Notes under the pieces: model-generated
What the model was told of the DNA's origin: nothing
What the model saw: only the letters and a program-made list of their open reading frames with translations
The model's database searches: none
Position numbers and translations under genes: made by a program
Shown: positions 1-64,000 of the stretch, piece by piece
Layout of the letters: the number at the start of each line of letters is the position of its first letter
How positions within the stretch are numbered: the stretch's first letter is position 1
Assembly (NCBI GenBank): GCA_951406725.2
Contig: OX597823.1
Coordinates: 42,532,001 to 42,596,000 of the forward strand
Length of the DNA: 64,000 nucleotides
Direction of reading: 5' to 3'
Origin: Octopus vulgaris
Lineage: Eukaryota

Positions 1-1057
1 AGGCTACATTTATGAGGCACGTCTTGCCGCAGATCGGCTCTTTGACGGAGTTGTAGTCTGAGATGAAGGATAGCCCAAGACTGGGTTTCTGCCACCTAGA
101 ATGTCGTCCGGCTCTTGCAACCCTCTACCGATGGAGAAATGGGATCGGTGGATATTCCTCTTTAGCAATACATAGAGGATTAGTGACAGGAAGTGCGACG
201 ACGTCTCCAGGAAAAACCCTGTTCCAGAAGACTTTCCAGTCGGAGTCTACTATGTATAATTTCCAAATGTCCTTGGCCTAGCAATACTACCGAGGGGCGC
301 TTCTGGTCAACCTTACAGGCATGAATGCGCAGCCAAATGGCCTTAGTCCGAGATGCGCTTAAAGTGACGAAACCGTTCAACACGCACCCGTTCAGTGTCT
401 GAGCATTGCTGATCTGTGGAGTTATGTCGAATAGCTGCCGTCTCATGTGGATGGATACGTCTATCGGCTAGGTCCATAGTGATGATTGCCTCGTCGCCCT
501 CCCTTAATCGGGCAGGTAAGGCAGTTTTCCTTTGTCTGGTGGCAGTGGCGAATGAAGCTCTCTGGTGGACGAAGCTGAAAGGCATGACAGCAGAGACTTT
601 CCGCTTTGGTATAGCCCTCATCGACTTTTTCAAGCCTTAGTGAGGGTGGAGAGGAAGGTGTTACCCACGAGTGAAATTTGAAAAAAATGGCAAGAGTGGA
701 TGGTACAGCTGTAAGTATATAGGCCTGTGAGTCGGAGAAAAGTAAGTGTAGAGGACACTTGCTCTTGATGTTCCGGAACATCTTGGACGACGTGTTTCCT
801 CGATTATCCCCCAAAAAACCTTTCAGCATAAAGTTGATCACATCACTATCGTCTTGTTTCTCTTTCTCTGCTTTTACTGTTGTACTCTATGTATACTACT
901 CTTCTTTGTTTTGTTGTATATCGTGTATAGTTTCTGTTTAGCTTTCATCATTTCATTTTATGTAAACCCCTATACTTTTTTCTGTTTTTGTGCTGTCCTC
1001 TCCATCCTCTACCCTTGTAGCAAATAAAAGAAATCATCATCGCCATCATCATCATCG

Positions 1058-1088
<31 letters not shown>

Positions 1089-1095
1089 TATCATC
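1..1095 (+). mobile_element. 3' end of a decayed L1/Tx1-clade LINE (C-terminal zinc-binding region, 3'UTR, tail)
   Basis: The + strand reads ...NFQMSLA*QYYRGAL... and PRCA*SDETVQHAPVQCLSIADLW (CCHC-type RT C-terminal motif), then ORF 416-640. A pyrimidine-rich 3'UTR follows, with AATAAA at 1023-1028 and an (ATC)n tail at ~1033-1095. Confidence 0.75.
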
Positions 1096-1499
1096 CACCA
1101 CCACCACCACCACCACCATAGTTGTTGTTGCTGTTGTTCAAAGATAAATATTTACAAAGCCTGTCTTTGAATCAATAGGATATTACTTTCTGACAGTTTC
1201 TCCTCGTTAGGTGTGAATTTTTTCTAAAATTCGTACTTTTATTATATATTTTTATATATATTTTCTCATGTATATATATATATATTTTTGTAGCATAACA
1301 AAAGAGATGATCCCTATCACATTCAATAAGGAAAATCACACAGAGTTGCCTCTGCCCCCATCTCGCTGCTCCCAACCTCCCACATTACATTTCCCTTGTT
1401 CATGAAATACGCATAATCAATCAATTTGAAAACATAATCAAAATCATAAGGCTTTATGCATTTATTTATCTATTTGTTTATTTATTTATTTATTCATTC

Positions 1500-1533
1500 G
1501 CGTGTGCGTGTGTATATATATGTATGTATATGT

Positions 1534-1566
<33 letters not shown>

Positions 1567-1568
1567 AA

Positions 1569-1626
<58 letters not shown>

Positions 1627-1773
1627 ATGTGTGTATGTATATTTTATGTATATATATATATATATGTATATGTATATATGTGTGCGTATATATATATATG
1701 TACACACATGCATACACATACATATACATATATGCATATATATTTGTATGTATGTATGTATATATATAGGTGC

Positions 1774-1829
<56 letters not shown>

Positions 1830-1862
1830 ATGTATGTATGTATATACATACATATATTATTA
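1500..1862. repeat. compound microsatellite (CA)n/(TA)n/(TATG)n
   Basis: Directly visible; source of the YIYI/HTHT pseudo-ORFs. Confidence 0.95.
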
Positions 1863-2769
1863 TACAATTTTCTATCATGACCACTGAACACAGCAGTTTC
1901 AAATAAACAAGTTACCTCCTGTATATGATAAATACTGTGACACCCTATCAAGAATTGAACCAGCACAATGTGTCTAACTGCGTTTTGCAAGTTTTTTTTA
2001 TCGTGATTTTTCTCATTATAATCACACACAAACACACCCACACACAAACGCATGCAGAACCCGCCCCACAATGTATGTGAAATTTATTCCTAGGCTTCAT
2101 GTGTCATATATACTGTGACACCCTTAGCCATATCTATGTGGGTGCATGTGTATCTTTGTGTGTGAATGCAAATGTAATCAGATATATCCAGTCAATTACG
2201 TTGAAGAATTTGTAAGTATAGAAAATCATAATGGATGGCTTCCAGCGAAAGTCTTTCTGTCAACATTTTATTTTATTATTAAAACCCAAATACAAAGCTA
2301 AAGCGTAAAACTAACCACAAACACGGTAACAAAACCCAAGAAGTAAAAAAAAATAACACTATAAGCAATAAGCAAAAATACAGATATTAATGAAGTGGGA
2401 TTGCACACACATACCACTGCAGAGTCACCCATGCACATACATGCCACATCTATGAATATACGCAGAGGAATGAAACCGCAAACCATTGGCATGCATGTAT
2501 CAAATATACATTTGTTCTTCTGTTAATATATTACCTAAGCTTTTATTATAAATTCCGAAAAATCTTTGTATAGTTTTTATCTGAAACATGAAACAATATT
2601 TAATTTCATATCAGATCTCTAACATCGTTTGATCTCCGATAAGTTTACAAAAGGATTTCGAATGAAGTAGTGTTGAAAAGCATTGAAAGCTACATTAAGG
2701 TAGAGTAGAGATTTGCTGGGATCACATCGGTTTGTTCATGTTTTATTTCTTTATCTTCTATCTTTTTTT

Positions 2770-3210
2770 TTTTGCTTCAGTCATTGGACTGCAGCCATGC
2801 TAGAGCAACGCATTAAAGGATTTTAGTCAAACAAATCGACCCAGCACGAATTCAAATCTGGTATTAATTATATCGGTATCTTTTACCGAACCGCTACGTT
2901 GCGGGTACGTAAAGAAACTAGCAACGGTTGTCAAACGGTGGTGGAGCAAACACAAACACATGCAACCCCTTTTCTCTCCTTCACACACACATACACGCAT
3001 ACACACACATACACACGCACGCACACATACACACACACACACACATACACGCACACACACACACACACAAATACGAGGGGCTGTCACACAGTTTCCATCT
3101 ACCAAATTCACTCATCAGGTATTGCTCCACCTGGGACTTGCTTCAGGTGCCGCGCAGTAGAACTGATCCCGGAACCACATGGTTGCAAAGCAAGCTTCTA
3201 AACCACAGAG
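2770..3210 (-). mobile_element. tRNA-derived Octopus-type SINE, family A, diverged
   Basis: Colinear similarity to the 9681-10127 copy (cagtcattggactgcagccatgc ... (CA)n ... gaactgatcccggaaccacatggttg). Confidence 0.8.
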
Positions 3211-3439
3211 ACAGTAATTTTTATTCATTGTATACGTCTAGTGTACTGATGAAACTGGTTCTAGGAGAGCTACCACCGAATTTTTACCTTGGACAATTCT
3301 ACCAAGTAAGAGAACATTAAGAACGAGATAAACTACGGAGCAAAAATAAGAATGAATGTGTGTGTTCGAGATTTTCTTCGTTTCTAGAAATATTTCAGCT
3401 CACTTGACGCTTCAGTTTTTACTCATATACATATTATAT

Positions 3440-4225
3440 TCTTTTATTCTTTTACTTGCATCAATCATTTGACTGCGGCCACGCTGGAGCACCGCCTTAA
3501 AGGGTTATAGTCAAAGAAATGGACCCCATTTCTTCGACTGTAACCCTAACCCAGGACTTATTCTTGTAAGCTTAGTTCTTATTCTATCGGTCTCTCTCGC
3601 TGAACTGCTAAGTTACGGATACATAAATGCACCAACATCGGTTGTCAAGCATTGATGGAGGAGCAAGCACACACATACACTCACATATATATGTGGCCGT
3701 GTGGTAAGAAGCTTGCTTCCCAATCACATTGTTTCCGGTTCAGTCGCACTGCCGGGCAACTTGATCAAGTGTCTTCTACTATAGCTTCGTGCCGACCAAA
3801 GCCTTGGGAGTGGATCTGGCTGACGGGAACTGAAAGAAGCCTGTCGTATATAAATTTATGTATATATTTGTGTCTTTTTGTGTTTGCCTCTCCACCATCT
3901 CTTGACAACCGATGCTGATTTGTATAAGTCACCATAATTTAACGGTTCAGCAAAAGAGGCCTATAGAATAAGTACTAGGCATACAAAGAATTTGTTCGAC
4001 TAAAACACTTTAAGACGGTGTTCCAGCATGGCCGCAGTCAAAAGACTGAAAGAAGTAAAAGAACGGGTTTCTTTCAGCTTCTGTCTACAAAATCCACTCC
4101 CTAGGATTTGGTCGACTCTAGGCTACAGTAGAAGAAATTTGCTCAAGGTGCGTCGCAGTACGACTGAACCCGGAATTATGTGGTTAGGAAGCTAGCTTCT
4201 TATCACAGAGCCACGCCTGCATCTA
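3440..4225. mobile_element. cluster of family A SINE pieces in both orientations (approx. 3440-3690 -, 3690-4062 +, 4063-4222 -)
   Basis: Segments match 9681-10127 directly or as reverse complement. Confidence 0.75.
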
Positions 4226-6479
4226 TATAAAAAGTAAGCTCGTTCCTGGGTTGGCTCGATCCACCAGCCTTTGGTTAAAAGCCAAACGCATTAACCGATT
4301 GTGCCACAGGGACATATATATGTTGTGAGACTCATGGTCGTAAGATTGTGGTTCCGATTCCTGGCCCGGGCGACGCGTTGTGTTCTGAGGCAAAGCACTT
4401 CATTTCATGTTGCTCCTGTTCACTCAGCTGGCACGAGTGAGTATTCCTGCAATGGACTGGTTTTCCGTCCAGGGTTAAATATATACGTCACGGAAACCGA
4501 CCCTATAAGATTCGGGAAAGATCTTTATCCTATATATATATCTTTGACAGAGTTCCACACAATTTCCGTCAACCAAGTTCACTCACAACGCATTAATCGG
4601 CTTAGGGCTAGAAGATACTAACTCAAAGTGCCGTGCAGTTGAACTGAACCCCGAAACCACGCGGTTGCAAAACGAGCTTCTTAACAAGACAGTAATACTT
4701 GCGCAAAAGTGGCGAAGTTTTCACTGAATGAATCAACAATGACTGGACTACAGCCTTTGTAAAGAGGCGGAGGGAATGAGCTTTTAGTGACAGTGTGAGT
4801 AGCCTTATTCATTGAAAACTACTCGGCTAAAATTGATTTTGCTTCTACTTATAAAGCTAATACTATTATCCAAGCACCACCCTAAACATATAAAATACTT
4901 ATAGCCAGTTTTCCAATTACAAACAGGCTGAATGACTGCCTGCTCAAAAGCTATAAATACTTCATGACAATTTTATAGGAGCTGATAATGCTTGCTGTAA
5001 TGTATTGTTTCTATAAGTGTGTTGTTTCTATATCTTCAGGGTGCTTACAAGTTCGTGTTATATTGAGTCACTGATCTACTCTTCTTGTCTAGGTTGAAGT
5101 ACAAAACGACAACACCAAAGTATCAAATATGTAATCTTTATTCGGTAATTGAATTCAGATTAAAATGTATTCCTGGTTACTTCGGACCAGCCACGACCGA
5201 GTAGAACTATGATTAAAGATACTCCGGCCTTGACCATCTCGTCGTTTTTCCAATATCATGAACAACTCCACTGCCTATGCATTCTTCATCGTTTAAGACC
5301 GTAGCGTTTAATTCGAGAAAGATTTCATTGCTTTTTTATCTCAGGTCAAACGACTGCATAGATGTTATCGTATCGAGATAAATTTTACACATATAAATGC
5401 AGGGAGCCGAGTTTTGGATCTGCATATATCCTCACGAATTTGTGGTCGTTGCTGATTGATAATATTCTGCTGATTGACACCAGGAAAAATAATTCTTCAA
5501 CTTTATGGACAGAATGAGGTTCTTGTGAAAAGACGGCAGCCTTAGTTCCCATTGAAGTTGGATGATGTAGTATTCCAGCAAGACCTGTGCGCTATTCCTT
5601 GAAGGAAATTGGTTTGGAATCCAAGGGAATAGCCATAGTGGCTGAAACAAGTTCAAGGTGATTGTGGTTGACGAGAAACCCCAGATAGAACCCTTCAGTT
5701 GGCACAGGTGAATTCAGTCCTTGTTGCCCTACTCAGGCGAAACGTATAGACTTAGACACGTAAGACTTGAGGCTCTGAGATATTCGTTGAAAATAACAGA
5801 AGAGTTCGAAACAAACAATGCGATAGTCAACATCTAGAGAAAGAGTATGCAACATTATTAAGTAGTTTCTGAAGTTTCTGCTAGGGGTAAAGCATCCTCT
5901 GTATTTATTTCACTGACGTGAACGTTGTGTGGGTTGGTGGTCGTAAATTGTTTTGAAGATGTTAATTCCTGGTAAATAAATTAGCCAGAACGATTTTAAC
6001 ACTATAGCGACAATGATCTTTACATCAATATTCCACTTGATTCAAAAGATGAAATAAGTGCTGATTCTAGGAGTGGTTTCTTTGAAAGAATTGGCACTAA
6101 TGGGTTTTACTGAAACCAGAAATGTCTTTAAAAGGCTTGGTGCTGTATTTTCTTTCTTTTCTTATTTCTTTCATTTTTGTCTTTCTTCCCTCCTTTTTTT
6201 CCCTGTTTGGTGAGTCTATTGTTTGTCAACGTTTACTACCGCAGTCTCGTTTCTCCTTATTTTTTGTCCTTTATGAATGTTCAGTCCTGTCTCTGTGTAA
6301 ATTAGTGATTGAAAGTTACTCATTGACCTTTAGTCAACAAAATGAAAGACAAAAACAGTATAATTCAGTGTCATTTATTGATGTAGAGGAATCGGTAAAG
6401 CCAATATTTGTCGACCTACTTTGCAGTCCATACTGGCTTTTACCTATGTCTTTAGTAATCACTCACATATAGTAATGTA

Positions 6480-7140
6480 ATCGTTTCTAATTTAGTTATA
6501 AAGCCAGCAATTTTGAAGGGAAGAGGTTTAGCAATTACACCGATCCCAGTACTAGACTGATTTTTGTCTTTTTTTCTTCTTTTGATCTTGGTAGAATAAA
6601 GATAAAAACAGTATAATTAAAGTTAACATTGACAGAATTTCAACACAGAATATAAAGATACGGACCAAATACCACAGAGTATGGTCCGACTTTCTAATGT
6701 CTCTGTCAGCTCGAACACAAGGCAAGCAGTTTTAAAGTGAGGTACAGTAGTCCCTACCATCGAATCCAGTACTTGACTGATACATTATTTTGTGGATCCT
6801 AGAGGGATGAAAGGGAAAGTTAACATCGGCAGAATTTGAGCACAGAATGTAATGCGCCAGAATAAATTCTGCAGAGCATTTGGTCCGATACTCTAACGAT
6901 TCTGCTAGTTCACCAAAACATATTGTCAATACTGTTACTAGTTTAGGTAAAAGGTCAGCAGTTTCAACAGCTGGAGTTAGTCGATTGTATAGTGTGGTTA
7001 TATTATTTTATCGATCTCGATGGGTGAATGAAAGACAAAGATGACCTTGGAGGGATTTAAAATCAGAATATAGAGAGATGGAACAATACTCTAACGAATC
7101 TTTATTCGACACTCTAATAATTATGCCAGTTCTCCATCAC
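6480..7140 (-). mobile_element. tandem degenerate family B SINE copies
   Basis: About three repeats of ccagtact..gact ... aaag..aac.tcggcagaatttga ... ccgatactctaacga, similar to 15645-15879. Confidence 0.6.
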
Positions 7141-8557
7141 ACCTCTGTATGATAATAACCGATATAAATATTAACTGGCTGGTTGTTTGGTTGAATCCGC
7201 CAGTCATGCTTTACATTGTACGGAGAAACGGAGCGAGAGGGAGAGAGAAATAAAGAGAGTTAACATAAGAGGTGCATGGTTTGATGGAGGGCAATGAGTA
7301 AAGGAATATTAAACACACACACAATGTGCGATAAAGAATCATAAAAACAGAAGAGGAACAGAAGGAACAGAAAGAGGAGTGAATGGCAGAGTAATTATGG
7401 GAGGCGTTCAAGTTTTACAGAGATTGGTTTTCGATGGTTGTGTTGATGAAATTTAGAAAAATAATAACGTATATTTACTTCAAATATACAAATGAGAAGT
7501 CGTTTGATTTGATTTTATTCTAAGGTAATATCTTCAAAAACTTAGCATTCAAAGCATCATTTTGTATAAGTATCAGAAAATTTGATAAACGTTAAATTAT
7601 AATTTTGTAGCTATTATGCATAGTGGTAAAATTATACTTCCAAAGTTACCCGTCATATGATGGGTAACATGCAAGTATAGTAATAATGGCTGGCCACTTG
7701 TCGTATTGCTTATATTAGCAAAAGGGTTTGTTTTCTGGCAGTGACAGTTCTCGAATAACGCCTAAAGAGGAACTGAAACGAACAACCACAATTTAGATTT
7801 TCAAACATATGCAATGTGGTCGAATGGTTAAAATGATATGTTTGCAACCTTCAACCAGTGTTCGAGCTTTCGATCCTACTGTGTGTAATCTGGGGTAAAT
7901 GTTATTTTCTATATCCGCAGGTAGACTCATAACTTGTTAGAAAATATGGGTAGACGGAAACTGTATGGAAGTCCATTGGAAGAATTTGTTCCTGGAATTC
8001 TAACGGTACAAACTTATCACACTCTATGTGATGCTGATTCCGCGTGATAATTATTGTAATCATTCCTATCGAGTGATGTCGCTAATGAAAACGTCAACAC
8101 TTTAATAATTGGGCAGATTCATTAATCCAATAACTATGAAATATTTCTGGGTAGTAACAACAACACTCGTATCTGTGTGAATAACTTCCCGTCCAAGGTT
8201 TTATTCAGATGCGTGACAAACGAACTCATACAGTGAGTACACAATGTTCAATAAAGTTATCTGGGATGAATAAAAGGTTCTGAACAACTTGCCGTGTTCC
8301 ATGATAACATTGAGAAGACAGAAGTAATTTAAACTACAAGATTTACTTTCCACAGGCACTAGACGTAGTATACCATACCGAGCTGCTGGTAGGAATTGAA
8401 TATCGAATTCACTCACATGCCTGGGCAAAGCTAAAATTATAAAGGGGAGAAACATTTGTTGTAAGATTTATCACAAAATTAGAGATTCGATTCATAAACA
8501 AGTGTGACATGCGAATAAATACGTTATGTTAAGGATATACGTTATGTTAAGGATATA

Positions 8558-8669
8558 TGTTTGCAAAAGGGACATGAAGGCCTGCAACATCAATATTAGC
8601 GGTTGGGAGGCAGTTGCCGGCAACCGTGGAGAATGGCGACGTACCGTAAAAGAGGGAATACAAAGGAGT

Positions 8670-8704
<35 letters not shown>

Positions 8705-8942
8705 AATGGAAAGAAAAGAAGAGACGTCAACAAGAGACTATGGCATTACAACCAGCCAGGAACAGTCTTCGCTACATTTGCGGTACCTGCCAGAGGGAGT
8801 GTTTGTCCAGGATAGGACTACACAGCCACAGCAGGAAATGTATCAGGACATGAAATATAAAAGCCGGACTAAGCCTAGTCCGGCTTTTATATGCGCAACT
8901 CCATTGTCTCCCGAGACAGAAAGGATGACAACAACAACAACC
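8558..8942 (+). mobile_element. 5'-truncated RTE (BovB-like) LINE 3' end
   Basis: CKRDMKACNINISGWEAVAGNRGEWRRTV, then (after a frameshift in (GA)n) YICGTCQRECLSRIGLHSHSRKC, the typical RTE C-terminus. Short 3'UTR and (ACA)n tail at ~8927-8940. Confidence 0.9.
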
Positions 8943-9641
8943 AATATGTTTGTGGAATACTCAGCCACTTATCTCTTAATTTAGGCGCAAATTATTTTAG
9001 TTAATCGGGCAATCGAATCCGCATCGTCGAACGACGGAGATCCACTAACCCCTTTTATTCTACGGTGATTTCTTTGTTCAGAAGGAAACGAACATAAAAA
9101 TAAATTAAAACAGAACGGTTGTGAATAAGAACGAAAATAAAACGAAACGAACAGATCGAGAAAAATCAAACTCGCAAGTTGGCAACTAAGGACTATAATT
9201 ATTTCGACATTACTTTCATACAGATGATGCATTAAAGTCTTTTACTGGTTTTAGTCATTGGACTGCGGCCATACTGGAATATCGCCTTCAAGAACTTTTA
9301 CTTTGTCATGTTTATTTTCTGTGATTATTGGTCTGCTATCTTATTTTAAAGTTCTCTGTTGCGTCGCTAAGTTAGACTTTGACGTAAAGGAACATAATAT
9401 AAACAACACCGGATTTTAGGCTGCTGTAAACAACACACAAACACACACATACATATATATACATACATGCATACATACATACATACATACATACATACAC
9501 GCTTGCAAAAATACACCTACACACGTATGCAATGATATATAATTAACTATTTACGCGTAAACATATATACTTTTGCTACACACACATACATTTATAACTA
9601 TATATATACCTATATATCTACATACCTACATATATTCCTAG

Positions 9642-9680
<39 letters not shown>

Positions 9681-9683
<3 letters not shown>

Positions 9684-9883
9684 TCTTTTACTCTTTTACT
9701 TGTTTCAGTCATTTGACTGCGGCCATGCTGGAGCACCGCCTTTAGTCGAGCAAATCGACCCCGGGACTTATTCTTTGTAAGCCCAGTACTTATTCTATCG
9801 GTCTCTTTTGCCGATCCGCTAAGTGACGGGGACGTAAACGCACCAGCATCGGTTGTCAAGCAATGCTAGGGGGGACAAACACA

Positions 9884-9938
<55 letters not shown>

Positions 9939-10127
9939 ATATATATATATATATACATATATACGACAGGCTTCTTTCAGTTTCCGTCTACCAAATCCAC
10001 TCACAAGGCATTGGTCTGCCCGGGGCTATAGCAGAAGACACTTGTCCAAGACGCCACGCAGTGGTACTGAACCCGGAACCATGTGGTTGGTTAGCAAGCT
10101 ACTTACCACACAGCCACTCCTGCGCCT
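9681..10127 (-). mobile_element. full-length tRNA-derived SINE, family A (Octopus OK/OR-type)
   Basis: Minus strand starts AGGCGCAGGAGTGGCTGTGTGGTAAG (A-box-like), then GGTTCAGTACC (B-box-like), internal (TA)/(TG)n and an (AAGAGTAA)n tail; many copies in the window. Confidence 0.9.
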
Positions 10128-11004
10128 ATCTATATATATATATATATACACACACATGACTCATACATACCTACATGTATATGTACATACCTACGTATAT
10201 ACCTATAAGCATACAAGGGAAACTACTACAAGCCGATCTAGTGGTTTTCTGACACTGCGATCTGGTTTCAAATCTTGCGGATGTCACTTTTGATTTCTTT
10301 CATCCTTCCAACATCGATCAAATAAAGTATCAGTTAAGTACTATAACCGATGTAACCGACTAAACCCATCCACTAAAAATGCTGACCTTGTGCCTAAATT
10401 AGAAATAAATATATTATGGGTATTTTATAAATCGTGAAAATTCCGAAAGCCAACGTGAATTCCGAATTTGAACATAAAACAGCGGGATCAAAATACCGGT
10501 ACAGGAATATGAAATTAGCTGCTCTCCCCATCATGTCTGTCATTTGAACAGCTCTCATAAAAATTATTATTTCTTGCCCAAGACCTTAAAATTAGAGAAA
10601 CAAGGGAGTTCGATTATATGATATCAAGCGATTTGAATGCGGTCGCTGCAATCGGGAAATGGAAGAGTGTTCCACTCTCAGCTCATTGGTGATAATCTCT
10701 ATTTTAAGTTATTTCACCGTTCGTGATGAAAAAAAAAAATATTTGGAATACAAGCATGAATTAATAGCAAAATTTGTTACATTATTATTCAAGTGCTTAA
10801 AATATCCAGTAGAGATCAATTAACGGGCCACAGGAATCTGACGAAAGACTTTGAATACAGAAGTGGATCGTAAAAATCAGTACTTGTGTGTGTGTGTTTA
10901 TTGGCTTTCAACATCAACACAAGGACATAAATTAGAGGAGGGAAGATCGATTAGGTCGACTTCAGGAATAATACTTATTTTATCGACCATATAACAGTAA
11001 AAGT

Positions 11005-11260
11005 GTGTGAAGCAGTTTGAACTAGTAGTTAGAGTATTGCACTCATGATCGCAAGAACGTGGTTTCGATTCCCAGACCAGGCGATGAATTATGTTGTTGA
11101 GCAAAACATTTCATTTCATGTTGCGTTAGTTCACTTAGCTGTAAATGAGTAACTCTGCGAAGGACTAGCATCTTATTCAGGGGACGGGGTTGTTGCGATC
11201 TCGATTACTTCTACGCAATGGAAATTGGGGAACAGACTCTATGAGCCCCATGACTCGAGA
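11005..11260 (+). mobile_element. tRNA-derived SINE, family C-like head, diverged
   Basis: agttagagtattgcactcatgatc...ggtttcgattcccag...gagcaaaacatttcatttcatgttgc; similar pieces at ~4320-4520 and 50521-50665. Confidence 0.65.
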
Positions 11261-11485
11261 CAATAAGATACTGAGAAATTAATTTTAAAGACGTGGATCC
11301 ATAATCACCAAGAAAGTAGGCCATTTTAAAGATCAGCGAAGAATTTAGCAATGAATAACAACTAGGTCTGTTCAACTGCGCGGCACTTAGAGTAAGAGCC
11401 TGCTACTATAGACTCAGGCCAACCAATACCTTGTGAGTGAATTCGGAAGAAGTCCGTTGTATATACCTGTGTGTTTGTGTGTGTA

Positions 11486-11555
<70 letters not shown>

Positions 11556-11996
11556 CTCTTAAAAGATAATGGAGTCGATTTGTTTGGCTAAGCGCTTCTA
11601 GGTAGTGTCCCCTCTATGGCTGCACTCCAATGACTGAATCAAGTTAAAAATAAAAAGTAAAAGACGGTATGGATGAAGATGTTTTGAAGAGAAAACTGGC
11701 AATCCTGTTATGTGAGATTCCAGATGAATCTATTCCACAGCAAGGAATACAAATGAAGGTAGAAACACCTATCTCCCTCACTTACCCCACCAAAATAAAA
11801 GCCAAAAACAAAATACACAAGTTAAGAAGATTTAGTAAAAAGAAATGTGTAGCAAAAATAATGGTGGTGCCCCAACATGGCCACGATTCGCAAGCCGAAG
11901 CAGATGAAAACGTCATAGAGTAATAATTAATACTAAATAGACACTGTATCATGGAACTGATGCAGTAGTAATTCACTTTAATATAACAAGAGAGGA

Positions 11997-12212
11997 AGGT
12001 GGTGAGCTGGCAGAACCGTTAGTACGCTGGGTAAAATGTCTAGTGGTATTTCGGCCGTCTTTACGTTCTGAGTTCAAATTCCGCCGGGGTCGACTCTGCA
12101 TTTTAGCCTTTCAGGGTCTTATAAAATAAGTACCAGTTGAGAACTGGGGTTGATGTAAACTGACTTATCCACTCCCCGAAATTGCTGGCCCTGTACCAAA
12201 ATATGAAACCAA
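11997..12212 (+). mobile_element. SINE family B
   Basis: ggtggtgagctggcagaaccgttag...gagttcaaattccgccggggtcgac...aaataagtaccagt; another copy at ~13928-14135. Confidence 0.85.
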
Positions 12213-13347
12213 TATAACAAGAGTGGAATGTATTTGGAATATCAATTTAATAAAAGACTTTAAATGGATATATAAACTTCGAGAGAATGGAGAATAATTC
12301 TTTATCGGAACGATGAATCTCGAAGCAGAAAAAGCTAGGTTGAAAAACCTTTGGGATAAAAAAAAAAATTGAAGACTTCCTGTAGGACTCGAATCCACAT
12401 TTCCCATAAACAAGGAAAGTGTTCTACCATCGGGAGCAAAGCAAGCCTTCGAATCTCTCTTTCCATTTTCAGGAACATTGTTTTTACCAGTGAGAAATGT
12501 ATATTGTAAAAAAATGTTGGTTTGAGTCCCGCGGACAGCCTTCCATTTTTTTCTATCCAAAAGATTTTAAATCCAATCTTTACACGCTGTTATTTATAGC
12601 TTTATCTGTTTCGAGATTAACCATTTCAAAACTAATGAAAATCTCTGCGACATCTGATGGAACTTTCACGAGAAAACGCTAACCTATCTCCTCTCAAATA
12701 ACTGAACAAAACAATCTCTTAATCAACAACATTAAAGAATAAGAGAGAGGAAATGCTGTAACAGCAGCAATAATACTAGGAATACAGATCAATGGGCGGA
12801 CAGAATTCGAGAGACATCAAACTCACAGTAAAACTGAAAGGAAATTCAATGAATATTGATTTCTAAATTTGCCAAAATTCACGCCGCTTTGTAAAGCGAA
12901 AGGAAGGAGGAAGCTTTGAATAATACTAAATTTCCAAAAATATTAATAGATTTAACTATTGTTTGAAGCGAAGAGATACAGCAATCAAATTTGTGTTAAA
13001 ATAGTTTCTCTCTCTAAAAATATACACAAAATATAAAGTTTTCTATTGATTTCGTTGACGGCAATCGCATGTAATTAAAATGGAGACTGGTTTATTTGAG
13101 AATCTTACGACTGACATTAGTCGGCAGCCATTAGCAGTAGTAGTTTCACTTTAATAAATTCAATTCGTTTTCAGCCGACTAACGGTTTCCTTTATGATCT
13201 CGCTCTTGTCATTGCACATCCTAGTGAAAGGGAATATGTATTTTTAGAAGCATATGGACAGGGACTAAATTTACTGCCTAATTTGCATTTACTTTAGTCA
13301 ATAAATCACACACCTGCAGAGAATAGCATATAGACACTGCCAAACCG

Positions 13348-13393
<46 letters not shown>

Positions 13394-13437
13394 TACATAT
13401 ATACACACGCACACACACACACTTATATATGTATATG

Positions 13438-13473
<36 letters not shown>

Positions 13474-13584
13474 TGTATGTCTATCTTTCAATCCAATTGT
13501 GGTCTTTTGGCACAAATTCACCTGACCATAAATACTATCCTTTTCTATCTCGCTCTCTTCACACACATATATATATATATATGC

Positions 13585-13651
<67 letters not shown>

Positions 13652-14821
13652 TGTGTGTGTGTGCTCTCGTACACACCTATAATTTCGCAGAATATGTTAT
13701 CGCCGCCAGTTAGAACTAACTTTTTTGGTGCTCTCTCTCACTCAATTTCTTCTTCCAGCTATCAGCAACGATGATTCTATTCTGTGATCACATTTGTGTA
13801 CGTATGTCTGTTCACCAAACGACGAGTCGTTGTGTTAGTTCAACTTTTTTATGAATATTTTCGATTCCTTTTTGAAAACTTCTAAATTGTGTTGTTCAAA
13901 AATATGTTTATCGTTAATCGAACCATTAAGGTAGCGAACTGGCAGAACCGTTTGCACGCTGGGCAAAATGTTTAGCGGCATTCCGTCCGTCTTTGTGTTC
14001 TGAACTCAAATCCTGTCAAGGGTGATTTTTGATTTTCATTCTTTCGGGGTCCATGGAAGAAGTACTATTTGTGCACTGGGGTCGATATAATCGACATTCT
14101 CCCATAAAATTGCAACCATTGCGCAAAGATTTGAAAAAAATTATCAATCGTTGTTCTTCAATTCTTACTGTACTTAATTTAGTTTTGGCCATATTCCTGT
14201 TGTCAACTATTTCTTGTTCTTATTATTCTTAAAGCCTAAGACACTGAGCACTGCTTCAGCATAAAGTTTCGTTGATCGCATCCACTTGGTAATTTAAATG
14301 TTGATACAGTTTTCTCTCGTTTCAATATGGTATGCAGTAAAACGATTCCCGATATAAACTGATGTATGGTGTTACAATACTTAATGTTGCTGTCAAGCTG
14401 TTTCCCTCACATTGCGAAATTTCAACTTGACTTTAGCTGACTCTCTGAAATGTAGATACGATCATTCAAATTCTGCCAAAGCAGATTCATTCACAAAGCT
14501 TGTGCCGACATGAAACATTGTAGGAGGCATTTGTTTAAGATGATTCACGGTCAGATCAAAACCGAGCTATCACCTCTTTATTGTCAAGTGAAATTTTAGC
14601 CATTCCATCATATATTGGTACCAAGTACGTAGTCATGAGAAGAAAAAGAAAAACATATATACGTACACAGCATAACATATATTAATATATTAATACACAC
14701 GCACGCGCGCACACACACACACAGATAATATATGCGAAGGCGGTGTATGTATATATGTATATATGCAGTGCTCCAGCATGACCACGGTCACATGACTAAA
14801 GTAAAAGAATGCGAGAATGTG

Positions 14822-15158
14822 TGAAGACCCCCCTTCGGTCATGAATGATCATGGGATTGCATCTAGAAAGTTACCTTCCGAGGTACAAGTCCGGGTAAGG
14901 TTGTTTATGGAAGGCCAGCAGTCATCCCTGCCCACCAGCCTCCCCTCTCTACGCCACCAATGTTATCCAAGGGAAAGGCAAAGTTCGATACTGTTTGGCA
15001 CCTGTGACGTCGGAATTCATTTCTACATTTGACTTAACTGGAGCAACGTGAAATAAGGTGTCTTGCTCAAGAACACAACACTCAGCCCGGTTCGGGAATC
15101 GAACTCACAACCTCACAATCATAAGCTCGACGCTCTAACCACTGAGCAGTGCGCCTTC
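14822..15158 (-). mobile_element. SINE family C (tRNA-like head GAAGGCGC..GCTCAGTGGTTAGAGCG...GAGTTCGATTCCC)
   Basis: Clear A and B boxes on the minus strand; paralogs at 16360-16634 and 25038-25216. Confidence 0.85.
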
Positions 15159-15199
15159 ATTAAAAGTATGTTTCTGCGTGTGTGCGTGTGTGTGTGTGT

Positions 15200-15587
15200 A
15201 TACTTTTACATGTTTCAGTCATTTGACTGTGGCCATGCTGGAGCACCGCCTTTTGTACAGCAAATCGACCCTAGGACTTATTCTTTGTAAGCCTATTACT
15301 TAATCTATCAGCCTTTTGCCGAACTGCTAAGTTACGGGGATGTAAATGCACCAACATCGGTTGTCAAGCGATGTTGTTGGTGGGGAGGGACAAACACAGA
15401 CACACAAACACACAAACACTCACACACGACGGACTTCTTTCAGTTTCCATCTACCAAATCCACTCCCAAGGGTTTTGGTCGGCCCGAGGCTATAGTAGGA
15501 AACAATTGGCCAAGGTGCCACGCAGTAGGACTGAACCCGGAACCATGTGATTGGTTAGCAAGCTACGTACCACAAGGGCACTCCTCG
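15200..15587 (-). mobile_element. SINE family A
   Basis: Colinear with 9681-10127. Confidence 0.85.
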
Positions 15588-15644
15588 TATATCTGGAAAA
15601 AACCAAGCTAAATACCACTTAGCATTTCGCCTGGTGCGCTAACC

Positions 15645-15879
15645 TTCCTTATTTCTTTACTGCCCACAAGGGGCTACACACAGAGGGGACAAACAAGGAC
15701 ATACAAACGGATTAAGTCGATTTTATCGACCCCAGTTCGTAACTGGTACTTATTTAATCGACACTGAAAGGATGAAAGGCAAAGCCGACCTCGGCGGAAT
15801 TTGAACTCAGAACGTAGTGGCAGACGAAATACAGCTAAGCATTTCGCCAGGCGTGCTAACGTTTCTGCCAGCTCGCCGC
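15645..15879 (-). mobile_element. full-length SINE family B
   Basis: Minus strand GCGGCGAGCTGGCAGAAACGTTAGC...GAGTTCAAATTCCGCC...TAAAGAAATAAGG. Confidence 0.85.
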
Positions 15880-15947
15880 TTTCGTCTCTGTATATATTTT
15901 ATCTGTGTGTGTTAGAACATATATAATAGTATATATCGGTATATATA

Positions 15948-16278
15948 TACTCTCTTTACTCTTTACTCTTTTACTTGTTTCAGTCATTTGACTGCGGCCA
16001 TGCTGGAGCACCGCCTTTAGTCGAGCAAATCGACCCCGGGATTTATTCTTTGTAGCTAGAGGGTAAAACACAGACACACAAACATATACACACACACACT
16101 TATATATATATACATATATACGACAGGCTTCTTTCAATTTCCGTCTACCAAATCCACTCACAAGGCATTGGTAGGCCCGGGGCTATAGCAGAAGACACTT
16201 GCCCAAGATGTCACGCAGTGGGACTGAACCCGGAACCATGTGGTTGGTTAGCAAGCTACTTACCACACAGCCACTCCT
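15948..16278 (-). mobile_element. SINE family A with internal deletion
   Basis: Near-identical to 9681-10127 but lacks the segment between ttctttgta and ctaggggg. Confidence 0.85.
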
Positions 16279-16359
16279 TCATATATGTGTTTCGTGGGGA
16301 GGGAGCAAGTGGATTAAAATTATATATATACATACAAATATATTTTTGATTTGATTAGA

Positions 16360-16634
16360 TTTGACACCCTTCGGTCAGACACTGACCATGGGTTTGCACC
16401 AAGAGAGTTACCCTCTGAGGCACAAGTCTGGGCAAGGTTGTTTTATGGAAGACCAGCAGTCGCCCATGCATACCGGTCTCCCCTCTCCACGTCACCGATG
16501 TTGTCCAAGGGAAAGGCAAGGGCCGATACAGCTTGGCACCTGTGACGTCGCAATTCATTTCTACAGCTGGGATTCGAGCTCACAACCTCACGATCGTAAG
16601 CTCGACGCTCTAACCACTGAGCCACGCGCCTTCA
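16360..16634 (-). mobile_element. SINE family C with internal deletion
   Basis: Matches 14822-15158. Confidence 0.85.
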
Positions 16635-16947
16635 CATACATATATATATATATATATATATATCCACATAATCATGCACACACACACATGCACATATATA
16701 TACATACACATATAGATGTATGTATATTTGTACAGTATATATACATGAATATATATGTACATATATAAGTATATATATACATATATATACATATACACGT
16801 ACATTTATACATACGTTTGTGTTGTGTGTGTGTGTGTGTGTGCTTATGCATGTGTGTATATATGTGTATTGGCATTTGGTTATAAAGTCCTGCAGCCACT
16901 CTGATAATGTGTGTTTGGCATTGTATCAATTCAAAAGAAATGAACTA

Positions 16948-17139
16948 TCAAATTGTCTTATTGACTTTATAAACCAATGAAATAAATATATTTATAGATA
17001 TCCAACAAAGACACTCTATACCGATTTTTGATATCTCATTAGTAATGAATTCTTTCAATTGCGCAATTGTGGCCGCTATTTTTTGTGAAACACGAATTTT
17101 TAGACATCCTAATAAAAGAAACATGGGCTGAAGTTTCAT
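16948..17139 (-). pseudogene. Tc1/mariner-superfamily transposase C-terminal remnant
   Basis: LQPMFLLLGCLKIRV...TIAQLKEFITNEISKI resembles the post-third-D region (L.P.DF.LWG.LK..V....T...LK..I..EI..I). Confidence 0.5.
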
Positions 17140-17666
17140 TTATATTGAACTTCACATAAAATACCCTTGGTTCGTCATAAGATCGTTTGCGTGGTAAGAT
17201 TTGCTGAGGAAGGATATAAGGGGAAACGTGTGTCTCTTTATTAAAACTCAATGTTTGACGAAATTCTTTGTTGGTATCTATTGCAAAAGGTATAGAGCTA
17301 CTTGGAGACGAAACTGCCGAGAATTTGCATTGCATGTATATGGTTATATTATAGTGCGTATGAATGTATGTGTGTGTATGCGTCTGTACACAAACGCACA
17401 TATACACATTTCTAAATACATAGTGGATTGTGAAACAACACACGCCCACAAGAAAACCGAGCACGATCATGATGTAAGAAGCAGACAAACAAATAAATAT
17501 TATATGGAGTTAGATGTATAGATAAATCTGAAACTTGGTGGTAAAAGTGTAGAAAAGTAAAAATGAGGCAATAACATTCAAGGAAAGTATACAATGAAAA
17601 TAAAATGAGTATAAAGAAAATAATTGCATCAAATAAAAGGAACAGGAAAAGATCTAACGCTTCGGG

Positions 17667-17710
<44 letters not shown>

Positions 17711-17843
17711 TGCAGTACATTTTTACAATGTGCAGCTATAAATGTTTGTGACACAGTGTAGCTATACATTGCATAATAGGATGAATTATGTGCATATATA
17801 GAGAGTATGCTTACATGCACACACACACATATGTATGTATTTG

Positions 17844-17918
<75 letters not shown>

Positions 17919-17919
17919 G

Positions 17920-17962
<43 letters not shown>

Positions 17963-19789
17963 TTCAAAATTTGTAGAATTCTATTTGGCTCACGTTATTT
18001 CAGACGAATCGATCTGTGAATATTCAAATTTGACACTAGATGCATTGCTTTCATCCAATCTCGGAAGGCCACAAAGATCATTGATACCTCCTTTCTTCCT
18101 GCGGCTAAAGTTATGACTGAAAACCGTTTTACATTACGCTATGTATACAAGTTTAAAAACAAAACGTTGAATCGAATAATTTGAATTCATCTAGTTCGTA
18201 GATGTGAGGAAACCCTACAAAAATTAATAGCTTACATCTGTGTAACATTGAAATTGAAATATGTACGAGCGCTTTACTTTTTTTATAGTAGAATTCAGGA
18301 TCAAAATCATGTTAATATCAATGTAAACGTTGGCTACATACATGCTGCTGGCCTGTTCATATTCTTTCAAACATGTGAGCTTAGAACACGAATTGTCTGA
18401 AAAGAGAAAATATTTTCCGGCGACGAAATACTACAGCTCCTAGCATGCTCACATTCGAATCTGCCGCAGCGTATTAAGAATGAATACGTACATTATTACT
18501 TTGGTTCTGTATGTACGTTATGAATTATTAAAACTATTCTTAATTTTCCACTTACTTATATTCATTTTTCTATAGACAAACACAGTAATTCTCTATACAA
18601 TTTTCTCTTTCTCTGTAATTTTCAATTCGAAACTATCCCAAGATAAGATTCTCTATAAAGTTATAGTTCAATACATTGACAAAATCTGCAGTATGACTTT
18701 GTTGAGAAATGCATGTATCTGAGCTATAAGAAAATACACTGAAGTGTCCCTATTATAGCGTACAGCTGCATCTTGTGACAAACGTTTATAACAGTTCTCT
18801 GTAAAAACGTACAACAGCGCTGCAAATATGGAGACACAAACTCACGTCTTAATAATCATAAACCCCGCTTCTATCCATCTTAACATATTCATGATCCCTT
18901 TTTCTTGACAGAGATATGAAGGTTAAGCTTCTTATTTACTAATCTCTATCTAGCACCTACATGCATCCTGTCACATTTTGCCAACCTAATCTACCCCATA
19001 CTGGATTACAGGTGAGAAAAAGCTGATAAAAGCCTTCCATTACAGTTAAAACATTCCATGTCATGTAGTTAACAAAATGCTATAGCTTTTATAATCCGAT
19101 CCCCTTTCTCTTCTCTGTACAGGATGAAACCCCAACAGCAGCACCTAAAGTAGTTGCAGCACCAGCAGTCGCAGCAGTAATAACTGCAATAATTTGCAAG
19201 AATAAGAGATTTTAGGTTACCTCGATTTTCATTAAGATTTCTCGATTTTTTTATGCATATAAACTTTGTGTGTTATATTTCGTTGTTCATTAGTTCTACT
19301 GTAGTTTGTATACGTTTATCTGTGTGTCTCAATGTACATGTGTGTTTGTACATATGGTTGTGTGTATGTCTATGTGTATGTCTGTTTGCAGATAGTTTCA
19401 TGTATATGTGTACGCCAGTATGTCTGTGTGTGTGTATGTACGTGTGGAATTGTTGGATTTCTGTTATATCTTTCATTTTTTGATTATTTAAAAAAATTTC
19501 TTTCGTCGGGTTAATTTGGAAGATTTTGTAAGGTAGAGATATCAAGCTTCTTAAAGAACTTTCTTTCTTCTAAGCACTCCACGTCATTTACAATTTTTTT
19601 TTGTCTTGTCTTGCTTAGCTATTGTTTTTTTTTCTCTATATTTTAAAATTTATTTTGCTTTTCCATGTAAACCTATTTTCAAAAATAAGGCTGATAACAA
19701 GTGATACTATCTCATGCTATCGATGACTTCAATCAATGCATTAGAAAACTTATGGCAAAAATCAATGTATTCAATATACTTGAGAATTC

Positions 19790-20101
19790 TTGTTGTTGGT
19801 GGTGGTGTTATTGTTATTATCGTTATTATTGTTGTTATTATTCTCATCATCGTCATCGACGTCATCGTCACCATTACCACCACCAACACCACCGCCACCA
19901 CCACCACCACCACCACCGCCGCCACCGCCGCCACCGCCGCCACCGCCGCCACCACCACCACCACCGCCACCGCCGCCGCCACCACCACCAACAACAACCA
20001 CAACAACAACAATTCCACCATCACTAACACCACCTCCATCACCAACACCACCTCCATCACCAACAGCACCATCACCATCACCACTACCATCATCGTCGTC
20101 G

Positions 20102-20133
<32 letters not shown>
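19790..20133. repeat. compound trinucleotide array (GTT/TTA/CAT/CAC/CGC/CAA)n
   Basis: Directly visible; produces poly-P/H/T/G pseudo-ORFs in several frames. Confidence 0.95.
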
Positions 20134-20135
<2 letters not shown>

Positions 20136-21489
20136 TGGCGTCGTCCTAGTCTTCCCGGTCGACATTATCGTTCTGATCGCCATCGTAATCATCCTTTCAG
20201 TACACTGATTATTGCTGTGTACTTTCAATACCTTACGGAGAGCCACTCTACATATGTAAGGTGTACGCTATATTTTATGGCTTTTTATTTTACATTTATA
20301 TTTTTCCATGCAATTATTGATATTTTTTCCCAGTAGAGCTATGTCTTGTGTATTCTGTATGTGGAAGATCCGGCATCTAATTTTTTTTTTTATATAGAAA
20401 TAATTTTCTGTATATTCTTGAGTGTGTCATATTAGTATTCCTATCATCCTATTGTTTTTCTTCTTCATGATCCAATTTCGAAACAGTTTTGTATCGCTTA
20501 CTCTCTCCACCAACAATGCCCTCCCTCGTCACTCTAGTTAGTCTTAGTGCTGGAACATTTGTTATAGAGACTGGAGATTTTTAGGGATATCCCGCTCGAA
20601 CTGGAAGCCAAGAGAGCCGTGTCTGCATCGGTGGACGATGTCGCCAGCTTGATGTGGAACGTTCAAGGTTTTTGGTACTATTCTGGAAGAGTTGTAATTC
20701 GTAACGTGTGATAGATTTAAACGTGAAAAATCGGTATGTTTACTTAGGGAGAGAAATGTATGGAACGGTGGTACAACGGACATGTGATTAGAATGTTTCG
20801 AGAAAGAATCGCAAGACGGATTCTTCAAGCAGAGCCAACCAGTAGGAGACCCGGGGTGGTGGTGGATAATATCTATTGTCTCAGTTAGTCATGCTTGCGA
20901 ATCCAACCATATGGAGGGATGGTGTCTGAGGATTCGACCACGACGACTCCCACCCCACCCACAAAGAATTAGGCAGAGAAAATGATGAATGGGTGAACGG
21001 AGGCCTCCCTTGTTTTTCCTGAAAAAACTTTAATTTAAGAACTCCTGAAAGTATTAGTTTTTACTCATGTTTTAGTTGGATTAAATCTTAAGAAAAGAAA
21101 ATGAATCTTCTGTCTCTTTGCCTGACAATTTTATCGAAGGGTAAGATAAAAAGTGTGATTCTTATGCCCACCGATAAGTGTTGCTGTTTTCTTTTGTTTC
21201 TCCTGTATTGAGAAATATATATTTTTCGTTATATGTATGAAAGCATAGTATTGTGTACATATATAAGTCCTCAAGTTTTAATTTTTAACTGCATTTTTAA
21301 AAGAGTTCCCAAGGCGACAATTATTATGGATATCGTTTTCAATACTCACGTTCTAATCTCTAATTTTAGATCATTAAATATGGATAACTTCTACACTTCC
21401 TTTAAGCATACATAATCGTCTGTTAGGATTGATAAAACTTATCAATAGAGACTTCCTGTCCTGATGGTCTTTAACGACAATATCTGATC

Positions 21490-21903
21490 TGTAGTAAAGA
21501 TTGTTTGCCAACATAATATGGCAGTCCTGGCTTAGGACTAATGTTGCTGTAATTTAGCCCCAGGAGACATCTCACGTTGTGAGATTACAAAATAGTAATT
21601 TTCTAATTTATAAATCAGCGACTAGTTGTCACTTTGAAAACGATATATTTCGAACGGGGATTTGGCAGCGCTACCACTAGCCCAACAATTATTCTGTGCG
21701 GATGAAGGAAATAACCCAGAAGTCGCGATACACAGATATTGCTTTGAGCAGGGTGGGGATACTAGATTCCCTTGTTCGAAAATCTAAGGACACGGATCGT
21801 GTCGTATAGCCAGCTGGAGACGATGTCTCCTGGGGCTAAATTACAGCAACATTAGTCCTAAACCAGGACTGCCATATTATGTTGGCAACCAATCTTTACT
21901 ACA
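21490..21903 (+). mobile_element. Penelope-like element remnant: 82-bp inverted repeats enclosing a degenerate hammerhead motif
   Basis: 21490-21571 is the reverse complement of 21822-21903 (2 mismatches); hammerhead-like motif at 21693-21736. Confidence 0.55.
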
Positions 21904-22029
21904 AAGTACTGTTGCTGAATATCTCGCGTTGTGAGATTAGAAAATAGTAATTTTCTAATATTTGATCTGTTTTAATCCCCTTGTTTCTGTGAATTGTCAT
22001 ATCCTTTTCTAGTGAACATTTATAACATT

Positions 22030-22350
22030 ACACTCATGTTGGACTTTATCAAACTAGTTCGTGTAATCAACCTAGACACATGATAGCTTCTTCCTGCATA
22101 CCTTTTTTTCCACTCAGTACCATTATATTAATAAGGAACTAGTCAGTTGTTTCCTAAGTCTTAAACACAGACCTTTTTGCTCAATGTGAATAACATGATC
22201 ATAATCTAAACTGTAGATTATGATAATTTTAGATTCTAAAGGCTAGATCATCATACTGGACAATATTTAGAAAACATATAGTTCTGGTAGTTAGATGAGA
22301 CTTCGTTTACCAGCTTTGTCTTTCCAGTAAGAAGCTGCCATCCATTTATT
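22030..22350 (-). pseudogene. highly decayed R4/Dong-type non-LTR reverse transcriptase
   Basis: Minus-strand pieces W.LLTGKTKL, IEQKG, LINIMVL and KLSCV*VDYTN*FDKVQHE occur in the order of the R4/Dong motifs W..G.T.L / EQKG / LLID..IL / NLSMAWIDYKKAFDSVPH. Confidence 0.55.
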
Positions 22351-23459
22351 TTCCTATTCTTCTAGCGTGTACTGAAAGTTGATATATCTGGCTGTGCAAT
22401 ATGTCAAAATAAAAATTGACTAGTGATTTTACATGTTAGAAAAGCTAAGGCTTTTCCTGTTAGCAAATTTGTTCAGAATAAACCTCAGATCACATATTAT
22501 ACTACTCACGTGGTTGATAGCTGTTTTAATTTCTTCACCTCGAAACATCAGCTATTTTTGTTGTATTAAAATTTCTTTTCAAAAATGGGCTTCCATACTA
22601 TTTCTAGGTTTTCTTTAATAATATCTTATCGTATTATAATTTCCTATCATTTGTCCTTCTTTAGAGACTTCAGGGGATTATTTTCAAAAATCTAGTTCTG
22701 AAAGCCAGCACTGTTCAATAATTCTCTACTTTTTCAAATCTTTTAGCTAATCCGAATATTCTTTGTTTCAAGGATATAACCGTTTTTGCTAATTTCCTAC
22801 ATTATCCTTACTTAGTACAGAATCCTTTTTTTTTTATGGAAGGATTATCTTGTAACATCTAGGTTATCTTATTTGTTTCGTTGCGCAAGTTACCTATGCT
22901 ATGTTCAATTTAGCCTTCCAGTATTCTATTCTATGCTGGTGATTTCTATCTCCTGTAAAAAGACACTGTTTATTTAACCCCGCACTTTCAATTGCTTAGA
23001 GAATACATTCAGAGATAAGGCAATTTCACTTATATCAGTAAAATTTAAACATCTTGTGATGTCAAATTTCCCTATTACAATGCTTATAACAGCTTTTATT
23101 CTTCGTTGATCAAGAGTTCTTTTTTATTTATATTTATTGGCATCTGTACTTTGTTGATAACATTCAAACATCCTTAGAGTTTTGTGAAAGAGTTGTTTTT
23201 GTTCTTTCACATAGGTTATCATTGTTGTTGTTGTTGTAACTGTTGTTGTTGTAACTAGGTGGCTTCTTAGTGGAAAAGCAAAAATTGTTATAAAAAAGAG
23301 CAAGGAATATCTCATCTAGCTATTGACATTAAGCCTTTCTGCCGAAGGACTGTCAGATATTTATTGCTGTCTCTAATAACACCCAACTAGTCTTCATTTT
23401 GCTCTATACTTGCTGCTCCTAATTTGGCTAGAAATACTATTACTATGGTAATCCATCGG

Positions 23460-23742
23460 TGTCCGACGATGACAAAAGATTTTGGGGCTTCAGCGTTAGT
23501 CTTTTGTCTGGATTGAGGTGGACGCTGTCCTGTGACGTCTGATGTTGCTTATGAGGCTAGAAACCTCCACGTTGATCTGTCTGCGGCAGAGGCTTCAAGT
23601 TCGCGTGGACTAATGTCGCTCCATTTGAGATCTTTTCAGGATGTCCTTACACCTCTGTTTAGTCCTTCCTTGTTTGCGTAACCCCTGTGTGAGCTCGCTG
23701 TACAGAAGCTGTCAGAATATATGGCTGTCAGTCATTCTGTTG
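23460..23742 (-). mobile_element. decayed RTE LINE 3' fragment
   Basis: Minus strand RMTDSHIF*QLLYSELTQGLRKQGRTKQRCKDIL...LEASAADRSTWR. Confidence 0.8.
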
Positions 23743-24094
23743 CTGTGATTAGAAATAAAAAAAACTAGAGAATTTAGATAGAGGAAGAACTAGATTCATC
23801 TATTGCCATTTTCTCATTATTGTCGACGTGAAATCACAGCAGAAAGTTTCCTTAATGACATGTCAATTTAGGAGAAACTCTTGATTCTTGGGATTGCTTC
23901 GCCGTCTCGTTTCGTGTTGTTCAGAATTATAACAAGGCATTTGTTTACTCTTCTTCGATGTGACGCTAATTCCAGTAAATCAAAAATCTATTTTGTTTAG
24001 TATTCAATATACCACAATATATGATTATAGCTCATATTCATGTCACTGGCATGAGCTGAGTTATTTCTCTTAGTTCGGTTTCGTTTAAATTATA

Positions 24095-24265
24095 CATGGG
24101 CACAGGTGTGGCTGTGTGAGAAGAAGTTTGTTTCCTAACAACATAGTTCTGGGTTCAGTCCCACTGCGTTGTACCTTGGGCAAGTGTCTTCTAGTAGAGC
24201 CTCGGGTTCAAAAAAGCCTTGTGAGTGGATTTGGTAGATAGAAACTGAAAGAAGCCCGTTGTATA
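24095..24265 (+). mobile_element. SINE family A, 5' half
   Basis: gggcacaggtgtggctgtgtg...gggttcagtcccactgcg...gtgagtggatttggtaga. Confidence 0.8.
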
Positions 24266-24347
24266 TATATATATACACACACATACATACATACATATAT
24301 ACATATATATACATATACATACATACATATATATATATATACACACA

Positions 24348-24422
<75 letters not shown>

Positions 24423-24423
24423 A

Positions 24424-24614
24424 TAGTTGAAATTTATAGGAAAACAAAAGACGAAGACAGGTGTATGAAAAGCAAGCAAGTGTATTAGGTTGACGCTCGG
24501 GAAATATAGTAGTCTTTTACTTTTCTAGCAGACGCTCTTCAACAGAAAGAAATAAGAGAAAATAAACAGAGAGAGAATGAAAAAAACTTGTAGATTTCAG
24601 CGGTTCAGAATGGC

Positions 24615-24617
<3 letters not shown>
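24424..24617 (-). mobile_element. Penelope-like terminal fragment, degenerate paralog of 57807-58015
   Basis: Shared aacaaaagacgaag.caggtg...gtattag...gacgctc.gga...gtcttttac...cgctcttcaacagaaaga...atggcg; flanked by (TA)n. Confidence 0.55.
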
Positions 24618-24662
<45 letters not shown>

Positions 24663-24972
24663 ATAAATGACAGAGAAATAGCTTGATGAGTATTTTATTT
24701 AACCATGAGAAAAATTGTAATATCACGAGAAATTGTTTCGTAGCGTAATAAAATAATGTATATTATTCAATAATATATAAATTATTTACAGGTTTTTCAG
24801 TTACAAAATAACGTTGCGATATTAGAATTTTCTCAGTATTAAATGAAATTTCATCAAATTATTTCTCTGCCATTTCTGACTTTATACACTCCTTATGGTT
24901 TTCTCTTGAATCGTATGATATATTCTATGTATTTTTAGGAATACTATTGGATTAGTTGAATCCATATATTGT

Positions 24973-25009
<37 letters not shown>

Positions 25010-25037
25010 TAGATAGATAGATATACATATATATTGT

Positions 25038-25217
25038 TGAGACCCCCTTCGGTCATGACTGACCATGGGATTGCACCTAGAAAGCTACCTTTCCGGGCAA
25101 GGTTGTTTATGGAAAACCAGCAGCCGCCCATGCTTACTAGCCTCCCCTCTCCACGCCACCAGTGTTATCCAAGGGAAAGACAAAGGGGCCGATACAGCTT
25201 GGCACCTGTGACGTCGA

Positions 25218-25254
<37 letters not shown>

Positions 25255-25555
25255 CATATAAATATGCACCACGCATACATACATACAGACAAACAAACAA
25301 ACAGAATACAAACATGTGTGTGTGAGAGAGAGTATCTTTGTGTCTGTGTCTGTCCTCCATCACAGCTTGACAACTGGTGTTCGTGTGTTTGTGTTTACGT
25401 ACCCCATAACTTTGTGGTTCAGCAAAACACACCGATAGAACAAGCCCTAGGCTTAAAAGAAAATAAGTACTGGGACCGATTAGTTCGACTAAAATTCCTC
25501 AAGGCCGGTGCCCCAGCATGGCCGCAATCTAATGACTAAAACAAGTAAACGATAA
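25038..25555. mobile_element. family C SINE 3' part (-, 25038-25216) and family A SINE 3' part (+, ~25330-25555)
   Basis: Similarity to other copies in the window. Confidence 0.75.
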
Positions 25556-25940
25556 GCAATAAATGACCCGATGCCTTAAATGTTTCCTTCTCTCTTTCTA
25601 TAAGTCTAATAACCTCGTCTACTGGAATCTAGGTCGAATAACTATCGTGCTGAAGACGTCTACTGAGTCAGAGACACAGAGCTACAGCTGTTCTCTTGCC
25701 TCCAGACAATCAAATTGTCTTTACATTAATAACGTGTAAATATCATAAAATTCTTGAGTCTAGAGGTTATCTCCCTTTCTCATTTCTAGTTGTCGCAATT
25801 GTCACAAGACATCTGTTCGTGTTTCATTCGAAGAGAAATTCATTTCAATATAACAGGTTTTTATCGTGTATGTTATTTCATAAAACTTTATTTGTCTTCA
25901 CTTTTCGTGTTCTTGCCCCTGGCCATTTTTCTTAGCTGAT

Positions 25941-25983
<43 letters not shown>

Positions 25984-26031
25984 CACATATACACACATAT
26001 TCATACATACACAGATACTGTTATATGTGAG

Positions 26032-26073
<42 letters not shown>

Positions 26074-27382
26074 GTGTGTGTGTGTAATCTATCTATTTAT
26101 CTCTCTCCTTCCCCTGTCTAACCCTCTCCCTTCCCTGTCTATTCCTCTCTTCTCTCTTTCCATCCCCTCTTTCTCACCCTCTCTCTATATATATTATGTA
26201 CATATATGGATATGCATGTATGTATGTATGTATGTATGTATGTATGTATGTATGTATGTATGTATGTATGTATGTATGTATGTATGTATGGTCGAATCAA
26301 AGTAGAGAGAGCAGTATACATAGTCTTTATTAAAGCCTCCAATATAAGAGGGAAGATGTTAGGAAGCTGTTCTGACAAGAGAGGAAATCAAAAGACTTGT
26401 AACAGAGAGAGAACCGCTCTCTCTGATGGCAGTGTTAAACTGATCGTCGAGTTAAGACATCCATCCTGAAAACAGAATTGGTGTCTCCTATGTACTTCCA
26501 TACAATTTTCCTTCTCACACAAGTCCTGAGTCTACACTTGGTTACCATAGGAGACATTTGCACAAAGTGATGCAGAGTTAGAATGAACCAGAAATCACGA
26601 AATTGCGAAACGAGCTTCTGAACTGCACAACCATACTTCTGTTCATAGGCTGATTTTTTCTTAAAAGATTAACTTGTCTGCAACCATCAAATATACATCA
26701 GTTTCACTTTTAAGCCTTCCATTTCCAAATCACACATCACTTTTTACATAGTTCAGTTATTTCTGAATTATCAGATATTAGTGATCTAGTAACTTCATTT
26801 TCGATGCCATATTAACAACAACTGTTTGTACTATTTTCGATAGCAACTATCTTTTGGTAATTTTATATGTGGAAGACCTATATCTCAATGTTTGCGCTCT
26901 TAATGACAGCTTGTAAGTGCTGATCTCTAAATTATTTCACAGCTTACCTTGTTTATGTTGAAGTTTTTTTCTCTCTATTCTTGTTACATGACTTAAATAT
27001 TACTATAACTTCTAAATGAAAGATCTAAAATGTTGATACATAACATAGTTTTCTTATTTTAAAAAATGTTTAGTTTTTACTATTAATTTGGTCACTTATA
27101 ATTTTCTTTCATTTGCAAATGATGTATTCTGTTTAATTCACCAACTTCTAAAGTTTTTCGTTAATGAAATTCGCACTTGCTTTAGAAAGGGTTTCCTGTT
27201 TTTTTTTCTTTTACACTTTTCTAAGAAAAGTTGAAATTTCTCACACCAGTATAGAAACCATTTGTATATTGAACGTTATAGAGAGATAGATATACTATCT
27301 CTCAGTAACTCTCAATAAATAGATGGTTGTCGTCCATATGCAAAATAAATAAATAAGATAAACGAAGAAATAAATATTTAAC

Positions 27383-28150
27383 AGGTGCAGGCAGAGGTGT
27401 ATAGTTAAGAAGCTCATTGTACAACCATGTGGTTTCTGGTTCAGTCGCGCTGTGCAGCAACTTAGGTAAGTGTCTTTTACTATAGCCCCGAACCGACTAA
27501 TGCCTTGTGAGTCTGGTCGGCGAAAACTGTGTGGAAGACCGTGTGTATTTGAGTGTTTATGCGTGTTTATTTGTGTGTATGTGTACGCATAACTTTGTTT
27601 CCTCACCACCGCTTGACAGTCAGTGTTGGTTTGTTCATTAGAGAATCTGCTTCTTACTTATCTTCTTTCTCTCTCCCCATCCTTCTCCTCGTCGTCCTCT
27701 TCATCACCGTTATAACTAACACTGTTACTGTTGTTGTTAACATAGGTTTCAAAAGTTGACACAAGACCAGCAAGTCCAGGGGGGCGGGGGAGTCGATTAC
27801 TACAACCCCAGTACTCAACTGGTGCTTGTTTTATCGACCACGAAAGGATGAAAAGTAAAGTCGACCATAGCGGAATTTGAACTCGAACATAAAGACGAGC
27901 AAAGTGTCTCTAAGCATTTTGCCCGGTGTGCCAATGACTGCCAACATGCAGCCATAGTGTTGTTGTTGGTACAAAGCCAGCAAGTTCGGGGGAGGGCGTA
28001 AGTCGATTACATCCACTTCAGTGTACCTATTTTATCGACACCGAAAGGGTGAAAGGCAAAGTGGACCTAAGCGGAATTGAAATTCAGAAAGTAAAGAGGG
28101 ATGAAATGCCACTAAGCATTTTTCGCGGAGTACTAACGATTCTGTCAATG
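27383..28150. mobile_element. SINE cluster: family A (+, ~27383-27640) and two family B (-, ~27745-27950 and ~27965-28150)
   Basis: Similarity to other copies in the window. Confidence 0.7.
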
Positions 28151-28940
28151 AGGTGTCATAGAGTTGGAGTTAATATTGATGTTGTGGACGTCACCATATA
28201 TAAATATATTTTCCACTTGTCTCTGAATTTGTTCTACAGACATCATCTTACGAACAAACTCCACTGATGCAAAACATCGAGACAAATGACCACAAATGAT
28301 CTGGCTGCACCGAGTTCGACAAGAAACTGTATTCTACGAAAAATAGTTCCAGTACAGACAGTAAAGTGGTTGGCATTATGAAGGGCATTCAAATGGAGAA
28401 ACTATGGCAAAACAGATATTGGAGCATGACGTAGTTCCCCAACCCGATGGACCGTGTCAACACGTCCTTCATATACTAGCATGTAAAGTAGACACTAAAA
28501 TAATTATCACATACATACATACATACATACATACATACATACATACATACATACATACATACATACATACATACATACATAAGTACGTACGTACATTCAT
28601 ACATAATTAGAAGATACATACATATGTACGCACATACATACATATATTTATATACATACATACATACATGTACTTACATTTTATATGTGTGCTTGTGCAT
28701 GTATGTATGTGTGTTTGTGTCTTTTTCTATTATATATATATATAATAGAAAAAGACAAACACACACACATACACTGCTTATAACTATAAATTTTTTTGTA
28801 TAAAGTATAACCGATAATGGTTCTTTTAACACACCGAACTACTTCGTAAAATTATTAATTATTAATTGATTAATTAATTTTACCCTTTATTATTATTGAT
28901 AATATATATATATATATAATATTATTAGGGCCTTATATAT

Positions 28941-28974
<34 letters not shown>

Positions 28975-29000
28975 CATACATACATACATACATACATACA

Positions 29001-29036
<36 letters not shown>

Positions 29037-30599
29037 TATATATATGATAGAAAACGATGGGATGACAGGTTTGAATCCAAATCACTACAATAGTTTCTGT
29101 GCATTAGCATTGGATGTGCTCGCTCTGAAAGTCACTCTCCCGATGACATGCAAGTATACAGCTTTTGATGGATCATATTTATGTAATAATATGTATAACG
29201 TGAAATACTCAGCAATTAACAGCTGATGCTAATGCACAGAAACAACTGCAGTGCTTTGGATTAAAGCCTGTTCATTTTACGTTGTGTTATAATTATTTTG
29301 TATGAATTCTGCATACGCTGAGGGATTTCCACATGTATATTCAGTAAAAGGAGAATTCCTGCTGTATGATTAGCATATGATAGTCGATGTCAGCAGCGCT
29401 TTGGAATGCACATCATAATGTTATTACCCAGATGATATTAAATGTGTGCGTGTATGTGTGCGCGCGCCTGCATATGTCTGCGTGTGTGTGTGTGTATGTG
29501 TATGTATACACTAGTTGAGCACTTCATTCTCCTTGCACATGGACGCCATACAAATGCTAAACCTCAACAAAACTTAAATGCTCACATAACTGGGGATCTG
29601 CTGCTGCTACTGTTGTAAAAACAAATATCTTGATCAAAGAACCAAAAATTCGGTTGAATGGCTAAGATAAATTCACCAAATGGCTTCGACAATCAATATA
29701 AACAATCAGGCATTTTGTTTCTTCTCTCTGCATTTTCGATCGTTACAATAAATGCCTATCTTGCCCTGAACACTAAAGCTTTATATTGCCTCCAGAAGAA
29801 AACCTGTTGCGCACATCACTACTTGTATATCTCAGCCAGTTATTCCTCAGACACATTTTCTGTTATTTTTATCCTAGGCTCGTGGAACCATGTAACGATC
29901 CGACGAGAGAGGCCTCTGTGCAATCGATCGATTTTCAAATAATGGCGAATTCTCTTTTAAATCATACTATACCGCCTTAGAAAAAATGTAGAGATAGATT
30001 CGATGAAAAACATCAAGAAACCTAACCACTCTACTCTATCTTATTGAGTTAAACTACAACCCTATTCAAGCTTATTTGAACTGGTAATAACTTTGTATTT
30101 ATACACATCACTGCTTAACACTCACACTCCGGAATTTATTTGCAGTGAGCCGCCGATTAGCGCTGCCAGTCATTTTACGGTGAGAGGCATATCATAAGAG
30201 CGACAGTCTCTCTTATCAGCTCGCAGCACACCCTGTCCAGTTTCTATGGCTGAAGAAGAGACAATAACTCTGAAATGTTTGCATCCCACAGTCTGAGTAG
30301 GTGGCGTTGCGAGCTGATTTTGGTGCATTTACACTATTTGTCTACATGGAGAAATTTTCTAATTGACAAAATGCAGTTAATGACTTTCTGTTGGGTTCCA
30401 ATATGCCCCAAGCATATTTGAACTGGTACTAACTTTGTATTTATATACATCAATGATTAGCGCGTATTCCCACAGTCCTAATCAATATTTATTACAGCAG
30501 ACATTTATGTTCACTTTGCTTCACCGGATTGTTTTTGCTTATTTTAGTTTTTTCCGGAGATTTTCTATGATTTTTTCCCTTTATTATAAAAATAGAATA

Positions 30600-30820
30600 A
30601 GGCGGCGAACTAGCAGACTCGTTAATGCACCGGGTAAAATATTTAGCGACATCCCGTCAATCTTTACGTCCTGAGTTCAAATTCCGCTGAGGTCGACTTT
30701 GCCTTCATATTTTCGGAATCGATAAAATAGGTACCAGATGGAACGAGTACAGGGGACGATGTAATCGACTAGCCACAAGAAAAAATATGTCAGGCCTAGT
30801 GCCTATGGTGGAAAGGATTA
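30600..30820 (+). mobile_element. SINE family B
   Basis: ggcggcgaactagcagactcgtta...gagttcaaattccgctgaggtcgactttgcc. Confidence 0.8.
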
Positions 30821-32773
30821 TAAAAATGGAATGGTCATGGCCGGAATATTTTTGTTCACATGTCTGCTCATACAGCTCTCATCAGGGGCTAAATACTACG
30901 GCAACCAGCAATAATCTGTTTATTTATTACGCTGTACTAGATTTCAAAACAATACTTTACATATGTAATACATACAAATACGACACCTGGTCGTCAGCAA
31001 CCCAGTTGTAATGAAATAACAAATTGGTAACACTTATCTAAGTAACGAGAATGTGAGAATCTTGGTGAAAGGTTAAACTATTGGTTGGTAAGAATTTCAT
31101 TAGCTCGCAGCGTGGAGTTCAAATTGCTTTTATGGATAACGAGAAGCTTTTTTTCATGTATTATTCCTCAAAGAATTTGAAATTAACGTTTAGAAACTGC
31201 AATAGCATAAATAAATAAATAAATAAATAAATAAACCAGCGGAAAAGAAAGGAAAATGATTTTGTTCTTTCCGATATAAGAAAATAAATTTTGGTTTGGT
31301 GAGAAAGAGATTTAAATTGCGCAAATAACATATTATTTTAGTGCAAAAAAAAAAATGCAATTCCTCGTAGTCATTTCGACACCAACCTAATTGGGATGCA
31401 GAAGAATTGGCTGAGTCGTTAGTGCATCAGAATTTTTTCGGCTCTGTATGCTCTGAGTTCAAATCCCGATCAGATCAACCTTGTCTTTAATATTTTTAGA
31501 GACGATAAAACTGAACCAGTCCGAAGCGTTGGATTGACGGGACTTTAAGAACGCTGAAGAGAATTCCTTGGAGTATTTGCCCCGGCTCTTTCCATCCCGA
31601 GTTCAAATTCCACTTTGGCCCACCTGGGTGGTAGATTTAACCCGTCACCCGATTTAACACCTATACCGTGAGTGCTTTTAGCGGAATCCACTCTTTTGCA
31701 AGCATTTTTGTCAAGTTTCCGGTTTGAGAATACCTTCTTTCCTCCCACTAATCCTAGGGTTCCTGTAAAGAGTCATTGACTCTTCTCTCTTGACTAAAAA
31801 ATAAACAAAGCGGTTTTCCAAACCCTTATGTGATTAAACATCGGGTCCAATAATTTGCGGTTTCTCCTTTTGCATTGTTATTTCTATTGAGTAAGCATCA
31901 TGGGTATTTCAGCAGAATTTTAAATATATTCAGATTTCGATAGAGTTTAGTAAAATAATTAAACTTCTGTATTGGCGTAGTAGTGCTGACCAGGTGAAAT
32001 TCGTGTAATGAATAATTACACAAATTAAAATGAGATTTTGAGCGAAATTTTAAATTAAATATACGCACTTAAGTAAGGGCAGTCATAGGTGGGTTGATAT
32101 AAAGTTTATCGTCATTTGTTTATTATTCTAAATGTATAGACATGATTAGAAAGCATGATGATATGGAAGTGTTTGGGATAAAGTCCCTTCATAGACTTGT
32201 TCTATAAATATATATATATGATTGGAAGCGAGATGAATATCGTCACTGTAGTGACTCGTGAAAACGACAGAGACGTTTCACCTGTCTTGATGTTTGTCAA
32301 TGCCGTGCACTCTGTTGTCACTTACTTCAAAGAAATTCGTTTCTCGATATAGATGAAACAGTGGCTAAAACATTCACTGGCGTTGCAGATGCTTGCTGGG
32401 TTGTAGAAAAATCTCGGTATATGCAAATGAAATAGCATTAAATTAAAATCACCACGTGTGTATCATACTAAATGTATACACACCGTTAGAAGATATGATG
32501 CTGCAGAAATGTCCGAGATAAAGTCCCTTCATGGGTTTGTGCTAAAAACACTGTACATATCGGAGCGAGACGGGCATAATCTCACAAGAATGATGGATAA
32601 ATTTCACCTTTGTTGAGGTGTGTCAATGTTGTGCAGCCGGTTGTCAAGTGCTTATTCCACCACATTCTGTGAAGAAGTAAAACTAAATAAATTCAATGTT
32701 TATTTCACGAAACAAATCTAAAAATTGTTCAAAAAATTTCTTTATTTCTTCAGTTTACATTTCATTCCTCTCA

Positions 32774-33174
32774 TCAATATATTTGGAAAATTACAATGAT
32801 GACAACCTTTATAGGTTCAAACAAAATAACATGCAAAATGATTCCGATCAAACTAAGTAAGGACCATTCTTTCACCGTGGGACCTTGTAGATCAGAGTTG
32901 CGGATACTTAGAACGAGGAAACCAGTAACAATGATGACACCTATAGCAATTTGTAAATAACGTTTCGCACGATATGGGAGAACTTTATAGTCATCTTGAA
33001 AAAACACAGCCTCGTAATTAACGTAAAAATCCGCAAAATCGATCTCTACATCGAAGAAATGATAGGTGGATTGGTAAAGCATCGATAGTTCTCCTGGTTG
33101 TAGATTGAGTTTCTTCTCCATGGCGTCCATAAATGAGGGGATGTCATCTTCCTCTTCCGTTTTCGATGTAGTTT
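32774..33174 (-). CDS. probable terminal coding exon of a multi-pass membrane protein, polycystin-1 (PKD1-like) family resemblance
   Basis: Non-repetitive open frame of ~133 codons with two hydrophobic helices (LP...RYLQIAIGVIIVTGFLVLSI and KEWSLLSLIGIILHVILFEPIKVVIIVIF, cf. PKD1-like W..S...S.....QP.KV). Acceptor ttttttgtgtgtgcAG ends at 33175; TGA at 32776-32774; AATAAA at 32746-32741. Confidence 0.6.
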
Positions 33175-33363
33175 CTGCACACACAAAAAATATTACAGAT
33201 TTAATTGTGAAAGAATTTATATTCAAAACTTACCGTATTTATTTCATGATTCTGTTTAGAACCTTACAGAATAAGATTCAAATGAAAACACTTTCTGTGT
33301 ACACACACACACACACACATACACACACATACACACACGCACACACACACACACACACATGTA

Positions 33364-33690
33364 TACGAGGAGGTACCCAAAAGAAACCAGAATTTTGTAA
33401 TATTATTTTACCCACTTAGTTTTACATGTTTACACTTTTATCGCCTTCAAAGTATTCTCCATTGGAAACACTGCCTCTTGCCAGAAGCATTTTCCACTGT
33501 TCGAAGCAATCCTGGAACACTTGCGAAGCGATGCCTTTTAACACCTCCGTCGTTTTTTTCTTCACCTCTTCCACGTCTGAAAACGTTTTCTCTCAAGAAC
33601 ATTTTACATTCGGGGGAACTAAAGAAAGTTGCATGGAGCAAGATCGGGTGAATAAGGAGGGTGGGTAACAAAAATCCACTCACTGTTAGT
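33364..33690 (-). mobile_element. mariner transposon 3' remnant
   Basis: TA then cgaggaggtacccaaaagaaacc TIR-like end; minus-strand PYSPDLAPCNFL and FEQWK......SNGEYFEGDK. Confidence 0.75.
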
Positions 33691-33769
33691 AAAAGTTTCA
33701 AAAGCATACACATAATGTGGACGAATCTAACCACCAAGGTTAATTCAAGCATAAAACGATAAACTATTG

Positions 33770-34538
33770 GTGTCAAAATGTTGGCAAAAGGCCAGCAATT
33801 TCGTGGGGTTGGGGTAAGTTGATTACATTGATCTCAGTCTTCAGATGGTACTTATGTTATCGACCCCCAATAGATGAAAGGCAAAGTGAATCTCGGTGGA
33901 ACTCAGAAAGTGAAAACGGACGAAATACCGCTGAGCATTTTGTTCGGTGTGCTAACGGTTTTGCCAGATCATGGCCTTTAAACAGTAAAATATTGGTTTC
34001 AGATTTTAGCACAAAGCAAACAATTTGTTGGGATGGATTAAGTCGAGTACATCGACCCCAGTGCTCAACCGGTTCTTATTTTTTTTTACCCCAAAAGTAT
34101 AAAAGGCAGAGTCAACCTTGGCGGAACTTGGACTAAAAAACAGTAAAATATTAGCTAAATGAAGACACAATCAACATCTGCTTAACTTGACAAACGCCAT
34201 ACCAATAGCCAAACAAAGAAAGGACATGGAAGGTTTCTCTCTTGCCCTTTCTCTTCTCTCTCTCTCTCTCTCTCTCTCTCACTTCCTCTCTCTCTTTATT
34301 TATATATGAGGGTATACTAAAAAATAGGCATATAATGCTTTCAACTACAGACCTGAAAATTTCGCGGGAAGGGACTAGTCAATTACATCATCCCCAGTGT
34401 TCAGCTGGTGCTTATTTAATCGATTTCGAAAGGATGAAGGGCAAAGTCGACCTTGGTGGAATTTGAACTAAGAGACAGGCGAAATGCAGCCAAGCAATTT
34501 TACCGGTGCGCAAACGATTCTCCCAGCTCGCCGCCTTG
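33770..34538 (-). mobile_element. three family B SINE copies (~33770-33975, ~33990-34135, ~34335-34538)
   Basis: Similarity to 15645-15879. Confidence 0.7.
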
Positions 34539-35622
34539 AAATTTTGCATCTTAGCAAAATTTGTGTTTGCCATGGTAACGAGCAGATTAATTGTTATTAA
34601 TAAAATGCGATCAATTTTTTTCACCAAACAATAAACAATCATAAATCCTTAATCCAATATCCAGTAATCTAAAATTAATAACAGTTGATCTCTCTTATTT
34701 AGGATATTCAACTATCTCGGTGTCTTTCAGAAAAATCTTTTCATGAGCAGCATTTCCATTAGTTTACCTATTCAATAAATTCGCATGTGAATCTGTTTAG
34801 TGGCGCGCATCCTTTTCCAAGTTATATGGAAGGCAGATGTTATATGCAGTACTGCAATGTAGACAAACACTCGTTAATTTTAGAGTTGTTTAAATCAATG
34901 TAGTGTATCACTCTGAGGTTCATGTTTATAGACAAGTGGTCCGAAAAGCGGGAAAAAATGATAACAAGATAGACAGACGAAGTAACGATGTCAAGATACG
35001 AACGTTTATATTTCTGCTTTAGCTCAACACTCGCCGCGACTAGGCCAAACGCAATCGATTATTTAGATGTACATAAAGATGTAAGTTACTCTAACGAAAA
35101 ACCTAATATTATTGGCTTAATATCTTGTGATGTCCAAAGACATTTAGAAACTGATAGTCTAACAGGGATTAGAAATATACATGTGTGTCATTATTCAGCT
35201 TTATTTCAAGATTTCTTGCCAATAGAGAAAGAACCGTTTTCTGTCTGTCTGCTTATCTGTATGTATGTATGTATGTATGTATGTATGTATGTATGTATGT
35301 ATGTATGTATGTATGTATGTATGTATGTATGTATGTATGTATGTATGTATGTATGTATGTATGTATGTATAAGACACATACATTCTGCACTTCTATGTGG
35401 ATATCTTTTCAGAACATTGTCTGGTTTTAAAAGCCACATCAGATGCCATGATGGTGCTAAGGTGTAGGTACAGGAGGTGGTCAAACTCTGCATAAGGAGT
35501 AGACAACCGCCATGTATGTATGCATACATGTAACATGTACGTATGTATGTATACATGCACACACACACACACACCCACATATATTTCTGTGTGTGTATAT
35601 GTATTTGTGTGTGCGTGTACAC

Positions 35623-35686
<64 letters not shown>

Positions 35687-35754
35687 AATTGCCGATATAA
35701 CTGTTAGTTGATTAGTTGTTTGATTTCCTCAGTAACACTTTATGTATCAAAGCT

Positions 35755-35785
<31 letters not shown>

Positions 35786-36281
35786 AAGAGGAGAAGAGGA
35801 AAATTATCATAGGAAATGCAGAATGTATGTATGTCTTATAACTTTCAGAAGAATTCACATTCTTTTGATGAAAGTTTACAGAGAGAGATTTTTGATGGAG
35901 TGGATTGCGATTATTAGAAAATTAGTAACGTAATACGTTATATTGCGAATATGAACAGGAAAATTTGTTTTATTTAATATTATTTTAAAGTAACAAATAT
36001 TTTTCATTTGAAAATTCATATCCGTTTCATCATTTTCTATAAGGGCCAAGAAATTTGAATAAAGTCAAATTACAATTATTGCATGTATATCATATCTCCC
36101 GATATTAACCTAGTGGTAAAGTATATTTCCAAAGTTCATCAGTCATATAACAAGTAACATTCTTGCATAATGATAAGATATATATTACTTTCATGTCACA
36201 CCCTGGTCAATAACAAACCCACAAACGAAATTATATTAATCTAAATAAGATAATCATTTTATCATTATTGTTATTGTTAAC

Positions 36282-37010
36282 GCGGCGAGCTGGCAGAAAC
36301 GTTAGCATGCCGGGCGAAATGCTTGCAGTATTTCATCTACCGTTACGTTCTGAGTTCAAATTCCGCCAAGGTCGACTTTGCCTTTTATCCTTTCGTGGTC
36401 GATTAAATAAGTACCAATTACGCACTGCAGTCGATATAATCGACTTAATCCGTTTGTCTTTGTTAATAAATAGCTAAACAATCGGGTCTGCGGTGCTCCA
36501 GCATAGGCGCAGTCAAATGACTGAAGCAAGCAAAAGAGTAATCATTATTAAGAATATATTTAATTTCTTCTACATGTTTTACTTATGTTTGTTCTCGAGG
36601 TCTCCCATATTTTCAGTTTTAAATATTTCACAGAATTAACGATATCTCACCATAGGCGCAGGAGTGGCTTGTTTACCGACCACATGGTTCCGGGTTCAGT
36701 CCCACGGCGTGGCACCATGGGCAAGTGTCTTCTGCTATAGCCTCGGGCCGACCAAAGCCTTGTGAGTGGATTTGGTAGACGGAAAATGAAAGAAGCCTAT
36801 CGTATATATATATATATATATATATGTGTGTTTGTGTGTCTGTGTTTGTCCCCCTAGCATTGCTTGACAACCGATGCTGGTGTGTTTCTGTCCCCGGTTC
36901 AACAAAAGAGACCGATAGAATAAGTCCCGGGGTCGATTTGCTCGCCCAAAAAAATGCGGTGCTCCAGCATGGCCGCAGTCAAATGACTGAAACAAGTAAA
37001 AGAGTAAAAG
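36282..37010 (+). mobile_element. family B SINE (36282-36460) and family A SINE (36653-37010)
   Basis: Similarity to other copies in the window. Confidence 0.85.
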
Positions 37011-37609
37011 AGCATCTCATTTTCTAACAGATTAGTTGCTTTCTATCAGCATTTTCGTTCTCTGTTTTTAGGTTAAATTTAAGATTAACTTAAGACAGCA
37101 TAGTTTTGTTAAAACTCATCTAAAAGCCATAATTAAATCGAGTAATTTTGTCTTCATATCAGACAGTAACCCACCAACTCAGTTCCAGACATTTTCGTTT
37201 CACTTGCTAGACTTCTTCAACTAAATCGTATAATTATTCCTCGCATGCTTTCCAGTATCTACTCCAAACGATTTCAAAATAGTTAGTCTGGCTGTTTAAT
37301 ATGGCTACTATAGTGCTGCTACTCTAGTTGTAATATTATGCTTTTAATGTTATGCTTTTAGCCCGTTTCACACGTGATTTGCTGCTATAAGTATGGCGTT
37401 TGCAGACGCTACGGTTTCACAGCACAAACCCCTACACTGATACACGTAAACTCACCCCCCACACACACTCACACACATACATGTAGGGTGTGAGTGTATT
37501 GGTACGCGAGTATGTGCGAGTATATATATATATATATATATATACATACACACACACACATATATACACACACACATATCAGAACAGACATATGTACTAA
37601 TATAAAAGC

Positions 37610-37970
37610 CTGCGATGGGTAAATTGTCGTCCTTTTATATTTTTAATGTTGCGCATGAGCATTGTTTGCTTTTGATTTTGTCTATCACACAGTATAGTAG
37701 GGGCAGTTGGATACTCTCAGTGTAAAAAACTGCACCATGACGCAATTCACTCTGCTAGAAATTTGTAACGGACATACTGTACTGCTAGATATTCGCACCG
37801 GAAGCTCCAATACGCACATTTCAGAGTGTTTGGGTGTCAATCTGATGACAGTAAGGAGAATTCAGAAAGAGTTGGATGAGTCTAATGGTTATTACGAAGG
37901 TACGAAAGCTCGGAAAACTCAGTCTGATCGTTCTGATAAGAAAAGAAGTCTTGAATTCAAGGGAGACAAC
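37610..37970 (+). pseudogene. Tc1/mariner-like transposase N-terminal (HTH) remnant
   Basis: ORF 37707-38003: ...IRTGSSNTHISECLGVNLMTVRRIQKEL...RKTQSDR, an HTH-like pattern. Confidence 0.5.
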
Positions 37971-38152
37971 TTGTCCTCATTAATGTTAAATCTCGATTTC
38001 TGAGCATTTCCTCACGTCTGCGACGGAGAAAATTTATATTTTTTGTCTTTGTATAGAGTCTGACGAGCCGTCCCCAAGGCTTTGGCGTTGTGAATACGAA
38101 ACCTTTGGTAACTCTATGTTCAAAGTTCAAGCCTTTGCTGTAATATATATAG

Positions 38153-38388
38153 ACCGGAGTAAGTACATAAATGTGAAACAAGGTGGAAAATAGAGAACTC
38201 ACATACCAGAGGTAGAGTAATATGCTTTATTTAAAAGCAGCAGAAATATAACAAAAGCTGTTACTTAGAGTTTCACTAGTTTTGACCAAATTGTTATTTC
38301 TGTTCTATGTTAACAAAACTGTCCGACGAACGGGAACGTGAAACTCTGAGTAACAGCTTTTGTTATATCTCTGCTGCTTTTAAATAAA

Positions 38389-38389
<1 letters not shown>
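38153..38389 (+). mobile_element. Penelope-like inverted terminal fragment
   Basis: 38225-38276 and 38338-38389 are inverted repeats (50/52); contains a hammerhead motif; (TA)n on both sides. Confidence 0.7.
38311..38364 (+). ncRNA. minimal type I hammerhead ribozyme motif (U4C core variant, palindromic helix III)
   Basis: CTGT-CCGACGA-ACG(GGAA)CGT-GAAA-CTC(T)GAG-TA-ACAG; helix I extends as TAACAAAACTGT/ACAG(C)TTTTGTTA. Confidence 0.7.
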
Positions 38390-38425
<36 letters not shown>

Positions 38426-38809
38426 ATACAAAACATAAACGTTTTTTTCGAATGATGTAATGTATTCATTAATCAATCAAAAATTCGTTGGAGACAGCTG
38501 TAGTGAATTGTCACATTATCCATCTGTCACATTATCACATTTATTTACTCATTCTTCACCTCTCTAGAAACCTGCTCCTTCCGTAGAACCAAAGTATATT
38601 ACGGACCGCGCATTTAGTACGATGTACCTTTCTTGATTAACCTCAAGGTTATTGATATATTCAGACAGATACTACCCAATCATGTACATAAACTGAATAA
38701 TTTTCAGTCTGTACTTCAGTACCCGCATAAGTATTCCTCTATTTTAGTTGTGTACACATTTTACTTTTCGACCCGACCTGCTGCCTTACCATTTAAGTGC
38801 CCGATTTAC

Positions 38810-38844
<35 letters not shown>

Positions 38845-39639
38845 TAAAGAATATATATTTAATTCTTTAAATTGTTTCAGTTTTATAGCTGTGGTCGTGC
38901 ATACATACATATATAGGTATTTGTGTATGTGTGTTTGTGTGTGTGCGTGCGTTTGTGTGTGTATGTGTGTGTGTGTGTGTTTGTTTGTTTGTTTGTTTGT
39001 TTGTGCATAATGAGAGACAGAGCGAAAGCGAGATAGGTAGATAAACAGATAGATAGAAAGATAGATATATAGAAAGATAAGTTTCTTTATTGGCCACACA
39101 GGGCTGCACACAGATGGGACAAGTTACAAGGTAGAGCTTTTCTTTTGGGGGATGAAAAAAAAAAAAAAAAAAAGGGGTGGCGTAGGTTTTCGATCAAGAG
39201 GGATCGTAAAAGGGAAGAAAAGAACAAAATAAAAAGAAATAAATAAATAAAAAAAAAATAAAAAAGATAGATAGATAGAAACTTATTTCTCACCTTCATC
39301 ATCAACAACTTCAGAAATGATCAGCTGGTCAGCCTAAAATGATCGGGAAATACATTATTATTCTTTTCTTCAAAAGTCGAATGTTTATATATTTTACGAT
39401 AAAATTTAGAAGAAAACTAACTGTGTAAAAACATGACATATACATATGTATATGACACTGCAATATACATAAAGATCCATTCAGTACATTTGACCTTGAT
39501 TTGGATCAGAAAAAATGACTAAAATTTGGGGTGCTTAGAATCCTCATGAGAAGCAGAAACATCGGGAATACTTCTTGATTACTTATGTTTGAAATTTCAT
39601 CAACATCGGAAATTGCACAAATTGATCATAGAATCTGCT

Positions 39640-39906
39640 GTGCATGAGCACTAATTTTTAACGTTCTAACGCACATCTGCTGTTTTCAGTAGTGCTTGGA
39701 AGGAATGTGTGTAGCGTGTAAGGACAGAGAAATTTGAGCAGAGAATCTGCATCAAATTTTGCCAAAAGCTTGGTAAATACCTGCTCAGAAGCCTACACAA
39801 AGTTTTAAAAACAGTGTTCAAAGTCAGATTTTGTTTAGCGGTTTTATTCTGCGTTCTTTAGCTTCGTTATTATGGCAACAGTCCGGATACTTACTGATCA
39901 GACCTA

Positions 39907-39908
<2 letters not shown>
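39640..39908 (+). mobile_element. internally deleted mariner remnant
   Basis: EQRICIKFCQKLG at ~39736 (mariner N-terminus); TIR-like tccggatacttactgatcagacctagtg at the 3' end. Confidence 0.6.
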
Positions 39909-39978
<70 letters not shown>

Positions 39979-40031
39979 GTATGAATGTATGTATGTATGT
40001 ATGTATCTATCCATCCATCCATCCATCTATA

Positions 40032-40071
<40 letters not shown>

Positions 40072-40599
40072 AAGATGGATGGATGGATGGATAGATAGAT
40101 AGATACATACATACATACATTCATACTTACATACACGGATACACACACACACACATATATATATATATAAATGTTTGTTTTTACATTAATCTGAAGAGTA
40201 CAAATTTATTATTCTAAACCAAGAATATAATTGATTGTGACATTGAAGTTTCGGCCAGCATATGTATAAATAAATGTATGCATATACATACACGTATACA
40301 CATATAATTGCACGTGTGTGTAAACATCTATACGTAGATATGAGACTATGTATATGTATGTTTATATATTTATATGTATTTATGCACAGACGTAACTATC
40401 TATATATCTATCTGTTATGTCGCACGTTCGGATGACTTCTACTCCACTCTACTCTGCTCTTCTACTCTCGACTGTGCTCTCCTACGACTGCTACTCCTGA
40501 CGTCTAGGCTTCTTCCTTGATATCTACGTATTGGGCTAGCCTACTTCATCGTCTGGGGGCGTCCACACAACACTATCTTTATAGATAAATATTAATATA

Positions 40600-40643
<44 letters not shown>

Positions 40644-40733
40644 GATAGATAGATATATACACATACATATACATACAGTTAATCCAAACGAAAACACCAA
40701 GAGAAAACACAACAACGCGAGGACGTGGAACAA

Positions 40734-40789
<56 letters not shown>

Positions 40790-41145
40790 TGGATTAACTG
40801 TTTGGATTAACTGTTAAGAGTTTGGATTAACTGTTGAACTGGACGGACGTCTATTTGTTTCTCTCCCGAGTCAGTAGCAAGCTACACAGCTTCAAAACTA
40901 ACTGACCTTAAATATATATATATTTGTAACCACGTGTTTGCCTACAAACCCGTAAGTACGTTTTCATTTAACTACAAATTGTTATATACACCTGTTTTTC
41001 TTTTAATATCCTCAAACAACCAAATAATCAAAAACTCACACCCTTAAGAGAGAACATTTATATATATATACACTTCTTTAACTCCCAAGAAAGAATATAT
41101 ATATTTTCAAAAATCAAAAGGAAAACAAACAAAAGAAAAACAAAC

Positions 41146-42372
41146 ATGACTAACTTGCAGGCCTGCAACAGACGAAATTGGTCTGATAACGAAATTGATG
41201 TTTTAATAAACACATGGCTCTCTCTTTCCCAAACAGAAAATCTAAATGTCTTGTGTTTGAATGAGATTGCCGAAAAAACATCACAAGTGGTCAACACACG
41301 ATCCGTCAAACAGATTCGTAGCAAGTTGAAACATATCGAAGTATCTTTCAAACTGATAAGAGGCCATTATGAAAAGCTTCTACATATTTTCACAGTTCAA
41401 GAACAACAACAGCTAGAAAATCAGCAGCCACAACAACAACAACAACAGAATGAGCCACTCCTGGTTCCCAACACAATGGCTGACCCTGACATCGGTCAGG
41501 CACAACAACAACAACAACAGCCACAGCAACAAGAACAACAACAGCCACTCCTCAACTCTAGCTTACTAGACGATTCACTAAATGCCAGTATCTTTTCACC
41601 GCTCTCACAGCAACCACCACAATTATCATCATCATCATCACCACCGCTGCCACCATCGTCTTCTATCACCAAAAATACCAACAGAAAACCAAATAAGAAA
41701 CCACTGCCCTCTTCCCCCACATCACCACCTCAATACTACTGCAGTAACAAAAACTTAAAGAAACATAGGAAGCAGAATGCGCCCCCCACGGCACAAACAA
41801 GAAATCCCCAAATATGCCGCTATTCACTGCGCCAGAGACTCTGCACAAATAGTGACTGCATCTTCACGCATCTACCCGGCACTAGACGCACTACTGGCCA
41901 AGGCCAAAGCACGCATCCCACAATAACATCAACACCACCAAATAGTAAATCGAAATTCAAAACACACACAACTCGGAGTCCCAAAATCTGCCGGTATTCC
42001 CAACGTGAGAGAACATGTCTACTGAGTGACTGTCCCTTCACTCATCTTCCAGGGACCCGACGCACAAACAGAAACGGGGCCTCAAGCCAACACACAAACC
42101 TGAATAACAATAAAAATAGAAACACACCATGCTGCAGTAATGCTGGTCCAGTCTTTTCAGGAAGACACAAAAACAACAACAACAAAAGTGGAAACTACAA
42201 CCCTATCCAACAGTGCAACCACACCTCCAGCCAAAAACTGCTCCCTAAGCAGGAAAATTTTTTAGCCATGTTGAACATGGCAAAAGAGATACACAAAAAC
42301 ATTCTAGCCATCACTCAACACCATCCTATGCTATTACCCCAGTGCACCAATTCCCCACATTGCTGCCACTAA
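41146..42372 (+). CDS. LINE ORF1 (408 aa): Myb/SANT-like N-terminal domain, Q/P/S-rich linker, two CCCH zinc fingers
   Basis: RRNWSDNEIDVLINTW...EIAEK.....RSVKQIRSKLKHI; ICRYSLRQRLCTNSDCIFTHLPGT and ICRYSQRERTCLLSDCPFTHLPGT. Confidence 0.85.
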   Translation: MTNLQACNRRNWSDNEIDVLINTWLSLSQTENLNVLCLNEIAEKTSQVVNTRSVKQIRSKLKHIEVSFKLIRGHYEKLLHIFTVQEQQQLENQQPQQQQQQNEPLLVPNTMADPDIGQAQQQQQQPQQQEQQQPLLNSSLLDDSLNASIFSPLSQQPPQLSSSSSPPLPPSSSITKNTNRKPNKKPLPSSPTSPPQYYCSNKNLKKHRKQNAPPTAQTRNPQICRYSLRQRLCTNSDCIFTHLPGTRRTTGQGQSTHPTITSTPPNSKSKFKTHTTRSPKICRYSQRERTCLLSDCPFTHLPGTRRTNRNGASSQHTNLNNNKNRNTPCCSNAGPVFSGRHKNNNNKSGNYNPIQQCNHTSSQKLLPKQENFLAMLNMAKEIHKNILAITQHHPMLLPQCTNSPHCCH

Positions 42373-43400
42373 CACACACAAAAAATCCAAGCCCCCTGCA
42401 ACAGTCAAAACCAGCCACTATACTAACCTCCACATTCCTACTCAATGCACAAGGTGTCAGCCCTTCCATCAATGCACAAAAATGGAAGGTCCAATTCATT
42501 GAAGACTGGGTTGGTAACCATTCACACCACATCCCTTTCTTCATTCTCACTGAGACCCACCTTGACAACTCCCACTTGGAAGCCGAAGTGAGAGTGAAGA
42601 ATTTCACAACCATCCGCGCGGATCGTATCGGCAGGAGGAAGGGTGGAACTGCCATTTTCCTGCATGATTCATTTACGGCAGATGGAAATAGTATATTCTC
42701 CAACGGCTACTGTGAATCAGTCACCGTGCACAACAAAGCCAATGATCTGACAGTAATTGGGCTCTATAGGCCGCCCCAAACACCCATACTGTGCTTTAAA
42801 GAATGCCTCAACAGCATTAAGTGCTTTATTCAACAGTGCCATTCTAGCAACATACTCATGATGGGAGACTTCAATCTACCCTGTGTTGACTGGACTACAA
42901 ACTGTTTGAAACCAAGCACTCCCGCCTCAACCGCTGACAAAGAAGCAGCAGAGTCACTTTTCGACTTTACGAATGAGTTTTTCTTGTCCCAACTTGTCCT
43001 TGCACCAACAAGACATCAGAACATTTTGGACCTAGTGTTTAGTAACCACACTAACACTATACATAACGTTACAGTGGAAAAAACCCTTCTTTCAGACCAT
43101 GACATGGTTCTCTGTAACATGAAATTCCACCAGCCGAAAGCTAATCCTAGTGACCTTCCTCCAGCCCACCCATTTGACAACATGGATCTCCATAAAGCCA
43201 ACTGGGATGCAATCAGGAACGAGCTATCAAATGTTGACTGGTCCTTTACACATACACACATCTCCACCAACCATAAAACATCTTGGCAGATCTTTGTAGA
43301 CACCGTCACAGACATATGTGCAAAACACTCCCCACCAAGACCTGTGAACAAAAAGTGCAGAATCCCCCAAAACAGAGAAAAACCATTATCAGAAAAATAA
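42249..43400 (+). CDS. LINE ORF2, APE endonuclease part (-1 frame relative to ORF1; no ATG until 42858)
   Basis: LLNAQG, ILTETHL, GGTAIF, YRPP, MGDFNLP, ILDLVF and SDH motifs; frame opens after TAA at 42246-42248. Confidence 0.92.
   Translation, partial: AGKFFSHVEHGKRDTQKHSSHHSTPSYAITPVHQFPTLLPLTHTKNPSPLQQSKPATILTSTFLLNAQGVSPSINAQKWKVQFIEDWVGNHSHHIPFFILTETHLDNSHLEAEVRVKNFTTIRADRIGRRKGGTAIFLHDSFTADGNSIFSNGYCESVTVHNKANDLTVIGLYRPPQTPILCFKECLNSIKCFIQQCHSSNILMMGDFNLPCVDWTTNCLKPSTPASTADKEAAESLFDFTNEFFLSQLVLAPTRHQNILDLVFSNHTNTIHNVTVEKTLLSDHDMVLCNMKFHQPKANPSDLPPAHPFDNMDLHKANWDAIRNELSNVDWSFTHTHISTNHKTSWQIFVDTVTDICAKHSPPRPVNKKCRIPQNREKPLSEK
42255..42281 (+). promoter_or_regulatory. candidate -1 ribosomal frameshift signal (A_AAU_UUU / U_UUU_UUA plus adjacent hairpin)
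   Basis: GAA AAT TTT TTA in the ORF1 frame; GCCATGTT-G-AACATGGC inverted repeat at 42265-42281. Confidence 0.7.
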
Positions 43401-45379
43401 AAAGAACAAACAAAAAAATTAACAAACTAAAGTACTGCCAACAGCAACACACACATTCGACGGCTATCGCACTGCTTGAATCCAAAAAATATAACCTCCA
43501 ACAATGCATGAAGTCCCTCATCAATAACCAAAGATCAGCTGAGGAGAAGTGGGCCATTGAAAAAATCAAACTCAACCCCAAAGTGTTCTTTTCATTTGCG
43601 AGGAAACGCAGGGTCACTGTCTCCACTGTAGGCCCTCTAATTGACGAAACTGGCACTCTCCAAGATAATGCCAAATCCATGGCCGAGATACTGCAGAAAC
43701 AATACTGCTCTGTTTTCAGCAATCCTGATATGGCCGATCTGGGCTGTATCAGTGATGTCAACCCCCAACACACTATATCGGACATAACGTTTAGTGCCCC
43801 TGATGTCTTAGCGGCGATAAACGAAATAAAACACAATTCAGCAGTAGGCCCCGATAGGTTCCCTGCTTGTGTCCTGAAGGTGTGTCGACACCAACTTGCA
43901 TCTCCCCTTGCTAATCTGTGGAGAAACTCACTGGATGCTGGCTATATTCCAAAAAACCTTCTGTCCCAGTCTGTTGTCCCAGTTTTCAAAAAGGGAAACA
44001 AGTCCCTTGCAGTGAATTACCGTCCGATCTCACTCACCTCTCATATCATCAAGGTATTTGAGAGGGTGGTGAGATCTCAAATAACCCAATTTCTGGAAAG
44101 CAACAGACGGCTGATCTCCAACCAACATGGGTTCCGTAATGGAAGGGACTGCCTAACGCAGCTCCTGCATCACTTTGAGGACATTTTGAGAGCTTTGGGA
44201 GAGGGCTCCAACACCGATGTCATCTACCTTGATTTCAGTAAGGCCTTCGACAGGGTCGATCACAAGATCCTATTGAAAAAACTATCCAACATTGGTGTCT
44301 CTGGAAAGTTACTGAAATGGATTAAGTGTTTCCTGACAGACAGATCTCAACATGTTGTAGTTGAAGGGGTAAAATCAAGCCCAGCCAAAGTCAGTAGTGG
44401 CGTTCCGCAAGGCACTGTGCTGGGCCCACTTCTTTTCATCATTTACATTAATGACATTAATGACATCATCAAGCACAGCAACATAAAAATCTTTGCAGAT
44501 GACTCCAAGCTACAGAAGGTCATAAATGAGGCGAGTGACCGGACATGCCTTCAGTCAGATCTACTGGCTGTTATCCAATGGGCAGAAAAAAACAATATGC
44601 TGCTGAACGAGGATAAATTTGAGCTAATCCACTTTGGAAAAGAAGATGCCCTGAAACTCCCATACTCCCTTCCTTCAGGTGAAACTCTCGCGGCGTCCAA
44701 CAACATCAGAGACTTGGGAGTAATTGTGGACAACAACGTAAGCTGGGCCACTCATATAAACACCAAAGTTGACATGGCCCGCAGAATGTGTTCCTGGATT
44801 CTCAGAACTTTCCAGTCGAGAGATATCCACACCATTATCCTTCTCTTCTCCACTTTTGCCCGACCCCACCTTGAATACTGTTGTCCACTGTGGTCTCCCC
44901 ACACAATACAAGGTATCAAAAAAGTCGAAGCACCTCAAAGGGCAATCACAAAAAAGATAGATGGCATGACAGGCCTCGACTATTGGGGTCGACTAGAAAA
45001 GCTAAAACTCTATTCTCTCCAACGTCGTCGTGAGCGCTACATCATCTGCATGATGTGGAAAATATTCCATCAGCATTGCCCAAATGATGTTGGCATCACC
45101 TTTAAGGTACATCCAAGGCTTGGGCCCCGTGCCATCCGCCCAAAACAAAAATCGCACTCTCATCTCATAACAACAATACGGCACAATTATTTCACCTCAA
45201 TTGGCCCCGCTCTCTTTAACATTACACCAAAACACATTAAAACAGAAACTGACCCTATAGGGTTCAAGAAGTCTTTGGACAGATTCCTTCAAGAAATCCC
45301 GGATAAACCCCCTACACCCGGATATGCCTCTGTAAACAATAACTCTCTACTTGAGTGGGCCATAGTGCCCAAATTCTGA
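43283..45379 (+). CDS. LINE ORF2, reverse transcriptase part (joined to the EN part across one indel at ~43365-43382)
   Basis: [64 protein letters not shown]; no internal stops. Confidence 0.95.
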   Translation: MADLCRHRHRHMCKTLPTKTCEQKVQNPPKQRKTIIRKIKRTNKKINKLKYCQQQHTHSTAIALLESKKYNLQQCMKSLINNQRSAEEKWAIEKIKLNPKVFFSFARKRRVTVSTVGPLIDETGTLQDNAKSMAEILQKQYCSVFSNPDMADLGCISDVNPQHTISDITFSAPDVLAAINEIKHNSAVGPDRFPACVLKVCRHQLASPLANLWRNSLDAGYIPKNLLSQSVVPVFKKGNKSLAVNYRPISLTSHIIKVFERVVRSQITQFLESNRRLISNQHGFRNGRDCLTQLLHHFEDILRALGEGSNTDVIYLDFSKAFDRVDHKILLKKLSNIGVSGKLLKWIKCFLTDRSQHVVVEGVKSSPAKVSSGVPQGTVLGPLLFIIYINDINDIIKHSNIKIFADDSKLQKVINEASDRTCLQSDLLAVIQWAEKNNMLLNEDKFELIHFGKEDALKLPYSLPSGETLAASNNIRDLGVIVDNNVSWATHINTKVDMARRMCSWILRTFQSRDIHTIILLFSTFARPHLEYCCPLWSPHTIQGIKKVEAPQRAITKKIDGMTGLDYWGRLEKLKLYSLQRRRERYIICMMWKIFHQHCPNDVGITFKVHPRLGPRAIRPKQKSHSHLITTIRHNYFTSIGPALFNITPKHIKTETDPIGFKKSLDRFLQEIPDKPPTPGYASVNNNSLLEWAIVPKF

Positions 45380-46316
45380 CTTGAAAGACTTCACCAGGTG
45401 GTGCTATTAAGTTAGACATGGCCTGGGCCAATAATGGCCGAAACCTATCAAAGTATCAAAGTATCAAAGTATATATATACGCGTGTTTGTGTAATAGTGC
45501 ATAGTAATTTAAAGATTCATTTATATACTTATATAGGCACCCATATATTACATGATAGCATGTGTGTTTCTGCTTCTATGTATGTACGCATATATGAGTG
45601 TGTATTTATTTGAATATGTATATTCGTGTGCATGTAGATATGTAGATGTATGTGTGCATGTGTGTATAAGTGTGTGTATGGGTGTGTGGGCGTATTTGTG
45701 TGTGTGTACGTCCATATACGTTCTTATAAGCAGAGACATATATGACATTCATGAAACCAATTATATTCATCGGTTTTAATACATCGAAGGAAGATAATGA
45801 AATTATTGTTGTCTATGTCTCATGTTAGATCAATATTTATTGCATTTGGGAGAGAAATGTCATGAGTGACAACATCAACGTTCCGCTAACAATTAGAGTT
45901 CCACCATTACTCGGATGAAGACTTCATCGATACTACACCAAGCTTGTGTTCTAGTTATTTCAACGATACTTATTTGCCGAGTTAGTGTGAGACTCAGTGG
46001 CTGGCTGGATTATGTTCCAGCTACGTGGTTTGTAACACAAAATGCTAAACACATCCGAGAATTTCATTAAAACTGTCGATGTAGTAAAGCCAGCAAGTGT
46101 GGTTTGATGTTATATCGTATACAGTTTGGATAACGATAGAGTAATTCTTAAATCAGATGATATATAAATTAGGATGAAGTGCCCGGACAATAGGATTACT
46201 GGCTTCTACGTGGTTTGCTGCTATTTCCTATTGCAAACGCTAACCGTATCTGAAGAAATTCATTAAACAGTTAGATACGAAATAGTAATAAGAGTGGGTT
46301 GTTAATGTCTATATCA

Positions 46317-46347
<31 letters not shown>

Positions 46348-46394
46348 CATGCATATGTAAGCATGTATTTATGTGTATATATATGTTCTATGTA

Positions 46395-46453
<59 letters not shown>

Positions 46454-46499
46454 TACATGTATACGTATATATTTATGAAAGGGGTATATGTGTGTGTGC

Positions 46500-46534
<35 letters not shown>

Positions 46535-46854
46535 CATAGGGAGAGCAAGAGAGAAAGGAGAGGGGGATAATTCATTAATCAGGCTATAAATTTGTGGATT
46601 ACGTTAAGCAAACTTAATCCTGTTCCAGATCAAGGGAATTGGTGCATCCAGCGTGCCCGTTCAATTTATGCAGTGTTAAGAAGAGGACACTAATCTGTCT
46701 TCATGCACCTTTCTTAGAAAACATTGAGACATTTGTTTTTACTAAAGTAAACTTGAACTGAAATACAATGTAGAACATATACCAAATTTGAAATTAACAC
46801 CCATATTTCTGTGTCTAACCAGCCATTTCCAGTGTAAATTTTTCACTCAAACAC

Positions 46855-46884
<30 letters not shown>

Positions 46885-46888
<4 letters not shown>

Positions 46889-47163
46889 GAAATGAAGAAA
46901 ATGCTGACAAAATAATTTAAGTAATTTAAGTAATTTAATTAGGTGAAAGTTCTTTTTACCGGTTGCGCATTTGTTATGCTTATCAAAATATATTTTTTAA
47001 AGAGAGATTAGAGTTCCTTCTATCAGAAAAGGAACTCTAATCTCTCTTTAAAAAATATTTTTTGATAAGCATAACAAATGCGCAACCGGTAAAAAGAACT
47101 TTCACCTAATTAAATTACTTAAATTACTTAAATTATTTTGTCAGCATTTTCTTCATTTCCTTT
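46885..47163. repeat. 135-bp near-perfect inverted repeat (9-nt spacer), Penelope-like, hammerhead-like motif in each arm
   Basis: 46885-47019 vs 47029-47163; one mismatch seen. Confidence 0.9.
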
Positions 47164-47197
47164 TTATGTATCACAACTCGTGTTCCACATCTCCTTT

Positions 47198-47253
<56 letters not shown>

Positions 47254-47291
47254 CAAAAGAGGGAGTGGTGTTTCCACACAGTTAAAAAAAA

Positions 47292-47793
47292 AGGAAAATG
47301 GTTTGTTGAAAATGCACTTAAATTTCAAAAGCTCGTAAATGTTTAAAAATTTATAAATACATCTTTCCCTAAACATGCCATTACAAGCGAAAGCGACTGT
47401 TTAAAGAAGATCTGAGGAACCGTAAACCAAATTTATTTTTTTACTATTATAATTCCCCCACTTGTTTTTTTTTTCTGTATGACTTGTCGACCACCACCGA
47501 AATTAATGAATCTTGTACATTCTAACAAATTTCATATACAGTTTTAATTTCAAACTTACACCTTCTGTTTTGAACATGATAATTTATCAACATTGAAACA
47601 TTTAAATTTATCAACATTGAAACATTTCAGTTTGTCAAGATCGAAACTTATAAGGATGTTTTTCAAATTTTACACTTTTACCATTGATAAACAAAAAATA
47701 TTGTTGAAACTGGTTTGGTATTATATGTAAATAAATGTATTTTAACCATTTACGAGCTTTTGAAATTTAAGTGCATTTTCAGCAACACATTTT

Positions 47794-47797
<4 letters not shown>
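47292..47797. mobile_element. MITE-like element with ~55-bp imperfect terminal inverted repeats
   Basis: ggaaaatg...gaaaatgcacttaaatttcaaaagctcgtaaatg vs catttacgagcttttgaaatttaagtgcattttc...cattttcc. Confidence 0.65.
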
Positions 47798-47854
<57 letters not shown>

Positions 47855-48199
47855 GTATTATGTATGTATGTATGTATACACAAACAGAGTGAGAGAGAGT
47901 ACATATAAAAATATTCTGTCTAATGATGTAATAGTTATGTATGAGATGTGTATTATTGACTCAGGTCCCCTATACTAAGACCAAAATGTTCTGTGCTGGT
48001 TATGCTTGAAAGAATCTACGCAGATATTGTCATATAATCCAAAATCTAAATGCATACATACAAGGTACATCCAAAAGGTATCAGATTTAACTTTTTTCTC
48101 ATCAAAACTAATGCTGCATGGAGCAATTTTTTGAGTGAGAGGTAATGCCATTCTTCCTGCGAACACTAGAAAATTTTCGCGCAAATATATCAAGATTAC

Positions 48200-48934
48200 A
48201 AACGTGTAGAGTGCGCTCTTGGGATATTCGAACACACCGAGCAGTGATATTGCATTTGTCAAAAGCTTGATGATACTCATGCTCAAACCATCCAGAAGGA
48301 TCATCAGGTCTTTGACGATGATGGGATGGGAAAAATCTCAGATCATGGAGTGGCTCAACCGCTTCAAACATGGTCACACTTCAGTGGAGAGCGAGGAAAA
48401 TTTCAGACAGACTATCCAGAAGCGGAAACGAAAACGTGGAGCCCACTGAGAAGGTTCGGTAAATAGTCACGAAATACCGTCGTGTAACAATCCAGAAAAT
48501 TACTCGCGAATGAGCACAGGATCAGTACCTTGAATTTTAACGGAGGGTTAGCGCATGCAGAAAGTGTCGGCGAAATTCGTTCCCAAGTCGCTGGCGGAGC
48601 AACATATTCAACTCCACGCAGAAATCGCGCAGGACATACTGGAGTATGCAAACCACAACCCAGACATTATGAAAATCATCATCACTGATGATGAGACATC
48701 GGTTTATGGTCATGTTGCGTTCGGTCATCCTGCGTGAAAATGAGAATCTTACGAGCGCGCACTACACGCCTGTATTCTAGGCGTAAACAGCCTCAAAATG
48801 ATGCGGCCTACCGACGCAAACATTTTTGCTAGAGGGTAGGAAGGGTGGTGTCATTTTCCGCCCAAAGGAATTTTCCCACGAGGCATTAGTTTTCACGGGA
48901 GAAAAATTGTCGGACTATGAAACACACCCCGTTT
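48200..48934 (+). mobile_element. decayed mariner transposon
   Basis: EWLNRFKHGHTSVE, KVSAKFVPKSL and IITDDETSVY (mariner WVP / TGDETW motifs); TIR-like end at ~48911-48932. Confidence 0.85.
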
Positions 48935-49246
48935 ATATATATATATATATATTTATTACATATATATATATAGATAGATAGCTACATACATACATACATA
49001 TACACATACACGCACACACGTATATTAAAGGAAAGTGTTATAGACGTATATTTTTAATTATGCAGTCTTTGATTTAATATATACATTTCGACTGCGATCC
49101 ACCAAAACTTTCAACTACCATGTATGCCTCATTTAAATAACACAGCTATACACATGCATTCGATTAATGGAACGTGCAGATGTGCTTCACGAGGACACAG
49201 CTTGGATCATAAGCCCTTCTATATACTAAATATATATGTGTGAGTG

Positions 49247-49361
<115 letters not shown>

Positions 49362-49398
49362 GTATATATATATATGTATGTATATATATATATATATG

Positions 49399-49442
<44 letters not shown>

Positions 49443-49460
49443 GTATGTATATGTATATGC

Positions 49461-49557
<97 letters not shown>

Positions 49558-49616
49558 AATGCGTAGAGATATAATTGCATTGTATCTATCTTATTTATTC
49601 CTTTTGGTTTCCCTTC

Positions 49617-49647
<31 letters not shown>

Positions 49648-49869
49648 AATGTATATGTACATATGTATGCATACGCACATATATAGAAACCCCAGATACA
49701 TATATACGGATGTGTGTGCTTGCTTGTATGTATGTACGCATATTCTGTATGTATCTATATATGTCACATATGAGTAAGCATGCATATAACCGTCTTTATC
49801 TATCATCAGGGCTATATATCCATTCTGTGCTGCATGTTGCGCTGTAATATTCCCATTTGTTCTTTTAAT

Positions 49870-51249
49870 ATATTCCCTACAATTATCACACTCATCTGAT
49901 ACCAATGCACCGTGTTACAATAATAACTAAACTACCCCGATTCCCTTTGTGTTCCTTCTATGAAACATTCATTTTGGAAGGACGAAATAACATCCGATTT
50001 CCCTACGGCAGCCGACTTAAGCATTTGCAATGTATTGAAGTTTCTTTCTCTCTTTAACTTATTCTTCGTTGATACCAAGTACCATTTTACGGTAATGGCT
50101 TCTGTTCGAGGTAGATGTCAGACTGAGGAGAGACAGAAAGACAGAGAGACAGAGTGATTGAGAGAGAGAGAGAGAAAGAGAGAGTGAGAGAGAGAGAGAG
50201 AGATTGAAAGGGAGCATTGCAGAATTAGTTAGGATTTGCCAGTATTGTGGTTAGAAATCAATAAGGGATGAAACGGTCAAGGATAAAAAAAAAAAAGGTA
50301 AGATTACTCTTTACTAGATTTAGTTCGCTGGAGAGATTCAAAGGATAATCCACTCTAATGGAATGTAAGCACAAGAACAATCGGGGGGGAAAAAGAAGGC
50401 CCATAACTCTTTCTGATTTAGGCTCAAGGCCAACAGCTTTAGGAAGAGGTAATTAATGGACATCATCGAATTCGGTATTTGACTAATACTATATTTTATC
50501 GACTCCGAAAGGATTAAAGTGAAGGCACGTGACTCAGTGGTTAGAGTGTTGCACTCACAACCACACGATCATGGTTTCGATTCCGGAATAAGTGGTGTGT
50601 GGTGTTCTTGAGCAGAACTCTTCATTTTATGTTGCGTCAGTTCACACAGCTGTAAATGAATAACCATGCCATTCTTAAACAAGAATATTACTGATAGTGA
50701 CTTCGAAGTCTCGGTCAGTATATGTATACTCTTTACTCTTTTACTTGTTTCAGTCATTTGACTGCGGCCATGCTGGAGCACCGCCTTTAATCGAGCAAAT
50801 CGACCTCAGGACTTATTCTTTGTAAGCCTAGTACTTATTCTATTTGTTTCTTTTGCCGAACCGCTAAGTTACGAGGACATGAACACACCAGCATCGGTTG
50901 TCAAGCGATGTTGGGAGGACAAACATAGACACACAAACACACACATATATATATATACATATATATGACAGGCTTCTTTCAGTTTCCGTCTACCAAATCC
51001 ACTCACAAGGCTTTGGTCGGCCCGAGGCTATAGTAGAAGACACTTGCCCAAAGTGCCACGCAGTAGGACTGAACCCGAACCATGTGGTTGGTAAGTAAGC
51101 TACTTACCACACAGCCACTCCTGCGCGTATGTGTATGTTTGTGCATGCATATGAACAGAGTTGCGTATTTGTGTAAACGTATATACATATGAGTAATGTA
51201 TATGTATGAGATATTCCCTACAATTATCACACTCATCTGATACCAATGC
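49870..51249. repeat. perfect 39-bp direct repeat pair (49870-49908 and 51211-51249)
   Basis: atattccctacaattatcacactcatctgataccaatgc occurs twice. Confidence 0.9.
50728..51125 (-). mobile_element. full-length SINE family A
   Basis: Colinear with 9681-10127. Confidence 0.9.
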
Positions 51250-52570
51250 CATTTATATGTATTTATGAATAGATATATCTATATATCCATCTTTATATAT
51301 AAATTCTGATATATACACACATGCATACTTCTCGACACGTACAGACATGTAGACACACTCCCGTTCAGGGGAGTTGTGATTTTGGTCACTTATAAGTCAT
51401 GGGAACCGTTTAACCGTACCTATGAGTCATAGGATTCGAGACATTAATACTCAAGGATAGATGATGATGAAAGGATGACAGGTAAGTCTGGCCTGAGGAG
51501 GAATTGAACTCAAAATGTATGCAGCCGGAACAAATAATGCAAAGCATTTTGCTTGTCGCTCTAATGATTTTATCATTCTAACACCTTTGAGTAGAAGATC
51601 ATTAATGGTTTCTGATTTAGGCGAGAGCAGTTTTGAGAGGAGGAATTAACCGGTACCATTGGCCACAGCGCTGTGTTTTATCGACCTTGGAGGAATGGAA
51701 ACAAAATATTTGAACTCAGAACATAAAGAACTGAAAAAAATACAATACCGCGAGCTATTTTGTTCGACGCTCCAATTATTTTGTCAAATCACTACCTTCA
51801 GAATGGGTCTAAAATAGTGCAAACATAATCCTGTTGTTTGAAACTATGATATTTAATTATCGAATGTCTGTGAAAATATATGCTATATAAATCCTTAATA
51901 AGCATACACACATATCTACGCAAACATATATTACATATATACACTCATCAACGTAAATAAGTATATACCCATCCAAGCCCAGGCAGCCCATCCACTAGGC
52001 GAAATGAGTTTTAACGAGAAAAGAAAATTCTATGATGGAATGAGACGTTCATGTACTGAGCAGGGCTGATTTCTATAGCTGATTTTCTTGAGTCCCCACA
52101 CAATATTATTTAGCTGATTGTGCTTTAAATTGTTGGCAATTTTAATTTTATGTTCTACATATATTCTTTTGACCCATCAGTCTCAACAGAATCAACTTCG
52201 GCTGTTGGTATTTTTTTTTTTTATTACTATGTTCCAGATTGTTCTGTCTACCAGATCCTGCCTCATGAGAAGATAATATCTAGAAGACATTCTCTCGCAG
52301 TTGACAATTATGTGGTTGATGCCTACAAGTCTTTGTTCTGCACAGCCTGCGTTTGTTGTCTGTCAATATTTTCTGCCTATTATGCTGCAAGTACTTGTTG
52401 AGGATCTCTCCTTCTTGAAATGCATGGAGGTAGTCTTCAATGTGGAATGTCAAACTTATCGGCTCTTTATATCAAGCTTTTGATATCTGTTCTTCCTATA
52501 GTTTTGACTTTTGTGCCAAGTAGCCATGCAGTCCATTTTTTATATGTATGTATGCATACATGTATGTATT

Positions 52571-52604
<34 letters not shown>

Positions 52605-53005
52605 TGTATGTATGTATGTATGTATGTATGTATGTATGCATGCATGTATGTATGTATGTATGTATGCATGTATGTATGTACGTATGTATAGTTGTATACG
52701 TATAAAGTCTATAGAATTATAAGATAGTCATGAAATTCTATGCTTTCCAAATAAATCAAATGAGGACTATAATACATTTCACCGGAAATCGAAACAAAGC
52801 AGTCGATGCACTGTACCTCGAATTAGTCTTAAACATGTGGCATTTTTGCCCAATAAACTTAGCGTTTGCTCTCTGCCTTATTTTGCTGAATCAACCCTTG
52901 TGAATGTAGAATTTCTGCTCTTATTCTCACCAATGGTGGAAGCAGGAATTATTAACATTTATCAGAAGCAATGTCATTTGTACTTTTGCTTTTTCTTTCT
53001 GTCCT

Positions 53006-53060
<55 letters not shown>

Positions 53061-53140
53061 CTCTCTCTCTCACTCTCTCTTTCTCACTAGTTGTCTGTCT
53101 TTTGAGCACTTTTTCTCACTCTCTGTGATACATACATACT

Positions 53141-53210
<70 letters not shown>

Positions 53211-53211
53211 G

Positions 53212-53296
<85 letters not shown>

Positions 53297-53872
53297 CGTT
53301 TGCATGTGTGTACCCATTAAATCTGTATATCTGTATATGTTAATATTTAACGTATAGTCTCTCTATCACTCCTCTTTCTCTCAACTGTATCTCTCTCACC
53401 CCTCTCTCTCTGTGGTTTTCTCCGAAGCCTGATCAAAGGAACACGACAAAGCAATTAGTAGCCACAAAGCGATGGAAAATGGGATTTATGGGGACCGAAT
53501 CTGAAGGTAATTTCTTATTGAAGTCGTTGATTATAGAGAATAATTCCTGCTCCCTCGTTCAGACCGTGTTTGCTCACTAATAAATAAGATATAACACTTA
53601 CTTACTAATTCAGACAGCATACCTGCTGTTATGTACATATACGTATATACATACACAAGTACATACGTACATACATACATTCATACATACATACATACGT
53701 TCCTACATACATACATGCATGCATACATACATACACACACATACATATACATACATATATGTATATATATGTATATACACATACATATACATATATATAC
53801 ATATATGTATATATATGTATATACACATACATATATATATGTATATACATACATATATGTATATATATGTAT

Positions 53873-53929
<57 letters not shown>

Positions 53930-54381
53930 CGCATATATGTATATATGAAGAGGTTTCAGATGAAAAGCATGAATATCTATGCGATGCACAAGCATGTACA
54001 GGTGAAAGATTTGGTGGTGTTATGCATTAGTTACTTGTAGTGTCCTGTCTAAATGCTGTGACAGATGGCCTCTTTACTAATGGCTCGCCTGGAGGAAAAA
54101 CCGTGACAGGTTATTACAGTACTGCAACAACGTTATAATACAAGCAGTACGATTTCTAGTCAAAATATTTAGGTCTGCCTCCCACTCAGCTTCCAGACTT
54201 CTCAACAAATCGTAACAGATGTTTTGATTTTCCTGAGAAATTTTTAATAATCAATATAAACTGCAATTATTTTTAAAATACCACTGTATCCTGATTTTTG
54301 TGGCTGTTATTTTGTCCCAAATTAGCTTTTTTTATCAAATACTTCCTTTAAATTGCCACCCACTCATTTTGCATATGAGAG

Positions 54382-54910
54382 ACTAGCAGAGATACCTGGC
54401 GTTGCTCGAGATTAAAATGGTATATTTTGTGTTTATATATTACAGTTATCTTGAAACAGGTAATATAGGTAAGTGCAGCATTAACGACGAAACTTTTGAG
54501 GAGTAAATGATGGACTAATTCGACTATGCGACATGCAATACGTCCGTTTGGAAGATTTCAGACCCTTACCTATTATGGAAAATTGGGAGTGGGAGGTATG
54601 TAAATTTTTAACCCACCGAAAAGTTGTCAGTGGATATACTCGCCTTTGAACCCTCAGCGCTGCATCTAACATGACCCATCGTATGGTTGACAGTGTAATG
54701 AAGATGTACGTAAGTGGGTACATTCTGGAAATTGGCTGCAATGGGAGACAGCAACGGGGAAGTGAACTGTTAAAATGTTGTGGAAGGCAAAGGGTTGACA
54801 TTGAATTGCTGGTGTGGCTGTAGAACAAGAAACATAAAGTGAGCCTATGTAGTCACAAGAGAATATATAGAAATGACTTACTTGAAAAAACGGCATAATG
54901 GCTTACCGCG
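54382..54910 (+). mobile_element. possible non-autonomous Helitron/Helentron-like element end
   Basis: ACTAGCAGAGATACCTGGCGTTGCTCGAG resembles the ACTAG..CCCGGCGTTGCCCGGG terminal hairpin of such elements; extent uncertain. Confidence 0.3.
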
Positions 54911-54911
54911 T

Positions 54912-54951
<40 letters not shown>

Positions 54952-57004
54952 GTCTGTATTTTTGTATGCAGTGTAAATTAACGAAGTATAAACAAATGAA
55001 CTAAATAGAAGCACATGTATGGACCTGCTTATTTAACGGTAAATGCCACAATAATTATTACAGAGAGACAAAGAATTATATATAGGTTACATTTCTTAGT
55101 GTAATGGTAAATATGCAATTGTAAATACCTTGCAAGCTTGCAAATGTTGCAATAATTATTAACAGGTAATGGAACAGTAAATGTGTATTTTTATATATAC
55201 TTTGGACCTTGCCACCTCATTTTCTTGAAGGGTTTCAGCTCTAGCAGTAACATACATACATTCACGCATGTCAGTCGTCACATATGTATATATATGTGAT
55301 GTGTTTAATAACGTACGATATACACTCATATGCAAATTGTGACGTCGGCGTCGGCGTCGTGGCATAATATGTTTCTGACATACACTCACATACGTATACT
55401 AAGATAGTCACACATACATACATTCACACATATTAGTCGTTACATACGTATATGTATGTGTAGATGTATGTGTATGTTTAATAACGTACCTAACGCGGAA
55501 AGACATAAACACTATGAGACATATACACATTAAAACACTTACACGCACTGACAGACAGATACACAGTCATATAAAAAATGTGATGTCATCCTCGTGGTAT
55601 GAAATGTCTTGTTGACAATAAAAAGGTTGCAGCGTGGAAGATGTTTATAAGCCATTCAAGAACACACAAAAACCGTTAGTTTCACTTCAACATTTAAATT
55701 TCATTTGTGTCAAAATATTTTCGTCGCTTTGAAACCGCGACCTGTTCACAGACGAAACTTCGTACTGCATCTCAGAAAGTAACCATTTCAATCTCATTGG
55801 TCCCGGCGTGACTGAGAAGAAAGCCACAAGACTCCCTCGCTTCCTCATGGAAAAACAAACTAATAAAGTAAAGCAATAAACCAATTCCTGTCAGAAATAC
55901 TAAAGAGATGTCCATGATGTCAATGTCTTGAAGACAGAACCAATCGAAAGTTTGGCAACCACACACCGAACCAGCGTTTGCCGAAGGCAACATTTCTATC
56001 AGAGAATAAGATTATAGGAATAAGTTCATAGCGTTGAGTGTAGCTGATCCAATAGGCTTTTGAATTATCCAATGAAATGTCGACATTCCTATATCATTAC
56101 CAGTACTGTATAATACCTATAAACAAGCAGAAGACGTTAATCCTGACTTGCCTATTTTTATTCGCTGTAAATAAAATCGTTTTGTCATGTACAGCTCACT
56201 TGTAAGACTGGTTACATTGTATAAATAATGAGTGGTTTAAGTGTGTAGTTAGGATTTCAAGTTCTTTTGACAGGAAAAGATAACAGAGAGCCACTTATGT
56301 ACTTACAGTTATCCCGGTGTTTGTTGTTGACTCAACTAGTTCTTATTACGAACCGTTTGTGGCTGTGTTGTATAACAGGGCAGCCAACATTTAGATCTTT
56401 AGACTGATGTGAACAATCATTTCTTAAGCTTAGAGAGACAACAACAATGATAACAATAGCGGTGGTAATGGCGATAACAACGACCGCAGCAGTGGCGGTG
56501 ATGACGACGATCAATGACTAGAAGAGGCGACTGTATGTATTCACGAGTGCTGTTTAAAGGCTTAAGTAGAGACTTTATTTCTAAGTGAATAAACTAACCA
56601 CTTGAGAGATTATCCTGCCTACTTGAGCGTAACGTTTGAGGTAACTTTAAACTTAATGAAAACCCTAAGAATGAAATAGTATAAAACTGGATATATCAAC
56701 TTGTTATTTCACTGCACGTATTTCATTACCCGTGGAGCTTTGAATCTTTGAACAAGGTACTTAGTTCTATCAAAGTAAATATTTAACAATTTCGAAATTA
56801 ACTTTACGGTATATTGTATTTCCCCGAAAAGAAAGTCACCTGCCTGTGGGAGCATTTTACTATACTCCTATGGTACATGCTTAGATGCTTAGAACGGGAG
56901 TATTATCACGTATTATCTGCAAGTTACTTATCGGTGCCGTGGACGCGTTGTGCGTCCATGCAGCTTTAGATAATGCGAAGTTGTGTCAAACTGTTATGAT
57001 ATAT

Positions 57005-57220
57005 AGGAACTGGTGCTGAAAAGTTCCTGACTTTAAGGGCAGCGGAAAAGGCCTGGCTGGAGATCCACTCTTCCGAGTCCTTTTGCAGGGCTTAGAAAAA
57101 TTGAAGGACCGCTGCAATAAGTGTGTGAATCTGATAGAGGAATATGCTGAATAAAATGATGATTAACTGATCCTTCTAAATTTCCTTTTACCCTAAATTT
57201 CCTTTTCAGCAGCCCTCGTA
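57005..57220. mobile_element. mariner-derived MITE
   Basis: tgctgaaaag ... cttttcagcagccctcgTA inverted ends; internal decayed transposase 3' end. Confidence 0.6.
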
Positions 57221-57246
57221 TATATATATATATATATATATACAAT

Positions 57247-57360
<114 letters not shown>

Positions 57361-57740
57361 TGTATATAAATATGTCAATATGTAAGTATGTATGCATGTA
57401 TCTAAGTGTCTATATGTATGTATGCACGTAAGTGTGTATATGAAAGTATATATATGAAATGTATGTATGTGTATTTCTATATACATATATCTATGTGTGT
57501 ATGTAAGTATGTAGATGTATATGCGTGTATCTATGTAGGTATATGTATGTATATATTATTAAATAATATACTCCTGAATGTTCAGTTATGCAAGTTAGAA
57601 ATGGTATAATTTTTTAAAACACATATGTATATGCTTATGTACATATATAAGCTCATCTACTTGTATATAAGTATTCTATGAGTGCGTATGCGTATCCGCG
57701 TACATGTGTGTGTATGTGTATATGCATGTATGTATGCGTG

Positions 57741-57806
<66 letters not shown>

Positions 57807-57807
<1 letters not shown>

Positions 57808-58015
57808 CGAGAAGCTTTATGAAAATAAACAAAAGACGAAGGCAGGTGGAATACAAACAAACAATTGTATTAGTATGGCGCTCAGGAATATAAATAAAAC
57901 AAGTCTTTTACGTTTCGAGCCTACGCTCTTCAACAGAAAGATACACAGAAAAGAAACACAGAAAGAAACAAGGAGAGAAAAAAATGCGTGCAGAGGCTAG
58001 CGAATCAACATGGCG
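57807..58015 (-). mobile_element. Penelope-like terminal fragment with hammerhead-like motif at 57904-57941
   Basis: Minus strand TCTTT-CTGTTGA-A-GAGC(GTAG)GCTC-GAAA-CG-TA-AAAGA; flanked by (TA)n. Confidence 0.65.
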
Positions 58016-59320
58016 ATATATATATATGTGTGTGTGTGTGTATGTATGTATATATATGTATACATGGTTGTATGGGTATGTATGCGCATAAGTATATGTG
58101 TATTGGTATGTTTACACAAGAATATGCGTGTACATATTTCTATATCAGTGTGTATGTTTGTTTACGTTTTTAATATGTAAATCTATGTATGCCTATGTTG
58201 TATCCATAAATATTAAGGTATATTAATTATTGTCTCCCCTACATTACTATAAATTACACCAGTTTATTTTGGGTTCTCTTTTCCTCACTCTGAAAACATG
58301 CACAACAAAAATATACACAACTTTAATAATAAAAACAACTATTTCGACACACGCTAACAAAAAAGTCTTTTTTTATATACTAAATAACTCTATATCTGGT
58401 TATATATAAGTTTATCACGTAATTCCCCCTTTCAGACCTTTTTTCTCGTATAGTATTTATTTCTAAATCTTTTTAAAAATATATCAAGCTATGACTAGAT
58501 AATTAATTAAGACATACAACGCCTATTTTGTCTATGAATATTATACCTATAATTTACAATAAATATAAAATTATAATTTTTATAAACCAGAAATTATTCC
58601 TTAATACTGGTACTAACCACCAATTTTCTAAAAAATCTTAAGTGGAAAGGAGAATTGACGGTTAAATAAAAACTAAATATGCATTTGAAAATACATATAT
58701 CTCTTTATTTGATATTTCACAACTACAGTTTGACCAGTATAATAATGTATTCAAGTAGTTTAAAATAGAGACACATATTGGATTTTATAGAATGTCAGTT
58801 TTAATATTACACATATTAGCACCCACTTACCTATATATTTTTTGTCTAGATTGAAATAAATGTAACTAGAAGAAAGAATATAAAAATCCCCAAATGATAA
58901 CTATGAAAAAAATCTATGCACTTTAAGTGTCTTTTTTAGTTTTTCGATTAGCTACTGATGAGTACAAATATGACTAATACGATTTTCTATCTATAAATAC
59001 TTGAGGCCATTTGTATGAAACAGCTGTATAGAAACATGAAAAAGAAAAACTATTATCTATCTTAACATCTAATCTCCTCCATTACATTAAATATGAATGA
59101 ATTTGTGGAACTTTGTTGAACAAGTTATCATATACTGGTTATTTCTATATAAGCTTTCATACATATACGAATATATATAAGAAAATTCGAAAGTAATCTA
59201 TGAAGAAAAGGCATTAGAAGTCATAGAAAAAAATTCCAGTTAAAGGAACATATATTCATCCGATAAATTATATATAAAATATATTTAATATATAAATATA
59301 AATAAATACATATATATGTA

Positions 59321-62300
59321 TAGAAAATATGAAGGCCGACCTAAGCCAGGAGATCCAACGAGCTATCAGCAACCATTTATGCAAATCACAAGGACCACAC
59401 ACCCACTACCAACAAGAAAATCATACACACACAGCTCCATACAAGAACTACCCACATTGTTACCACTGAACAACATAAAACATAACTTAGAACAATGCAA
59501 ACATCAAACTTCCCTTACCTCGACATTCCTGTTAAATGTACGTGGCATCAACTCATCAATTATTGCCCAAAAATGAAAGATCCCATATATAGAGAGTTGG
59601 CTTGCCGAAACGGCACATTGCTTCCATTTCTTTATCCTTACTGAGACTCACCTGAACAACACCCATATGGACGCCGTGGTGAAAATAAAAGATTTCACCA
59701 TTGTTCGTGCGGATCGAACAGACCGAAATAAGGGAGGGACAGCCATCTTTATCCATGACTCCTTTTCACTTGATGCCAAGGACATATTTTCCAATGGCTA
59801 TTGTGAATCTGTATCACTATTCAGCAAGGCCAAGGACATAATCATTGTTGGTCTTTACAGGCCTCCCCAAGCATCTCTAAAGTGCTTTGAAGAGTGCCTT
59901 AGCAAAGTCAAGTCCTTCCTTCGGAAGTACAACTCCGGAAACATACTAGTGATAGGTGATTTTAACCTCCCTCATGTGAACTGGCCCACAAATACTCTGA
60001 AGTTAGGCAAATGCTCTACATCAGATAGAGCAGCAGCAGAACTGCTCTTTAATCTAATGGATGAATACTTCCTGACTCAGCTAGTGCTCGAACCAACGAG
60101 ACAGAATAAAACGATCTTGGATCTGGTATTGACCAATCACTCTAGCTTCGTTCACAGTATTTCAGTTGAAAAACTCTCCTCTCAGACCACGACATGGTAC
60201 TCTGCAATTTTAATTCCCGACATATAAAAACCAAACCAGCCAATCCCACTCCATGGCACTCATTTTACAACATAAACTTCCACAAAGCGGACTGAGGAGC
60301 AATCAGAAAGGATCTGTCTTTTATCGACTGGTCTTTTACTCTCAATTCCACCCATATTGAGACCGCATGGCAGCACTTTGACAACATTGTCACCTATACA
60401 TGCTCTAAACACGCTCCCACGAAATCTACTAACACAAACAGAAACCGGCTCCCTAAAAAGAAAAAAAACACTCATCAGGCGCATCAAAAGACTCAACAAA
60501 AAAATCAACCAATTAAAATATTCCCACATACAACATTCACATTCAACAACAATAAAAAGGCTAGAGCTGGAAAAACTTCATCTGCAGACCGACATGAAAA
60601 CCTCCATTGAAAATCAAAGAGCTGTGGAGGAGCAGTGAGTAATCAAAAAACATCAAACAGAACCCAAAAGTGTTCTATTCTTATGCAAATAAGCATAGAA
60701 CCACTGTCTCACCCATTGAGCCATTGACTGATGATAACGGCATTCCCCAACACGATGCTAAAGAAATGGCAGAAATACTGCAGAAACAATACTGCTCTGT
60801 CTTTAGTGTTCCCACTGATATTGACGTAAGAGAAGCGAACGAAGTTGACTCCCAACATAAAATCTCAGACATAACCTTCACTGCCACTGACATCATAGCA
60901 GCAATAAATGAGGTCAAATACTACTCTGCTGTAGGCCCTGATAGATTCCCCGCTAGTCTCCTGAAGGAATGTAGACACCAACTTGCAGTCCCTCTGACCA
61001 ACCTCTGGAGAAATTCGTTAGACGCAGGTTATATACCGAAACAGTTTCTATCCCAGTCAGTCATCCCGGTTTTCGAACAGGGAAACATATCCCTCGCAGT
61101 CAACTATTGCCCAATCTCACTCACCTCCCACATCATTAATGTGTTTGAAAGAGTGTTAAGATCAAGGATAGCTGACTTCCTGGAGACCCGCAAACTCCTA
61201 AATGCAAATCAGCATGGCTTTCGCTGTGGCAGGGACTGTCTAACACAGCTCTTACACCACATTGAAGATATACTCAAAGCCTTGGGAACAGGTTCGAACT
61301 CTGATGTCATATATCTTGACTTCAGTAAAGCGTTCGACAGGGTAGACCATAATATCCTACTCTCAAAATTGGCAAATGTTGGAATCCGTGGAAAAGTTCT
61401 ACACTGGATTAAGTATTTCCTGGCGAATAGAACACAACATGATGTAGTTGATGGAGTCCACTCAAGCCCAGCAAAAGTCACCAGCGGTGTTCCCCAGGGG
61501 ACTGTCTTGGGCCCGCTACTCTTCATAATTTACATAAACGACCTTTCCAGTGTCGTACATTACTGCAAAGGGAAAATATTTGCTGATGACACTAAGCTCC
61601 AGCAAATCGTCAATGAAGAAGCAGACTGAACTCAACTCCAGTCCGATCTATATGCTGTGAGTCAATGGGCAGACAGAAACAAAATGCAACTGAACGAGGG
61701 AAAATTTGAGCTGATGCATTTTGGAAGAAATTCCTCACTAAAACAGCCATACTCTCTTCCTTCAGGGGAACCGCTCACAGCCTCTAACAATATCAGAGAC
61801 CTGGGTGTAATTGTTGATGATGATTTCAGTTGGAGTGCACACATCAACAATAAGGTCGATATAGCTCGTAGGATGAGTTCCTGGATCTTAAGAACATTCC
61901 GGTCCAGAGAACAAGGTGTCATCATACCATTTTTCTCATCATTTGTACGGCCACACCTCGAATACTGCTGCCCACTGTGGTCTCCCCATACAAGACAAAA
62001 CATCTCGAGGATTGAATCACCCCAGAGGGCACTCACTAAACGAATTGAAGGCATGGCTGCTCTCGATTATTGGGATCGCCTTAAAGCCTTGAAACTCTAC
62101 TCTCTCCAGCGTCGCCGTGAGCGGTACATCATTTGTACGATGTGGAGAATATACCGCCAACTTTGCCCAAACGACCTGAACATTAGCTTCAAGGTTCATC
62201 CAAGACTGGGACCACGGGCCATACGTCCCCTGTCCAATTCAAGATTACAGCATACATGTACACTGCAACATAATTTCTTTTCCTCAACAGGCCCTGCCCT

Positions 62301-62557
62301 ATTTAACATTGTTCCGAAAGAGATCAAAGAGGAAAAGTATCCCATCAACTTTAAACGGAGTCTGGATAGATTCCTTCAAGGAATACCAGATAAGCCTACC
62401 ATAATTGGATACAACTCACCCAACAAAAAACTCACTACTTGAATGGACCATAAACAAAACTTGACTTAAACAGGATTCAAATAATCTATCAGGTGGTGCT
62501 ATTAAGTTAGACATGGCCTGGACCAATCTTTGGTCGAAACATATCTAAGTTTATCTA

Positions 62558-62561
<4 letters not shown>
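59321..62561 (+). mobile_element. 5'-truncated, decayed CR1-group LINE (element 2), sister family of element 1
   Basis: ORF pieces 59316-59576, 59667-60227, 60357-60638, 60670-61629 and 61657-62442 align in order with element 1 ORF2, with several stops and frameshifts; same 3'UTR block; (TATCTAAGTT)2 tail. Confidence 0.95.
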
Positions 62562-63215
<654 letters not shown>

Positions 63216-64000
63216 TTTTACTAAATATTGGGGGCCTGTTGCATCAAAATAGAAACAAAATTTCTTTCCTGAGAGATCTTACTGCATGCAATCAAGCCCT
63301 ATGCATAGCACTTATGGAAACTCACCTCAACCCTGATATAGAGGACGCAGAAGTACACATACCCAACTGTGCCATACTGCGAACAGACAGAAGGGAAAGG
63401 AGCCATGGTGGAGTTGCTGTATACATCCGAGATGACCTCACACCCCAGGTCTTAATGACATACTCAAATTCGGTATGTGACACTTTAATTGTATACATAA
63501 GACAACATAATATAGTCATATGCAATACATATTGCCCACCGGATGCCCCAAATCACATAGGCAAGTTTGAAGATTGACTCACAAGAATTAAAGAAATCCT
63601 CATGAATCTGGAACACCACGTGACCATATTTCTTATGGGTGATTTCAACTTCCCCAACGTCAAATGGCCCGAAGTTCACATACTCTCAGGAATGAATCAT
63701 TGGAAGCAAGTACAAGTGGAGTCCCTGCTCAACCTCACCAATGCTTTATTCATGGAGCAAGTTGTACTCAAGCTAACTAGGGCGAATAACATTCTGGATC
63801 TCTGCTTCACGAACAATATGGACATCATTCATGATGTGAAAGTGACACCGACATCAGTTTCGGATCACAACATAATAGAGCTGTCTATGTTTGGGCCAAA
63901 AGTAACCAGAGACATACAGCCTAAAGGAAGCACCCGAAATCTCTCCAATCTGAACTTCCACAAAGCAGATTGGAAATCGATCCAAAAAGAGATCCTCAGA

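Follow-up and report, generated by a model that had tools for sequence, protein, structure and literature searches.

A conserved slippery heptamer at the ORF1–ORF2 junction points to retrovirus-type -1 frameshifting in a LINE clade found in octopus and metagenomes

Results and discussion

The LINE copy and its overlapping reading frames

The DNA analysed here (the window, which is the whole stretch of 64,000 nt from Octopus vulgaris contig OX597823.1, positions 42,532,001–42,596,000 of the forward strand; all coordinates below are those of the window) contains a full-length young copy of a LINE family that we refer to as family A, and further along it the junction of a distant family, E. The features are as follows:

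40787..45472 (+): the family A LINE copy, young and full-length, which lies within (TA)n and ends in a (AAAGTATC)n tail; the top copies of the family are a few substitutions per kb apart.
41146..42372 (+): ORF1, 408 aa in the window copy and 409 aa in the common form, with a Myb/SANT-like N-terminal match, two CCCH-pattern fingers and a C-terminal tail 3′ of the shift site.
42246..42248 (+): TAA, the last -1-frame stop before the site, from the reading frames.
42249..43400 (+): 5′ part of ORF2, an S/T/P/Q-rich leader followed by an APE-type endonuclease (EN; Pfam PF14529, E=8e-14, and PF03372, E=8e-08).
42255..42261 (+): A_AAU_UUU, found in T-only minority forms only, such as the window copy (3 nt shorter than the common form).
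42258..42264 (+): predicted site of the -1 shift, a U_UUU_UUA heptamer in phase with ORF1 that is kept in the family and the clade.
42265..42281 (+): inverted repeat GCCATGTT-G-AACATGGC directly 3′ of the heptamer, family-specific and not conserved, with which an alternative stem at 42269–42320 competes.
42265..42372 (+): dual-coding overlap of the ORF1 tail (0 frame) and the AUG-less ORF2 leader (-1 frame), from the reading frames.
43374..43375 (+): extra AG, private to the window copy, which breaks ORF2 between EN and RT.
43376..45379 (+): 3′ part of ORF2, the reverse transcriptase (RT; Pfam PF00078, E=3e-30).
63065..63071 (+): U_UUU_UUA site of family E, a distant family with 30% aa identity; TGA at 63053–55 is the stop after which its -1 frame is open.

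With an ORF2 that carries an APE endonuclease and RT according to Pfam, family A is an APE-type non-LTR element, and its copies are without LTRs, share a common 3′ end with a simple-repeat tail and are variably truncated at the 5′ end. The EN matches L1 EN structures weakly (E~0.007). The family may be CR1-like, having RT motifs and an 8-nt tandem (AAAGTATC)n tail that resemble those of CR1. Both ends lie in (TA)n microsatellites in 7/7 copies looked at (40787–40831 and 45446–45480 in the window), which suggests a target preference of family A; the host genome is 2.8 Gb and rich in microsatellites. The window copy also has a 13-nt 5′ motif that is repeated three times.

The N-terminal match of ORF1 (41146–41370; Pfam PF13837, E=2.5e-05) is below the curated cut-off, and its fingers are recognised as two CCCH patterns by regex count (Pfam zf-CCCH_2 gives E=0.14). 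Several relatives have a PHD finger where family A is Myb/SANT-like (a weak PHD is seen in 4/15 ORF1s, those of L100, L105, L108 and L109), and a domain swap is possible. The search for ORF1 homologs gave no match, a genome search with the finger pattern found family A only, and no relatives were found in the viral contigs searched.

In the preliminary description, ORF2 was placed in the -1 frame of ORF1, open from 42249 after TAA 42246–48 and overlapping ORF1 up to its stop at 42370–72, and all of these coordinates check. The first in-frame ATG of ORF2 is indeed at 42858, 3′ of the EN motifs LNAQG (42441), TETHL (42549) and YRPP (42765), and the start given by the ORF track (42342) is a GTG. 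The window copy itself is damaged, being 3 nt short at the site and having ORF2 broken at 43374 by the extra AG, which is absent from 28 of the 29 other copies compared (the remaining copy does not reach that position) and from all four read-contig sets. As this break falls between EN and RT, the window copy cannot make an RT-bearing fusion, and the suggestion that the element makes one has to be corrected for this copy.

The junction within family A

A flank-anchored pattern gave 379 genomic family A matches, and amongst the first 100 listed the site is 32 nt long in 63, 31 nt in 17, 30 nt in ten, 29 nt in eight (the class of the window copy) and 33 nt in two. In the ORF1 frame the common form reads CAG GAA AAT TCT TTT TTA GCC and is 3 nt longer than the window copy. 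Since it has AAT TCT TTT TTA, what characterises the family is the -1 relation together with U_UUU_UUA, without A_AAU_UUU; the preliminary description had pointed to both heptamers, which do overlap in the window copy, and U_UUU_UUA can be retained for the family while A_AAU_UUU is confined to minority forms. (The top 40 copies, a sample biased to window-like copies, had pointed to 2 additional nt, a TAG stop and a +1 relation as the common state, an estimate that the pattern count replaced.) Four of the 20 common-form copies fetched (L034, L038, L043 and L044) have an intact ORF1 together with a -1 frame of 1043 codons, the first Met of which is residue 205, inside EN and after the EN motifs. 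The commonest form keeps the -1 relation instead of a single frame, no in-frame ATG upstream of EN is conserved, and U_UUU_UUA and its phase are kept in the family and the clade, all as would be expected from the preliminary description.

A short-read contig of depth 203, tentatively labelled as DNA, carries the 3-nt addition of the common form. Three contig sets from three studies (X7, X9 and X13), for which the RNA label is a guess, have a T-only addition of the same length that produces a 9-T tract (AAU UUU UUU UUA). This T9 form has 0 exact matches in the assembly and may be a separate subfamily, an allele that is expressed, a C-to-U change or the product of mis-assembly at the locus.

The missing 3 nt and the break at 43374 in the window copy could be taken to mean that the junction is an artefact, with the window presenting a dead copy or an assembly error of an element that has a single frame or an ordinary ORF2 start. 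However, the -1 relation is kept in 63/100 copies, in the contig at depth 203 and in the three putative RNA contigs (type labels tentative), as well as in four other families and 28 outside lineages, and an artefact is refuted at the sequence level and has a vanishingly small probability.

The U-tract (42258–42263) is a site-specific length hotspot, with 37/100 copies non-modal, 35 of them by deletions of 1–3 nt, on all haplotypes. A general homopolymer error is unlikely to be behind this as other runs vary little (33 other 5–7 nt runs vary in mostly 0–6% of copies, the highest values being 9/65 and 1/7), and the hotspot may stem from slippage of RT, from an effect of the hairpin on sequencing, or from RNA that was cleaved at a stalled ribosome and then repaired. 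It also lends something to the proposal that RNA polymerase slips on the T-tract to give minority transcripts with ORF1 and ORF2 in frame, or that in-frame genomic length variants supply ORF2p, as the two ORFs are in-frame in 12/100 copies (30 and 33 nt) and fused frames of 1468 codons are present in the assembly. Yet the length variants turn up repeatedly on every haplotype background without grouping as a separate lineage, the +1 form which slippage and cis preference would be expected to enrich accounts for only 2/100, the out-of-frame form is the commonest in every family examined, and those clade members with a G_GAU_UUU site have only four U. We regard this explanation as very unlikely, although the length hotspot means that polymerase slippage may contribute as a side route.

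Conservation of the heptamer across the clade

An EN alignment provided 80 metagenome loci, of which the 68 with enough upstream DNA were examined and 12 were left out. In the EN tree (55 rows, L112 and L142 left out; sequences without named references), family A and 29 metagenome relatives form one clade of 30/55 rows with support of 100/99. The 40 clade rows were reduced to 29 lineages at <70% EN identity by collapsing 11 near-duplicates (median identity 36% aa), and in 29/29 of these ORF2 is in the -1 frame with an in-phase heptamer where the ORF2 frame opens. L093 ends before the junction and was left out, and L120, which is inside the clade but has neither a site nor an upstream ORF1 frame, was counted as the one miss in 30, giving 29/30 testable lineages with the heptamer. 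The sites are U_UUU_UUA in 22 lineages, G_GAU_UUU in five, and G_UUU_UUA and U_UUU_UUG in one each. It should be added that the relaxed rule which accepts all of these was adopted after the data had been seen, and that the strict rule gives 22/29; G_GA and G_UU are natural exceptions to the XXX rule, with G_GAU_UUU being the pea enation mosaic virus site and G_UU that of equine arteritis virus (PMC5009743).

Slippery sites would be expected in 2.1/29 lineages from amino acids and codon use, which is not a strict probability as the lineages are related, and the lineage counts in general are not independent trials for this reason and because several contigs have one sample prefix. In the phase control, the heptamer was found in 29 of the 29 in the right phase and in one in each wrong phase. 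A relaxed heptamer was present in 32/188 upstream control windows, making a single heptamer in one copy weak evidence, and any of the four observed words in 0/188. Judged by these comparisons, the clade-wide conservation of the in-phase heptamer is not due to chance.

The Phe codon at the site is TTT in 29/29 (the upstream Phe codons are 77 TTT vs 125 TTC) and is preceded by T in 28/29, and the combination of a T before, TTT, and TT after occurs at 1/202 upstream Phe codons. The heptamer lies 0–45 nt after the last -1 stop in 28/29, and the site is the second and not the first Phe after the frame opening in 2/29. In lineages that have lost UUA as the Leu codon, the site is found one codon up as G_GAU_UUU, a shift that is predicted by tRNA re-pairing and not by protein conservation.

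From the site to EN the -1 frame is open for 62–218 codons, whereas upstream in ORF1 -1 stops occur at 8.8% of codons (the absence of stops follows from the definition of the frame but its length does not). This leader is rich in P/S/T/Q and poor in Met (0.3% vs 2.0% in EN); there is no AUG between the site and EN in 22/29 lineages, and the leaders of the other 7/29 contain an in-frame AUG that is not conserved. In 12/29 lineages the stop of ORF1 falls within EN motif I. In these (L113–L119, L121–L124 and L130) the stop is a TAA formed by the Leu-Asn codons of the motif, and ORF1 ends exactly where EN begins.

Such starts as do exist have to be considered, since translation of ORF2 might begin near the ORF1 stop, by termination-reinitiation or at a non-AUG codon, in the manner of L1 and SART1, with the heptamer being merely a conserved Phe-Leu. 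Reinitiation is the accepted route in the LINEs that have been studied (PMC2881922, PMC3894237), with SART1 a precedent for an overlapping ORF2 (PMC3894237, PMC10275272). FL at the site starts a conserved helix-like ORF1 motif, and possible starts are provided by TTG and CTG 7–10 nt before the ORF1 stop in family A, by an ATG 6 nt before it in family C, and by AUGs in the leaders of families B and E. Across the clade, however, no stop-start word is conserved (TAA 22, TAG 5, TGA 2), an AUG is found within 30 nt of the ORF1 stop in 1/29, at odds with SART1-type stop-start coupling, and 14/29 have no ATG, CTG, GTG, TTG or ACG within 30 nt. Taken with the 22/29 lineages having no AUG before EN and the 12 stops overlapping EN motif I, this makes reinitiation unlikely as the common route. 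The motif I Asn is needed in Zorro3, where N17A has <5% activity (PMC1965478), and we infer that N17 is equivalent to the Asn here. Nor does reinitiation account for the constancy of TTT and the T before it, for the change to GGA where UUA has been lost or for the 62–218 open codons upstream, and overall we consider it quite improbable.

A U-tract followed by AG is also reminiscent of a 3′ splice acceptor, and a spliced RNA might join an upstream start to ORF2. An AG ends 7 nt (15/29) or 9 nt (7/29) after the start of the Phe codon, and so within 9 nt in 22/29, and G follows UUA in 15/23 against a background of 28%. This G also matters in HIV-1 frameshifting, however (PMC5009743), and the AG is not fixed in phase (18/9/2) and can be as far as 28 nt away, while C is never found in the tract, which begins with purines (G_GAU_UUU) in five lineages. 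Splicing would be expected to leave processed genomic copies, but a pattern for copies without the T before AG gave two, both point variants with normal upstream sequence, and there is no joint at the site in the four contig sets (contigs drop rare forms). We think it highly unlikely that splicing accounts for the junction.

A downstream RNA stimulator

The weakest step in a frameshift reading of the junction is the stimulator. The hairpin proposed in the preliminary description, GCCATGTT-G-AACATGGC at 42265–81, exists and has a predicted energy of -8.3 kcal/mol, but it is not special (z = -0.98 over 133 nt) and is absent from families B–E; as had been cautioned, it is closer to the heptamer than the usual 5–9 nt spacer, starting 0 nt after U_UUU_UUA. 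An alternative stem at 42269–42320, which starts 4 nt 3′ of the heptamer, is longer and competes with it (z = -2.85 in a 56-nt folding window). Comparison of the 70 nt just after the site in 29 lineages revealed no shared structure, with a mean z of -0.52 vs -0.66 in the upstream control and 5/29 below -2, and no nucleotide motif 3′ of the site in these lineages other than what codon positions 1 and 2 account for. We think it unlikely that the hairpin is a conserved stimulator.

Proposed mechanism and comparison with known systems

We propose that the clade very likely makes EN-RT as an ORF1–ORF2 fusion by programmed -1 ribosomal frameshifting at a heptamer which is mostly U_UUU_UUA. This was the central claim of the preliminary description, and it is supported by the conserved heptamer, its phase and the AUG-less overlap, from which we infer the frameshifting itself. 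The majority of ribosomes would pass the site in the 0 frame and complete ORF1p, including its helix-like C-terminal tail, and a minority would slip by -1 as tRNA-Phe and tRNA-Leu on UUU UUA re-pair to UUU UUU. The slipped ribosomes would then read an S/T/P/Q-rich linker of about 60–220 codons followed by EN and RT, so that the fusion has the linker, EN and RT in place of the ORF1 tail, similar to the replacement of the Gag end in Gag-Pol; in family A this predicts a protein of about 374 + 1037 = 1411 aa with the junction peptide QENSF[L/F]SHVEHGK. More tentatively, the efficiency may be low and, given the lack of a shared local RNA structure in our comparison, depend chiefly on the heptamer and the G that follows it.

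The clade resembles HIV-1 gag-pol and other X_XXY_YYZ sites in its heptamer words and their phase, the AUG-less overlapping -1 ORF, the (in the clade, predicted) fusion of a structural protein to a polymerase, and the common G after UUA (PMC5009743). It differs in being a group of non-LTR elements with an APE endonuclease, no protease or integrase seen and an overlap of 110–610 nt, and whereas such sites usually have a stem-loop or pseudoknot 5–9 nt downstream, no conserved one was found in the clade. Bombyx SART1 (UAAUG coupling) and human L1 (AUG-independent reinitiation) likewise have a bicistronic LINE RNA, and their ORF2 expression is described as low and dependent on ORF1 translation (PMC3894237, PMC2881922, PMC10275272). 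In these two, ORF2p is a protein of its own that starts at the ORF1 stop or beyond it, whereas no such start is conserved in the clade and the signal lies 110–610 nt before the ORF1 stop.

A -1 shift is also described for the Dictyostelium pair TRE5-A / TRE3-A, APE-type non-LTR elements from a different host group for which a review legend states that a -1 frameshift is required for ORF2, the legend passage naming no slippery site or experiment (PMC5911963). Shifts of frame are on record, or have been suggested, for further non-LTR elements: the frameshift of Drosophila HeT-A is inside gag and the element has no RT (PMC5009743), the -1 ORF of R1B overlaps by 14–59 nt with no mechanism given in the text available (PMC2718515), and the Paramecium LINEs have +1 or readthrough junctions that were proposed from consensus (PMC5405496). 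CR1 and other Jockey-superfamily LINEs share with the clade two ORFs, APE and RT, a PHD finger in some ORF1s and a short tandem-repeat tail, but the clade ORF1s carry CCCH-pattern fingers, and in its available text a survey of these elements has 0 mentions of CCCH, Myb, overlap or frameshift (PMC4120745).

The passages available from a large review of frameshifting name HeT-A alone among non-LTR elements and favour initiation for L1 (PMC5009743). LINE ORF2 translation is called an open question in a dedicated review, which lists reinitiation, IRES and 2A peptides and in whose available text the word 'frameshift' is absent (PMC3894237). In our literature searches no published slippery heptamer came up for the junction of a CR1-like LINE, although there may be an earlier mention in subscription papers, Repbase Reports or supplements, and within the reach of these searches -1 frameshifting would be new for this host class of elements.

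On the sequence evidence we are strongly inclined to see the junction as a conserved recoding signal which works like retroviral -1 frameshifting, and the clade-wide slippery site offers a directly testable answer on ORF2 translation for one large LINE group. If this is correct, the RT would travel covalently with an ORF1 moiety and the RNP would be built unlike that of L1, the slip rate would set the ratio of ORF1p to RT, and ORF2 annotations in the clade start too late. For work on frameshifting, the clade would also supply some 30 natural -1 sites that apparently have no local structure in common.

A broader reading, which we think probable, is that an old and widespread LINE clade produces an ORF1-EN-RT polyprotein akin to Gag-Pol through canonical -1 frameshifting of the retroviral type, with no conserved local RNA stimulator, possibly by means of the bare heptamer or of its own CCCH-finger ORF1 protein, and that other LINEs may have got there separately. 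Outside the clade there is no in-phase heptamer in 23/27 examined loci and one is present in four; A_AAA_AAC sites are found in L154 and L168, which belong to other LINE lineages. Two proteins from more distant ORF2 relatives (P0004 and P0005) have an N-terminal NPGP (2A-like) motif, a predicted recoding solution of another kind in related LINEs.

Other families in the octopus genome

A degenerate EN pattern that excluded family A gave 46 matches in the genome, of which 40 were fetched. Families B, C, D and E all keep TCT TTT TTA where the -1 frame opens, with nucleotide identities to family A of 73% for C (L088), 70% for D (L064) and about 66% for the older B; for E the amino acid identity is 30%. 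The sequence is exact in 12/19 matched copies of family B and present in 19/20 of family E (5/25 loci unmatched; 63063–71 in the window). Families B, C and E have an in-frame AUG within the ORF2 leader, which weakens a purely frameshift-based reading for these three.

The family E copy in the window (62790–64000, +) is 5′-truncated and has a CCCH finger, the TCT TTT TTA junction and a -1-frame ATG right after the heptamer; a first look genome-wide gave 1723 candidates for this family. Upstream of it, at about 59340–62560 (+), is a LINE copy that starts just after the shift site, with a family B-like 5′ part (44% aa identity to family A) and a 3′ part with 69% aa identity, which is possibly a chimera of two families or a case of uneven divergence.
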